64,000 nt of DNA from Takakia lepidozioides. Taxonomy: Eukaryota > Plantae > Bryophyta. The translations under genes were made by a program, and so were the position numbers. The stretch lies in contig CM060732.1 in NCBI GenBank assembly GCA_030704615.1, forward strand, positions 64,294,001 through 64,358,000. The letters run 5' to 3'. Positions within the stretch are counted from its first letter, which is position 1, and each line of letters starts with the position of its first letter. The notes beneath the pieces were generated by a model. It was given only the letters and a program-made list of their open reading frames with translations. It was not told the DNA's origin and searched no databases. This document shows, in pieces, positions 1 through 64,000 of the stretch.

Positions 1-1229
1 GGGCCCGACTGCAGAAGTTTACGAAGATTCTTAGGGGTTACAGGAGCTTCCAGGGAGACGGAGCAACAGGGGAAGAACTTCTAGGTAGTTTGGGCGCCGT
101 TTCCGGGCATGACATCAGACACGTTTCCGTTCCAATATACTGTCCCATCACACACACTGCTTTTGGATAGGTAGCTTCTTGGAGCCTCGCTGCAGCAGCA
201 GCTGGGCACCAACTTCATCTTGCTTGCAAGCACACATTGAGAAAGGGCCGTCGAGATCTCGCAAAGGGAAGTTATCCGAATTTGCTTATAGAGTACAACA
301 AACTGCAAAACAGTCTAAAAATATCGCTGATGAGGATCGGGAGACCAGTGACTTGAGCATTGATCAGCTGCTTGTTTTTATTGTTCGAAAGATCACGCAA
401 TACACGAATGGAGAACATGATTTGACAACGCACACTTCAAAACAGTAGTGTATAAATGCTCGAAATCCACTGTTCAACCTGTGGACTGTTCACTGCATTC
501 AATCAAGTAGCTGAAGTGACAAATGTTTGAGTCGAAAGATAACTCCCTCATCATCGAATTTTCAAACGAACAATAAATGTCCAGAATCCAACTTCACTTT
601 AGTGTTTGTCTTCTTCTAGTAAAAGCCCTGAAGTAGTTGAGGTCCATGGTGTCCGTCACCTACCAATTTGAAATTTGAATTCAAAAGGCGACCGGCAACG
701 CATTATAAACGGTCAAAATCCGGCCTACAGCCGGTCACCGTCTCCCTCCCATTTCCTGTTTGAATGTTGATTAGGGTTTAGACTGTCTTTGTTGGGTCGC
801 CCCAGGGTCTCAGGAGCAGAGAGGGTGACGTTGATGTAGCATCCACATGTGGAGAAATGTGGGAGACAATTCCAGTGAGACACATAGTACACTGCATTTT
901 TGTAAGGTCATCTATGAAAATACTGAGTTTTGGCTACACTCTACTTGGGAAATAGCAGCGTAATGGAATGGAGAGGAATTAGTTGGTCTTGTTCAATACA
1001 TCACAAGTTGAGTGAGTACCTTTGAATGTGTGCAAACAAATTTGGTTTGTGAGGCTGGAAAGGTGCAGATGGGCATCACAGCATTGGGGACTCACAAGGC
1101 ACTGGCTGGCTTGGGCCATCTGTAAACTTTCTTGTCTTCAAGGATCACCTCACAACCATTTGGTTCAGAAAATAGAGGAGTCACGTCTTCCATCTAGGGG
1201 TGTAATCGTGTAAACTTATGCCACTAAGA

Positions 1230-2560
1230 AATACTATGAAGACGTGTTTTGTAAGGTTGGCAGAACGCAACTAGAACTGACTTTATGGGGCATCACCCTT
1301 TCCTGATGCATTTGCTCCTAGACCTGTACAACCTCTTTCATCATACCCATGCTGGGTATATCCTGCAATCTCCATGTTGAACACTTGAGGTGCATCCTCC
1401 AGCTCCTGCACTTGGCATACATGCGACTAAAGGTGTTATCTAAATAAACTGACATAGGATGCACTTCCAGCCCTCATGATGTCAGCATGGACCTCTCTGC
1501 CCCTTTTTAGAGCTCCTAGCATAGCAAAAGCTTTGAGAAGTACGCCAATGACTGTGACCTTGTTGGGAGTCACAGCTCCTACCAGTTGCATATGCTCATA
1601 AATCTCAAATCCATGCCCGGGCTGAGCATATCCTACAAGTATATTGTCAAACCCTTGACATGCATCCTTCATGCTCCTGCATTTAGCATACATGTCAACA
1701 ATATCCTCCGAAATCACTCCTTCCAATTGCATTTGCTCATAGATATTCAAAGTTTCATCCACATGCCTGTGCTTGACGTACCCTCTCATGATTTTAGTCC
1801 ATATAAACAGACCTCGTTCAGGCAAACACATTGCATGCATACACCTGACATACATGCTGAGAAGGGTCTTCAGTAGAAACATATGTGGCTTGAAGCCCAC
1901 TTTGGACAATGTGCGTGGGCGTGCACCTGCTTTGCCTTCGCTCGGTCCTTTCATGTTGATGCACTCTTGCAAGATACAGACATAAGTATTGGAATCTGCG
2001 TGAATGCCTCGGTTCAAAAGATGCACTGCATTTTTCAGTTGTCCTATCTTACACTGTCTCTACATGTGCACTAATGCCAAAAAAAGCCCTGTTTCGTGCT
2101 ACTGGAAGTTCTAGCCCTGCTTCCAGTCTGATGTCCAACAAACGTTTCCGTATGATTCCAACCAGCCAAACAGATTGTGCTCAACCTTGCTCCCAGCAGC
2201 TAGCTCTTCTTTCACGCAAGCAGGACCATCAATCCAAAGGGCCTCCTTTTGTGTACTATGTCCGGGACTATCTCATCAAACCTGTTGTCCCACCACGGGA
2301 AAGCTCTGAGAACAACTCCTGCCATAGCTGGTCTAAGTTCATTGTTCACCTTCCTTCGCTTTCCCTGAAACCAGGAGGGGTCATTATCACCATCTCTTGC
2401 AATAGTCTCGGGCCAGACATTGCCAAGGGGATGCCCATTTCGACTCCACAGCTGGCCCTTGAATGTGCGGTACGATGGGATGCCTCCCATCCCTTCACCT
2501 CAACAGGAGATGGCCTTGGGTATGACCTCTGTCTGCACTCTCAGGACAGCGACGGAGCAG
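1230..2560 (-). pseudogene. PLS-class pentatricopeptide repeat (PPR) gene relic, N-terminal part
   Basis: ORF 1436..2026 has PPR motifs (SNTYVCILQEC, LLSMYVRC, IVDMYAKCRSMKDACQGFD, PNKVTVIGVL, GREVHADI). It continues with stops and frameshifts to about 1230. Boundaries are approximate. Confidence 0.75.
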
Positions 2561-2639
2561 GCTAACATCTCTGAGCCTGTGAGAGAGTCAAGAGAAGATA
2601 GCGTGAGAAACAAGAAGACAGTGGCATGAAAGAGATCAG

Positions 2640-2860
2640 AACAACGATTGTTGTCTTTGAGATGAACTTGGTGGCAGTATGGCAGTCACCACACTCTCGA
2701 AGGTTCTTGAAAATGGGGATAGGTGATCCAGGAGCCGTCCTAATGAGCTCAAAAGCAATACCTAGCTTCTCACTATTGTGGCAAAGGGACAATTCCTTTT
2801 GCTCATCCTCCACATCATGCAATACGAAACGGGTGTCGAGCACATACCCAGCCTCCTGGA
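2640..2860 (-). pseudogene. DYW cytidine-deaminase domain fragment of a PPR RNA-editing factor
   Basis: [34 protein letters not shown]...[18 protein letters not shown]. The HxE motif is altered (HNSEK) and the terminal DYW is missing. Confidence 0.85.
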
Positions 2861-5136
2861 AAGACACACTTTCTTCCCCTGGCTCCACTCACTTGTGCGC
2901 TTTGCTTGCCTGAAACTTGCCCCTGCATGACCAACTCTCTCGGTTGTGATTCTGTGTCTTCATGCTTGGCAGTTTGTGATTTTTGAATTTGAACTTTTTG
3001 CCTCTTATCACCTCTCCAATTGTCATTCAGTGTTCAGTTTCAATAGGGTCATTGTATTCACAAAGAGTGCGAGGAATGAAGACGCTATTAATCTAAAATG
3101 AGAGGCATAGCTGTCAGGGTAAACTACTGAGGAGTACAAAACCAGGTCAACAAGACAACCAGATGAGGATATGTGCTACTTCCACAAGTGATAAACCAAA
3201 TAGAGAGCAGCTTAGCATTAGAGACTAGTTAAAGCACAATTATCGTGATGGTAGGTTGCCAAAGGAGCACATTACCTTCATCAAACCTCTCTTCCTGTCA
3301 AGCTCATCTTTCACCTTCTCCACAATAAAATGATTTATTCCCCCCATAAGGAGTAGGCTACGTCAGTCAGGAGACCCAGGCTGACTACTCACAGAGTTGA
3401 AACCTGCTGGAGCTTCTCAACATCCGCAACACCCTTGAATAGAAGGAGATGAAACAGTGATGGTTGGGGGTTGCCAAAGGAACTAAAGAATCTTCCTGAT
3501 AAATATGCAGTCGCAGGAAGACTGCAGACAGAGCTAGAACTAGTACAGGGAAGGAAGACAAATTAAAAAAATACTAGAAGGAGCTTTACCAATTCCAAAG
3601 TATTGCCATGGATGTACTGCAATAGAGCACCGATCCATTGTTGCAAGAATGCGGTCGTTCAAGGTGTATGGCATGGTCATGGACAGTCATGGTGTTTGTG
3701 CATGGAGCACTGCACCATCTGGAAGAAGGCCAATCATCTTGACCAAGCTCAGAAGTCGTCCAAGATTCTGACAGGAGTGGACATCATTCTTCATATCAAG
3801 GAGCGGAAAGAGGGGTGAAAGCATGGTAAGGTCGGCCCAAAATGGAAGTCACAGACAGTTTAGTTTTGCATTTTGTATATATAGGACTCAATGAAGATGT
3901 TAAGTTGGAATTTTTTATGGGTTATGAAGCAAAATCTAGACCATTGTTGACGTTTCCAACATAATGAAATTTGAATCAGACAAATCTGACAAGATTTGAA
4001 AGTCCATATAAGTCCATGAGTGCATGAATCTTGTGCGGTCACAAAGGGTGATATGCCCTTTATGGACTCATTGGGAAATGAATCCGACATCCATTGTAGA
4101 TGGAAAATTTAATGCAAATCATTGATCTCCCTTGTTATATGAAAATCTGGTTCAATGGTCAAAATTTCCTCCCCTACAAGTTTTAGACGTAATTAAATAT
4201 TTATAGATTTTGTGAATTAGCACATCGATTTTGGACATGCCTACAAAATTTAGACTCGCACCCACCTATGAAGACTTGCAAATTTTCAATCTATGAATTG
4301 ATGTCAATAAAGGGTGAGATTAATAAATAAACTTAGGGAGGTAGCATGATATCATATGTATGTAGTCTTCAAGGTTTCACAAATAGGTTTGTCTAAAAAT
4401 ACATTGTCCATGAAAGTGGAGTCGAGGACTCCAGAATCTACCAGTTTTGGGTGGACCCTATCCTGCATTGACCCAGAGGATGGCGGAAAACATATGCAAA
4501 CAACTTTGGATGTTTTACCAGCCCAAAGTAAATCCAAACCTTCGACAATTGGGGTGCTGTCCCCAGAGGTCACCCAGCTACTGCTATAACCACGACTCAA
4601 GTTACACTGGTTCTCTGGGTCTCTGCCGAAAAGCAACTGTCTGCATGATGGCCAGAATTAGGCAAGGACTATTGCCTATCTGCCCCTTCCGCAAAATTCC
4701 ATATTACCAGTACACTGTAATGTGACCCAATCCTTTCTTGTGAATTATGATGTAGATCCTGGGTTTTCACGACAATCATACTATGCAGGGTTGAGACAAA
4801 GCCAAGGTGGTAGTTTTCCACTTACCATAAGCTGGAGGATTTGTAGGGCACTGTCAAAACTCAGAGCCGTTGTTTGCAGAAAACGTTTGCACACTCCCAT
4901 GCAGTGGTACCTGCTGAGCATTGAGGGCCCCCGTGCTCCAAGAACAGCAGTCACTCCCATCTTTGTGGCCCCCAGTCTGTCGGGATGTGAAAAGAAAAAA
5001 GTTGGAAATCTTTACACAGAGGAGATCACTGTCCCTCGGTACTTCCGCCTTTCTCGGTTATACACAACACTCCATTTCTGTTTGGCTGTTTCTGGAAAGG
5101 TCGGAGGAGCGACCTCGTTCATCCTCGGATATGGAT

Positions 5137-5479
5137 GACAGACTGGGCTGCGGAATGTAACTATGCACGCTGTATGCTCACTCCTTGTGCCCTGGGGTTC
5201 AGGGTTTGAATTCCTTTGGCGCCATCGTACCTAGCGTAGCACTGCTTCAAAGATTTCCCACAGTGAGAGAGAGAGAGAGAGAGCAGGAGTGCTGTAAAAA
5301 TGGTGCAAACATCTCCGTGTATGCGTGTGTTTCATTTTGTTGTTTGCAAGCTGCAAATATAGTATTGCTGGCAAGGCATAGTGGTTCTTTTCTGTGACAT
5401 GGCCCGAGCTTGTGCTTGCAGCTTACGGCGTGGTGCATGGGGTTGACGGTGCGTGCAGGGCAACCGTGCTTCCAAGTGT
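5137..5479 (+). repeat. Copy 1 of a ~350 bp duplicated gene head (promoter, (GA)n leader, short intron); lacks the ATG present in copy 2
   Basis: Aligns directly with 8573..8942. The ATGGCGGCTT segment after the GA tract is missing here. Confidence 0.9.
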
Positions 5480-5499
5480 CCCAATATGGCAGCAACCTA

Positions 5500-7250
5500 A
5501 GGCTCTCTGTGTACATCCACAGGCTAACCACCTCTGGGGACTCTGCCGATATCTATCTTTTCTTCTCTCTCTTTGATGGAAGTGAGTTCACCTCAACACG
5601 TAAGGCAGCCTCGCACAGCTGCTTCTGGATCTCTTTGGCATTTTTTCCTTCAGGAGGCTTAAAAGTGAAGCATCCTGTATCTGCAGCCGTGCCCTTGAAC
5701 CCATCAAAGATTGCTATGATGCCTCCATCCTTGTCATACCCAATAGATTGGCTACGCCAATATGCCAAGGGTGGGACCAGTAACCGTCCAGATCGGGATG
5801 TTTTCAACCCATAAGCTTTGGGAACTTTGCTCGTCTTGTACCCACGGTGCTGGAAGAGGGGGTGGCAAAATTGAGCTACCTTTCCAGGGTTCAGACTCTT
5901 TTTTAGTTGACCTTCTAGTGGTCCTTCCAGCCTTCCTTCCCTCAACCAGCTGCCTTGTATTCTTATTTTGCAGCATGTGTGGCTGATGCACCCCATGCTT
6001 CCTGAGGGGTCTAGGTGTCTCAATACCGTCTTCTTTCATAGCCTTCCTGCCTCTCTTACTTGAGAACTGTGGAGGTGTTATAGGTGCCATTTTTGCAAGT
6101 AGACCCAACACCTCCCCATCCTCATTTAATTCTGCCGGAAATTCTCTTGGCCTCTTGCAGGGGCTCCTTGTGTCATCAACTTTCTCCCGAGATGCCTCTT
6201 CAGCATCATCCCCTTCCAAGACAGCCACTGCCTCTCTTTCCTCCCTACTCACTTGGTCCGCAACTCCTCCCTGTTCACTCATGGGCTCACCTTCTGCTGG
6301 TCCTACTTGATCCCCAGCTAGTTCCATGTCATTGCCCCGGCTCTCTCCTGTTGCAACTGCCACCTGCCCAGCACCTCGCCCACTCCCTACAAGGGTGGTG
6401 ACTGTCACCTGAACATCAACTGGCTCTCTCAAAAATTGGTCAGTAGCTGACATCCCACAGGTGTCTACAATAGCCACCAGCACATCACCTTGCCCTCCTC
6501 CAATCTGGCTAGAACTTCCTGCAGGAGCTTCAATCTTCTGCTTCGACGAACTGGTCTATTTTCAACATCCTTTCGCCCTCTCCGAGCCTTGCTAGTTTTT
6601 AGGGCTGCCGCTGCATCCACAGCCTTGTCAGTAGGGCTACTGCACTCTACCCCTCTACCCTGGCTGCCCAAGTTTTCAATGTCAGGAGGGGGCCTGATGA
6701 TAACTGTCAATGAATCTGGGCTCCCTCTGCCACCATGGTCAGAAGCCTCTCCTTGAGGTGCCCGTCTCATCAAGTAATGCTTCCAAATGTATGGAAACCC
6801 GGTCATAAAACATTGCACAATCCACATAGGCAACCCGGTGGCGACTGATGCATCTTGATTGATACAGCCCTGCAAGCGAACCTCGACACCATCACATGCC
6901 AAGAGTTTCCAGAAGTCCAAACGCTTCACTATAGCTGCAGTCCTTACTTTCTCCGCTTGATCAGCAACCAGAAATCCGCCCACAGCAACTGAATGCCCAT
7001 AGTCAGCAGCCCTGAAAACAGTTGCAAAGGCATGTCTGAGTGAGAAATGTCTAAGCCAAAAGAAGAATAGATCAGGAGCTACTTAGGAATTGACCACTCC
7101 CATTGACTTTCACACAACCGCATTTCAACATGCAAAGGAGATATAACCCCTAAGCAGTCAAGCACCACACTTTTATTAGCACCTGGGTCCTCAAAGTGCC
7201 TGGATACATTCTAATTTCCACGCTTCAACAGAAGTAGCTGATACCTCAGC
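5500..7250 (-). mobile_element. Possible degenerate LINE ORF1-like remnant
   Basis: Broken low-complexity ORFs with a weak LPMWIVQCFMTG knuckle-like segment. No decisive motif. Confidence 0.25.
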
Positions 7251-7699
7251 TCCAGGGCCAAAGACTATAGGACCTGTGCCAACCACCACATAGCCCTCAT
7301 TTGATTCCTATGAATTTAATTTAGTTTGCGATATCCACTGAATAATGGGGGGCTTATGGGTAAGAGTATCCTTCTACGGTAATGCTATGGTGTGGGAAGA
7401 TCATATGGCTGGGAATTGTAGCTGGTCCACAGAGACTTTCGGTACTCCAGGGAAAAACTTTCGCAATGATGCCAATTCCACATGACTTTCACATAGAGCT
7501 TTCCTATCAACCAAGGTGGCGATGTCACCCAAAACAAAAGTCTGACGGAAAATCGGAGAGGCCCGCATAAGAAGAAAGTATAAAATGTGATCATACCCGC
7601 CACCCTCAGAATGTGGCACTCCGATCAAATACCACTTGTATAGCATAACTAGTCCCTCTGTCACCAGTCGCGCCTGCTCCCAATGCTGCATTGCATTGT

Positions 7700-7921
7700 C
7701 CTGGTATACTATTTCTACTGAATCATCCTGCAAGCCTCGTGTTCCCTGAGAAGATGATGTTGCTTTCTGTGGCAGCGGCATTGAAAACCGCCCCCCATCC
7801 TGACCCCGCTCTCCAGCTGCTGATAGATTTCATCGTGCCTTAATCCCCCATCGATTAGCAGTCCCACAGGAAACACATGTGCAGGACGGGGTGCCCCTTT
7901 GATCGTACTACGAATGGGCAA
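7700..7921 (-). pseudogene. Possible Tify-domain-binding (TDBD)/PHD-protein gene fragment
   Basis: HVFPVGLLIDG...QQLESGVRMGGGFQCRCH resembles the VFxxGxLxDG...QKLLEGYKxGGGIxCxCC segment of plant TDBD-PHD proteins (from memory). Confidence 0.25.
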
Positions 7922-8572
7922 GAGTTGCGAGCCTTACCGCTTCCTTTTGCTTCTCTTGCATCAGCAAATGCTCTAGCAAGGTTCCCGAATGTAACCCAAC
8001 ATGGTCAGAGTGGCCAACCTGCTCAGAGAGATAACTGTGCGGACGCATCGGACAACGGCAATCAGTGCGCTCAAAACCTAACCCCGCGCTTGGGTTCTGC
8101 GCAACCCTTTCATTTCCATGGTGTCTGTGAGCCCCCATCCCCCCATCTTCAAGGTTGAAATTAGTCCGCCAGGGGGTACGAGAAGCCGACGAAAGCGGCG
8201 GCGTTATCTGAGCCATCTTTCTTGTGATCGATATGTCATGTTGTTTCATGCAGAAATTGCTGCTGGGGCATTGTACAGACTCTGAGGGCGAGCCCTCCAT
8301 TCTCTGATACTGATGCATTGATCCAGACCCCACCCTCATTGTCCCGTCCACGTCCAGAAATACCACAAACAAATCAGCCCCTCCATCAAACCCTTCCTTG
8401 CACAAGTTCCTCACGGTCCCTCACATAGAAGCAGCCCCATTACATACCTCTCCGATATCTCCCAAAGGTGGGAGACATCTTAACAAAGGCCACACGACAT
8501 GTAGGGCATCATCTCCGCTTGGTTGCCGAACCCAAGAATTGCACTTTGGAAATCGAAGAAGGATTTCTGGAA

Positions 8573-8697
8573 GACAGACTGGGCTGCGGATGAATGTAAC
8601 TATGCACGTTGTTACCTCACTCCTTGTGCCCTGGGGTTCAGGGTTTAAATTCCTTTGGCGCCATCGTACCTAGCGTAGCACTGCTTCAAAGCTTTCC

Positions 8698-8739
<42 letters not shown>

Positions 8740-8942
8740 GGCTTGCAGCAGGAGTGCTGTAAGAATGGTGCAAACATCTCCGTGTATGCGTGTTTCATTT
8801 TGTTGTTTGCAAGCTGCAAATATAGTATTGCTGACAAGGCGTAGTGGTTCTTTTCTGTGACATGGCCCGAGCTTGTGCTTGCAGCTGACGGTGTGGTGCA
8901 TGGGGCTGACGGTGCGTGCAGGGCGACAGTGCTTCCAAGTGT
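8573..8942 (+). repeat. Copy 2 of the duplicated gene head, leading into the maturase ORF; includes a (GA)n microsatellite at about 8701..8735
   Basis: Direct similarity to 5137..5479. Confidence 0.9.
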
Positions 8943-9892
8943 GCAGATGTTGGGTGGCAGATATCAATGGTGGTAGGCTGAAGGGCATTTACAAATTTCA
9001 GAATATTAGGTCTGGCTACCAGGAATTGAAAGATGCTGAATCGAGAAGAATTGCGGGGAGACAAGAGATGACAGATGATAACGTACGTGAAGAGTTGAGA
9101 AGGCTTGCTGTACGAGCTAAACTAAGCATTGGTTTTCCTCTGGGTGGAAGTAGGCAGGTTTCCATCACTTCTATGATTGACACATCTGTGTTACCCACCT
9201 TGAAGGTACTGGTGGAACCACCAGTTGAGCCTTTCTTCAGAGAGTCAAGCCATTGGTTTTATCCTGGAAGGAATTGTCATACAGGAGCAGGTGTGAATTT
9301 ATCATCTGGGCAGAGATCTGGAGATCGGCTCCAAACAGCGAGGAGCCCCACAGCATGTGATGATGAAGAAATGGAGGTAGATGATGATGTTGATGAGGTG
9401 TCTGAGTCCAACCCATCCACACCTCTGATGATAACACGGCCGCGATTACTTGCTCCTGTCAGGGACTTAATAATGGAAGCCGTGGCACGGGGATATGCCA
9501 AACAGAATACTGTGGGCTTGGCCCGAGCAACATCCAATCAAAAGTTTGCTGCCGCAGAGGACAAGCACATTGTCGATCATTTCTCATCGGTAATCCGGGG
9601 CATTGTAAATTATTACTCTTTTGTGAACAAACGCTCCTCGTTATGGAAAGTAGTGTCCATCTACAGAAAGTCCTGTGCTCTAACATTGGCCAGAAAGCAT
9701 AGTCTTCGATCAGCTGGGGCTGCTTACCACAAATTCGGTCCAAACTTGCGGATCTCAGACAAAGGCCAGGAGGTAACATCACTATACTACCCCGATTCTC
9801 TAAAAACTACAGGAAAGTTCAACGTACGATCCCAGAGATTTAGTGAGGTAAACATATTGTATGAAGCTTATGAAGGATCAAGGCGGGGTTAG
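8735..9892 (+). CDS. Group II intron maturase-like protein (RT0-RT2 plus domain X, RT3-7 absent), putatively nuclear-encoded and organelle-targeted
   Basis: Open frame 8873..9892. It has RT2-like LKVLVEPPVEPFFRESSHWFYPGRNCHT and domain X RPRLLAPV...IVDHFSSVIRGIVNYYSFVN...RKSCALTLARKH...KFG. Start is either ATG 8735 with a phase-0 intron 8759..8884 (GTAAGA...TTGCAG) or the in-frame ATG at 8900. Confidence 0.75.
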
Positions 9893-10411
9893 AGAGGAAG
9901 CAGACCACTCACCATGAAATGGGTAGAGTGAAAACTCTGGTAGGAGATGTTTCAGGCACTGTTGGTCTTGTTTTGGATGCTTGTCGAAGTTTATCAACCT
10001 CACCTCCAATGTAGAATGTCTGGGAAGATTTGTCTCTCTCTTATTGAGGGAAATGTAAGGAAGAAAGCTTTATGTGAGTGCAGCAGAAGATGGAAGGCAC
10101 TAAACAATGCTCACAGGAAATCCTGCGTTTATATATGAGCACAGCAGTGCCAGAATTTTGCACGCAACAAAGTTTGACACTACATACCAGTTCATGTTTG
10201 GGAACGAGGTTCTTCAGTTATGGATGGCAAAAACACCCTTGTGAATTAGAAAACTTTTGTCACTCAGTTCGTTGGACACACGACTTCAATTTGCAGAGCA
10301 ATGGATCGTTTAGTCATATCTCAAAGAACAATCGGAACCGAGCACAATAAGAGGAAGTAAAGTTGCATGGTCGATTATACCAGTCTATGAAACGTATGTT
10401 TAGGGGTATCA

Positions 10412-11823
10412 TTGCCAGGAAGCAATGGGGTTGTAGTTAAAGGTGTAATTAGCTGCTCAGAAGAGGATGCATCACAGCTTTTGGATCGTCTTCTCGATGC
10501 CTATGTATTTGGTGGAGGGGGAAGGTCTGTGCTTCGGAACAAGGATGGCCAGGGATCCTCCGGGCTCCAACCAGCCGGTAGTTCTGCAAGAGAGTTTGAA
10601 GAGAAAGGAAATGGAAGCCCCTCATTCTCAAGTTGGGCTGCATAGCAGCTCGAACCCTAACGGAAGTCCTTATATCCAAGAAGAACGCACAGGAAAGCTG
10701 AAGCATTACTATGATGACGAGAGAGGAGTGCTTTATGTACAATTTGTGTGGGGAGCATGGCCTCTGGACTTCCTAAAGGAGGAAAAGGTGGAAAGCTTGG
10801 GAGAAAGGCTCGAGCGTTGCGAGGCCAGCAGCTTGTGCAGTCTTTTGTTCATGTTTTCTGTAAGGTTTTGCTTTCCCACCCTCCACCCTGAAGCCCATTA
10901 TTGTATTTTTTTCGCTTTTGTTTCTACATGGTGCTCAAGGCTTAATTCCAAATTTGAGGGGAGATGCCAGGGGGTTCATGGGTTGTCTTTGATTCGGCTG
11001 TTTCTCTGCTGACGGACAGAATCTTTAGTGGGAAAACCCTGGTAGCATGATGTCAATGGTAGACCTTAATGTAGCACCAGATTATCATTCGGGCACAAGG
11101 ACCATTGTAATTTCAGGTTGGTGTTTTTAAACCAGCTCCGGAAGAGTTAGCAGCCTGCTTGAGGTATACTCGCAACTGGGTGTCAGAGCTAACGTCCACA
11201 GGGCCCTGTCAATCTGGGCACCTGCAGCCAACTCTGAAACTGTAATTTTTCTTATGGAAGCAACACCGCTTAATCCTAGTATTCTGGTGGCACCACCATT
11301 TGGATTGGGAGATAAGGAACAAGTCAAACATAAAGATACAAATTTGGGGCCCATTTGATCCAACATATGTTTTCCCCTCCAAAGTCATCAGGTCTATCTC
11401 TGTTTGCAAAGTAGTTGGAAGTTCTTGGAGAAGTTGGAAGCCAACTGTATGCATCTTAGTAATCATCTTACCTCAGTTAGTGCAGCTTCAAGCAAAGTGA
11501 AGTCAGATTGCTGATCATGGAGGCAAAGATTGGTGATTACAGGTGTACCACATCATCCTGTGTCTCTAGCCTCCAGCAATGGCTCAGGAAGGAATGCAGG
11601 TGCCACAGGGCGGCAAGCATCGACCATAGGTCTTATGTCAGGTTCAGCCCCCATCTTGTTTCCTGGGCAGTGTGCACCAGTTGCTCTGTTTTTCTGCTTG
11701 GATGAATTTCCACAGCCACCAACTGTAGGCACCCCTGTTCCTGTCTCCAATGGATCTCGTTCTGATGACGCATCAGAGACCACATGGGCTTCTATCAGTA
11801 TGCAAACAGGGTCTGAACAGTAG
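10412..11823 (+). pseudogene. SMG8: SMG8-like nonsense-mediated decay factor, N-terminal fragments
   Basis: NGVVVKGVIS...SQLLDRLLDAYVFGGG, KHYYDDERGVLYVQF...LLFMFS and GLMSG...LFPGQCAPVALFFCLDEF match plant SMG8 motifs. The pieces are frameshifted and truncated. Confidence 0.7.
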
Positions 11824-13030
11824 AGTCTGGCTTGTTCAAATTGTGCAAAATATGTCCAGAAGGGTTCCCCTTGGATTTTCACGGGAACAGTTCATCCAAC
11901 CTATACTCCTGGAGGGCAGGCATGGGGGGCAGAGCTGTGCAGGCACCTCTCTGCTTGGCTGAGTTGAGGGAATTCTATGTGGCAGATGTCGATTGGGATT
12001 TCGCGAGAGGGATGGTCTTTTGGCTCTGCTGCAGGGAAGAACTGGTGTTTATCAAAGCCACATTGAAGTGTAGAACAAATTAATTTTTAATACAAGTGAG
12101 TGCTATTTGCTCGCTTCTGAGCTTCGATGGCGGAGGCTCGGAACCGTGAGTCCAACGGTGAGGGAGGAAGTGGTTCCGCAGGAGTTCAGATCAGTCTAGA
12201 ACTGTGTGGTAAGAGACTGAAGGCCTTGTATGGAGCTGTAAAGAGCACAAAAAGGAGCTGTCGGGGGGCTTGTGGATGCGCCTCGGATACCTGAAATCTC
12301 CAGCATTGCATCTTTGGTTGCTGGGTTACGAGTTTCCTTGGACAGTCGTGGTGTTTGTGCCTGGAGCATCTACTTTCTCGCATATCAGAGCATTTTTCAA
12401 GGGAATAAGAAACACACTGCAATTGAAGGCCTTATATCAAACCTTACAATTAGACGAGGGTATGCTTTAGATTCTCCCTCATAAGCTGAGAAGCCTCACT
12501 CTTTGTGCAAGCTAACACTCCTAGCTGTTGGGCACCTTCAGCTTGACGTGTGACTGAGTAGAATTTGTATTTGCCTAGTTTTCTCTTGGAAAAACATCTC
12601 CTGCTGTAAAATTCTGACAAAACAGACCCACCATTCTGGGATGGGATTAGCGAAATCAAAGGTAAGGAAGAAGAAACATTTCCAATAACCAAATTGTAGT
12701 CTTTTCTGAAACGGACTGCGATGGTTATGCTCAAATTCAGAAGACTTTTGCAATATGTGCAGTTGGAGTTTGTCTGCTGTCAAAACCCATGTGATAATCT
12801 AGGTATGATCATCAGCTCAGGAAATAGGAGTGTGTAGGTGTTCCCATTGGGTGGTCCAAGAGACCATATATTCATTGATGACAGGGCTTCAAGCCGTAGA
12901 TTGTGTGCCAAAATACAGGGAATGTAATCCATCACTTGCCCTCTTGTATCATGACGTGCTCACCTTGTTGCTTTTCGATTCCGGTTTGTTTTTAAATTCT
13001 AGTTCTGAATTTTAGATTGCATCAGGCTCG

Positions 13031-13364
13031 AGAATCATGTGATGAAGTTGTCTTGTTTGTTATTGGACTGGGTAGGGGTGGTGTCTGAAAGATTACAAGC
13101 AGCACACCATGACTCAATTGCTCCACCCCATTTTATCTAGAGAATCAGGTGGTGAAGTTGTCTTGTTTGTTATTGGACTGGGTAGGGGTGGTGTGCTACT
13201 GGTGTCTGAAAGACTACAAGCAGCACACCATGACTCAACTGCTCCACCCCATTTTATCTAAAGAATCACGTGGTGAAGTTGTCTTGTTTGTTATTGGACT
13301 GGGTAGGGGTGGTGTCCGAAAGATTACAAGCAGCACACCATGACTCAACTGCTCCACCCCATTT
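13031..13364. repeat. Tandem repeat, 3 copies of about 110-121 bp
   Basis: Units start at 13031, 13141 and 13262 (agaatca..gtgaagttgtcttgtttgttattggactgggtaggggtggtg...gctccaccccattt). Confidence 0.9.
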
Positions 13365-13774
13365 CCAGGTACTTGCCTTTTGTTCATCTTAGCCTTATTC
13401 CTTGCCGGACCTTTGGTTTGCAATATCACTTCATGGAGACCAAGGAAAGCAAGAGGTAACCACATTGTTCAATTCAGAATGTGCAGATGTGTAAAAATCC
13501 CTGCATCTGCTTTTTCCTTTGGATGTGGTCTCCCCTTTCCCTTCATTTGGTTACCTCTCAGTTGCAAGTCTGTAGTCTACTTTTTGCTCACTGGATATAT
13601 AGGAAGTTGAAGGTGCACAACTGTATTGTGATCTACTTCTTCGAGAACAGCTTCAAAGGGCTGTGCTCAAGGAGATTCTGTTGTCATATTTTGGGTTCAC
13701 TATGTGTACTATTGGGATTCCAGAGGTGACTGACTTTGGCAGACTGCCTCATGGCAGAGGGCAGGACCACAAAT

Positions 13775-14414
13775 GGAGAGTTTTGCTGCCTTTTGAAACA
13801 GGTGCTTTTCTAGCCCGGACACCAGTGAAGCCAGTGATTCTGAAGTATCCATACAAGCGTTTCAGCCCTGCCTCGGACACCATATGGGCAAGTTGCTGAT
13901 CTTTTATCCTCATGATCCATATCAGGCTCTGTATGGAGAGAAAGCATGTAGAGAAAGAAGAAACTACATAGTGTTCTGAGGGGGGGCCTGAGAAGCCATG
14001 TGACAAAGTAGAACAACAAGAAAAACCACCTCAGTGAATATGCCTTGCTTGACCGACCTCGGAAGGATGATGAAGTTCACAACCATGGTCTTTCCGGGAT
14101 TTCAATCTCTGGAGCTATGGGAGCTCTGCATCGCTGAGAGAGGGCGCAAGAGAAACAGAGAACCTTGTAGCATTAACTTTGCGATTGATTGGTCACCCTC
14201 CACAACTAGGGTGTACATACTATAACCTCTACAAGTATTCCTGATAACATGATTATTTGTGGGTTCTGAATCTGCCATCAGGTGCGGCATCTGCTGCTGC
14301 TCTTGCCAATTTGTGAACCACCTTGAAGTTGTGAATTTACCAGTGTACTGGGCCAAGGAGTGCTCTGATCCCAAGTTGTATGCTAACAATGTTTGCACTG
14401 TAATGGCTGCAGAG
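13775..14414 (+). pseudogene. Lysophospholipid acyltransferase (LPEAT-like) C-terminal exon fragments
   Basis: LLPFETGAFLARTPVKPVILKYPYKRFSPASDTI and CQFVNHLEVVNLPVY...DPKLYANNVCTVMAAE followed by a gtaag donor. The catalytic N-terminal exons were not found. Confidence 0.75.
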
Positions 14415-14995
14415 GTAAGCCCTGCGCTTTCCTCTCTGTGCCTTTACTCTCTCTCACAAACCCATTGCTAGGCTTGGTGTAAGGCAGTGGGACCGCCACT
14501 GGATAGCTGACTTGACCCATCCTCTTGCCCTTAGTACAAGTTTGAGGAGTGAGATGATCTTTGTACACCCCCAGCTATGTCAGGGGTATTGCATTTTGTT
14601 TGCTATTTTTGTGAACAGCAATGCCCTTTCTTCTCAGACACTGTCAGAACACTCTATGGCCTGGCCTCCTCTCTCTTTCATTCGCTATGGCAAACGTCTT
14701 ATGAGTACATTCTCTTTTGTAGTTTCTTTAATTGGATCTGTCTATCATGGTACTTTATGGTCAATCTACAGCCATGCAAAGAAGCACAAGGTTTGGTACG
14801 ATTGTACTGTTGGGATTCCAGAGATGACTGACTTCGGCAAAATGCCTTCTGGTAAAGGGCACGTGTACTCACCACAGGGAACTTGAGGATGTTGCATACC
14901 CTTTCAGAGCCCTTGTTTGGCTTATCATTGTGATCTCCCCAACTTGTTTGACTGGCAACTACTTAGTGAAGGCAGAGCAAAAGTCAACCACATGT

Positions 14996-17342
<2,347 letters not shown>

Positions 17343-18048
17343 ACTATTCTGGCGAGGCACAGAGAAATGCAGCCACAAGACGAGCTCTGAGACTGTGTTC
17401 AGATGTTTGTGGGAAGAACAGTGAGCCTCTGAGGACGAAAGCCAACAAGAAGGCAAGTGTCCTCTGTAGAGAAGGCAGGCCGTGGATAGATGAGGAATTA
17501 CCTGCATGCCCATCTTTTCCAGTTGATCTTTGGCAGTCACTAAATAGACCAGGTTCAATGGATCCCCTCAACCGTTGGATGAATATTAGCCCCATCTCAG
17601 CCTTTGAATATTAGGATCGAAAAAGTTGTGTAAAACATGACCAGCCACATCCATCCATACGTCATCCATCGACAGTATTGGATGTCGTCCCTACGGATGG
17701 TTGTTCATCCATCCTTTTAACCTTTCCACGCGGACGTTCGAGAAAGAGAAATCGCAGCGCGACCAGAACACGACACGGGGCGCTTTTGAAGCGTGCCAAT
17801 TGGCCAGTGACACAAAAGCTGCGAACGTGGGGGAACAGCGTGCGCGTTCGAAGCAAAGAAAGGCCTACAGAGATGGTGGACAATTCCAGAGCTTCAGTTT
17901 TGCAAGTGATTCATCTCTGAGCTCCCAGACGGTATCGTCTTTGTTCGGTTCTCTGAGCTCCAGATCAATTGCTTCCCGACCAGTGAGGTTCCACTGTAAG
18001 TGCTCGGGAATCTGAGAGCTTTTTGGAGTAGAGTGACGAGCTGAAACA

Positions 18049-19983
<1,935 letters not shown>

Positions 19984-20895
19984 CCAGAGACAAGCAATCA
20001 TGTGTGGGCGCATAGAGGTCAAATTCTATTGTTGTGTGTAATGATATCCAATGTCGTCATGTTTATAGGCTACAAGTGCAATGGAAGAAAACCACCTGAG
20101 CTTTATCAGAATTTTCACTTTGTTGTATGCGAGGCTTCATTTCCTTTTGAATCATGGTGAAGACGCAGTCCTCCCATGCCTCTCTTTGAGAACTCACCAC
20201 CATAGGCACTTTCTTAGACAGATTAAAACATCCTTGGAGCATAACCTGGTTTGGAAGCAAAAGCCCCTTTCCAAGCTCTTAAACCCCTAGTGCACATACA
20301 AGCACCCCCCTTGCAAAGCCATGCAAGCCTTGTAATACAAAAACATCTTTCTTTGGTGATAAGAGATCAGAAAAGAGAGCAATCTACTCTTTTACTCAAT
20401 GTTAGTCAAGCCATGGCAGCTTTGTGAAAGCCGTACACCATATAAACCTCGGCCACATTCCATCTCAAGAACTAAGAGCTGGTCCAAGCAAATTCGCCAC
20501 CTCATTGGGCGCAAGAATCAAATGAAATCCAATTTCCACAAAGTATAATTGTAAATATACATGTCATAATTAACTAGATACTTGTGGCTTCTTCCTTGGA
20601 GCATCTCCACCATGGGTACACCAAACAACCCTGCAACGATAGCCTCATGCGGCCTCCAACACTCGCCTCCCCCAGCGGCAACCCCATCAAACTACCCTGC
20701 ACATGTCTTTTCGGTTGACGTGCCTTGCTCCAGAGGGACCACCTGGACTGACGCCGCCTTACCCTCACGCCATAAATGCAGGCAGTCGTGTTTTTAGTCG
20801 CTCCAGCAGGTACCGGCTGGGTCTGGCGGGCCTCTATCCTGCACGAAAGTTAGGGGGACGGGCTACCTAGCCCATTTGGCAAACAAATACCTAGC

Positions 20896-21140
20896 TGGAA
20901 CCGATTGGGGACCAGTGCTGGTGAAGGTGTGCGCAGCAACTCTAAATCCAGTCCATAAGCTCAGGGAGGTTGAAGGCGGCTCTAATGAGTTACTTCTGCT
21001 ATTTTGTTGCAAGGTTGCTGCAATTACCCATCTTTCCAGTACTTTCCCAGGGGAGGTCGGGCCTTGAGACAGCACAAACACCTGAGCACATCGAGCAATC
21101 CAATGATGTCCACTTGTGCACAGCACTTCTTGTATTTATT
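20896..21140 (+). pseudogene. Third AOR remnant: end of exon 1 plus part of intron 1, inverted relative to the intact gene
   Basis: VLVKVCAATLNPV is followed by sequence matching intron 1 of the intact gene (ttgttgcaaggttgctg; ccaggggaggtcggg...gatgtccact). Confidence 0.75.
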
Positions 21141-21752
21141 TGGACTGGTTTGGATGTTTGTTTGTCATGGGCTCCTCTTCCCCATGTTTCCCTGTAGGAC
21201 ATCTTGTTCTTGCCAAACTGCCACATGAATAACCTCTGATTCTGGTGTGCATCTTTTTCCAAGTCAGACGTAAAATTCAAGATCATACTGTATACTTCTT
21301 TAACTTCCAATAAATAACAAACATAGGCAGAACTCTGCAATGTTAAAGGAAATTGCAAGCACATTTACTCTGCCACCAATGAAGCACTTGTTTAGAACTA
21401 CCAGGTAGAAGGTTATATGCAAAAGACTCATCTGTGAGGATGTTGGAAAGATGCTTTAACATTTCCTGATAATGTCATGGGATAAGGTAGTCTGCTAATG
21501 GAAGACCCTTCCTTTACTTCAGGTAACATAATTCTCCTCTCAGATTCAAGTTCTGTGAAACAATCTCACTTCAACTTCAACCTACATACATAATATAAAC
21601 CTCAACATCTATATTCCGTTGGTCGCATCTCCCTCTCTACCAAACCTCATACCAGAAAAACAGCACAAATAACAAAGACCAGCAGCACCAGAAAGGCTTT
21701 ATTCCAGCACGAATCACCTGCCAACATATAATCAAAGCTCTACATCAGTTAA

Positions 21753-21882
21753 GGCTAGGGAGAGAGGGCATGGTAGAGGTGCACTGGCAATTGAGCTTGA
21801 GGAGCTGCAAATGCTGCCATGGTTGGCACATACCAGCAGCCCAAACTTGCACTTATAAGTGCAAGCTCTGCATCACCTAGCC
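21753..21882 (-). other. Structured RNA element B downstream of the RPL3 stop codon
   Basis: Closing stem GGCUAGG/CCUAGCC; GCAG/CUGC enclosing hairpin CUUGCACU-UAUA-AGUGCAAG; UGGUA/UACCA; GUGC/GCAC. Confidence 0.65.
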
Positions 21883-21933
21883 CCGGCCATGACATTTAAC
21901 CTGCCCAAATCCTAAAACAACGGACTTCAACAA

Positions 21934-22058
21934 GGGAGGGAAGGCATGGCAGAGGTGCACTGGCACTGAAGCGATACAAAAAGCTTCAAATGCTCTGGAG
22001 GGGGCACTTGCCAGCAGCCAAGATGAGGGCTTCAGCCCTAGCCCTGCATCACCCACCC
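21934..22058 (-). other. Structured RNA element A downstream of the RPL3 stop codon (paralogue of B)
   Basis: Closing stem GGGUGGG/CCCUCCC; GCAG/CUGC enclosing AGGGCU-GA-AGCCCU; UGGCA/UGCCA; GUGC/GCAC; GAAGC/GCUUC. Confidence 0.65.
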
Positions 22059-22117
22059 AAGAGTTCGTCACATAAGACCTGACAAAAATCCTGAACATCA
22101 AACCTGATCCGTCATCA

Positions 22118-24259
<2,142 letters not shown>

Positions 24260-25427
24260 ATGGAAGGGGAGGAAGCGGGTGCGAGAGCGCTCCCACCCTT
24301 CCTGCTTCTGCTGGGGACGCATGTGGAGCTCTCGACTCCATCACCCGAGGACGATGAAGGCATGCGTGCAATACTCTCCGACCCGATTACCATTCGACAT
24401 TTGCCTCAATTCGACCGTGGCAGGCATGGCTGGACGCTCGACGAGGTGGCCCGTCGCAGAGAGGATCAGGTAAAGCTAAACGAAACCGAGTCAAACTGTG
24501 TAATCTATGGGTTGCATTAAATCGCTGTCACCATCGTATGCACAGCGTGGGGTGCAGGTATTTCTCTTTTTCCGGATGGCTTAACTAACTGTAAGAGATA
24601 CTCTTAGGTTGAAATTAAGTCCAATGCCCAAGATGCGATGAGGTAAAGCTGTTGAAGTACCTGTCACTCTTTTCACTGGAAATGCTGAAATTTTGAGCAC
24701 GTTTGCCATCCCCTTTGCATAGACACAGGATGGCAGACTGCAAACTATTTCTATGTATGGTAGTCCTTTTGCTGGAAGAAATTGTGAAGCTGTTGATAAG
24801 CTGCTGACCATCCAGCTGTACTTGTCCTCAGTAGAGAAAGGGGATAGCAGAGTTATAATAGGTTCATTCTTTTCACAACATGGTCAAAGCCAAGGTTGAT
24901 TGTGAACAAGGAACAGAGATATTTTGAAGCTATTTTTTCTACCCCTCATCTGTTGAGTCTCATAGCTTGGAATGATTTGGTGCACCTTTGACATATTTTC
25001 CAGACTAAAAAATGTGCAGGTTCACTCCCAATTGGAGCACGGGGCACTTGTCTTGAACATACACTGCCAAAATCCTGGAGGGACAGGGACCGTTCTAGCT
25101 GGATCCACGGGGTTTCGATCAGTAGATTTCCAACAGAGCATTGCAGAGTGTGGGATCGTTCTCCATCATACCTTTTGGGGAAAGGGACTGGCAACAGAAG
25201 CTCAGTACCTGTGCCTCAAATATGGCTTTGAGACACTGTTTTTAAATCAAGTAGAGTGGATCACTGATGAGAAAAATGAGAGCATGCGAGGTTGGCTTGA
25301 AAATGTTCTGGGCCTACAAGGATCACATCTGGAGAATGAGCATAATCTGGTAAAGTACACCTTGCCCCGTTTGGAATGGTGGAGCACAGGGAGAGCTGTT
25401 CTAGAAAAAAGGTTGGCCTGCCAATAA
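24260..25427 (+). CDS. GNAT N-acetyltransferase, RimJ/RimL (Acetyltransf_3) type; exons 24260-24469 and 25020-25427 (205 aa)
   Basis: AECGIVLHHTFWGKGLATEA (acetyl-CoA motif A) and KYGFETLFLNQVEWITDEKNESM. The phase-0 GT-AG intron joins the two frames. Confidence 0.85.
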
Positions 25428-26239
25428 CCAATTCATTGAAAAATATTAATTCTTTGGTTAGTCTTGAGCAACAGTACGCCACAACTGGTATGTCTGGTGC
25501 CCGATGTTAATTGAGATCTTGGCTTCCACCTCCCCAGATCCACCCAGAACATCTCAATGGAGTTGCCTTTGGTAGATTTGAACTAATCTCTTCAATTCGT
25601 TCTACCATACTTGAAGGTCTTGCTGTATTCTTCCAACATGAGGGACTATTACTGAGGTGATGGCCAGGGTGAGGGGGTGCTGTATCAATCTGATTGCTTG
25701 TGGTAAAATGATAGCTTAATCGAAAATCTAGCATGAAGCATGGCCAACTAATTTAGAGACAAGCAATCTAGAACGAAATCGCACACAAGGGAAAGAGGAA
25801 AGTAAACCAGGATCATGCACATGGAAAACAAAATATCACGTGTGTCATTTATGTAGATTTATGTACAACTTCCTCCCAAGTCCTATGTCCCTGCAGGTGT
25901 TATATGGTGCATGTCCCTTATAACTCACTCTCCTTCACCCTCCTAATAACTGTATCCAGCTGTTCTTCGCATAGGAGGCTAAACCAGCAATGTTTTAAAT
26001 ACTTAAGAGAGGGGAAAGGTCTAAGGAAACTTGTTTAATTCCATCTAGAGCAAAAAGGTCATAAGGAAACTGGCTGCCCAGGATTAACAAGACGGACCTG
26101 CACTTGATTAAGCCCTGTGGAGATTAGATTAACAAGTGAACAGATGCCCTTCAATTGGGCCCTAGTGATACAACCTAGTTCTAAGCAGTCCTGACAAACA
26201 ACTTGACATGATCTTGAAGGAGAAGTACTAGAAATTTGT

Positions 26240-26775
26240 TTGTGATACCAACGCAGGCAATTGTAGAATCTGATCATTCCAAGGTATTTTTGGATTGGAT
26301 CGACATCATGCAAATAGGTCCTGAACTGTCTTCAATCCTCCATACTGTCTAAATTTTCCGTCAATATCTGCACATATCTGTAACGTTTGGACTCCCCCAT
26401 ACTCTCCCTGTCTCATATTTGTATCGACTAAAGAAGTCGACTTCGCCAGCCTCCTGATGCAGATGCTTGTATTCCTTCAAGGTGTAGACGTTACACTTGC
26501 GTACGATAGCATCCGCACTGTTCAAATCAACATGGTCCGACAACAGCAGCTCATTCCGACCTTGATGAGCCTCTCGTCCTAGATAACAATCTTCTGGTCG
26601 ATAATACCACTGACCGGCCACAGTTAGTTCTCCAGTTCGGGAGTTCTGGAATATCTCATCTATTTGAGCCACCCACAACGGCTCATCCTCACCTTCGGGA
26701 GACATCAAGACGTTATCTCCAATTTTGATGAGTTCAACCAGGAAGAAGTCGTCAATTGATACCACAAGTGCCATC
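26240..26775 (-). pseudogene. BAH-domain gene (EBS/SHL-like) with a decayed PHD finger
   Basis: IGDNVLM...PLWVAQI...WYYRPED...ELLLSDHVD...IVRKCNV...FFSRYKY. Downstream, out of frame, MIRFYNCLRWYH resembles the PHD MxQCxxCxxWxH. The start is uncertain. Confidence 0.7.
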
Positions 26776-29700
26776 CTTATTTTTCCAGAAACTAATAGAC
26801 AAGCAAGCAAACACACGTAAGAAAAGACTCGGATCAGGTTCAGATTAAGTCTGCCAGCTTCTGCAATGATGTAAGTTCTTCAGAAATCATAGATCACGAG
26901 AACAATAAGTTTATATATATAGGAACGATCTCTCCCATTGTCTTTTGGCGTCAAAACTTTTTCTTCTTTTCCTCCCTTTTTTCTCAAACTTTAACGATTT
27001 TCTCATGTTTCCGTTTTTGGAACTTGGAGCATATGCGCCCATCAAGGCCATATCTTTTGGCGATCTAGTGGTAGAAGCAGTAATCAAGAGCCCACTAAAT
27101 TCCTTTCTGTGTCTACCACCATTGACAAGTTAGGTGCTGGTCTCATGGCACTTCACATAGAGACTCACTCTAGAGCTGCATCTTTGAAACTGTCAATTTA
27201 TGATTGCACGGAAGTATCAGGATTCCGGAGGTTTTCAAGGCATGTTGACTGCCAATCTGCCAGCCCGATAGTGCGCAAGGGTGTATTATTTCTTTCAGGA
27301 ACATGCAGTACAAGGCCGCTGAGCCACATTTTTCCATCTGCTGATGAGCTGCTGATTTGACACGGTACAGAATAAGGTCCAACCCACTTAGCCTCACTCA
27401 CACGCACAACAATCCTTCTCCTAGCTGGGCATTTTGTTTTCCTCGGATAAGACACGATGGAACACACAGGGAACACACTACGAGATCACTCACTCGTGTC
27501 CCTAGTGAGTGATCACCTTTAGAGTGAAACAACAAAGCGAGATTTCTTAATCCCAATGCAACAACTTGGCAGTGTTGAGCTTCTCTTCCATGGAAGTGAC
27601 AATCTCGAAATTGATTGCTACTGTCCTTCCTTTCTCTGCATCACTGCCAACATTATCTTCAGATGCCGAGCTCCCTAGCTTCTGGCTTCTGTGCGCTCAC
27701 AATGATAGACTGGAAGCTTGATGGTAGGAAGGTAGGAACGGTATCTCTCTCGGAACTGAAGGCCAGTCTAGAAGAAGCTCGAACTGAAATCCTTCAACAC
27801 AAAGCAACTCCCTCGTCCATGGGCACGTTTGAAGACCTGTCGCCATGCTCGTCGGTGCTCATTCAGGTCACATTACTTCCCTGGGGGTAATACCAAAGAG
27901 TTGTCCCCGAACTCTGCACAACCAGCAGTACGCTACCATACCGTACCTCCAATAAGGTAATTCTAGTATTTAATAGTACTCGGTTTCCGACAAGATGCAT
28001 AGACTTTTTTAGGGTTGACGGGTTTCTGGGAACCAGCAGCGGAATTTACTGGTTTTCGCCCGAGGAAGGTTCTATGGATGAATGTTTCCAAGTATCGATG
28101 AAAGTATGGTGCGTAGATGAAGCACGTGCTGCACAACGACAGCGCGCCAAGAACCGTTGGATCTCTGAAGACGGCTGGGCTATTTATACAGATCATTAAT
28201 GAAGGTAAGTTGAGCTTTACTTAATCGGGACTTAAGGCCAAGTTAATCTTCAAACTAAGACCAGGAAATTGTGAACAGGTGAGTCAGCAGGGTGTCGTTA
28301 TTTTTGAAAAAAGTGCAGTTAGGCTCGGGGGAGCCTCGGACCATTGGATCAGGTTCGTTACAGTATCTGGTTTGGTTAGGGAAATGGACCCGGGTTCGGG
28401 ATGGGTTCGGGATTGGCTCCGATTCTGGTATGGTTGTGTGTCTCTCTCGTAGAAAGCAGACGCAGAGCTTTGGCGTGCAGTGGCGCTCTCGGACATGCGG
28501 ACGCTGCCTGCGGGGGCGGAGTCTGAGCACGGTCGTGTAGCTGGTGCTGCAAAGGATTGAGAGGATTGCTTGTTGTAGGGATAAAATTGGAGGTGCAGGT
28601 GAGTTTGGAAGTCAATGCCCTGTTTACGGTGCAATTGTGGCCGGGAGGAAATCGAGGCAATCCGAACGGCGGTCGACCTTCCTCTTCTGATGGCCGAGTA
28701 GCCTCAGACTGTGAGGGGAATGGTGGAATCGAGGCCTCGCGGCAGGGGCGAAGTCTGCTTGTTGCAATGAGGTGAGGGCAGTCGTGGTCAGGGATGTTCA
28801 CACCCTTTGATGACCAGTCTTTGTCCCTGGATCTCTTTTTGTTGATCTTTTTGTGTGTACATCTATACATCTATACATGGAAGTAAGCTGACCCTGCGCA
28901 CCTCGGACTCATCGTCCTCTCTGCTTCCCTCTCTTCCTCCTGTCTGTTAATTGTAATACTGTCAATCAAGTGCTGCCTGCTGGGAATCTGGTTTTCACCT
29001 TTCCGGAGGTTCGTAAGCTCTTTCCTTCCGTTTCACTAAGAGTGTCTATGGAAGCTGTCAATCGAGTTCCGCTTAGTGAGAAGGGCTCTGACAGGGAACT
29101 TCCTGCATATGAAACTGTCCTTTCTCTTCTTCTCTCTTTCTGTCGGCGAGGACGAGTTCAGTGATTCTTATTCTCCGTGTCCTAACGGCCGGGGTGTGTG
29201 GCCAGTCGAGGAGTTCGGATATGCTGGCCTATTTTCCCGGGTAGAAACGTCGGTACGTTTGATTTATGTCTTCAGATCCATGAAATTTATCGGAACAGAG
29301 GAACTTAGTCTTGTCGGCCTTGTGTTTGAACATCGATCTTCACTCAATTGCGAAGCTATGTTCTTCCCCGCGTCAACTACTTCACAGATTGCACTTTGCA
29401 CTTTATCCCACCGTCGCTTGCGTGTCTTCGAATTCATGACAGTTATCACATCGGAACCTGGGTTTGTGACCCCCATCCCACTCAGTTATGAGGTGTTCCT
29501 TACCACTTTTAATAGTTTTTTAAAGTCACAGGTTGCCTTAGCATGTACCTGAAGTTGTTATAAGCATTATTCATATTTTTGAAATGGCTATAAATGTGAC
29601 TGTGCAGCAGATTCCTTTGTCTGGTTCCATCTGTCATGTCTTTGACTTGGAGAAGATCTTTATAACTAGAGACCCGGGGCTTCCAGTTTAGCCTCCCAGT

Positions 29701-30334
29701 GCTAACTGATTTTTTCATCCTAGTGAATTGTTTTCTTTTAGCTCTTTGTATCATTTTGTTTCTGATTCTAGTCTGATGTGTGATGGCCTTTGGTACAGGG
29801 GGCAATCGTTGCTGAGCCAGCTTGCAAGAAGGCACCCTGCTGGTCAGTGCACTTCAGGCGCATTTACTCACATGATCCGCACATTCTTATGCAAGCATTA
29901 GTCTTTATGCAGGAAATGGTCAAATCTGCAGTGGAACAATTTTGTAGTTGTACCCAATTATGTTAACCACCCGCCTCATATCACACCTTAAAGCTCTACA
30001 AGCCTTGGTAGAGATTTTGTAGGACAAAGTTGGTGTGGATGTGATCATGCTGCATCCATGCCAACAATCTCAGCTTGCAAAGAGCAGACACAGGCTCTAA
30101 TACTGGAAGGCTTTTCAACATCTTCTGTAAAGTACTTGGCAAGAGGAGCTAGAATTGCCACTGGAGGACAAGGAGAGTTTGAAATACATCTCTCTCTCGG
30201 GGGTGGATACATTTATATTGAGAACGGATTGGGCAGACTGTCCTCAGCATTGCTGTCCACAGCAGGCAGAACAGGGCACAGCGGCGCCCCCCTGTTTCAG
30301 CCTCCAGGGTTGGAGGGAAAAGTTTTGAATTTCC

Positions 30335-32867
30335 ATGGCTGCTGGGTATGAGGACTTGGATCTCGAATCTCAGCATACTGACAGGTCTCCCTTGCTAATG
30401 GCTGACTCACCTCATGAGCATGTCATAAACGTCCGGACCGCTTCAACCGCCTTTGTGCCCTCAACTGCCGGTGTGGGGAATGGGAGCGTTTGCCGTGGTC
30501 TAAGCTCTCCCACTGTACCCCAGCAAGACGGGGTTTCTGCAGGTATTGTTCGCCTTGTGAAGGATCTGCATGGTGTGCCTCATATTAATGATCTAGTGTA
30601 GCAAGATTATGCTCTCCTGACTTTCTTGTTTGAAGTCGCTCCATGGGTACTACGTTAAGGTCAGCCAGTGCAAAACCTAATCTGTTCTCTGCAATCATAG
30701 CTGAAACTGGTAACCACATACTCGTCAAGGAGTTACTCAAGGGTTACAATGTTGAGGCGAGCCAGTACAGACACTAATCTGTTCGCTCCAATAAAGTATA
30801 GCTGAAACTTGTCACTATTACCTGTGACTGGGGCAAGTATACCTAGGTTGTCCGTCACCAAAGGGTGCTCATTGTGTGCTCACTTGTTGGCCCAGATTAT
30901 GAGCTGCACTTTCCATGCCTGGTAGCATGTGGTGGCCTTTTGGTGTTACTGGTGTGTGATGCTCTGTGTTCTGATAATTTTCCCTGTTAGGTGTTGTTCT
31001 GCAAGAGCCAAGGATATTATCTCTGCCTGTACAATGTCCTTAGATGTTCCAATGGCTTTGTTGCAGGCGAGACTTTGTCTGGAAGCTTGTCTGGCAGCTC
31101 ATCATTGTGGGGCCAGCCATCTTTTCCCCCAACAATCTCAACTGGCAGCTCTGCACCAACATCAGGCACTAGCAATGAAACTTGGCAAAGAACAAGCCCA
31201 TTGAACTCAGGGCTATGGATATCGATTGAATTTACCATCACAGTCAGCCAGATTGTTGCTTCCATCATTGTCCTCTCTCTTTCCAGAGACGAGAAGCCGC
31301 AAGCGCCCTTGTCAGCATGGGTGGCTGGTTATGCAGCAGGCTGCCTTGCTACATTGCCCCTTTTGTACTGGCGCTATACGCACCGCTATTTGCAGCGACG
31401 GGAGCAGGATTCCCTGGCTCCTCCCCTCACTTCCCCACAAGGCCCTTCAGGTTCAATGCCCCACCAATCATATGGCTCATTGACTCCAAGGTCACAGGTT
31501 GATGAATCACATCCTTCAAGGCAGGGGGTTTTGGATGATCAGAACTCAAGTAATGATGATCCGAGGTAACTAAATGGGTCTCCCTCTGCCCCTCGCTGTT
31601 GGACATCTAGATTTCACGTTGATCAGATGCAATGCTTGATATGGAGCTAGAGGAACCTGCCAAATCTGAATATGTGTTAGGAGGTATACATATGGTATGT
31701 CCTGTCCAGTGAGGCTACACTGTGGGACTGTCTAGTTATACCCTGGAATGTCTCCAGGAGCTGTGCCGGAGATAACCAGCACTATGTTTACTTGCCTGGT
31801 AGTGCCCACATGTATTTTTAGGAACCCTGGTCCACAAATTGTTCACCTTTCACAGCATACTGGCCTGTTGGCTTATTGACCTGTAGAGGCATGATAATCA
31901 TTTGACTCAACAATGCAAGAGTGGAAGTTGCCTTATCTTTATTAGAGCTTAACATAAGTTCAAAGAAGGGTATACTTTTCTGTTGAAAACAGCTGACATT
32001 ATAAAGTGTGTGGCAGGACTGGGATACTGGTTGAGAGGTTTAAGATTGCTTTGGACTGCTTCTTTGCCATCTGGTTTGTGGTGGGCAATGTGTGGATCTT
32101 CGGTGGGCACTCATCTTCAAGTGAGGCCCCCAACTTGTACAGGTAAGGTCCTTGCAACGTTTTAGTCATGAGTGAAAGTTTAGGAAGGAACCAGTGTCAG
32201 AATGTAAAAGAGTTTTTTTTGTATGATGCTTCTTGATGGTATTTCCCTGGTGTTAGTATTGAAGAATGCTCGGTGATGTCTAGGGGTTCTCACATTTGTG
32301 GGTGCATGCTGGAGCAGGTTGTGTATTGTGTTCCTCACATTCAGCTGTATAGGGTACGCCATGCCCTTCATTTTGTGCGCGACGATCTGCTGCTGCCTAC
32401 CATGCATAATTGCACTTTTAGGTTTTCGGGAGGATCCCACTCAAGGGAGAGGGGCCTCTGCTGAGTCAATTGCAGCATTGCCAACGTACAAGTTCAAGGC
32501 CAAGAGTGCTAGTGTGACGAAAATCGAGAAAGATGGAAATGAATCAGATTGCGAGGGGGCAGAGGAAGGAGGGTTGGTAGGGGTGGGCACAGGAAAGGAG
32601 ACACCGGTGTCAGCAGAAGACGCAGTTTGCTGTATCTGTCTTGGCAAGTACAAGGACAATGTAGAGCTGCGGGAGCTGCCGTGTACTCACCATTTCCATG
32701 TAGAGTGTGTTGATAAGTGGCTCAAGATCAATGCGTCATGTCCTCTCTGTAAGCATGACATTGGGGTTGTAGAAGATCCGAGTGACTCCCTCGGAGCTTC
32801 TGTCGGTGAATCCACAGAGCAGCTGGAATCTGCAGAGGGGGTGGCACTGCCAGCACCTCCCAGTTGA
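30335..32867 (+). CDS. Membrane-bound RING-H2 (C3H2C3) E3 ubiquitin ligase; exons 30335-30542, 31067-31565, 32017-32142, 32318-32867
   Basis: SPLNSGLWISIE, EKPQAPL, DCFFAIWFVVGNVWIFGG, APNLYRLCIVFL, CCICLGKY...LPCTHHFHVECVDKWLKINASCPLCK. Intron phases are consistent. Confidence 0.93.
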
Positions 32868-34563
32868 GAGTTAATTATGAACACAGCTCGTCACCCTGTC
32901 TTTGGAATGAAGTAGTGGACCAATTTAAAAAGGGCTTGAAGCCTCTATTCGAGGCAGCCCGTATGAGATGGTGGGACTTCCTCAACACTGATCCTTACTA
33001 CTGCCACCAATTGCTGGACCTATGTATAGAGGTAGAGTCAAAGAGTAGGCCAAAGTGGTCAAGAGTCCTATTTGGCACAGGACCTCCGACTGTTTGGAAG
33101 CTGAAGAGAAAGAAAGAGAATTGCAACTCTGTGACTGTACCACTCTTACATCCCCAGCCTTGCACTTGTGCGTTTCTTTTTGAGCAATCAGCAAGCGAGC
33201 AGCACTAGGTGATAACATCTCATCACATGAAAGACACCAATCGGTGGATTGAACCCACAACCACTTCGGAGATGGTATGTGCCCATACACACATACATGT
33301 ATATACATATATGACGAGCACTGGTAGTATGTGCCAGAGTTTTTTTTTTAATACCCTGGTATTAAATAACCGACCCGGCTGGTATTTGCTGTTGGTAGTA
33401 ATACTAGGGTTAATAAACCCCCTGGTATTGGCTGTTGTAATACTATGGTTAATAACCGAACCCCCCGGTATTGGCAATTCCAATCCTAGGTCAATACCCT
33501 ACATAGGCTGGTATTGACAAATGTGATACCTGTGCAATACCCCTATTATGGGCGAAAACAAGGACTATACACATGGTATAGATATAAAGTTGGACAGGTG
33601 TACATGTCAGGGTCAAGGCATGTCCAGCCCAGCCCCAAGGGCCGTCACTGTTCTTCACTTTTAGCACATGTCATGTAGGGGCGATGTCCACTTGGCATTG
33701 ACAACATCGACAAACTGGTGCTAATTTAAAGGATTGGGTGGATGACGTGCGGACGTTCCGACGGATTGCAAGGTAGTTGAGCAAGGGATCAATGATTTCT
33801 TTTTGTTGGAAGACCATATGATTTATGAATATGAGGACCTCATTGCAGATGTCGGCATGTTTGATGATGAGGCTTGCGATCATTTTTCTCTTAATTAAGT
33901 TTGCTTCAATTTTTATTTTTTTTATTGTTTTAATGAACAGGGGCAGTGGCCCTGGATTAATTTTATTAAGTTTATTAGAGGGGAAAAATATTAAAACCCC
34001 GGGGGCACACCATGAGGCACACACACCATAGTCAGTGAAAGGACGAACTAGCCTCCAGAAAGGGAAAGAGAGAGGGAAAAAAAAAACACATACACACACT
34101 AGGGCTACTAAGCCCCTATCCGAAGCAATCCCTGTAGGGGGTTGAGGAGAACATAGGCTGTAACGCCCCGAACTGATGAGACCATCAGTGAGATTCATAT
34201 CTACAACATTATTATGTAATTCAAAGTCCGGGACAGAATACTTTCGCAACAGAATATTTAATCTCTTTGTGAAATCAAAATAAACCACTTTCATCTTCCT
34301 TAGACCAACCATGATATCATTCCCTCTCGATTCATGCATTCGTCCTCTCCTCTCCTGCCCTCGAATGAAAAGCGTGCTAGGGCATCGCCGTTTTCATTTC
34401 TCCACATGCTTCCATCCTCCCACGCATCCCCTCCCTTACATCTTAATGAGCTGCAATCCCAAATGCGGCGCATCTAAAACCTTTGGCACTTGCAAAAAGA
34501 AACACCTAAGCTTATGGCAGGATAATGCTGCTGGCTTTACTTCTCCAAGTATTCCAAGCAAGT

Positions 34564-35270
34564 TGTCGCGCACCTCACTTCGATAAGCTCCCCTTCAAGT
34601 CATAATTACTCGCTTTGATGCGCGCGCCTAACTCCCAACCTGGCTGCCAGGCCAACTCGGAGTTTCGGCTGCTCACCGGGACATAACGGTCCCCTTTTTC
34701 TCCCCCAACAGACCCTCCACCAATTTCGGCCTAGTGGAAATTCCCTTTGGTAGATGGCAGTCCGGAATAGCTCCCCACTTCTTGGTCGCTTTCCGGCTCG
34801 CTCGCTTACTCACTAGTTTTTGGTCACCAACGGCCTTGCACCGTTTTCGGGGTTACTACTCCCTATATATACTTCTGTGACTGTCCGCGGGGGTTTCACA
34901 AACAACCATGCCATTTTATGGCGAACCACCACGAAGACCCTCGATTCCCGGTGATGAGTCGCGGTGAGTCTTGGCCCACCCACCACAGCTCCATTAGACC
35001 GTGGTGAGTCCCAAGACTCCCCACGACTCCCACCACAAGGTCTCCGCCCCATGGTGAGTCCTATGCCACCCCCACTAAGTCCCACTAAGCTACCTCCACC
35101 CCTTGTGGAGCCACCCCCACCGCAACCCGGTGTGCGGGGTTCCACCTAGTGAGCGCCTTGGGCACTCAAGGGTGCTTCAGCCCCCCATACCTATTGCTGC
35201 CACCGCCCCCACCACAGGGGCATCCCCTCTACGTCCCGACCCCCTGCCCTCAAGGCAAAGGGCCGCGACA
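34564..35270 (-). repeat. 3' LTR
   Basis: tgtcgcgcacc...ggccgcgaca, a direct repeat of 40328..41006. Confidence 0.95.
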
Positions 35271-38200
35271 CACACCCCTACCAACAGGGAGTCGATGTCC
35301 TCATCGACTTGTCCATTTTGTAGAAACGAACATCCAAGTTGTGGTGTCCCACATCAAAGAGTTTGTTTCCGCACCATGGCGTCCAATGGCAAAGAACCAA
35401 ACCCCACACTTGACTCTACTCTCCACTAGCTAGTTCGGCCGACTTCCTCCAAGTCCCGGCCAAGGGTGGAGCTTCTCAAGCTCCTCCCAGTGCACTCTTC
35501 TTGGCCCACTCCTCCTCAAGGATCGAATCGCCTTATTGCAACAACATTGTTTGCGACCGCTCGTGATGGTGCTTTTGGCATCACCTTGAGCAAGGGTTCA
35601 CCTTGAACCCTTTTTTACTAGGAAGATAACCTTGAACCAACCGTGCGCCCCAATCACTACAATTGGGTCCGCCTTGGAATGCTGGCCTGAGGTACGGGAA
35701 CACGCCAAAGCCGCACTACGACTTCGTCCCGAGGCTACACGTAGTTTCCGCGTTAGCCAGCACTACAAGGCAACCCCCTCGGTAGCGCAGTTATAGTACG
35801 CGCAAGCACCAAGTGCGCACTAGCACGTGAACTCCCAAAGAAGACGCAAGTTTCCTTGCCTCTTGGATGGGAGTCACCCGATTTCGGCACTACGCAAACA
35901 CACAATTAATCCAATTTACCTCTCCCACTTTGTAAGCTAGCATGCATTCTACACACTAGCCAAACAAACCATGCATCACCATTCCAAACAATTGACGCAC
36001 AACATTTGGGAACCATTTCATTTATAACAAAATTTGTACAATACAAGTTTTTGCAATCGGATTCTTGAGCTAGCTAAGCCGGGCTAAGCATGCATTTCCT
36101 CCCCCACGCTCCAAGGTTGATGTCCCCATCAACGCTTCTTTCACTTTTGAGGTCGCCCTACAACCGCCTTGGATGGGTTTCCCATTTCTAAGGCACGCAC
36201 CCAAGATGCCTCTACATGATGATAGCCCTTCTATTTCACGAGATACTCCATTTCTCGATTCTTGAACCTCCTCGACTTAAGCACTGCCTCCACCTCGTAC
36301 TCAAGTTCATTTTCATGGTCCAACAGCACAGGTGGCGGACGCAACACTTGATGGTGCTTCATCTTTGAAGTAAGGCTTCAAAAGGGAGACGTGGAATACC
36401 GGATGCACCTTGCTGTTTGCCGGCAGCTCCAAATCATACACATCCTCATTCATAACCTTCCGGATGCGAAAGGGTCTCGCATACGGAGGTACGAACTTCG
36501 GACTCACTTCCGGAGGTAGTCAAAAATTCTTGATGTTCAACCAAACCTCCGTGCCTGCCTCAAACTTAACTTCCCTCCGCTTCCGATTCGCCTGCCTTTC
36601 ATACAGTCTCCTAACTTTGGCAATGTTGTACTTTGCGAGCTTCAACAAACGCTCGCGTTCTTCCAGTACCGCCGAGCTGTTGTCGGTTCCTCAATGTCCT
36701 GGGCGGCCCAACTTGTCGGCACCAGAGGTGCTTTTCCATAGACCAATACGAAAGGGGAAACTCCCGTTGCGGAGTGTTTTGTGTTATTATAACAGAACTC
36801 TGCCGCATCCAAGTGTTCCACCCAGTCCGATTGGTCTGCCGATACGTAATTCCGTAAGATCTGCTTCACCACAGAATTCACCCTTTCCGTTTGGCCGTCT
36901 GTCGTAGGTCGGAAGGCGGTGCTCATCTTGAGCCTCATCCCCATCTTCTTCCAAAATGCCCTCCAAAATTTACTTGTAAACTTTGGATCACTGTCCGAGA
37001 CAATATCCTTCGGGAGTCCATGATGCTTGAAGACGTGGGCGAAGTAAAGTCGCCCCGTCTCCTGCGCCGTTGCCGTCTCCTTGGTGGGAATGAATTGGCC
37101 CATTTTACTGAACCTATCCACCACCACCATGATTGCATCGAATACTTTTGATAGCGGCATAGCAGTCATGAAATCCATCGAGACACTTTCCCAAGACCCC
37201 TCTGGAATCGGCAAGGGTTGTAACAGCCCCACTTGCTTTTTGTACTCGCTCCGGTTTTGTTGGCATATGGTGCATGTCTTGACATACTCATAGGCCTCCT
37301 CCCTCAGTTTGGGCCAGAAATACTCTTTCTTTAAAAGTGCCGCGGTGCGCTTGGCTCCGCCGGGCCATCATGGCATTCTCTCAAGAGGCTATCTCTGATC
37401 CCTCCCTTCGGCACGTAGAGACGTTTTTGCTTATACCGGAGCAGTCCATTTTGCAAATGAAACTGCGATTTAACCCCCATCCTCAAGTCCCGCATCACAG
37501 ACTTCACCATCTCATCCTTCCGGTAAGCCTTCCGGATCTTCCTTTGGAGCGTCGTCTCACCCTTGTACACCAACATGAGTTGTTGCTTTCTACTTAAAGC
37601 ATCGGCCACCACATTGTCTCGTCCCGGTTTGTACTAGATATCCACGTCGAACAGTGCCAAAGTGTCTTGCCACCTAATTTGTTTTGGGAACAACTTAGGC
37701 TGCGTGGTAAAATACTTCACCGTGACATTGTCCGTAAACACCTTCACCAGGTTGGAATCAATATAGTGGCGCCAAAGCTCAAGGCAATGCACCACCGCCT
37801 TCATTTCATTTTCGTGCGTAGGCCACCGTTGCTCCACTTCATTCAGTTTCTTACTTTCGTAAGCCACCGGACGTCCATCCTGCATGAGTACACCCCCAAT
37901 TGCGAAGTCCGACGCATCTGTATGGATCTCAAATGGACGGTCGAACTCCGGAATTTTGAGGACTGGAGCTTCCGCCATCCGCTGCTTCAACTCGACAAAA
38001 GCTTGGCCACAAAAGGTGTTCCATACCCAAACCTTGGATTTACGCAGGAGGTCTGACAGCGGCCCCGCGATCTTGGCAAAATTTCTCACATACTTCCGGT
38101 AATGGGAGGCGAGTCCTAGGAAGGATCGCACTCTTGGGACCGAAGTCGGAGGTTCCCAGTCCAAGATCGCCCTCACTTTTCTGTCATCCATTTTAATCCC

Positions 38201-40313
38201 GTGTAATCACATGCCCCAGGAACTCCACTTTTGTGACCCCGAATTCGCACTTTGAAGCTTTGGCATACAACTTTCCTTCCCGCAATTTCTAGAACACCCT
38301 TTTTAGGTGCTCCAAGTGCTCTTCCTTTGTTTTCGAGTACACCAAGATGTCGTCGATGTACACGATCACAAAGTCATCCAACCACTCCTGGAAAAGGCTG
38401 TTCATTAGCGTGCTAAAGGTCGTGGGTGCATTGGTGAGCCCAAAAGGCATCACCAATAACTCGTACAAACCATATCTTGTCCTGCACGCGGTCTTCTCCT
38501 TATCTCCTTCCGCCACTCGAATTTGATGATAGCCAGAGCGCAAATCGATCCGGCTGAAATACTTCATTCCTGCCAATCGATCGAAAAGGTCATCGATCCC
38601 TGGCAAAGGGTACCGGTTTTTTATAGTCATCTTATTCAGAGCCCTGTAATCGACACACATCCGCAGCGTCCCATCCTTCTTGTCTGCGAATAGCACCGGG
38701 GCTCCGTAAGGTGACTTACTCGGCCGGATGTACCCCTTTGACATTAGATCCTTGAGCTGAGTCTTCAGCTCGACCAACTCTCTGTGGCTCAACCGGTAGG
38801 GCGCCTTGCCAGGCGGCTCCGATCCCGGTATCACCTCAATCTTGTGGTCAACTCCCCTTTGCGGTGGCAGACCGCTTGGTAAATCCTCCGGCATCACATC
38901 CTGATATTTCTCCAAGATCCCATTGATCCAATTTGGGCTCGGCTCCCCATCGCCTTCTCCTTTCACTTATCTTACGTAAAGCAAAAACTGGGGCTCGTGT
39001 GTCTCCTCCACGGCCCACTCCCTTGCTGACAGAAGGTTTATTCGCCCTCCCACGGGTTTGGGCATTTCCGACACCCGTAAAACTTCGCCACCATTTCCAC
39101 ACGGCAGCGTGACTACTCTCTTGCGGCCATCTATGACCGCTCTGGATTTGCTCAAAAATGTCATCCCCGAAATGAGATCCACTCCATCGATCTCGCAAAT
39201 GGTGAAGTTTTCACGTCCCTCCCAAATCCCCGGTTGAAGAGGAACATCGAACGTCAACCTCGTCGCCAATTGTGGTTCTCCTTTGGCAAAACACACCTCA
39301 ATAGAGGCCCCCACGTCACTTGTCAGGAGCCCCAGCTTTCGTGCCGTTGCTGGTGTCATGAAGGAGTGCGACGCTCCTGTGTCCACCAACAACGACACGT
39401 TAGTTCCGGAAATTATCCCATCCACGAACAATAATTGACTTCATTTACGCAGGGCGCCAGTTTCCTGATACAACTCACAAGAGTTGTTGCCTACCTTTGT
39501 CGGGGTTTTGCGCATTTCTTAGCCATGTGCCCGAGCTCCCCGCAATTAAAACACACCCCATCGAAGGTCGCCTTCTGTCCGCCATAAGCCGCCGCACCTG
39601 ATTTTTCTTTCGGAGCACCAGGTGCCGCCTTGACGTGAGAAGGACCTCCCTTCGATTTCCACGTGCCATTGTCGCCACGTGGCCTATCCCACTTCTTTTC
39701 CGGTCGGAAAAAGTCACCCTCCCGCCGGGTCTTCTTGTGGTTCAGCTTTGTACGGCCTTGTCTTTCGCCCCTAGGGACATCCGAGAAACATTCAGCCCTC
39801 TCAATTGCCTCGTTCAAAGTCTTAAGGTGGCTTCTCCTCCAACTTCCGCCTGGCCCATGGGGCCAGTCCCGCCACAAAGTTGAAGACCGTTTCTGGAAGA
39901 GCCAGGTATTGAGTGCCTTCCGATTTTGGATGCCCTTGAAGGTGTCGGGTTCCTTAGGCTTCACCTTAAACTTTGCCTTAGTGGAAGTGGCATTAGCCGC
40001 CCTCAACACGTCTTTCAACGTCCCGCCAAACTGTGCCAACAACCCTTCCCAAAAGGCTGCTGGCATGGGAGGCATCTGTTGGTCTGTCGGAGCTCTCAGG
40101 GATTCCTCGGGCTCCGACTCCTCAGATTCCTCCCGTTCTTGAGTGTCCTCGCTTTCAAAAGCATGCATCGCTTCCTCAAATGGCCCTTCGGTGACACGTC
40201 GCCCCCATCGGGCTCACCAGGATCATCATCTTTCGAGCCGTTCCGCTTTCGCTTTGGCTTGCCCGACCCCATGATGAGGCCAATCCCAAGGACGATCGCG
40301 TACTGAACTCTAA

Positions 40314-40325
40314 GCTCTGATACCA
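40314..40325 (-). promoter_or_regulatory. Primer binding site for initiator tRNA-Met
   Basis: TGGTATCAGAGC on the minus strand, 2 nt inside the 5' LTR. Confidence 0.92.
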
Positions 40326-40327
40326 AG

Positions 40328-41006
40328 TGTCGTGCACCTCACTTCGGTAAGCTCCCCTTCAAGTCATAGTTACTCGCTTTGATGCGCGCGCCTAACTCCC
40401 AACCTGGCCGCCGGGCCAACACGAAGCTTCGGCTGCTCACCGGGACATAACGGTCCCCCTTTTCTCCCCCAACAGACCCTCCACCAATTTCGGCCTAGTG
40501 GAAATTCCCTTTGGTAGATGGCAGTCCGGAATAGCTCCCCACTTCTTGGTCGCTTTCCGGCTCGCTCGCTTACTCACTAGTTTTTGGTCACCAACGGCCT
40601 TGCACCGTTCTCGGGGTTACTACTCCCTATATATACTTCTGTGACTGTCCGCGGGGGTTTCACAAACAACCATGCCATAATATGGCGAACCACCATGAAG
40701 ACCCTCGATTCCCGGTGATGAGTCGCGGTGAGTCTTGGCCCACCCACCACGGCCCCATTGGACCGTGGTGAGTCCCAAGACTCCCCACGACCCCACCACA
40801 AGGTCTCCGTCCCATGGTGAGTCCTATGCCACCCCCACCGCAACCCGGTGTGCGGGGTTCCACCTAGTAAGCGCCTCCGCCTCCTTGAGTGCCCAAGGCA
40901 ATCAAGGGTGCTTCAGCCCCCCGTACCTATTGCTGCCACCGCCCCCACCACAGGGGCAACCCCTCTACATCCTGACCCCCTGCCCTCAAGGCAAAGGGCC
41001 GCGACA
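40328..41006 (-). repeat. 5' LTR
   Basis: tgtcgtgcacc...ggccgcgaca. Confidence 0.95.
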
Positions 41007-41407
41007 CAAGTTGCTGCATCTAAAAGAGCCGACAACAACACTGGAAGCTCGCAGAGATGGTCTATGGTGCGCGGCCACATTACGCACTCCCGCCACATTC
41101 CAAACTTCCAAGAATCAACTTGCAGGGAGTTCTTTTAATCCCCTCCACTGCATGCTCATTTCTCATGCTCACCCATAACTAAGTTCAGCTGCTATTGGTT
41201 CTAGAAGTCTTGCTTTCTCCCTCTCTATTGTGTGCTGCTTATGTTCAGTTGCAGCAGCTCAGCGCAAGCATTCCCCCGGGGTTCGTGGGCTCTCTCGTCA
41301 TCTGCTCTCTTCCTTACTCAACTTTTTCTTGCTCTCCACTTCTATCTATTTCTCTCTCAAAGCACTTTGAGCTGTCCCAACTTGGCTAATTCCTACTCCG
41401 TTGTGTA

Positions 41408-42057
41408 TTGCTTTTTGAAGCCTCTAAGCGCGGTCTCACATGGATCCTCGAAGAGCAAGCGCCAAGAGAGGGAAAAGGGGGGGGCTTCTCGCGCACCCAG
41501 AGGCAATTCGCAGGTCTGGTCCAAGAAAAATATCCCTATAGAAGGATCAGGCGGCTCCATCCTGGGCAAAGGCCCAACCTCCTTGTCCCGACCCGTCCAT
41601 CTCTGATGCCTGCAGAAGCATCATGGGAGGACACGGTCACCCCGCCTGTGGGAACGGAGCAGCTGGTGCTCGCCCTGGATAAAGAAAAAATGATAGCACA
41701 GGTCCAAAAGCTTAACCAGCGAGGAATTCTAATCTACTTCCCAGGCAAGCAGAGGTCTAGAGACGCCACCAGAAAATGGATTGTGGTGCACCTGGGGGCA
41801 GAAGGGGGATTGGCGCAGCATTTCTGTCTAGCGATGGGAAGGGGTTTTTATGCTGTAATATTCAGCTCCCCCTCAGAGGCAGAAAGGCCTTGCTCTTCAA
41901 CACCCAGCAATCATCTGTTAAAGTTTTCATATTTCCATGGATTCACGACTGGGGGCACAGGCAGGTGCTTTCAATAATATGTTTCACCTGCAATGCAAAA
42001 GGTCATGTGAAGGCAGATTGCCCAATCGGCAAAGCATCAACAAAAGGGAGTCAGTAA
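41408..42057 (+). mobile_element. L1-type LINE ORF1 remnant (DUF4283-like region plus zinc knuckle)
   Basis: ILIYFPGK...KWI...MGRGFYAVIFSS and CFTCNAKGHVKADCP, frameshifted. Confidence 0.65.
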
Positions 42058-42136
42058 GGCTTCTAACTCAGGGGCCTCACAACCTATCAACATCACCACT
42101 GAAGGCGTCCAAAATCTGCAGACCTTAGGAGCAATT

Positions 42137-42364
42137 CACTACGCCAAATCATGGTTTTTTTTACTCTTTTTTTTGGAGAGTCATGGTTTTCATGACTCAA
42201 ACCATGACTCAATGTCGTTACGGTTCAAAAATGTCGTGGGTATGACCGAAAATGACCAAAAAGGGTCGTGTATATGCCTCTATCCCGGTCAACATTGTTT
42301 GACTAGACTAGAGTCGTGATCATGGGTCACGCACATGACTCTAAATTTTTAGATTGGTGTAGTC
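42137..42364. mobile_element. Short non-autonomous CACTA-like element
   Basis: Starts CACTACGCCAA and ends TTGGTGTAGTC (imperfect TIR), with internal catgactc/gagtcatg subrepeats. TSD is not clear. Confidence 0.45.
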
Positions 42365-43579
42365 AACTCCCTTTGACCAAGATAAGGTCATTTGCATGAC
42401 TCTTATGAAAATCCATTGATGGATGATTTCATTACATGAATGAAATTTTGCTTATTTTCATTCATCGATTGGATGATTTCATCCACCTATTTCATTCGGT
42501 ACTTTTCAAGAACGCCCCCACTCTTCTTCCCACTCCCAGAGCCTACCAGGGTGACGATCGAGGGGATGCTCTGGTTAGTCAAGAAGAAAGGCAAATTGTG
42601 AAGGTCATAGTGGCAGGCCAATGGATCCTATGGTGACATACTGCTTACTGAAGCTCACTAGCATCCCTCAGTAAAGGACCTTTAAAAAAAACGTGGCTGC
42701 TCCGGAGCGGTTTAATTCTCTATTCTCTTTCCACGGCAGCAATTTCCAAAATAATAGTAATATTATTTAGTTGAAATATGTAGTATTCAAGTTCAAATTT
42801 TAGGGTTCTTGCTTTTTAGTTCACAATCACTTACACGATTTGTGAGGAGTGACTGACTGTTGTTCTTGTTCTTGTTATATTTTGACATGTGCTGGGAAGT
42901 GCAGTGGGTAGGCTTTGAAGGGGGCTTCTGCTTTCGGTGATGTTTGGGGACGGGAGGAGGATGCCCGTCAAGTGTTTGACAAAATGGTTCGTGTACTGTA
43001 TCGGTCGCAGGATATGCTCAACATGGGTGTCATAATTTAGAAATCTTCGATCATATGATGATACAGGAAGGGGTGAAGCCATCGGGGCAGCCCTAGCCAA
43101 GGTTTGCTCACAGTACTGTTGGATAAATCGTGGGCACATTGCAGGGCCTTGGCATCTTTTGGTGAAGCGGGTACTATAGGTCTCATACTTCTAGCATCTG
43201 TGTAAGTTTGGACTTGTTTGTTGTTGCTCATCGTGTAGAGCCCAATGGAGCCCAAAACAACTTGCATGAATGTTGTTGAAAACTCGCTAGCACCCGTCAG
43301 TAAAGGACTTTGTCAAAATGTTGATGCTGTCGAATTTTCGAGCACAAACCTCTACCTTGGAGCACGGAGCAGAGTTGGCATGAGTTTCGCAAAGATCCTT
43401 CATGATGGAGGGACAACCACAATTGCAAGGTGTGGGATTTTCTTAATGTACGACGTGAAGAAGTTTTTCCATCCCACAAATGTGGGCGCTTGGCTCCTGT
43501 TAGTACCCTGATTTGGTATTATTCCCGATGTTTACAAGGTTCTTTGGAGAGTCAGCTTGGTCTTAGCAGGCCGTGTTTC

Positions 43580-43840
43580 AATCTCTGCCCGCGAAGCACC
43601 GTGGTGGTTCTCACAGACCAATCCGACATTACCTGACTACGGACACAAGCAGCACTTCGACATATTTCAGCCTGTTTTGCCCTCTCATCAGACTCGGCCC
43701 TGAATTTGCGTATTGAATTCTGTAAGCTAGCTCATTGTGTGGATCTTTGGTGGTTGGAGCAATCTCTGCCCGCTCAGCTGCACCGTGGTGGTTCTCACAT
43801 ACCAATCCGACATTACCTGACTACAGACACAAGCAACACA
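43580..43840. repeat. Two direct copies of a ~78 bp segment
   Basis: caatctctgcccgc...gcaccgtggtggttctcaca...ccaatccgacattacctgactac at about 43580 and 43760. Confidence 0.8.
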
Positions 43841-43986
43841 CACACAAGAGGTCCTCTTGGGTTCCATGACACAAGGTCGATGACAACATAGCGAGGGCAC
43901 CTTCTTCTTCGACCTATTTCAGGGAGGGATTGCAGATGTGGCACAAGTGGGAGCTCTAAGACACACCATCGTCCAGTGCTTGCGGA

Positions 43987-45007
43987 GTGGCTGCCGCGAA
44001 GGTATATGTAGTACCTCAGCAGTATGTGGGACAACGGAGAAGACAAGGGCGGCTTCAGCTGCAAAGTACGCTGACGCAGGCATGGCAAGACTGCCGCACC
44101 AGTGCATGTGTGTTGGTGCACATGGTTCCTGCTTGTTCGAGTGGCCATCATGCACCGTTGGTTCTAGATGAATTTGGAGGACAATGAGGAGATTTTTTAC
44201 GATGTGGAGAAGGTTGTTTGCGCTAATCTCTCTTCTCCTTGGCCTCGTTTCTAAGGGTTGTCTGAGGTTTTTAAGCCTTAAAGGCTTATTGCTTGTTGTG
44301 CAATGTAGAGCAGAAGTTGTGCTATGCCAGAGCATGAATGGGTCCAAAGGGAATTTTCATTGTCAAGCTCATGTTGCCCAAAATCATGCATGAGGTCTAG
44401 AGATGACCTTTGATTCAGTTGGACATTTTAGTTTCCGGGTCTACTTCCTAAGCTTGGTGCCAGTACATGTGATTGTGCAGTTTAGATATAGGTCAGTAAG
44501 ACTGAGCATTGTGATTTTTAGTTCAATGAGCATGCAAGGGAGCCTGTAAAGCACTATTTTCAGTATTATATATGAAGGTTTCCAGAGGATGGTGTTGACT
44601 GAGTGTGGTATTGGCTCGTTCGTGTAGCATTTGCTGGACTATTTCACAATCAAAGCTGAGAAGACAATGATGGCCCAACTATCTGAGCTGAACCCTCACC
44701 AGTATGCCTGGTTCTATAAGTGAGATTTTTCGCCCTTGTTGCTTACACAGTAGTAATGAGGATGGTTGGGTACCAAGATGAAGTACCGTGGCCTGGTCAA
44801 GTCAGCTTGGTGAGACAGTTGTCTTTAGCACCCGCCATCAAAAGTGTGTTACTGATATCTCATTTGTAAGCATGTGTGGACAGTCTTTTAGAGTGCAGAT
44901 TTATATCATCACCAGTCCTGTATAGGTGCATGTTGTGGTGAATGTGTAGCTATTTGGTTAACAACAAGCCACAAGTTGGCAAATTCTTTCTTCGGGTGCT
45001 AGAGAAG
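43987..45007 (+). pseudogene. RbcX: RbcX (Rubisco assembly chaperone) pseudogene; exons about 43987-44212, 44628-44719, 44950-45007
   Basis: DEFGGQ/EEIFYDVEK (frameshift and stop at 44185), HLLDYFTIKAEKTMMAQLSELNPHQYAWFYN, YLVNNKPQVGKFFLRVLEK. Splice sites are intact; the last exon was not found. Confidence 0.8.
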
Positions 45008-45482
45008 GTACAATAACTAATACCAAGAGAGCAAAAATAGGTGGAAGTAGAGTTAAGAGGCATGAGGGATGATCGGTATGGTGTGCTAAAGGCTGTGACT
45101 CTTCCTACTGAAAATGGGGAAATTTTGAGAACCGGTGGCATGAGTGCTGAAGCTGCTGTTGAAGCTGTTAGAGTGGCAACTCACAGGGTTCCCAACTCAG
45201 AGATGGATGGAGCAAGGAACAACAAACATCAATGCCTACAATTGGAGGAGGGTAGCTATGGGATGAGCATTGATGTTGTTGCTGCAGTTATAAAAGCTAC
45301 CACTCGTGGTGCCACAACGTTCTGTTCATGTGACTTAAGTTTGGACTCTCCATCTTCTGTTGATTCTGTAATCCAATAGTTGCATTCGCTAACTTTCACA
45401 AGCTTGAATGTCCGTTGTCTTATTTGCAGGTCAGAGAGCCCTACCAGGCGCTTCATAAGGTATGTAACTTAAGTGTTGCTTG

Positions 45483-45920
45483 TTATGAAATGCATATCTT
45501 CTGGTTCAAATTCTTTGGTGTAGTTTTGCATAAATCCAAAATCCGGCGAATGGTACTTGCCAAGTATTCGGCTCTTCGTTCTTGACTCAAATGATTTATA
45601 GGTCCCTGCAACCATCGATAGCGTCCAACACCTTGAACTTGGGACCAAGCAGTGATTTGAGCATTCTGATTTTCGAAGCTGCCTTCAAACATGATTTTGT
45701 TGCCCTCTGGGTCCGAAGCCTCAACCTCCAACAGAATTATCAGACTTCGAGTAGGCTCCACTTGTCGTCGTACGGGGTCCAGACGAGGAAGTACACGTTG
45801 CATTGGTGGCCCATCGTCTCGAGAGCGTCGGCAAGATGTTGGAGGTCGTGAGAGTCGGAACGGCTGATCTGGTAGCTGGGTAAGCGACAACTCCAATGTA
45901 TCTGGTTCTTGTGACTCCAT
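45483..45920 (-). repeat. Dispersed copy of the 3' accessory-ORF segment of the chromovirus at 58741-64000 (145-codon open frame)
   Basis: Homologous to 63071-63447 and 63695-63977, and in part to 58741-58838. Confidence 0.85.
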
Positions 45921-48469
45921 CAGAAGAAGTCCCCTGCCCCAAAGAAAGGGGCGGACAATCCGTTTGCTCTGCCGGCACGTGTGACGCGCCGAGGCGTCTC
46001 ACGGTTAACCAGCGCCGTCGACAGCCACAGCCGGAGGGCTCGTCTGCCCCTCGAGGCCAGTACCCCCCCTCTTGTCCACATCTTGGATGCGCCAAGGGCC
46101 GGCTCAGCCAGCTCTCCTATTCGGAAGGTTGTTGCTGAGCCGGATGCTCAGTTGAGCACACCCCCTACCACCAAGACGGGTGAAATGTACCTTGGCAAGC
46201 ACATCACCCATTCGGGGGCCCGGTATGGGCAACTTTTAGATGTCACCCCCATAGCGACCCCTTCCTGTGCAGCAAAAGGCTGCACTTGCCAAGGCCCAAC
46301 GTCAAGTTCAAGGGCCTTTGAAAGCCTCCATCGCTAGCCCAATGTTGTCGATGAGGGAGGAGGAGACGATGAGGGCCAATGAAGTGGCCGAGATAGCGAA
46401 GCGCCTCGAAGAAGTCAAGCCGGGTAAGGGCTTCTACCCTGATACGTATTTGGGGGGGGGGGGGGGGGGAGGAGGAGGTATGGGCCGGTTTGAAGCGGCC
46501 TAGCCGATCAGCGACGCTGCCCCTGAGCCTGAGCGGTCAGCAAAGAAGGGCCTGGACTACGGGGCGCCGCCGCCGGCTATTCTCCACATGGAATCTACTT
46601 CCAGTGGCGCTCCAGGAGGGGATATTGCGGGCACATCCGGCAACGGGGACTCCTGCCACATTGGGTGACGCCGGGGGAGAGTCGGACAAGCTTGCAAAGG
46701 TACAACTGTCGCACCTTGTTCCATGTTTTATCCTTTTCTTTGCATGCATGATTTTCTTTGTTGTTTGTTTCTTTTTTTGAATTTGGAGGGGTTATTTGTC
46801 TTCAGGAGGCAGCAACAAGGTTGGCCTCATTGGTGCAGTCCAAAAGGGTTGCCAATGAGGGAGAGCACGTGGTATTCATGAAGGACCCGAACACCAAAGG
46901 TAAGAAGAAGAGGCCTCGACCTCCCGAGATCCTTTTTACCATCAATGAAGGGGCTGCCGAGGAGAGAGACGGAAGGGAGAGGGAGAAGGAGAGAGAGGAA
47001 GTAGCGGGGAAGGGGAAGGAAAAGAAGAAGAAGAAGAAGAAGAAGAAGTCCCATGGAGAGGAAGGGGTGAGTGTGCATGCGGGGGAGGGTAGTGGGGTAA
47101 CAAAGGAGCAGGGGAAGGAGGCTACAAAGAAGGGAGAGGGTGGGAAGAAGAACATGCCCTTGGCGATACAGGACGTGGAGTTGGAAAAGATCGTGGTGCC
47201 ACCGGTGGAGGTGAATCGCCATGGTGACCCTTGCGGTGCGTTCTGGGAGGCTATAAAGAACCTTCCCTCGACCTCGCAATGAGGTGGTTCCCTTTGCACA
47301 TCGAGTGGGCTTTTGTCACATAAGGTCCACACAGGTCACATATGTTTATGGTTAGGATGGCAGATTTGTGTGCATTGCATTTTTGGCCTCTTTTTAGGCC
47401 CTTGCCTACCCAGACTGGTAGCTGTTGGTTTGGGTTCAAGTCTCAAGGGGTGGATCTGATACTGGTTTGGTATGACATACAGCCAAAAGTATATGCAGAC
47501 AACTTCAAGTGGAAGGGCCCTGTGCCAGAGATGGATTAACAAATCACGAGTCTTTACTCGAGAATAAAGCGCTTGCCATTGCGGGCTTTATTGCACTCCT
47601 TCAACTGGGCTCATTGGACATCATGGTACGCTCTAGTACACTTCATTTGAATGTATGCAAGGAAGATATAATTGTATTGGGTGGGAGCAGTTCCACAGGT
47701 CTGCAAGATATGAATTATCACTGATTACTTTCCAAGTGAGCTCCAACTAGCCGTGGGGTTGTTATCTAAGGTACATATCCCAGTCTGCTCTTCTATGTGT
47801 ATCACATTCCAAAGGGGTTTGGTTGGCAGGACACTCTTATTGACGTTTTGCAAACAAGTTTTGAGGCCCATTTAATTCCACCGGCTTCTTTCACCAGCAT
47901 TCAGTCTGGTATAGCTCTCCAACTGAACTCTATGCAGTCTGCTCAGTTCTCTTCCACTGAGTCAGTACTTGGTTTTACTGAACTTTGGCTTAATTATATG
48001 AATTGCCATAGCAACCTGAAGCTGGAAATCTGCCTTACAACATAGCAAGAGTCAACCTTAGTTTTGCCAAAGCAGGTCTATGGGAACTTGCCCACATGAA
48101 TGACTATTCTGGATACTTCAACAAATGAGAACTATGATTATTTCTCTCTTTTAATGCGCACTCCTATTGGAATCTGCACTTGTTGTTGATTTGCTTATAC
48201 ATGTGCAGGTCATGCGCTCTTGATCTCTTGTAAGGAAGGAGGCAGAAGGTCTTGGGGCAGAAAGAGGCATATTATGGACAATCAGCGAGAAGGAAGGTGC
48301 TCGGTCTGTCACTTTTTTGGATCCATACATGTGCAGTGGGTAGCCCCGTTGAGTGCTTTGTTGTTTGACCAAGTGAACTTTAGCTCTCCTTGAGCGGGCA
48401 CTGATGTGTCTAGGAGACCTATGGCCATACAAAGAGAGTCCCAAGAGTTCATTCCCCTAATGACAAGGT

Positions 48470-48960
48470 GTGGGCCGAGGGGCCCAATCTATCACCTTCT
48501 TCCTCGACCATGTTGAAATCTCCACCAAAAAGCCAGTGCTAGATGTCCACCTGTTCTAACACCTTATTTCTGATGGTGTCCCACAGAGCCACCCTCCCTT
48601 CTTCGTCGTTAGGGGCGTAAATGTTGAGCAGCCCCATTGTACCCAAGGAGTGGCCAAGGTTGAAGGTGATAAACTGCACCCTGCCCTAGATCCAGGTGTC
48701 ACTTCTAAGGATGTATTGGCTTAAGGCAGGTGAAACTAGGACAGCTGTCCCCTCCCCCTTGAATCTGCAACTGTGGGATTCCAAAAAGCATTGGGTGCGG
48801 GCCAGATGGTACTCCCCAAAGAGATGATTTTGGCCTGATCCAATTTGTGCTCTTGGAGCAGAATGAGAGCGTTTTTATTCAATAGTTTGTGGCCTAGAGC
48901 CTGATTCTGGCTCTTTTTGGAGCAGTATGGTCGGATCCCATTCCACAGACGTTCCAGCTG
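48470..48960 (-). mobile_element. LINE ORF2 apurinic-type endonuclease remnant
   Basis: LILLQEHKL, GLLNIYAPND and WLFGGDFNMVE on the minus strand, with stops and frameshifts. Confidence 0.75.
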
Positions 48961-49751
48961 CATAAGGAGAGATTCATGTAGGGAGAAGTTGCAGGCCCAT
49001 GGCGGCTCCATGATTTGATGGCCAAGTGGGGTGTGTAGTAGAACTTAGTTCACTTGTCTGAAGGAGGCAGAGTTGACATCCATCTGAAGCCAGCTGGTGC
49101 AGGGTGCAACAGCGGGAGCTCCCAGAAGCAATTTTTTTTTTTTTTTTTCTCTTTTTGCTGCTGTTACCTAGCAAAACAAACTGATTTGTGCTGTCTATGT
49201 GCACAGAGAGCCCATCAGCAGAGAGCATCCAAGACAAGTATGAGGAGAAGGGAGGAGGGGGGGTTACAGCTATTCGGCCACCAACCAGGGAGTAGCCTTT
49301 GCTTCCCCGGGTGGCTGTCTATAACGAGAGTCCATACCCTTTTTTGATTTGAGACGTGAGGCACATAAAAGAGGAGAGGAGAGACATCTGTGAATGTAGG
49401 GGTGGGAGAGAGGGAGGGGGGGTGGCAGTAAGCATGTGTATGCATGCTTACCGGAGGGGGGGACTCAACAGTTTCCTCTGGCAGCAGGAACTTTGTTGTT
49501 GAGTCTGGTTCAGCAGCAACGCTTGAGGAGGCGATGAAATGAGTGTCTCCCACCAACACCAGCTCCCTGTTGTTATTCGTCTCTAGCTGGGGTGTTTTGG
49601 CCTTGAGCTGTTGCATGCTGTCGTGTTCGTCCACCAGCTTTAGTCCTTCTTGGAAATCATTGCACTGCGGGCCCACTCATTGGGATCTTTGACCCTGTAA
49701 GCCTGGGAGACCCAAATCCAAGAATTGTGTGCTCCCGTGGTATCCAAGTCT

Positions 49752-50510
49752 CTAGCGTAAGACTAGAAAAACATGGATAAAAGCCAAATTGGTATGAGAG
49801 GCTGCATTATCAAAAGCTCGAGGAAGACACCGAACACGATGCACTGGAATGTGACTATAGTCCAAGGTAGAAAGCTCTCCTTTTGATCCATTCCTCCGAG
49901 CAGTGGCCAAGATACTCAAAATGGACAACACACCAGAAGGAAATGCAGATGTAGCCTCCCCTGCTAGTCGTGGAGATGAAGATAGACCCCTCGCAGATTT
50001 GCAACAATCAGACGTGGTGTTGTCCAATGGAGTTTTCTGAGGCTTCATGTCGTGAAGCAAGACCGTATGAGCAGATGAGGAAGCTTGAGATCCACAAAAT
50101 ACACTCTTAGAAACCTCAACACAATCCGAATTATGAGACCCCAAGCTCGCCGAATCTGCAACCACCTCCTTCAATTTACAACTCCCATTTGTTGCAGCTT
50201 GATCGTTCTTTCTTGCAATAAAAGTGTGCGTCTCATCATATGACTGTGTATAGCTCGTACCTGTGACACGGTACTTGGAGAAAGTGTCTGGAAACAACTC
50301 CCATTGCTTTTGGCCGTCATTGAAAACTGGTAGCAACATTGTGGAGGCATCATCATCTCCATCATCCTCCAAAAAAACTGAACCCGGAACAAGTTTGAAT
50401 CTATTGCATAACCAAGGTTCTGGGATAATGCACTTGTTTCCATTGCAAGGATAACGAACCACTTTTGCATCAAGTGGACATGAAAGCAATGCATATTTTG
50501 GTGTAGACAT
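49752..50510 (-). mobile_element. Truncated ORF, probably the N-terminus of a DNA-transposon protein
   Basis: 252 open codons ending SILSILATARRNGSKGELSTLDYSHIPVHRVRCLPRAFD, which I recall from repetitive bryophyte transposon-like proteins (unverified). It abuts LINE-derived sequence. Confidence 0.4.
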
Positions 50511-51539
50511 TTGGCAATGCCCTCAAAGTTTGAGAGGAGATGCAAAATGAATGAAAGCGCACATCTTGCAAGACCTTATGCAAATACATTAAATGGCTTA
50601 GATTACTTATGTGTATCATCAATCCAGAAGGTCCAAATTTTTTGAGGCATGTGCTCCATCCATATTATTCTCTGACAGAAACAACTAAATGGACTATCCC
50701 CTATTTTTAAGACAACGGCGCCGTTGTTGAGATCTTAGAATCCAATGTACCGCCTTCTTCTTATGAGCATATGAAACATAAATGCTCTGCATGTTTCCAT
50801 TTATTTTACAACCAATCGTTGATTAATCGTCCAACTATGAACTGACACACTTAGACGGCACAATTTATTTACAATCAAATCCCATGACATGTATGTTGAT
50901 TTGTTCTTTGATTACTTATGTATGAGTAATGAGTACAAGTATTTGTGGCGACAATTGACTCTAAAACCAATAAATTGATTAAGACACCCATAACAAAATA
51001 TTCAGTTACTTTATCACTTACTTTATATTGTATTATGAAGGCGCCGCCACAAAGTAACATGTCAATCGTACAACCATCTTCTGAGGATCCACGTGTAACC
51101 CATGTAGTCCAAAAAGCACTAACGCCAGAGTGTATAAAAAAGCCGATTTAGCCTTAGCCTTCGCCCCCCTTTCCCCCCACTCTCCTTGGCGGGCACAGGT
51201 TTGAACCCGCAACCTAGAGGAATACACCACAACCTTACCACCAAGCCATGCTCTATTCAATGAAACAACCTCTACTTTTTTGTTAATAAACTGTTTCTAT
51301 TCAATTAAACTTGTTGCCATTACTACATGACTAACCCGGTATCATTACTACACTAACGTAGTCTAGTATACTTGCACATTATCCCTTGCCACTCCCCCAA
51401 ACAAACACACACAAACTACACAAGCACTTAACACGTCTCTAGTCTCTACACCCTGGAGACTCCCGTTGCGAAGAGGAGACGGAGGCGCCGCATCTCGGCC
51501 TTATACTATACCACCCCGAGGCAACGAGCTGTTGTGGCG

Positions 51540-54500
51540 ATGGGGAGAAAGAAGGACACTCGAGGGGGAGGCGTTGCTAGTGGTGGTGGTGGTAGAGGCA
51601 AGCTGCGGACGGAGAAGGTAAGCTGTAGTTTTGTTTTTTTTCATGACCTGCACTTAGGCATATGCGCCATCGCATAAGCCCCACCAAGCTGCTCCTAATC
51701 TAGCACCTCCGCCGGCGCAGATGCCTAAGTCACTTCAACTCTCACAAGTTTGCGAATCTCCACACATACACACAACCGTCTCCGCCGGCGGAGACAGCTC
51801 GTTCCCCTTGGTTTTTTCTGATGCTTGGAAGGGCTGGGCTGCCACCTCCGCCGGTGCATACCGTTGGAGCTGGGATGCTCACATGTTTCAGGAAGTGCTC
51901 CTCTACTCCCATCCCGTTTATTTTTTTGCATGCTCATACGTTGCTGATGCTCCGAGCGGGTTGGGCTGGCGTATCCGCCGGCGCATACCTATGCAGCAGG
52001 GCTGCTCAAATGTTTCAGGAAGTTCTCCCCTTTTCCATTTCCTTTGTTTTTCCGCATGCTCAAAAGTTGTTGATGCTCCGAGCGGGCTGCGCTGGCATAT
52101 CCGCCGGCGCATACCCATTGAGTACATTCTTTTTTGCTCAGCTCATAGCTTTCAGGAACCTCCTGCAAGCGTCTCCGCCGGCGGAGACACTTGGAGCTTG
52201 TTTTTTTTTTGCATATTCCCTGTGTTACGGAAGCTCCAAAGCGCCAAGGCTGCCACCTCTGTCAACGCAGACCCGTGCAGCAGGGCTGCTCACATATTTC
52301 AGGAAGTTCTCCCCCCCTTCCATCTCTTTTGTTTCTCCGCATTCACATAAGTTGTTGATGCTCCGAGCGGGCTGGGCTGCCATATCCGCTGGCGCATACC
52401 CATTGAGCACAATCTTTTTTTGCTCAGCGCCTAGGTTTCAGGAACCTCATGCAAGCATCTCCGCCGGCGGAGATGCTTGGAGCTTGGTTTTTTGTTGTAT
52501 ATTCCTTATGTTACATAAGCTCCAAAATGTCGAGGCTGCCACCTCCATCGGCGCAGACGCTTGGGGAACCTTCCCTATTTTGGTTGATCACAATATTCAA
52601 GTATCTCAAAGCTTCTACGTTGCCACCTCCACAACTCCACGTGCTTCCATAGGCCTAGTTTGATCTTTCAAGGTGCTTCTGTATGTTTGGCTACAACCTC
52701 CCTTCCATGGTATGCGCCGGCGCATATGCTTGGAGCTCCTTGAGCAAAAATTTCTTCAAGGGCCTCAAAGCTTGTCAAATTTTGAGTTGGTTGCACATAT
52801 GTGTCATATGCGCCGGCGTAGGTGGTCGGAGGTCCTCTGTCGGGATGCTCAGGCCTGTATTCTGCTCCAAGTTGTAAGCTTTGAAAGACAAGGATATTCA
52901 TGGAATTAGTTGACTATCCAAATTCATTTGTTTTCTTCATGCAACCATGACACTGAACTGCTCTTTTTACATATTATACATTCACACATGTGCTCTTCTT
53001 ATACACTGACATCTTGAACTGTTTTGGTCTATGGAATTAAGAAATTACTACTACAACTGAAGTTGTGGAGGCCGGGACGCTTGCAACCATTATTGACGAC
53101 ATTGATGCAGGGAATTGGGGGGCAGATGAGTATGAAGAGGATACAACATCTAGTGATCCTCTTTCTCTAGATGCCCAAACAGGCAATTATTCTGGAAAAG
53201 AAACAAGATCTGAATGTAACTTTCAGGTCCCTCCTCATTGAGGATGGAGTTATGGACATTCCATTGTGTCGCATGATTTCTATGCAGGTTGGTGGGCCCG
53301 CCTTTGCCAACGACATCCTAAAGCTTAGAGGAGACTTCTATTCTGGATACCATCCAGGAGCAGCCGTGTTCTATGTTTCTGTTGAGGGGATTGATGGATC
53401 TACTACAGATGTAGGTCATGATATCATCTCTACATCAGATAGTCATTGAAAAACAGTCAATGATGAGTTTGAGAAGTATCTTGAGTCCAAGCCAAAGTTG
53501 CATCATCTTCGGGGGAAGATGTTTCATGTCTGGGATGGGAATCATAGGCTTCAAGCATGGTATCCCTATATCAATGAAGTTCATGGGGCCAACTTGTCAA
53601 GACATGTCTGTGTGACAAGTTGGGTGCTCAATGCGGACATTGAAAATTGTGGTTCCCTCAGGTCCATCATGGATGGAGTGAATGTGTGAGTTTCCTTTCT
53701 ATTCTTCATTTACTTTCATGTTCAATGTTGTCATGTTCTTGCTCAATGGATGTACATATACACATCTTCTTTCTAATGATCATATTTTATATGTGCAGGG
53801 CAACAGAGAGGACACATGTTACATCCAAATTTGTGCACTTGGTTTGCAAGGTCAATATGATTGGCCTTACACCTGTCTCTGAATGGAAGAATGTATTGAG
53901 GAAAGAGCAATACGACGAATGCATCAAGAAAGCAGGAAAGACTTGGTATAACCTGACAGTCCATGCAATGACAGAGATTTTGTACAAGGTAACATCATGT
54001 CTTAACCAAGTTTCATTCTTTGCATCCATAGACACGATTCACCTCTGGTTCATGTTACACAGGCCGCTGACGCTGTAGCCCAAGTGGTCCCTGCCGTTGT
54101 GGGTGTACCAAATCGCAAATCACGAAAAAGAAAAGGTGCGGATGTCAATGCAGGTGTGGCCCCCAATGCAGGTGTGGCTTCTATTGCTGGTCCTATTGGT
54201 AGTTCTTCACATCCTTCAAATCAGTTGGTTGTAGTGCCTGCACCTACTACTCGAGGAAACAAGCCAAAGGCAGGTGAACATCCTTACAGTGCAGTGTCAT
54301 TTTCTGGTGGTGCACCTAGCATGTATCGTATGAAGATCATGCCTACTCACTTCATTGATATGGTGGAGGCCTCAAGTACATCTCCTGATGCGACCTTGAA
54401 AGAGCTCATGGAGTTCTTAAAAAATGTGAGTTTCCCCCAACAAACAAACTTGAATGTAAGGAATTCTTCGATGTTTTTATATCCTCATCATCCGGCTATT

Positions 54501-55945
54501 GACTCCTACATTTTCTGCATGTTGTTTGCAGTTGCCAGGAACTTGGTCTAGTGTTGTGGATGGAAAAAGCGTGCCTATGGCTGTGGACATGATCATCGTG
54601 GACTGCCCGACAGGAATGCTGTACAGGGCTGTTTGGATGGTGTACAGGTTCCTCCCTGGAATGCTTTTGATAAACGGTATTGGGAATATGCATTCTCCAT
54701 TGCTAATGACCTGTTGGATGACAATGGATGCTTGGTGTTATTGCAGGGCTCCGATGATTCCCTTGCATTGGAGCTATTTTCTTACTCCAGGGCAGCTCTA
54801 TTTCCGTATTATCAAGGAAATATACTTGCATCAATACCACCCTCTACACACTCAGACAGGAAAGGTAAAAATCATCCCTCTTCAATATCTCATTGTTTGA
54901 TGTTTCATCTTCCTACTCTCATACATATTATTAAACCATCCGGGTGCACTATTTTTGTGGAAATGGCACGTCTAACAGACCATGTTCTTCTATGCCCATG
55001 TCCTCACCAAGCAAGGAGGACTATTCAAACTGCGTGAGTCTGGCAAAGTTGTGGACCCCCTTGCAGACCCTGTTGAGTTGGATGCCATCTACAACCACAT
55101 TCCAGATGTTGCACTACCCATGCAAACTCCTCAACAAGCCTGGAGGGGTGCGCGAGACCGTAGTCCCGCCTTCATGCAAGTGTTGTTGGAGACATGCTCA
55201 CCTCCTGGCTCCCGCATTTTGGATCTCACAGCTGCACATGTTTGCATTGGTCTCCATTTTGTAATTAAAATCTTCTGAGCTAATTCATGATCATTGACTG
55301 TTATCTGATATAATATCACCATTGCATGTTTTTTTCCTGCAGGTTCTACATTTATTGTTGCCCGCGAGTCTGGACGTCACGTATTTGGTCTTGAGGGGGA
55401 CCAGATGTTGTATGCAGCATGTCTCTCTGCACTTCAAAATACTCAACCTGTTTTGGTTTCATCTGTGGTAACTCCAACCATTCAACGTCCTGTGAGTTGG
55501 TTGGAACCCCCCGCTCCTAAGGTGGCGCACAAGCTTGGTCTTCATCTCGGCAGTACTTCCTAGTGAGTATGTCTCGCCTCCATTCTCTTTGTTGCAATCT
55601 CTATATTATTTGCAAAGCAAACCATTCCCATTTGATTTGTTAACATAAGTATACATGTATGTGTGATGCAGTGATGGGATTGTGCAGACCATCTACGATA
55701 GTCTACCCCAAAGTCCTCTTTCATCGTTTTATCTACCTTCGTATGCCGAGTCCCAAGCTTTGCATTCAATACATCAACAACGTGATGTAGGTCTTTCCAA
55801 TGATATGTTGTTTGACCGAAGGGTAGCTATTGTTGGACAATCCGTGGATAGGTTGCGTAGAGTTGAGGCTTTCATGGATGTGTATGCCTTTGAATCACAG
55901 GCTTATGACACGGATGATGAAGTATCAGCTGATGATGTTATGTAG
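51540..55945 (+). pseudogene. Intron-containing ParB/Srx-like domain plus beta-class DNA N6-adenine/N4-cytosine methyltransferase gene, disrupted
   Basis: VWDGNHRLQAW (53528-53560), VDMIIVDCPTG (catalytic-motif position, DCPTG at 54601-54615), RSPAFMQVLLETCSPPGSRILDLTAA/GSTFIVARESGRHVFGLEGD (SAM-binding motifs). Several short introns. Stop at 53447 and frameshifts near 53175, 54630 and 54780. Putative first exon 51540-51617. Confidence 0.75.
51705..52826. repeat. Complex tandem array (~125 bp and ~285 bp units) carrying CGCCGGCG palindromes
   Basis: Perfect CGCCGGCG at 51710, 51783, 51976, 52102, 52176, 52462, 52715 and 52811, with variants at 51849 and 52387. Confidence 0.9.
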
Positions 55946-57033
55946 GTAATTAGAAATTACATATACAATACATTGTCCTCATTGTCAGTCCGAATTTTTG
56001 GTTATTTTTTATGATACATGTATTTCTCTCTAGTTCAAGGTAAAACAAATGGGGAAAATGACATGGTGTTGAAATCAGAATTCATGTTATCTTCCTGTCA
56101 TTTGATTTATCTATGTAATAGTTTGTACATAGATCTCTACTGCATTTCATAGATCCCTTTACCTAAATGCAAGTTTGACATGCACTTCGGTACTATCAAA
56201 TTTCATCATTAGTAAGATCAACCCTTATGAGTATTGTGGCATGTTATGTACACATAGGGTGACTATCTTTATCTCATTAGTGTTTCATTTCTTTAGTGTT
56301 TCAAGCCTGAATGGGTAGTGTAGTGGTATGAACTAGGCTTGATACCCGATAGGTTGTGGGTTCTATCTCTGATGGACATTATGTTTTTGTAAAATAAAAT
56401 GTTTCAGAAGATAGATATATAGATACTGCAAAACCTATGTAACAAGATTAAAGGGTGGTGGTTTGGTAAGGATTATGTTTTTAAGTTATGAGATTGCGGG
56501 TTCGATTACCAATCATTAGTCTTTTTTGTAAAATTGAATTCCCTTGCGGGCCATCGCCATTTACTACCCAAATGCGCAGGCGGACCATCTCCATCACATT
56601 GTCAAGCTCCCTAGCATTCCCTGAGCATTGCTCCATTCTGAACTTCAAACTAGACTCCCACCAGTGGAAGAGCCCGTATCTTCACCATTTGTATCTAACA
56701 AGGAGCCGTGCCTCGTCACTTTTTAATTTTTCGACCTTTTTTCTCATGTTGGAAAGCCATAAAAGCAACATGTTCCTCTCCCATTCCTACACTCACCCAT
56801 GTGGAATAATAATACAATGAATATGGAATATTCTATGTAGAATATTCATATTCCATCCTTTGATATTTTGACTATGGACCCTGAGATTAGATGAATCACA
56901 AATTTTATTTTATTTTTTGGGTACCCGTATTTAAGTGTTGTGCATATAAAATTGTTCCTATGCATATCTAAAATTTGTATGCACGCATACATTCCTCCAT
57001 ATGCATGCATTTGTGTGCGCATATAGTATAGGC

Positions 57034-57939
57034 TACCTCGCCAATTTGATGCTCCAGTCGAGGTACTCACGGACCAGGGGAGAGAGTTCTTGGGGGAGTT
57101 TCAGGCTTTGTGTGAGCAAGCCTTGATAGATCACTGCACTACTTCTCGGGATCATCCCGAGGTTGATGGATTGGCAGAGAGGGTTGTACAAACAGTCAAG
57201 CGAGGCTTGCGCAAGTATGGCTTGCAGAAGGGACACTTAGGAGATTGGGACCTTCAACTACCTTGGTTGGTCATGGGCTACAGGTTTTGCAAACAAGCAT
57301 CACTTGCCTCGTTCTCGCCTTATTTCCTTATCTTTGGCCAAGAGCCAGATTTGCCTGCATCTATTCGCAGGGAGAATGCATGTAGTTCTCAACCTTGATG
57401 ATCCGGATGTGTGGACACAAGCATGTGCCCAGCGGGCAGAGTTGTTCAAAAGAGTCATGCCTATGGCTTTTGAGAACCCTGCTATTGCCCAACACCGAGA
57501 CACGTTGAGGTACGCCACTATATGTGGAGGGGGATATCGGCCAGGTGTTCGGCGTTTCCACCTTGGGGACTATGTGTATCTGCAGCAGATAGCGCCTACG
57601 ACTTTTGATGTCACAGTAGGGCGTGTGATTCTAAGGGTCCGGGAGGTGTTGCTTTCAGGAGTATTGATTCTAGAGGGTCGAGATGGCATGGTATGGAAGG
57701 ACCATGTGCGCAATTGTGTGCCATGTCACCTTCCACATGTGGATGGGAGGATAGATCCCAACCTTGCAGTGGTACCTGCAGGGTTGCGTTGCATGCTATG
57801 TGGGCATGCTGGTGGTGTCGCGACCATGTTGGTGTGTGATAAATGCTCAAGGGGGTGGCACATGGGATGCTTGACACCGCCACTTGAGGAGGTTCCTAGT
57901 GGAGAATGGTTGTGTCCACGATGCCTTGGACATAGGTAG
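57034..57939 (+). mobile_element. Ty3/gypsy integrase C-terminal half ending in a PHD finger
   Basis: EVLTDQGREF...HPEVDGLAERVVQTVK...SPYFLIFG, then C4HC3 CMLC...LVCDKCSRGWHMGCLTPPL...WLCPRC. Confidence 0.9.
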
Positions 57940-58196
57940 TGGACATGACAATGGTGGAATTGACAAGTGATCCAAGGTCTAGTTGATGGGAGCTCAACGC
58001 CATGGATACTTAATTGAAGATCATGGATTGCATGAATGCGAGTAACGATGGGGCTACTTTTGCACCTGACCTCTTGATCTATTGACTTTAGATACTGGGA
58101 CATGTGCGATTGAAGACCAAACGATGATTTTATTGAGATGGATACTTGTCAGCTATCCGGTGTTAGAGGGACGTAATCACCAGCTAGGGGGGCGAT

Positions 58197-58740
58197 TATG
58201 GCATAGCTTTCTAGGATTGTGTGCTTAGAATGTATGGTGGACAACGATGTATGTTGTGGCATGATGCTTAGGTGCACGACAGCTGTCATGCTTTTAGTCA
58301 TGGTTAACTAGAATTACATACTTTTAGTTAACTATGACATTTTGGATATTTTTATTTTTATTTTGTGTGTTGGGACTTCATTTGGTCTCACATGCCAAGT
58401 GAGGTGTCAAACCTCACTTGGGACATGGGGATGGGTTTTCCCTTTGTGAGTGTTGAGGAGGGCTCATCTTCTTGTAGTTGAGCCTCCATGAGCCTCTCCC
58501 ACCTCCATAGCTCTAGGTATTGAGAAGGAGTGTGGTGAGGGCTTTGTAGGGTGGATTCCTTTAGCAAAGGTGCCCTTGGCTTGACTTAGTTTATGTGAAT
58601 AAGTGGATTCATGAGTGAAGTGTTTCCATTGTGTGTTCACTTCCATTATTACTATTGTGGCATAGCTTTCTAGGATTGTGTGCTTAGAATGTATGGTGGA
58701 CAGCGATGTATGGTGTGACATGATGCTTAGGTGCACGACA
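58197..58740 (+). repeat. Probable 3' LTR of the PHD-integrase element, with its first ~85 bp repeated at 58656-58740
   Basis: Preceded by a purine tract AGGGGGG at about 58186-58192. tggcatagctttctaggattgtgtgc...gtgcacgaca occurs twice. Confidence 0.6.
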
Positions 58741-61700
58741 CGACCTTCAACATCACGCCGACGCTCTCGAGACGATGGGCCACCAATGCAATGCGTACTT
58801 TCTCGTTTGGACCCCGGACGACGACAAGTGAAGCCTAACCAACATTGCAGAGTCTTCAGCTCCAGATGCAAGAGCTTCGTGCCTCTACTGCCCAACTACA
58901 AGCTGATCAGTCTCAAGACCTTGGCAATGCTCTCAACAATTTGCAACAATAAATTTCAGAGTTGAAGGAATCAAACAATGGATCTTCAACCTTACGAGTC
59001 CCTACTACAACAAATCCTACTGCAACAGTTCCTCCAAATCTTCAACAGATTACAAGGGAACCAAAGGTCAGCATGCCCGAGAAATTTGATGGGACGAGAT
59101 CAAGATTTCGCAGTTTTGTTCAACAAGTACGATTGTTCCTACGACTACATCCACAACGCTACTCTGATGAAGGTATTCAAGTGGGATTCGTGGGCACCCT
59201 TCTATCAGGCACTGCCCTATCTTGGTTTGCACCGCTATTAAAGAAAAATTCGCATTTACTATACAATTTTGAAGCGTTCATGTCTGAGTTCACTGCAACG
59301 TTTGGAGAGAATGATAGAAAGAGAGTTGCAGAGACAAAGATGCAAAATCTTCGACAAGGAGCACGTCCAGCTTCCGTTTATGTTGCCGAATTTTGATAAC
59401 TTGCGTGCGACCTAGAATGGAATGAGAAAAGCCTCATTAGTCAGTTTCGATGTGGCCTAAAAGATGATGTTAAAGATTTGTTGCTGACAATGCCAAACGT
59501 GAGTACATTGAGCGAATTCATCACCCAAGTCATTGCATGCGATAATCGTTTGTTCGAAAGACGTCAAGAGAAGCGATCTGGATGGTCGACGACGCACCAT
59601 GCCGCTGCTACTACGGCACCAAATACAACGATCCATCAGACATCTGGCAATGATCCTATGCAGATTGATGCTGTCCGATTCAAGCCATTGACGCCACATG
59701 AAAAACAAAGACGGCGCTCAAATGGATTATGCCTTTATTGCGGAGAAAATGATCACATGACATTAAACTGCCCCAACAAGAGAAGATTCAAAGCTCGGGG
59801 CACCACTCAAGTGTTCGATACGAGGAGGTCGAAAAACGAAGATGTCCAGTCACAGTAGGGACCATGCGGCTGGACACCCCAAATTCCTCATCAAAAAAAG
59901 GTTTCTTTCTACCTCTAGACCCTGTATCTTGTTTCACAGTTCCAGTAAAGATCAGGATGCAAAATCGAGATATCTCCGTAGAAGCACTTTTGGACTCGGG
60001 CGCTTCAGCGTGTTTTATTGACAAAGACTTTGCGAAGCAACACAATTTAACGCTCGTAAGAAAGAAATTCTCGGCCCCTGTTGAAGTCATCGATGGACGA
60101 CCGTTAGCATCAGGAAATGTTGACCATGAAACTCGACCCCTTGAAGTGAAGCTTAAAAATCAAGCATCACAGATTGTTTTCAATGTCATCCAGTCTCCAA
60201 CGAATCCTGTGATCCTTGGACTTCCCTGGTTTGTACTTCATAATCCTGACATCGACTGGCGATTACGAAAAATTTCGGCAAGACAAAAATGCAAAAGTAC
60301 CAAAGGTATTCAACCCCTGTTTCTTGGAGCTAGAGCCTTCATGAGAGCTACGAAGAAAGACGCGACATTTGCACTTTATACGACTCCGATCAAAACCACA
60401 ACAGACCAAGGTACTTCGACATTACCCACTCAATATCAAGATTTCAAGGATGTATTTGAGAAGAAAAATGCAGACATGTTGCCAGAACATCGACCTTGTG
60501 ATTGTGCAATTGAGTTGCAAGAAAGAGCTCAACCACCATTCAGCCCGATCTACAATTTATCTCAGACGGAGCTGGCTGTTTTACGCGAATACATTTGATG
60601 AAAAGTTGTCAAAGAATTTCATTCAATATTCAAAATCATCCGCGGGAGCACTTATCTTATTTGTGAAAAAGAAGGACGGATCGTTACGCATGTGTGTGGA
60701 CTATCGTGGGTTCAACAAAGTCACTATAAAAAATCGTTACCTACTACCGCTGATTTCCGGACTCTTCGAACAACTTGGACGAGCAAATTTTTTCACAAAG
60801 ATCGACTTGAGATGAGCTTACAACCTTGTACGAATAAAAGAAGGAAATGAATGGAAGACTGCTTTTCGCACAAGGTATGGACATTTCGAATACAGTGTTA
60901 TGTCTTTCGGTCTTACAAATGCTCCAGCAATTTTTCAACACATGATGAATGACATCTTTCGAGAATTTTTAGATGACTTTGTAGTCATCTATTTAGACGA
61001 CATTTTGATATTTTCACAGAATGAAGAAGAACATGGTCGTCATGTACGCCTTGTCCTTGATAAATTGAGGGAAAAATGACTATATGTCAAGTTGGAAAAA
61101 TGTCTTTTTCACCAATCTGAAGTCGAATTTTTGGGCTACATTATTTCCGACAAAGGAGTCTTTATGGATCAGAAGAAAATACAAACCATCATCGAGTGGA
61201 TTAAATCAACTTCGGTCCGAGATGTACAATGTTTTCTAGGATTTGCAAATTTCTATAGAATCTTCATCCAGAACTACTCCAAAATTGTTGCACCAATGAC
61301 ACGACTCACATGGAAGGACAAATTTGTATGGGACGAGAAGGCTGACCAAGCATTTGAAAGACTGAAGCAGGCATTTACAACGGCTCCAATACTGGTACAT
61401 GCAGACCCATCTAAACCATTCTTCTTAGAAGCAGATGCATTAGACTTTGCACTTGACGCGGTATTCTCTCAATACGATACAGATGACCGACTTCACCCTG
61501 TTGGTTTTCGTTCTCGCAAATTTTCCGCTGCGGATATCAATTATGAAATCCATGACAAAGAACTTTTAGCGATTATCGATGCTTTTGAGGAGTGACGTCA
61601 TCTATTGGAGTGAGCTAAACATCAGGTCACTGTCTATACCGATCACAAAAACCTCGAGTATTTTATGAGTGTTCGTATTTTGAATCGACGTCAATCAAGA

Positions 61701-64000
61701 TGGAGTATGTCACTAGCAAAGTTTGATTTTGTTATTACCTACCGTCCCGGACATCTTCAAGGAAAACCAGATGCTCTTTCTCGAATTGAATGGACCACGA
61801 CATCGACCTTACGGCCTTCTTCAACCATTACCCATTCCCAAGGGTCCATGGTCGTCCGTGTCTATGGACTTTATTACAGACCTTCCAATCTCCAAGACCA
61901 CCGATTCAATCCTTGTTATTGTAGATTGTCTTACGAAGATGACACATTTCATTCCATGTAATAAGACGGTTACCGGCGAGGAAACTGAAAGACTCTTCCT
62001 CAATAATATCTACAGCATTCATGGACTCCCGAAGGACATCGTATCTGATCGAGGACCATAGTTCATATCAAATTTCTGGAGGGGATTATTTCACATATTG
62101 GATACTAAGATCAACCTTTCTACAGCTAATCATCCACAGACTGATGGTCAAACCGAACGTGTAAACCAGATTTTGGAACAGTATCTTCGCTGTACGATAA
62201 ATTATCACCAAGATAATTGGACGGACCTTCTGTTATTGACTGAGTTTGCCTACAACAACACTATACATTCTTCGACCCAGCAAACTCCATTTTTCTCCAA
62301 TTATGGTCATCATCCTCGACCAAACCCTTTCCACATGAAGACTGTTGGAAGCCCTGATGCAGAAAACCTTGCTACTCATCTTGCTACGATTCACATGGAG
62401 TTTACATTCCACCTTGCAGAAGCTCAAAAACAATACAAGGAGTATGCAGATCAACGTCGTCAACTCCAACCCCAGTTCAAGGTCGGAGATCGTGTGTGGC
62501 TTTTTCGACGGGACATACAAACCTCGCGACCATCAATGAAGTTGGATTATCAACGTCTCTGGGCCTATTCAAAATTATTCGACAAATAAATCCGGTCAGT
62601 TTTCGGCTTGAACTCCCACGAAGTATGCACATCTATCAAGTCTTTCATGTTTCATTATTGGAGTTGTATCATTCATCGAATATTCCAGGGAGAGTCTCCG
62701 TACCACCTCCACCAATCGAAGTCAATCAGGAAATTGAGTATGAAGTCGACGAAGTCCTAGACTCTCGCATCAAGTATAAATATCTTGAGTATTTCGTACA
62801 TTGGAAAGGCTACGACATCAACGAACGAACATGGGAACCTTCATCCAACCTCGCCAATGCATCTGACAAAGTCCAAGAGTTTCATCAACGATATCCAGCT
62901 CAACCCCGAGCTACACGTCAATAAGACGTCACAACGATGATGTCAGCCAAGTTAGCTTCAAGGTGAAGACTCCACATTCAATGTACCTGATACACGCTAA
63001 GGAGGGAAGAGCACCACACATCAGTATATATAGCTACACTTCCAACACTCTTGCATCTTGTATTGGCAGTATGGTGTCACAGGAACTAGATACATTGGAG
63101 TTGTCGCTTATCTAGCTACCAGATCAGTCGTTCCGACTCTCACGACCTTCAACATCACGCCGACGCTCTCGAGACGATGGGCCACCAATGCATCGCCGTA
63201 CGACGGCAAATGGATCCTACTCGAAGTCTGATAATTCTGTTGGAGGTTGAGGCTTCGGACCCAGAGGGCAACGAAATCATGTTTGAAGGCAGCGTCGAAA
63301 ATCAGAATACTCAAATCACTACGTGGTCCCAAGTTCAAGGTGTTGGACACTATCGATGGTTATAGGGACCTATAAATCATTTGAGTCAAGAACGAAGACC
63401 CGAATACTTGGCAAATACCATTCGCCGGATTTTGGATTTTCTCCAACTCTAAGCAAGTCCAAGATTTTACCGCTCCTCGAGGAACTCGACACTAGAGGAG
63501 GGGGTGATGTCACGAGCATAACCCTGAGGAACTTACCAGGAGTAAATACCAGAAGTTATCAAGTTACCATGACTTACCGATATTTACCATGATCTATCAT
63601 AATTTACCATTACTTACCAGATTACCGGGAGTTTACCAAATTACCAAGAGTAACTTGGGAAACTACTCAGGAAGCTTCCTTTGGCAAAAACCCACCAATG
63701 CGACACGTACTTTCTCGTCTGGATCACGTACGACGGCAAGTGGAGCCTACTCGAAGTCTGATAATTATGTTGGAGGTTGAGGCTTCGGACCCAGAGGGCA
63801 ACGAAATCATGTTTGAAGTCAGCTTCGAAAATCAGAATGCTCAAATCACTGCGTGATCCCAAGTTCAAGGTGTTGGATACTATCGATGGTTGCAGGGACC
63901 TATAAATCATTTGAATCAAGAACGAAGAGCCGAATACTTGGCAAGTACCATTCGTCAGATTTTGGATTTTCTCCAACTAGGAACTTACCAGGAGTAAATA
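58741..64000 (+). mobile_element. 5'-truncated, decayed Ty3/gypsy chromovirus (Tcn1-like by impression); 3' LTR starts at 63508 and runs off the window
   Basis: gag PEKFDGTRS...DPMQID...CLYCGENDHMTLNC, protease LLDSGASACFID, RT YLDD, RNase H, integrase core (the zinc-binding part is deleted near 61785), chromodomain YEVDEVLDSR...WKGY...TWEP, PPT AGAGGAGGGGG followed by TGTCAC. Confidence 0.93.

Follow-up and report, generated by a model that had tools for sequence, protein, structure and literature searches.

The RPL3 locus and its tandem elements

The window analysed here, a 64-kb stretch of the genome of the moss Takakia lepidozioides, carries on its minus strand the last exon of RPL3, the gene for cytosolic ribosomal protein uL3, and the protein encoded by this exon is 82–91% identical to plant RPL3 fragments. 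The stop codon is followed by two tandem RNA elements (hereafter, element B, the upstream copy, and element A, the downstream copy), with element B starting 60 nt and element A 236 nt from the stop codon. The minus strand, which carries both elements, is the RPL3 sense strand. The features of this region are as follows:

22118–22747, minus strand: last exon of RPL3 (cytosolic uL3), from Pfam PF00297 Ribosomal_L3, E = 4e-95
22118–22120, minus strand: RPL3 stop codon TGA, read from the sequence
22112–22117, minus strand: extra in-frame TGA codons after the stop, read from the sequence
21934–22058, minus strand: element B, upstream copy, a three-way junction of 125 nt, from its fold and covariance model R1 (116 bits, E = 2e-31)
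21883–21933, minus strand: spacer of 51 nt between copies A and B, read from the sequence
21753–21882, minus strand: element A, downstream copy, a three-way junction of 130 nt, from its fold and covariance model R1 (117 bits, E = 9e-32)
21698–21703, minus strand: AAUAAA hexamer, 50 nt past element A, read from the sequence

The hexamer is likely to be the poly(A) signal, and its position would place both copies within an RPL3 3′ untranslated region (3′UTR) of about 420–460 nt. Two small runs hold 76–93% of the sampled words of the stretch, the RNA label of these runs being a guess.

Other features of the locus concern the coding gene and its neighbours. RPL3 ends in three in-frame TGA codons in a row (22112–22120, minus strand), where the relatives examined have a single stop. 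On the plus strand, the next gene ends near 19983, and a GNAT acetyltransferase gene at 24236–25427 (Acetyltransf_3, E = 2e-13) stands head-to-head with RPL3, about 300 nt from the RPL3 start; given this layout, the two genes may share a promoter region. An exon-sized open reading frame at 26361–26816 on the minus strand encodes a BAH domain (E = 2e-19).

Fold of the two copies

Copies A and B, folded singly, adopt an identical three-way junction, in which a closing stem (P1) joins a variable hairpin (P2) and a stem with an almost invariant base (P3), and in which the arms are very unequal in length (about 20 nt versus about 80 nt). This agrees with the sequence-only reading, which had placed tandem three-way-junction RNAs 3′ of the RPL3 stop and had quoted four strings common to them; both RNAs are present on the minus strand, and all four strings are found in copy A and in copy B. 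The helices that it quoted also pair as claimed, but the closing stem of B contains a central U·U mismatch. The parts of the two folds map as follows:

22052–22058, minus strand: element B, 5′ strand of closing stem P1, partner 21934–21940, with one U·U mismatch (fold)
22026–22045, minus strand: element B, variable hairpin P2 (fold and covariation)
22003–22019, minus strand: element B, invariant P3 base, 5′ side, in the order stem, loop of 3 nt, stem of 5 bp, loop of 1 nt, stem (alignment)
21943–21960, minus strand: element B, invariant P3 base, 3′ side, in the order stem, C-N-C loop, stem of 5 bp, loop of 1 nt, stem (alignment)
21876–21882, minus strand: element A, 5′ strand of closing stem P1, partner 21753–21759 (fold; P1 covaries across species)
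21846–21865, minus strand: element A, variable hairpin P2 (fold and covariation)
21825–21841, minus strand: element A, 5′ strand of the invariant P3 base (alignment)
21767–21784, minus strand: element A, 3′ strand of the invariant P3 base (alignment)

The P3 base has the consensus GGGC/GCCC, a 3×1 loop, UGGYA/URCYA, a 1×3 loop and GUGC/GCAC. Its two internal loops are mirror images of each other, with 3 nt facing 1 nt, then 5 bp, then 1 nt facing 3 nt. What variation there is keeps the pairing: C–G, U–A and U·G interchange at one pair, and G–C and G·U at another. As a separate observation, the pentamer UGCYA occurs twice in the 3′ strand of each element (within 21943–21965 in B and 21767–21789 in A, minus strand), and the two pentamers change together between species.

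Folding energies, taken by themselves, are a poor guide to this structure. Compared with shuffled sequences, copy A folds with a z-score of −3.2 and copy B with one of −0.9; the whole 3′UTR reaches a z-score of about 0, no better than shuffles, and in its minimum-free-energy fold copies A and B cross-pair. By energy, neither copy B nor the complete 3′UTR gives more than a weak signal, and the decisive support for the fold is comparative.

A first such comparison is that between the two copies themselves. A 23-nt string common to both occurs exactly twice in the 64 kb, against 0 occurrences expected from shuffles, and the copies are 72% identical overall, with compensatory changes and with the fold kept in both. 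Because they are also each other's closest relatives, this points to a duplication in this moss lineage, after which both copies would have been kept in shape.

Conservation behind RPL3 in mosses and liverworts

Relatives of the locus were found by a protein search with the RPL3 last exon only, and their contigs were then retrieved. Local BLAST of the window's 3′UTR against the other moss-type loci gives an alignment that is confined to the element, and the 51-nt spacer between A and B has no counterpart in other species. The element lies on the sense strand, 30–125 nt 3′ of the RPL3 stop, in at least four other moss-type loci and in the land-plant and liverwort loci described below. A scan of JGI metagenome contigs with a two-part motif returned nine matches, seven of which lie directly 3′ of RPL3 (in one of these seven, the gene is cut by the contig end); the remaining two are chance matches on GC-rich contigs.

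The sequence-only reading had named conservation at other RPL3 genes as a test, and a covariance model (R1, built from seven copies) finds the element behind RPL3 in other species. Six moss-type copies, including the two in the window, score 98–137 bits, and a shortened copy (L036) scores 72 bits. Beyond these, the model recovers the element in a liverwort cDNA (L011) at E = 4e-11 to 1e-15 and as two tandem copies in a further land-plant locus (L010) at E = 6e-13 and 1e-4. The cryptochrome of the L010 plant has no more than 68% identity to that of any named plant, and on the contig of L001 and L016 the one long open reading frame is a retrotransposon tail. The RPL3 locus of Marchantia polymorpha (L052) gives a marginal match (E = 0.07) at the expected site, 30 nt past the stop, and probably carries the element as well.

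The shortened copy differs from the others by a clean deletion of the distal 47 nt of P3 (L036, 2809–2895), with P1, P2 and the two loops intact. It belongs to the third RPL3 locus of the metagenome sample that also holds L001 and L014, and its coding exon is more diverged (82% versus 89%); the locus may be a paralogue in decay, or the copy a minimal form of the element that occurs naturally. Some RPL3 genes have no element at all: an angiosperm-type locus (L023) and two others (L028 and L030) gave no element 3′ of RPL3, and in the sample in which one RPL3 paralogue (L010) has two tandem elements, a second paralogue (L013) has none within 310 nt past its stop. Judging from these absences, the element is dispensable for some RPL3 genes.

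RNAalifold, applied to a MAFFT alignment, returns the same three-way junction. A model-fitted alignment leans towards structure, and the MAFFT-only alignment was therefore used beside it: in the MAFFT-only alignment, 96.5% of cells are paired, compared with 31–52% for slid controls, and six pairs are changed on both sides; in the model-fitted alignment of 10 sequences, which cover few independent lineages (roughly six), 95.3% of cells are paired and 10 pairs are changed on both sides, a level that none of 500 shuffles reaches. Covariation lies mostly in P1 and P2, and all four modelled P2 pairs have changed on both sides. Among the individual changes, a stem that reads GGC/GCC in other species reads GUC/GAC in Marchantia. 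The alignment also contains 27 G·U cells, owing to which the RPL3 sense strand fits the fold better than the antisense strand (95.3% versus 87.7% paired). The argument of the sequence-only reading, that compensatory change between the copies reflects selection on structure, thus holds across species, with two-sided changes in P1 and P2 and no shuffle out of 500 as good. The element exists, is under selection for structure and is specific to RPL3.

These data also bear on the idea that A and B are neutral or repeat-derived sequence, such as a recent tandem duplication or a SINE/LINE-tail fragment. Two copies in tandem would be expected of such an origin. However, the element occupies the same site behind RPL3 in mosses and liverworts, and the copies are diverged by 28% with compensatory changes. 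Only A and B occur in the 64-kb window, and the first model search of about 93 kb of other-species loci and the metagenome scan yielded no copies at other sites. With both copies in the 64 kb behind RPL3 and all seven true metagenome matches RPL3-linked, a dispersed repeat or SINE was rejected, and we give a neutral or repeat origin almost no credence.

The P3 base and the ribosomal C-loop

All moss-type copies and the liverwort cDNA have a consensus fold with two 3×1 loops in the P3 base; in Marchantia, loop 1 is 2×1. In loop 2, all copies have C-N-C on the long strand (CUC, CAC or CGC). In loop 1, most copies have CAC or CGC, both window copies have UGC and the first of the two L010 copies (L010a) has UCU.

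This arrangement shares, at the level of a motif, the layout of the C-loop of ribosomal RNA. C-loops are protein-binding sites, with instances in helices 38, 50 and 96 of 23S rRNA (PMC2952876). In helix 96 of Escherichia coli 23S rRNA, the long strand reads CAC then UGG, and the short strand GCUA plus one base. The moss-type copy L001 equals helix 96 at the loop, with the same U–A, G·U and G–C pairs, but the likeness extends over only about 10 nt, is one of motif and not of a copy, and ends at the closing stem, which differs. In loop 1 of both window copies, the first C of the C-loop is replaced by U. A BLAST comparison of the element with E. coli 23S rRNA found common words of 7–9 nt only, at E values of about 1 or more. 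In the ribosome, uL3 sits at helix 95 and domain VI; helix 96 is linked to eL24 and Ssf1 rather than to uL3 (PMC9508819, PMC5416885).

Presence in the mature RPL3 mRNA of liverworts

Two liverwort transcripts place the element in mRNA. One (L012) matches the M. polymorpha locus at 100% identity once three introns are removed and extends 191 nt past the stop, through the element; the other is the cDNA of a related liverwort (L011), a spliced transcript with a well-scoring copy. Because these spliced transcripts run through it, the element belongs to the mature RPL3 3′UTR in liverworts; the refuting outcome named by the sequence-only reading, transcripts that stop short of the elements, is not seen there. 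For the window's own moss, we infer that both copies are part of the 3′UTR.

In the same two liverworts, a second block of about 35 nt follows 15–25 nt past the element (L052:4294–4330 and L011:1384–1418). This block, which the moss loci do not have, hardly differs between M. polymorpha and L011 and is conserved more tightly than the coding sequence.

A location in the 3′UTR invites an explanation by passive architecture, in which about 125 nt per copy, looped out near the stop, would shorten the effective 3′UTR or shape 3′-end processing. Such looping could, for example, keep a long 3′UTR from nonsense-mediated decay with no specific partner. Long 3′UTRs trigger decay in plants, and the 3′UTR of about 420–460 nt proposed here would be long for a ribosomal-protein mRNA; the constant position of the element, always 30–125 nt from the stop codon, and a closing stem maintained by covariation fit the same idea. 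However, passive looping leaves unexplained the near-invariant sequence of the P3 base and its C-N-C loops, which are kept in mosses and liverworts alike, and we consider it improbable.

Comparison with known RNA classes

Rfam 15 contains no match to the element at the gathering score, and a threshold relaxed to E = 10 brings up nothing but noise; a literature search found no description of such an RPL3 element. We class the element as a new RNA family of a known kind, the structured element on a ribosomal-protein mRNA. The sequence-only reading had set the elements apart from C/D, H/ACA, hammerhead and TPP-riboswitch RNAs, with which the Rfam result and the absence of these layouts agree, and it had allowed that a known snoRNA or transposable element might yet match them; none turned up.

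The individual classes were rejected on the following grounds. C/D box snoRNAs would have a C box (RUGAUGA) and a D box (CUGA) lining the 5′ and 3′ sides of the terminal stem; here, the word UGAUGC is confined to the window copies, with UGAAAC, UGAAAU or AAUGUG at this site in other species, and no copy has CUGA before the 3′ half of P1. In place of the H/ACA layout of two hairpins, a hinge (ANANNA) and an ACA 3 nt from the end, the fold is a closed three-way junction, again with no Rfam match. Self-cleaving ribozymes such as the hammerhead have a conserved catalytic core at the junction (CUGANGA, GAAA), but the junction strands of the element differ from species to species, are without GAAA and match no Rfam family. 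The TPP riboswitch and other known riboswitches give no covariance-model match in Rfam 15. In a plant microRNA precursor, the conserved strands would form an almost perfect duplex of about 21 nt and would not be broken by two 3×1 loops as they are here, and the sole MIR match is noise at E = 9.5. A 5S rRNA mimic of the P5SM type was set aside on finding no 5S_rRNA match at E up to 10 and arms of about 20 versus 80 nt.

A broader form of the snoRNA idea is that A and B encode small, stable non-coding RNAs of their own (snoRNA-like or of a different class), which would be processed out of the sequence 3′ of RPL3 in the manner of polycistronic snoRNA clusters in plants, with the mRNA as host. Their length of 125–130 nt, terminal closing stem and tandem arrangement in two species would suit such genes, as would the UGAUG word beside the closing stem in copies A and B. 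Against this, UGAUG is not conserved, CUGA is missing before the 3′ half of the stem, the H/ACA layout is absent and no Rfam family matches at the gathering score or at E up to 10. Moreover, the element is still present in spliced liverwort transcripts, and all true motif matches are linked to RPL3. Separate non-coding RNA genes are, in our judgement, an unlikely explanation.

Another reading is that of a sensor, riboswitch-like or conformational, in which a metabolite, an ion or temperature would shift the RNA between two pairings. With its three-way-junction fold, conserved loops and 3′UTR location, the element resembles the TPP riboswitch of plants, and the repeated UGCYA offers an alternative: the 5′ strand can pair with either pentamer, and with the first of them 8 bp can form in six of the seven moss-type copies. 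However, this pairing fails in the liverwort cDNA (L011) and in L010 and does not exist in the shortened copy L036, most of the conserved nucleotides lie in helices, RPL3 points to no obvious ligand and no riboswitch in Rfam matches. We regard a sensor of this kind as very improbable.

Two known plant RNAs nevertheless offer instructive parallels. The TPP riboswitch in the 3′UTRs of plant THIC genes is likewise a conserved, cis-acting junction RNA, but its architecture is different from that of the element, which has no Rfam match. P5SM, a 5S rRNA mimic in plant TFIIIA pre-mRNA and the precedent cited by the sequence-only reading, is comparable in size and likewise has a three-way junction, which a ribosomal protein reads; unlike the element, which matches no rRNA model and lies in the 3′UTR, P5SM copies 5S rRNA and lies in an alternative exon.

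A candidate protein-docking element of the RPL3 3′UTR

We favour the reading, which we consider reasonably probable, that A and B are tandem copies of an undescribed, structurally conserved, cis-acting protein-docking element of the RPL3 3′UTR that is shared by mosses and liverworts. The argument turns on the contrast within the fold. P1 and P2 vary in sequence yet keep their pairing, and the near-invariant base of P3 would serve as the recognition platform; an invariant paired platform between freely covarying stems looks like a sequence-specific protein site. A candidate protein, possibly as a dimer or as two molecules, would dock on the element in cis. The address of the element behind RPL3 suggests control of RPL3 mRNA stability or translation, which the docked protein would then set, and the two copies in this moss may raise the sensitivity or capacity of the response. 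Like autoregulatory elements on ribosomal-protein mRNAs, the element lies, in liverworts, within an mRNA for a ribosomal protein and has a conserved structure that covaries.

The simplest candidate partner of such a docking element would be free uL3, which would close a feedback loop; the sequence-only reading had proposed uL3-binding, possibly rRNA-mimic, autoregulatory elements, a proposal that the selected structure and its tie to RPL3 support in part. Self-control of ribosomal proteins through structured RNAs is textbook knowledge in bacteria, with a handful of cases in fungi and animals, and uL3 is one of the earliest proteins to be assembled into the large subunit. That uL3 itself is the ligand is a tentative proposal drawn from the address of the element. 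In its fullest form, also somewhat speculative, the paired C-loop platform would imitate part of domain VI of 25S rRNA and offer a docking site to free uL3 (or to uL3 and its chaperone together), and uL3 would in this way repress its own mRNA. This would be the first plant example of a ribosomal protein that senses its own mRNA through the 3′UTR, by a circuit that predates the split of mosses and liverworts and is doubled here.

If the docking interpretation is true, a deeply conserved control element of RPL3 mRNA would provide a handle on the balance of ribosome production in early land plants, and the paired C-loop platform would be a compact, well-defined candidate for RNA–protein recognition. 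Marchantia and model mosses allow precise gene targeting, making the idea directly testable.

The nearest functional analogue is found in yeast, where Rps28 binds a hairpin in the RPS28B 3′UTR and thereby leads to Edc3-dependent decapping. Like this hairpin, the element is a structured 3′UTR element on a ribosomal-protein mRNA, and feedback by the encoded protein is the mechanism that we deem most likely for it. The two differ in that the RPS28B element is a small, single fungal hairpin with a known partner and no relation in sequence or fold, whereas the moss element is a 125-nt three-way junction. Structured RNA motifs are also carried by fungal ribosomal-protein genes, including rps0, rps2, rps20, rpl7, rpl30 and others (PMC5640933). 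As with the element described here, these were discovered by comparative genomics, each belongs with a single ribosomal-protein gene, their stems covary and autoregulation is presumed for them; in contrast to it, they lie in 5′UTRs or introns, with none for RPL3 and none in plants (PMC5640933).
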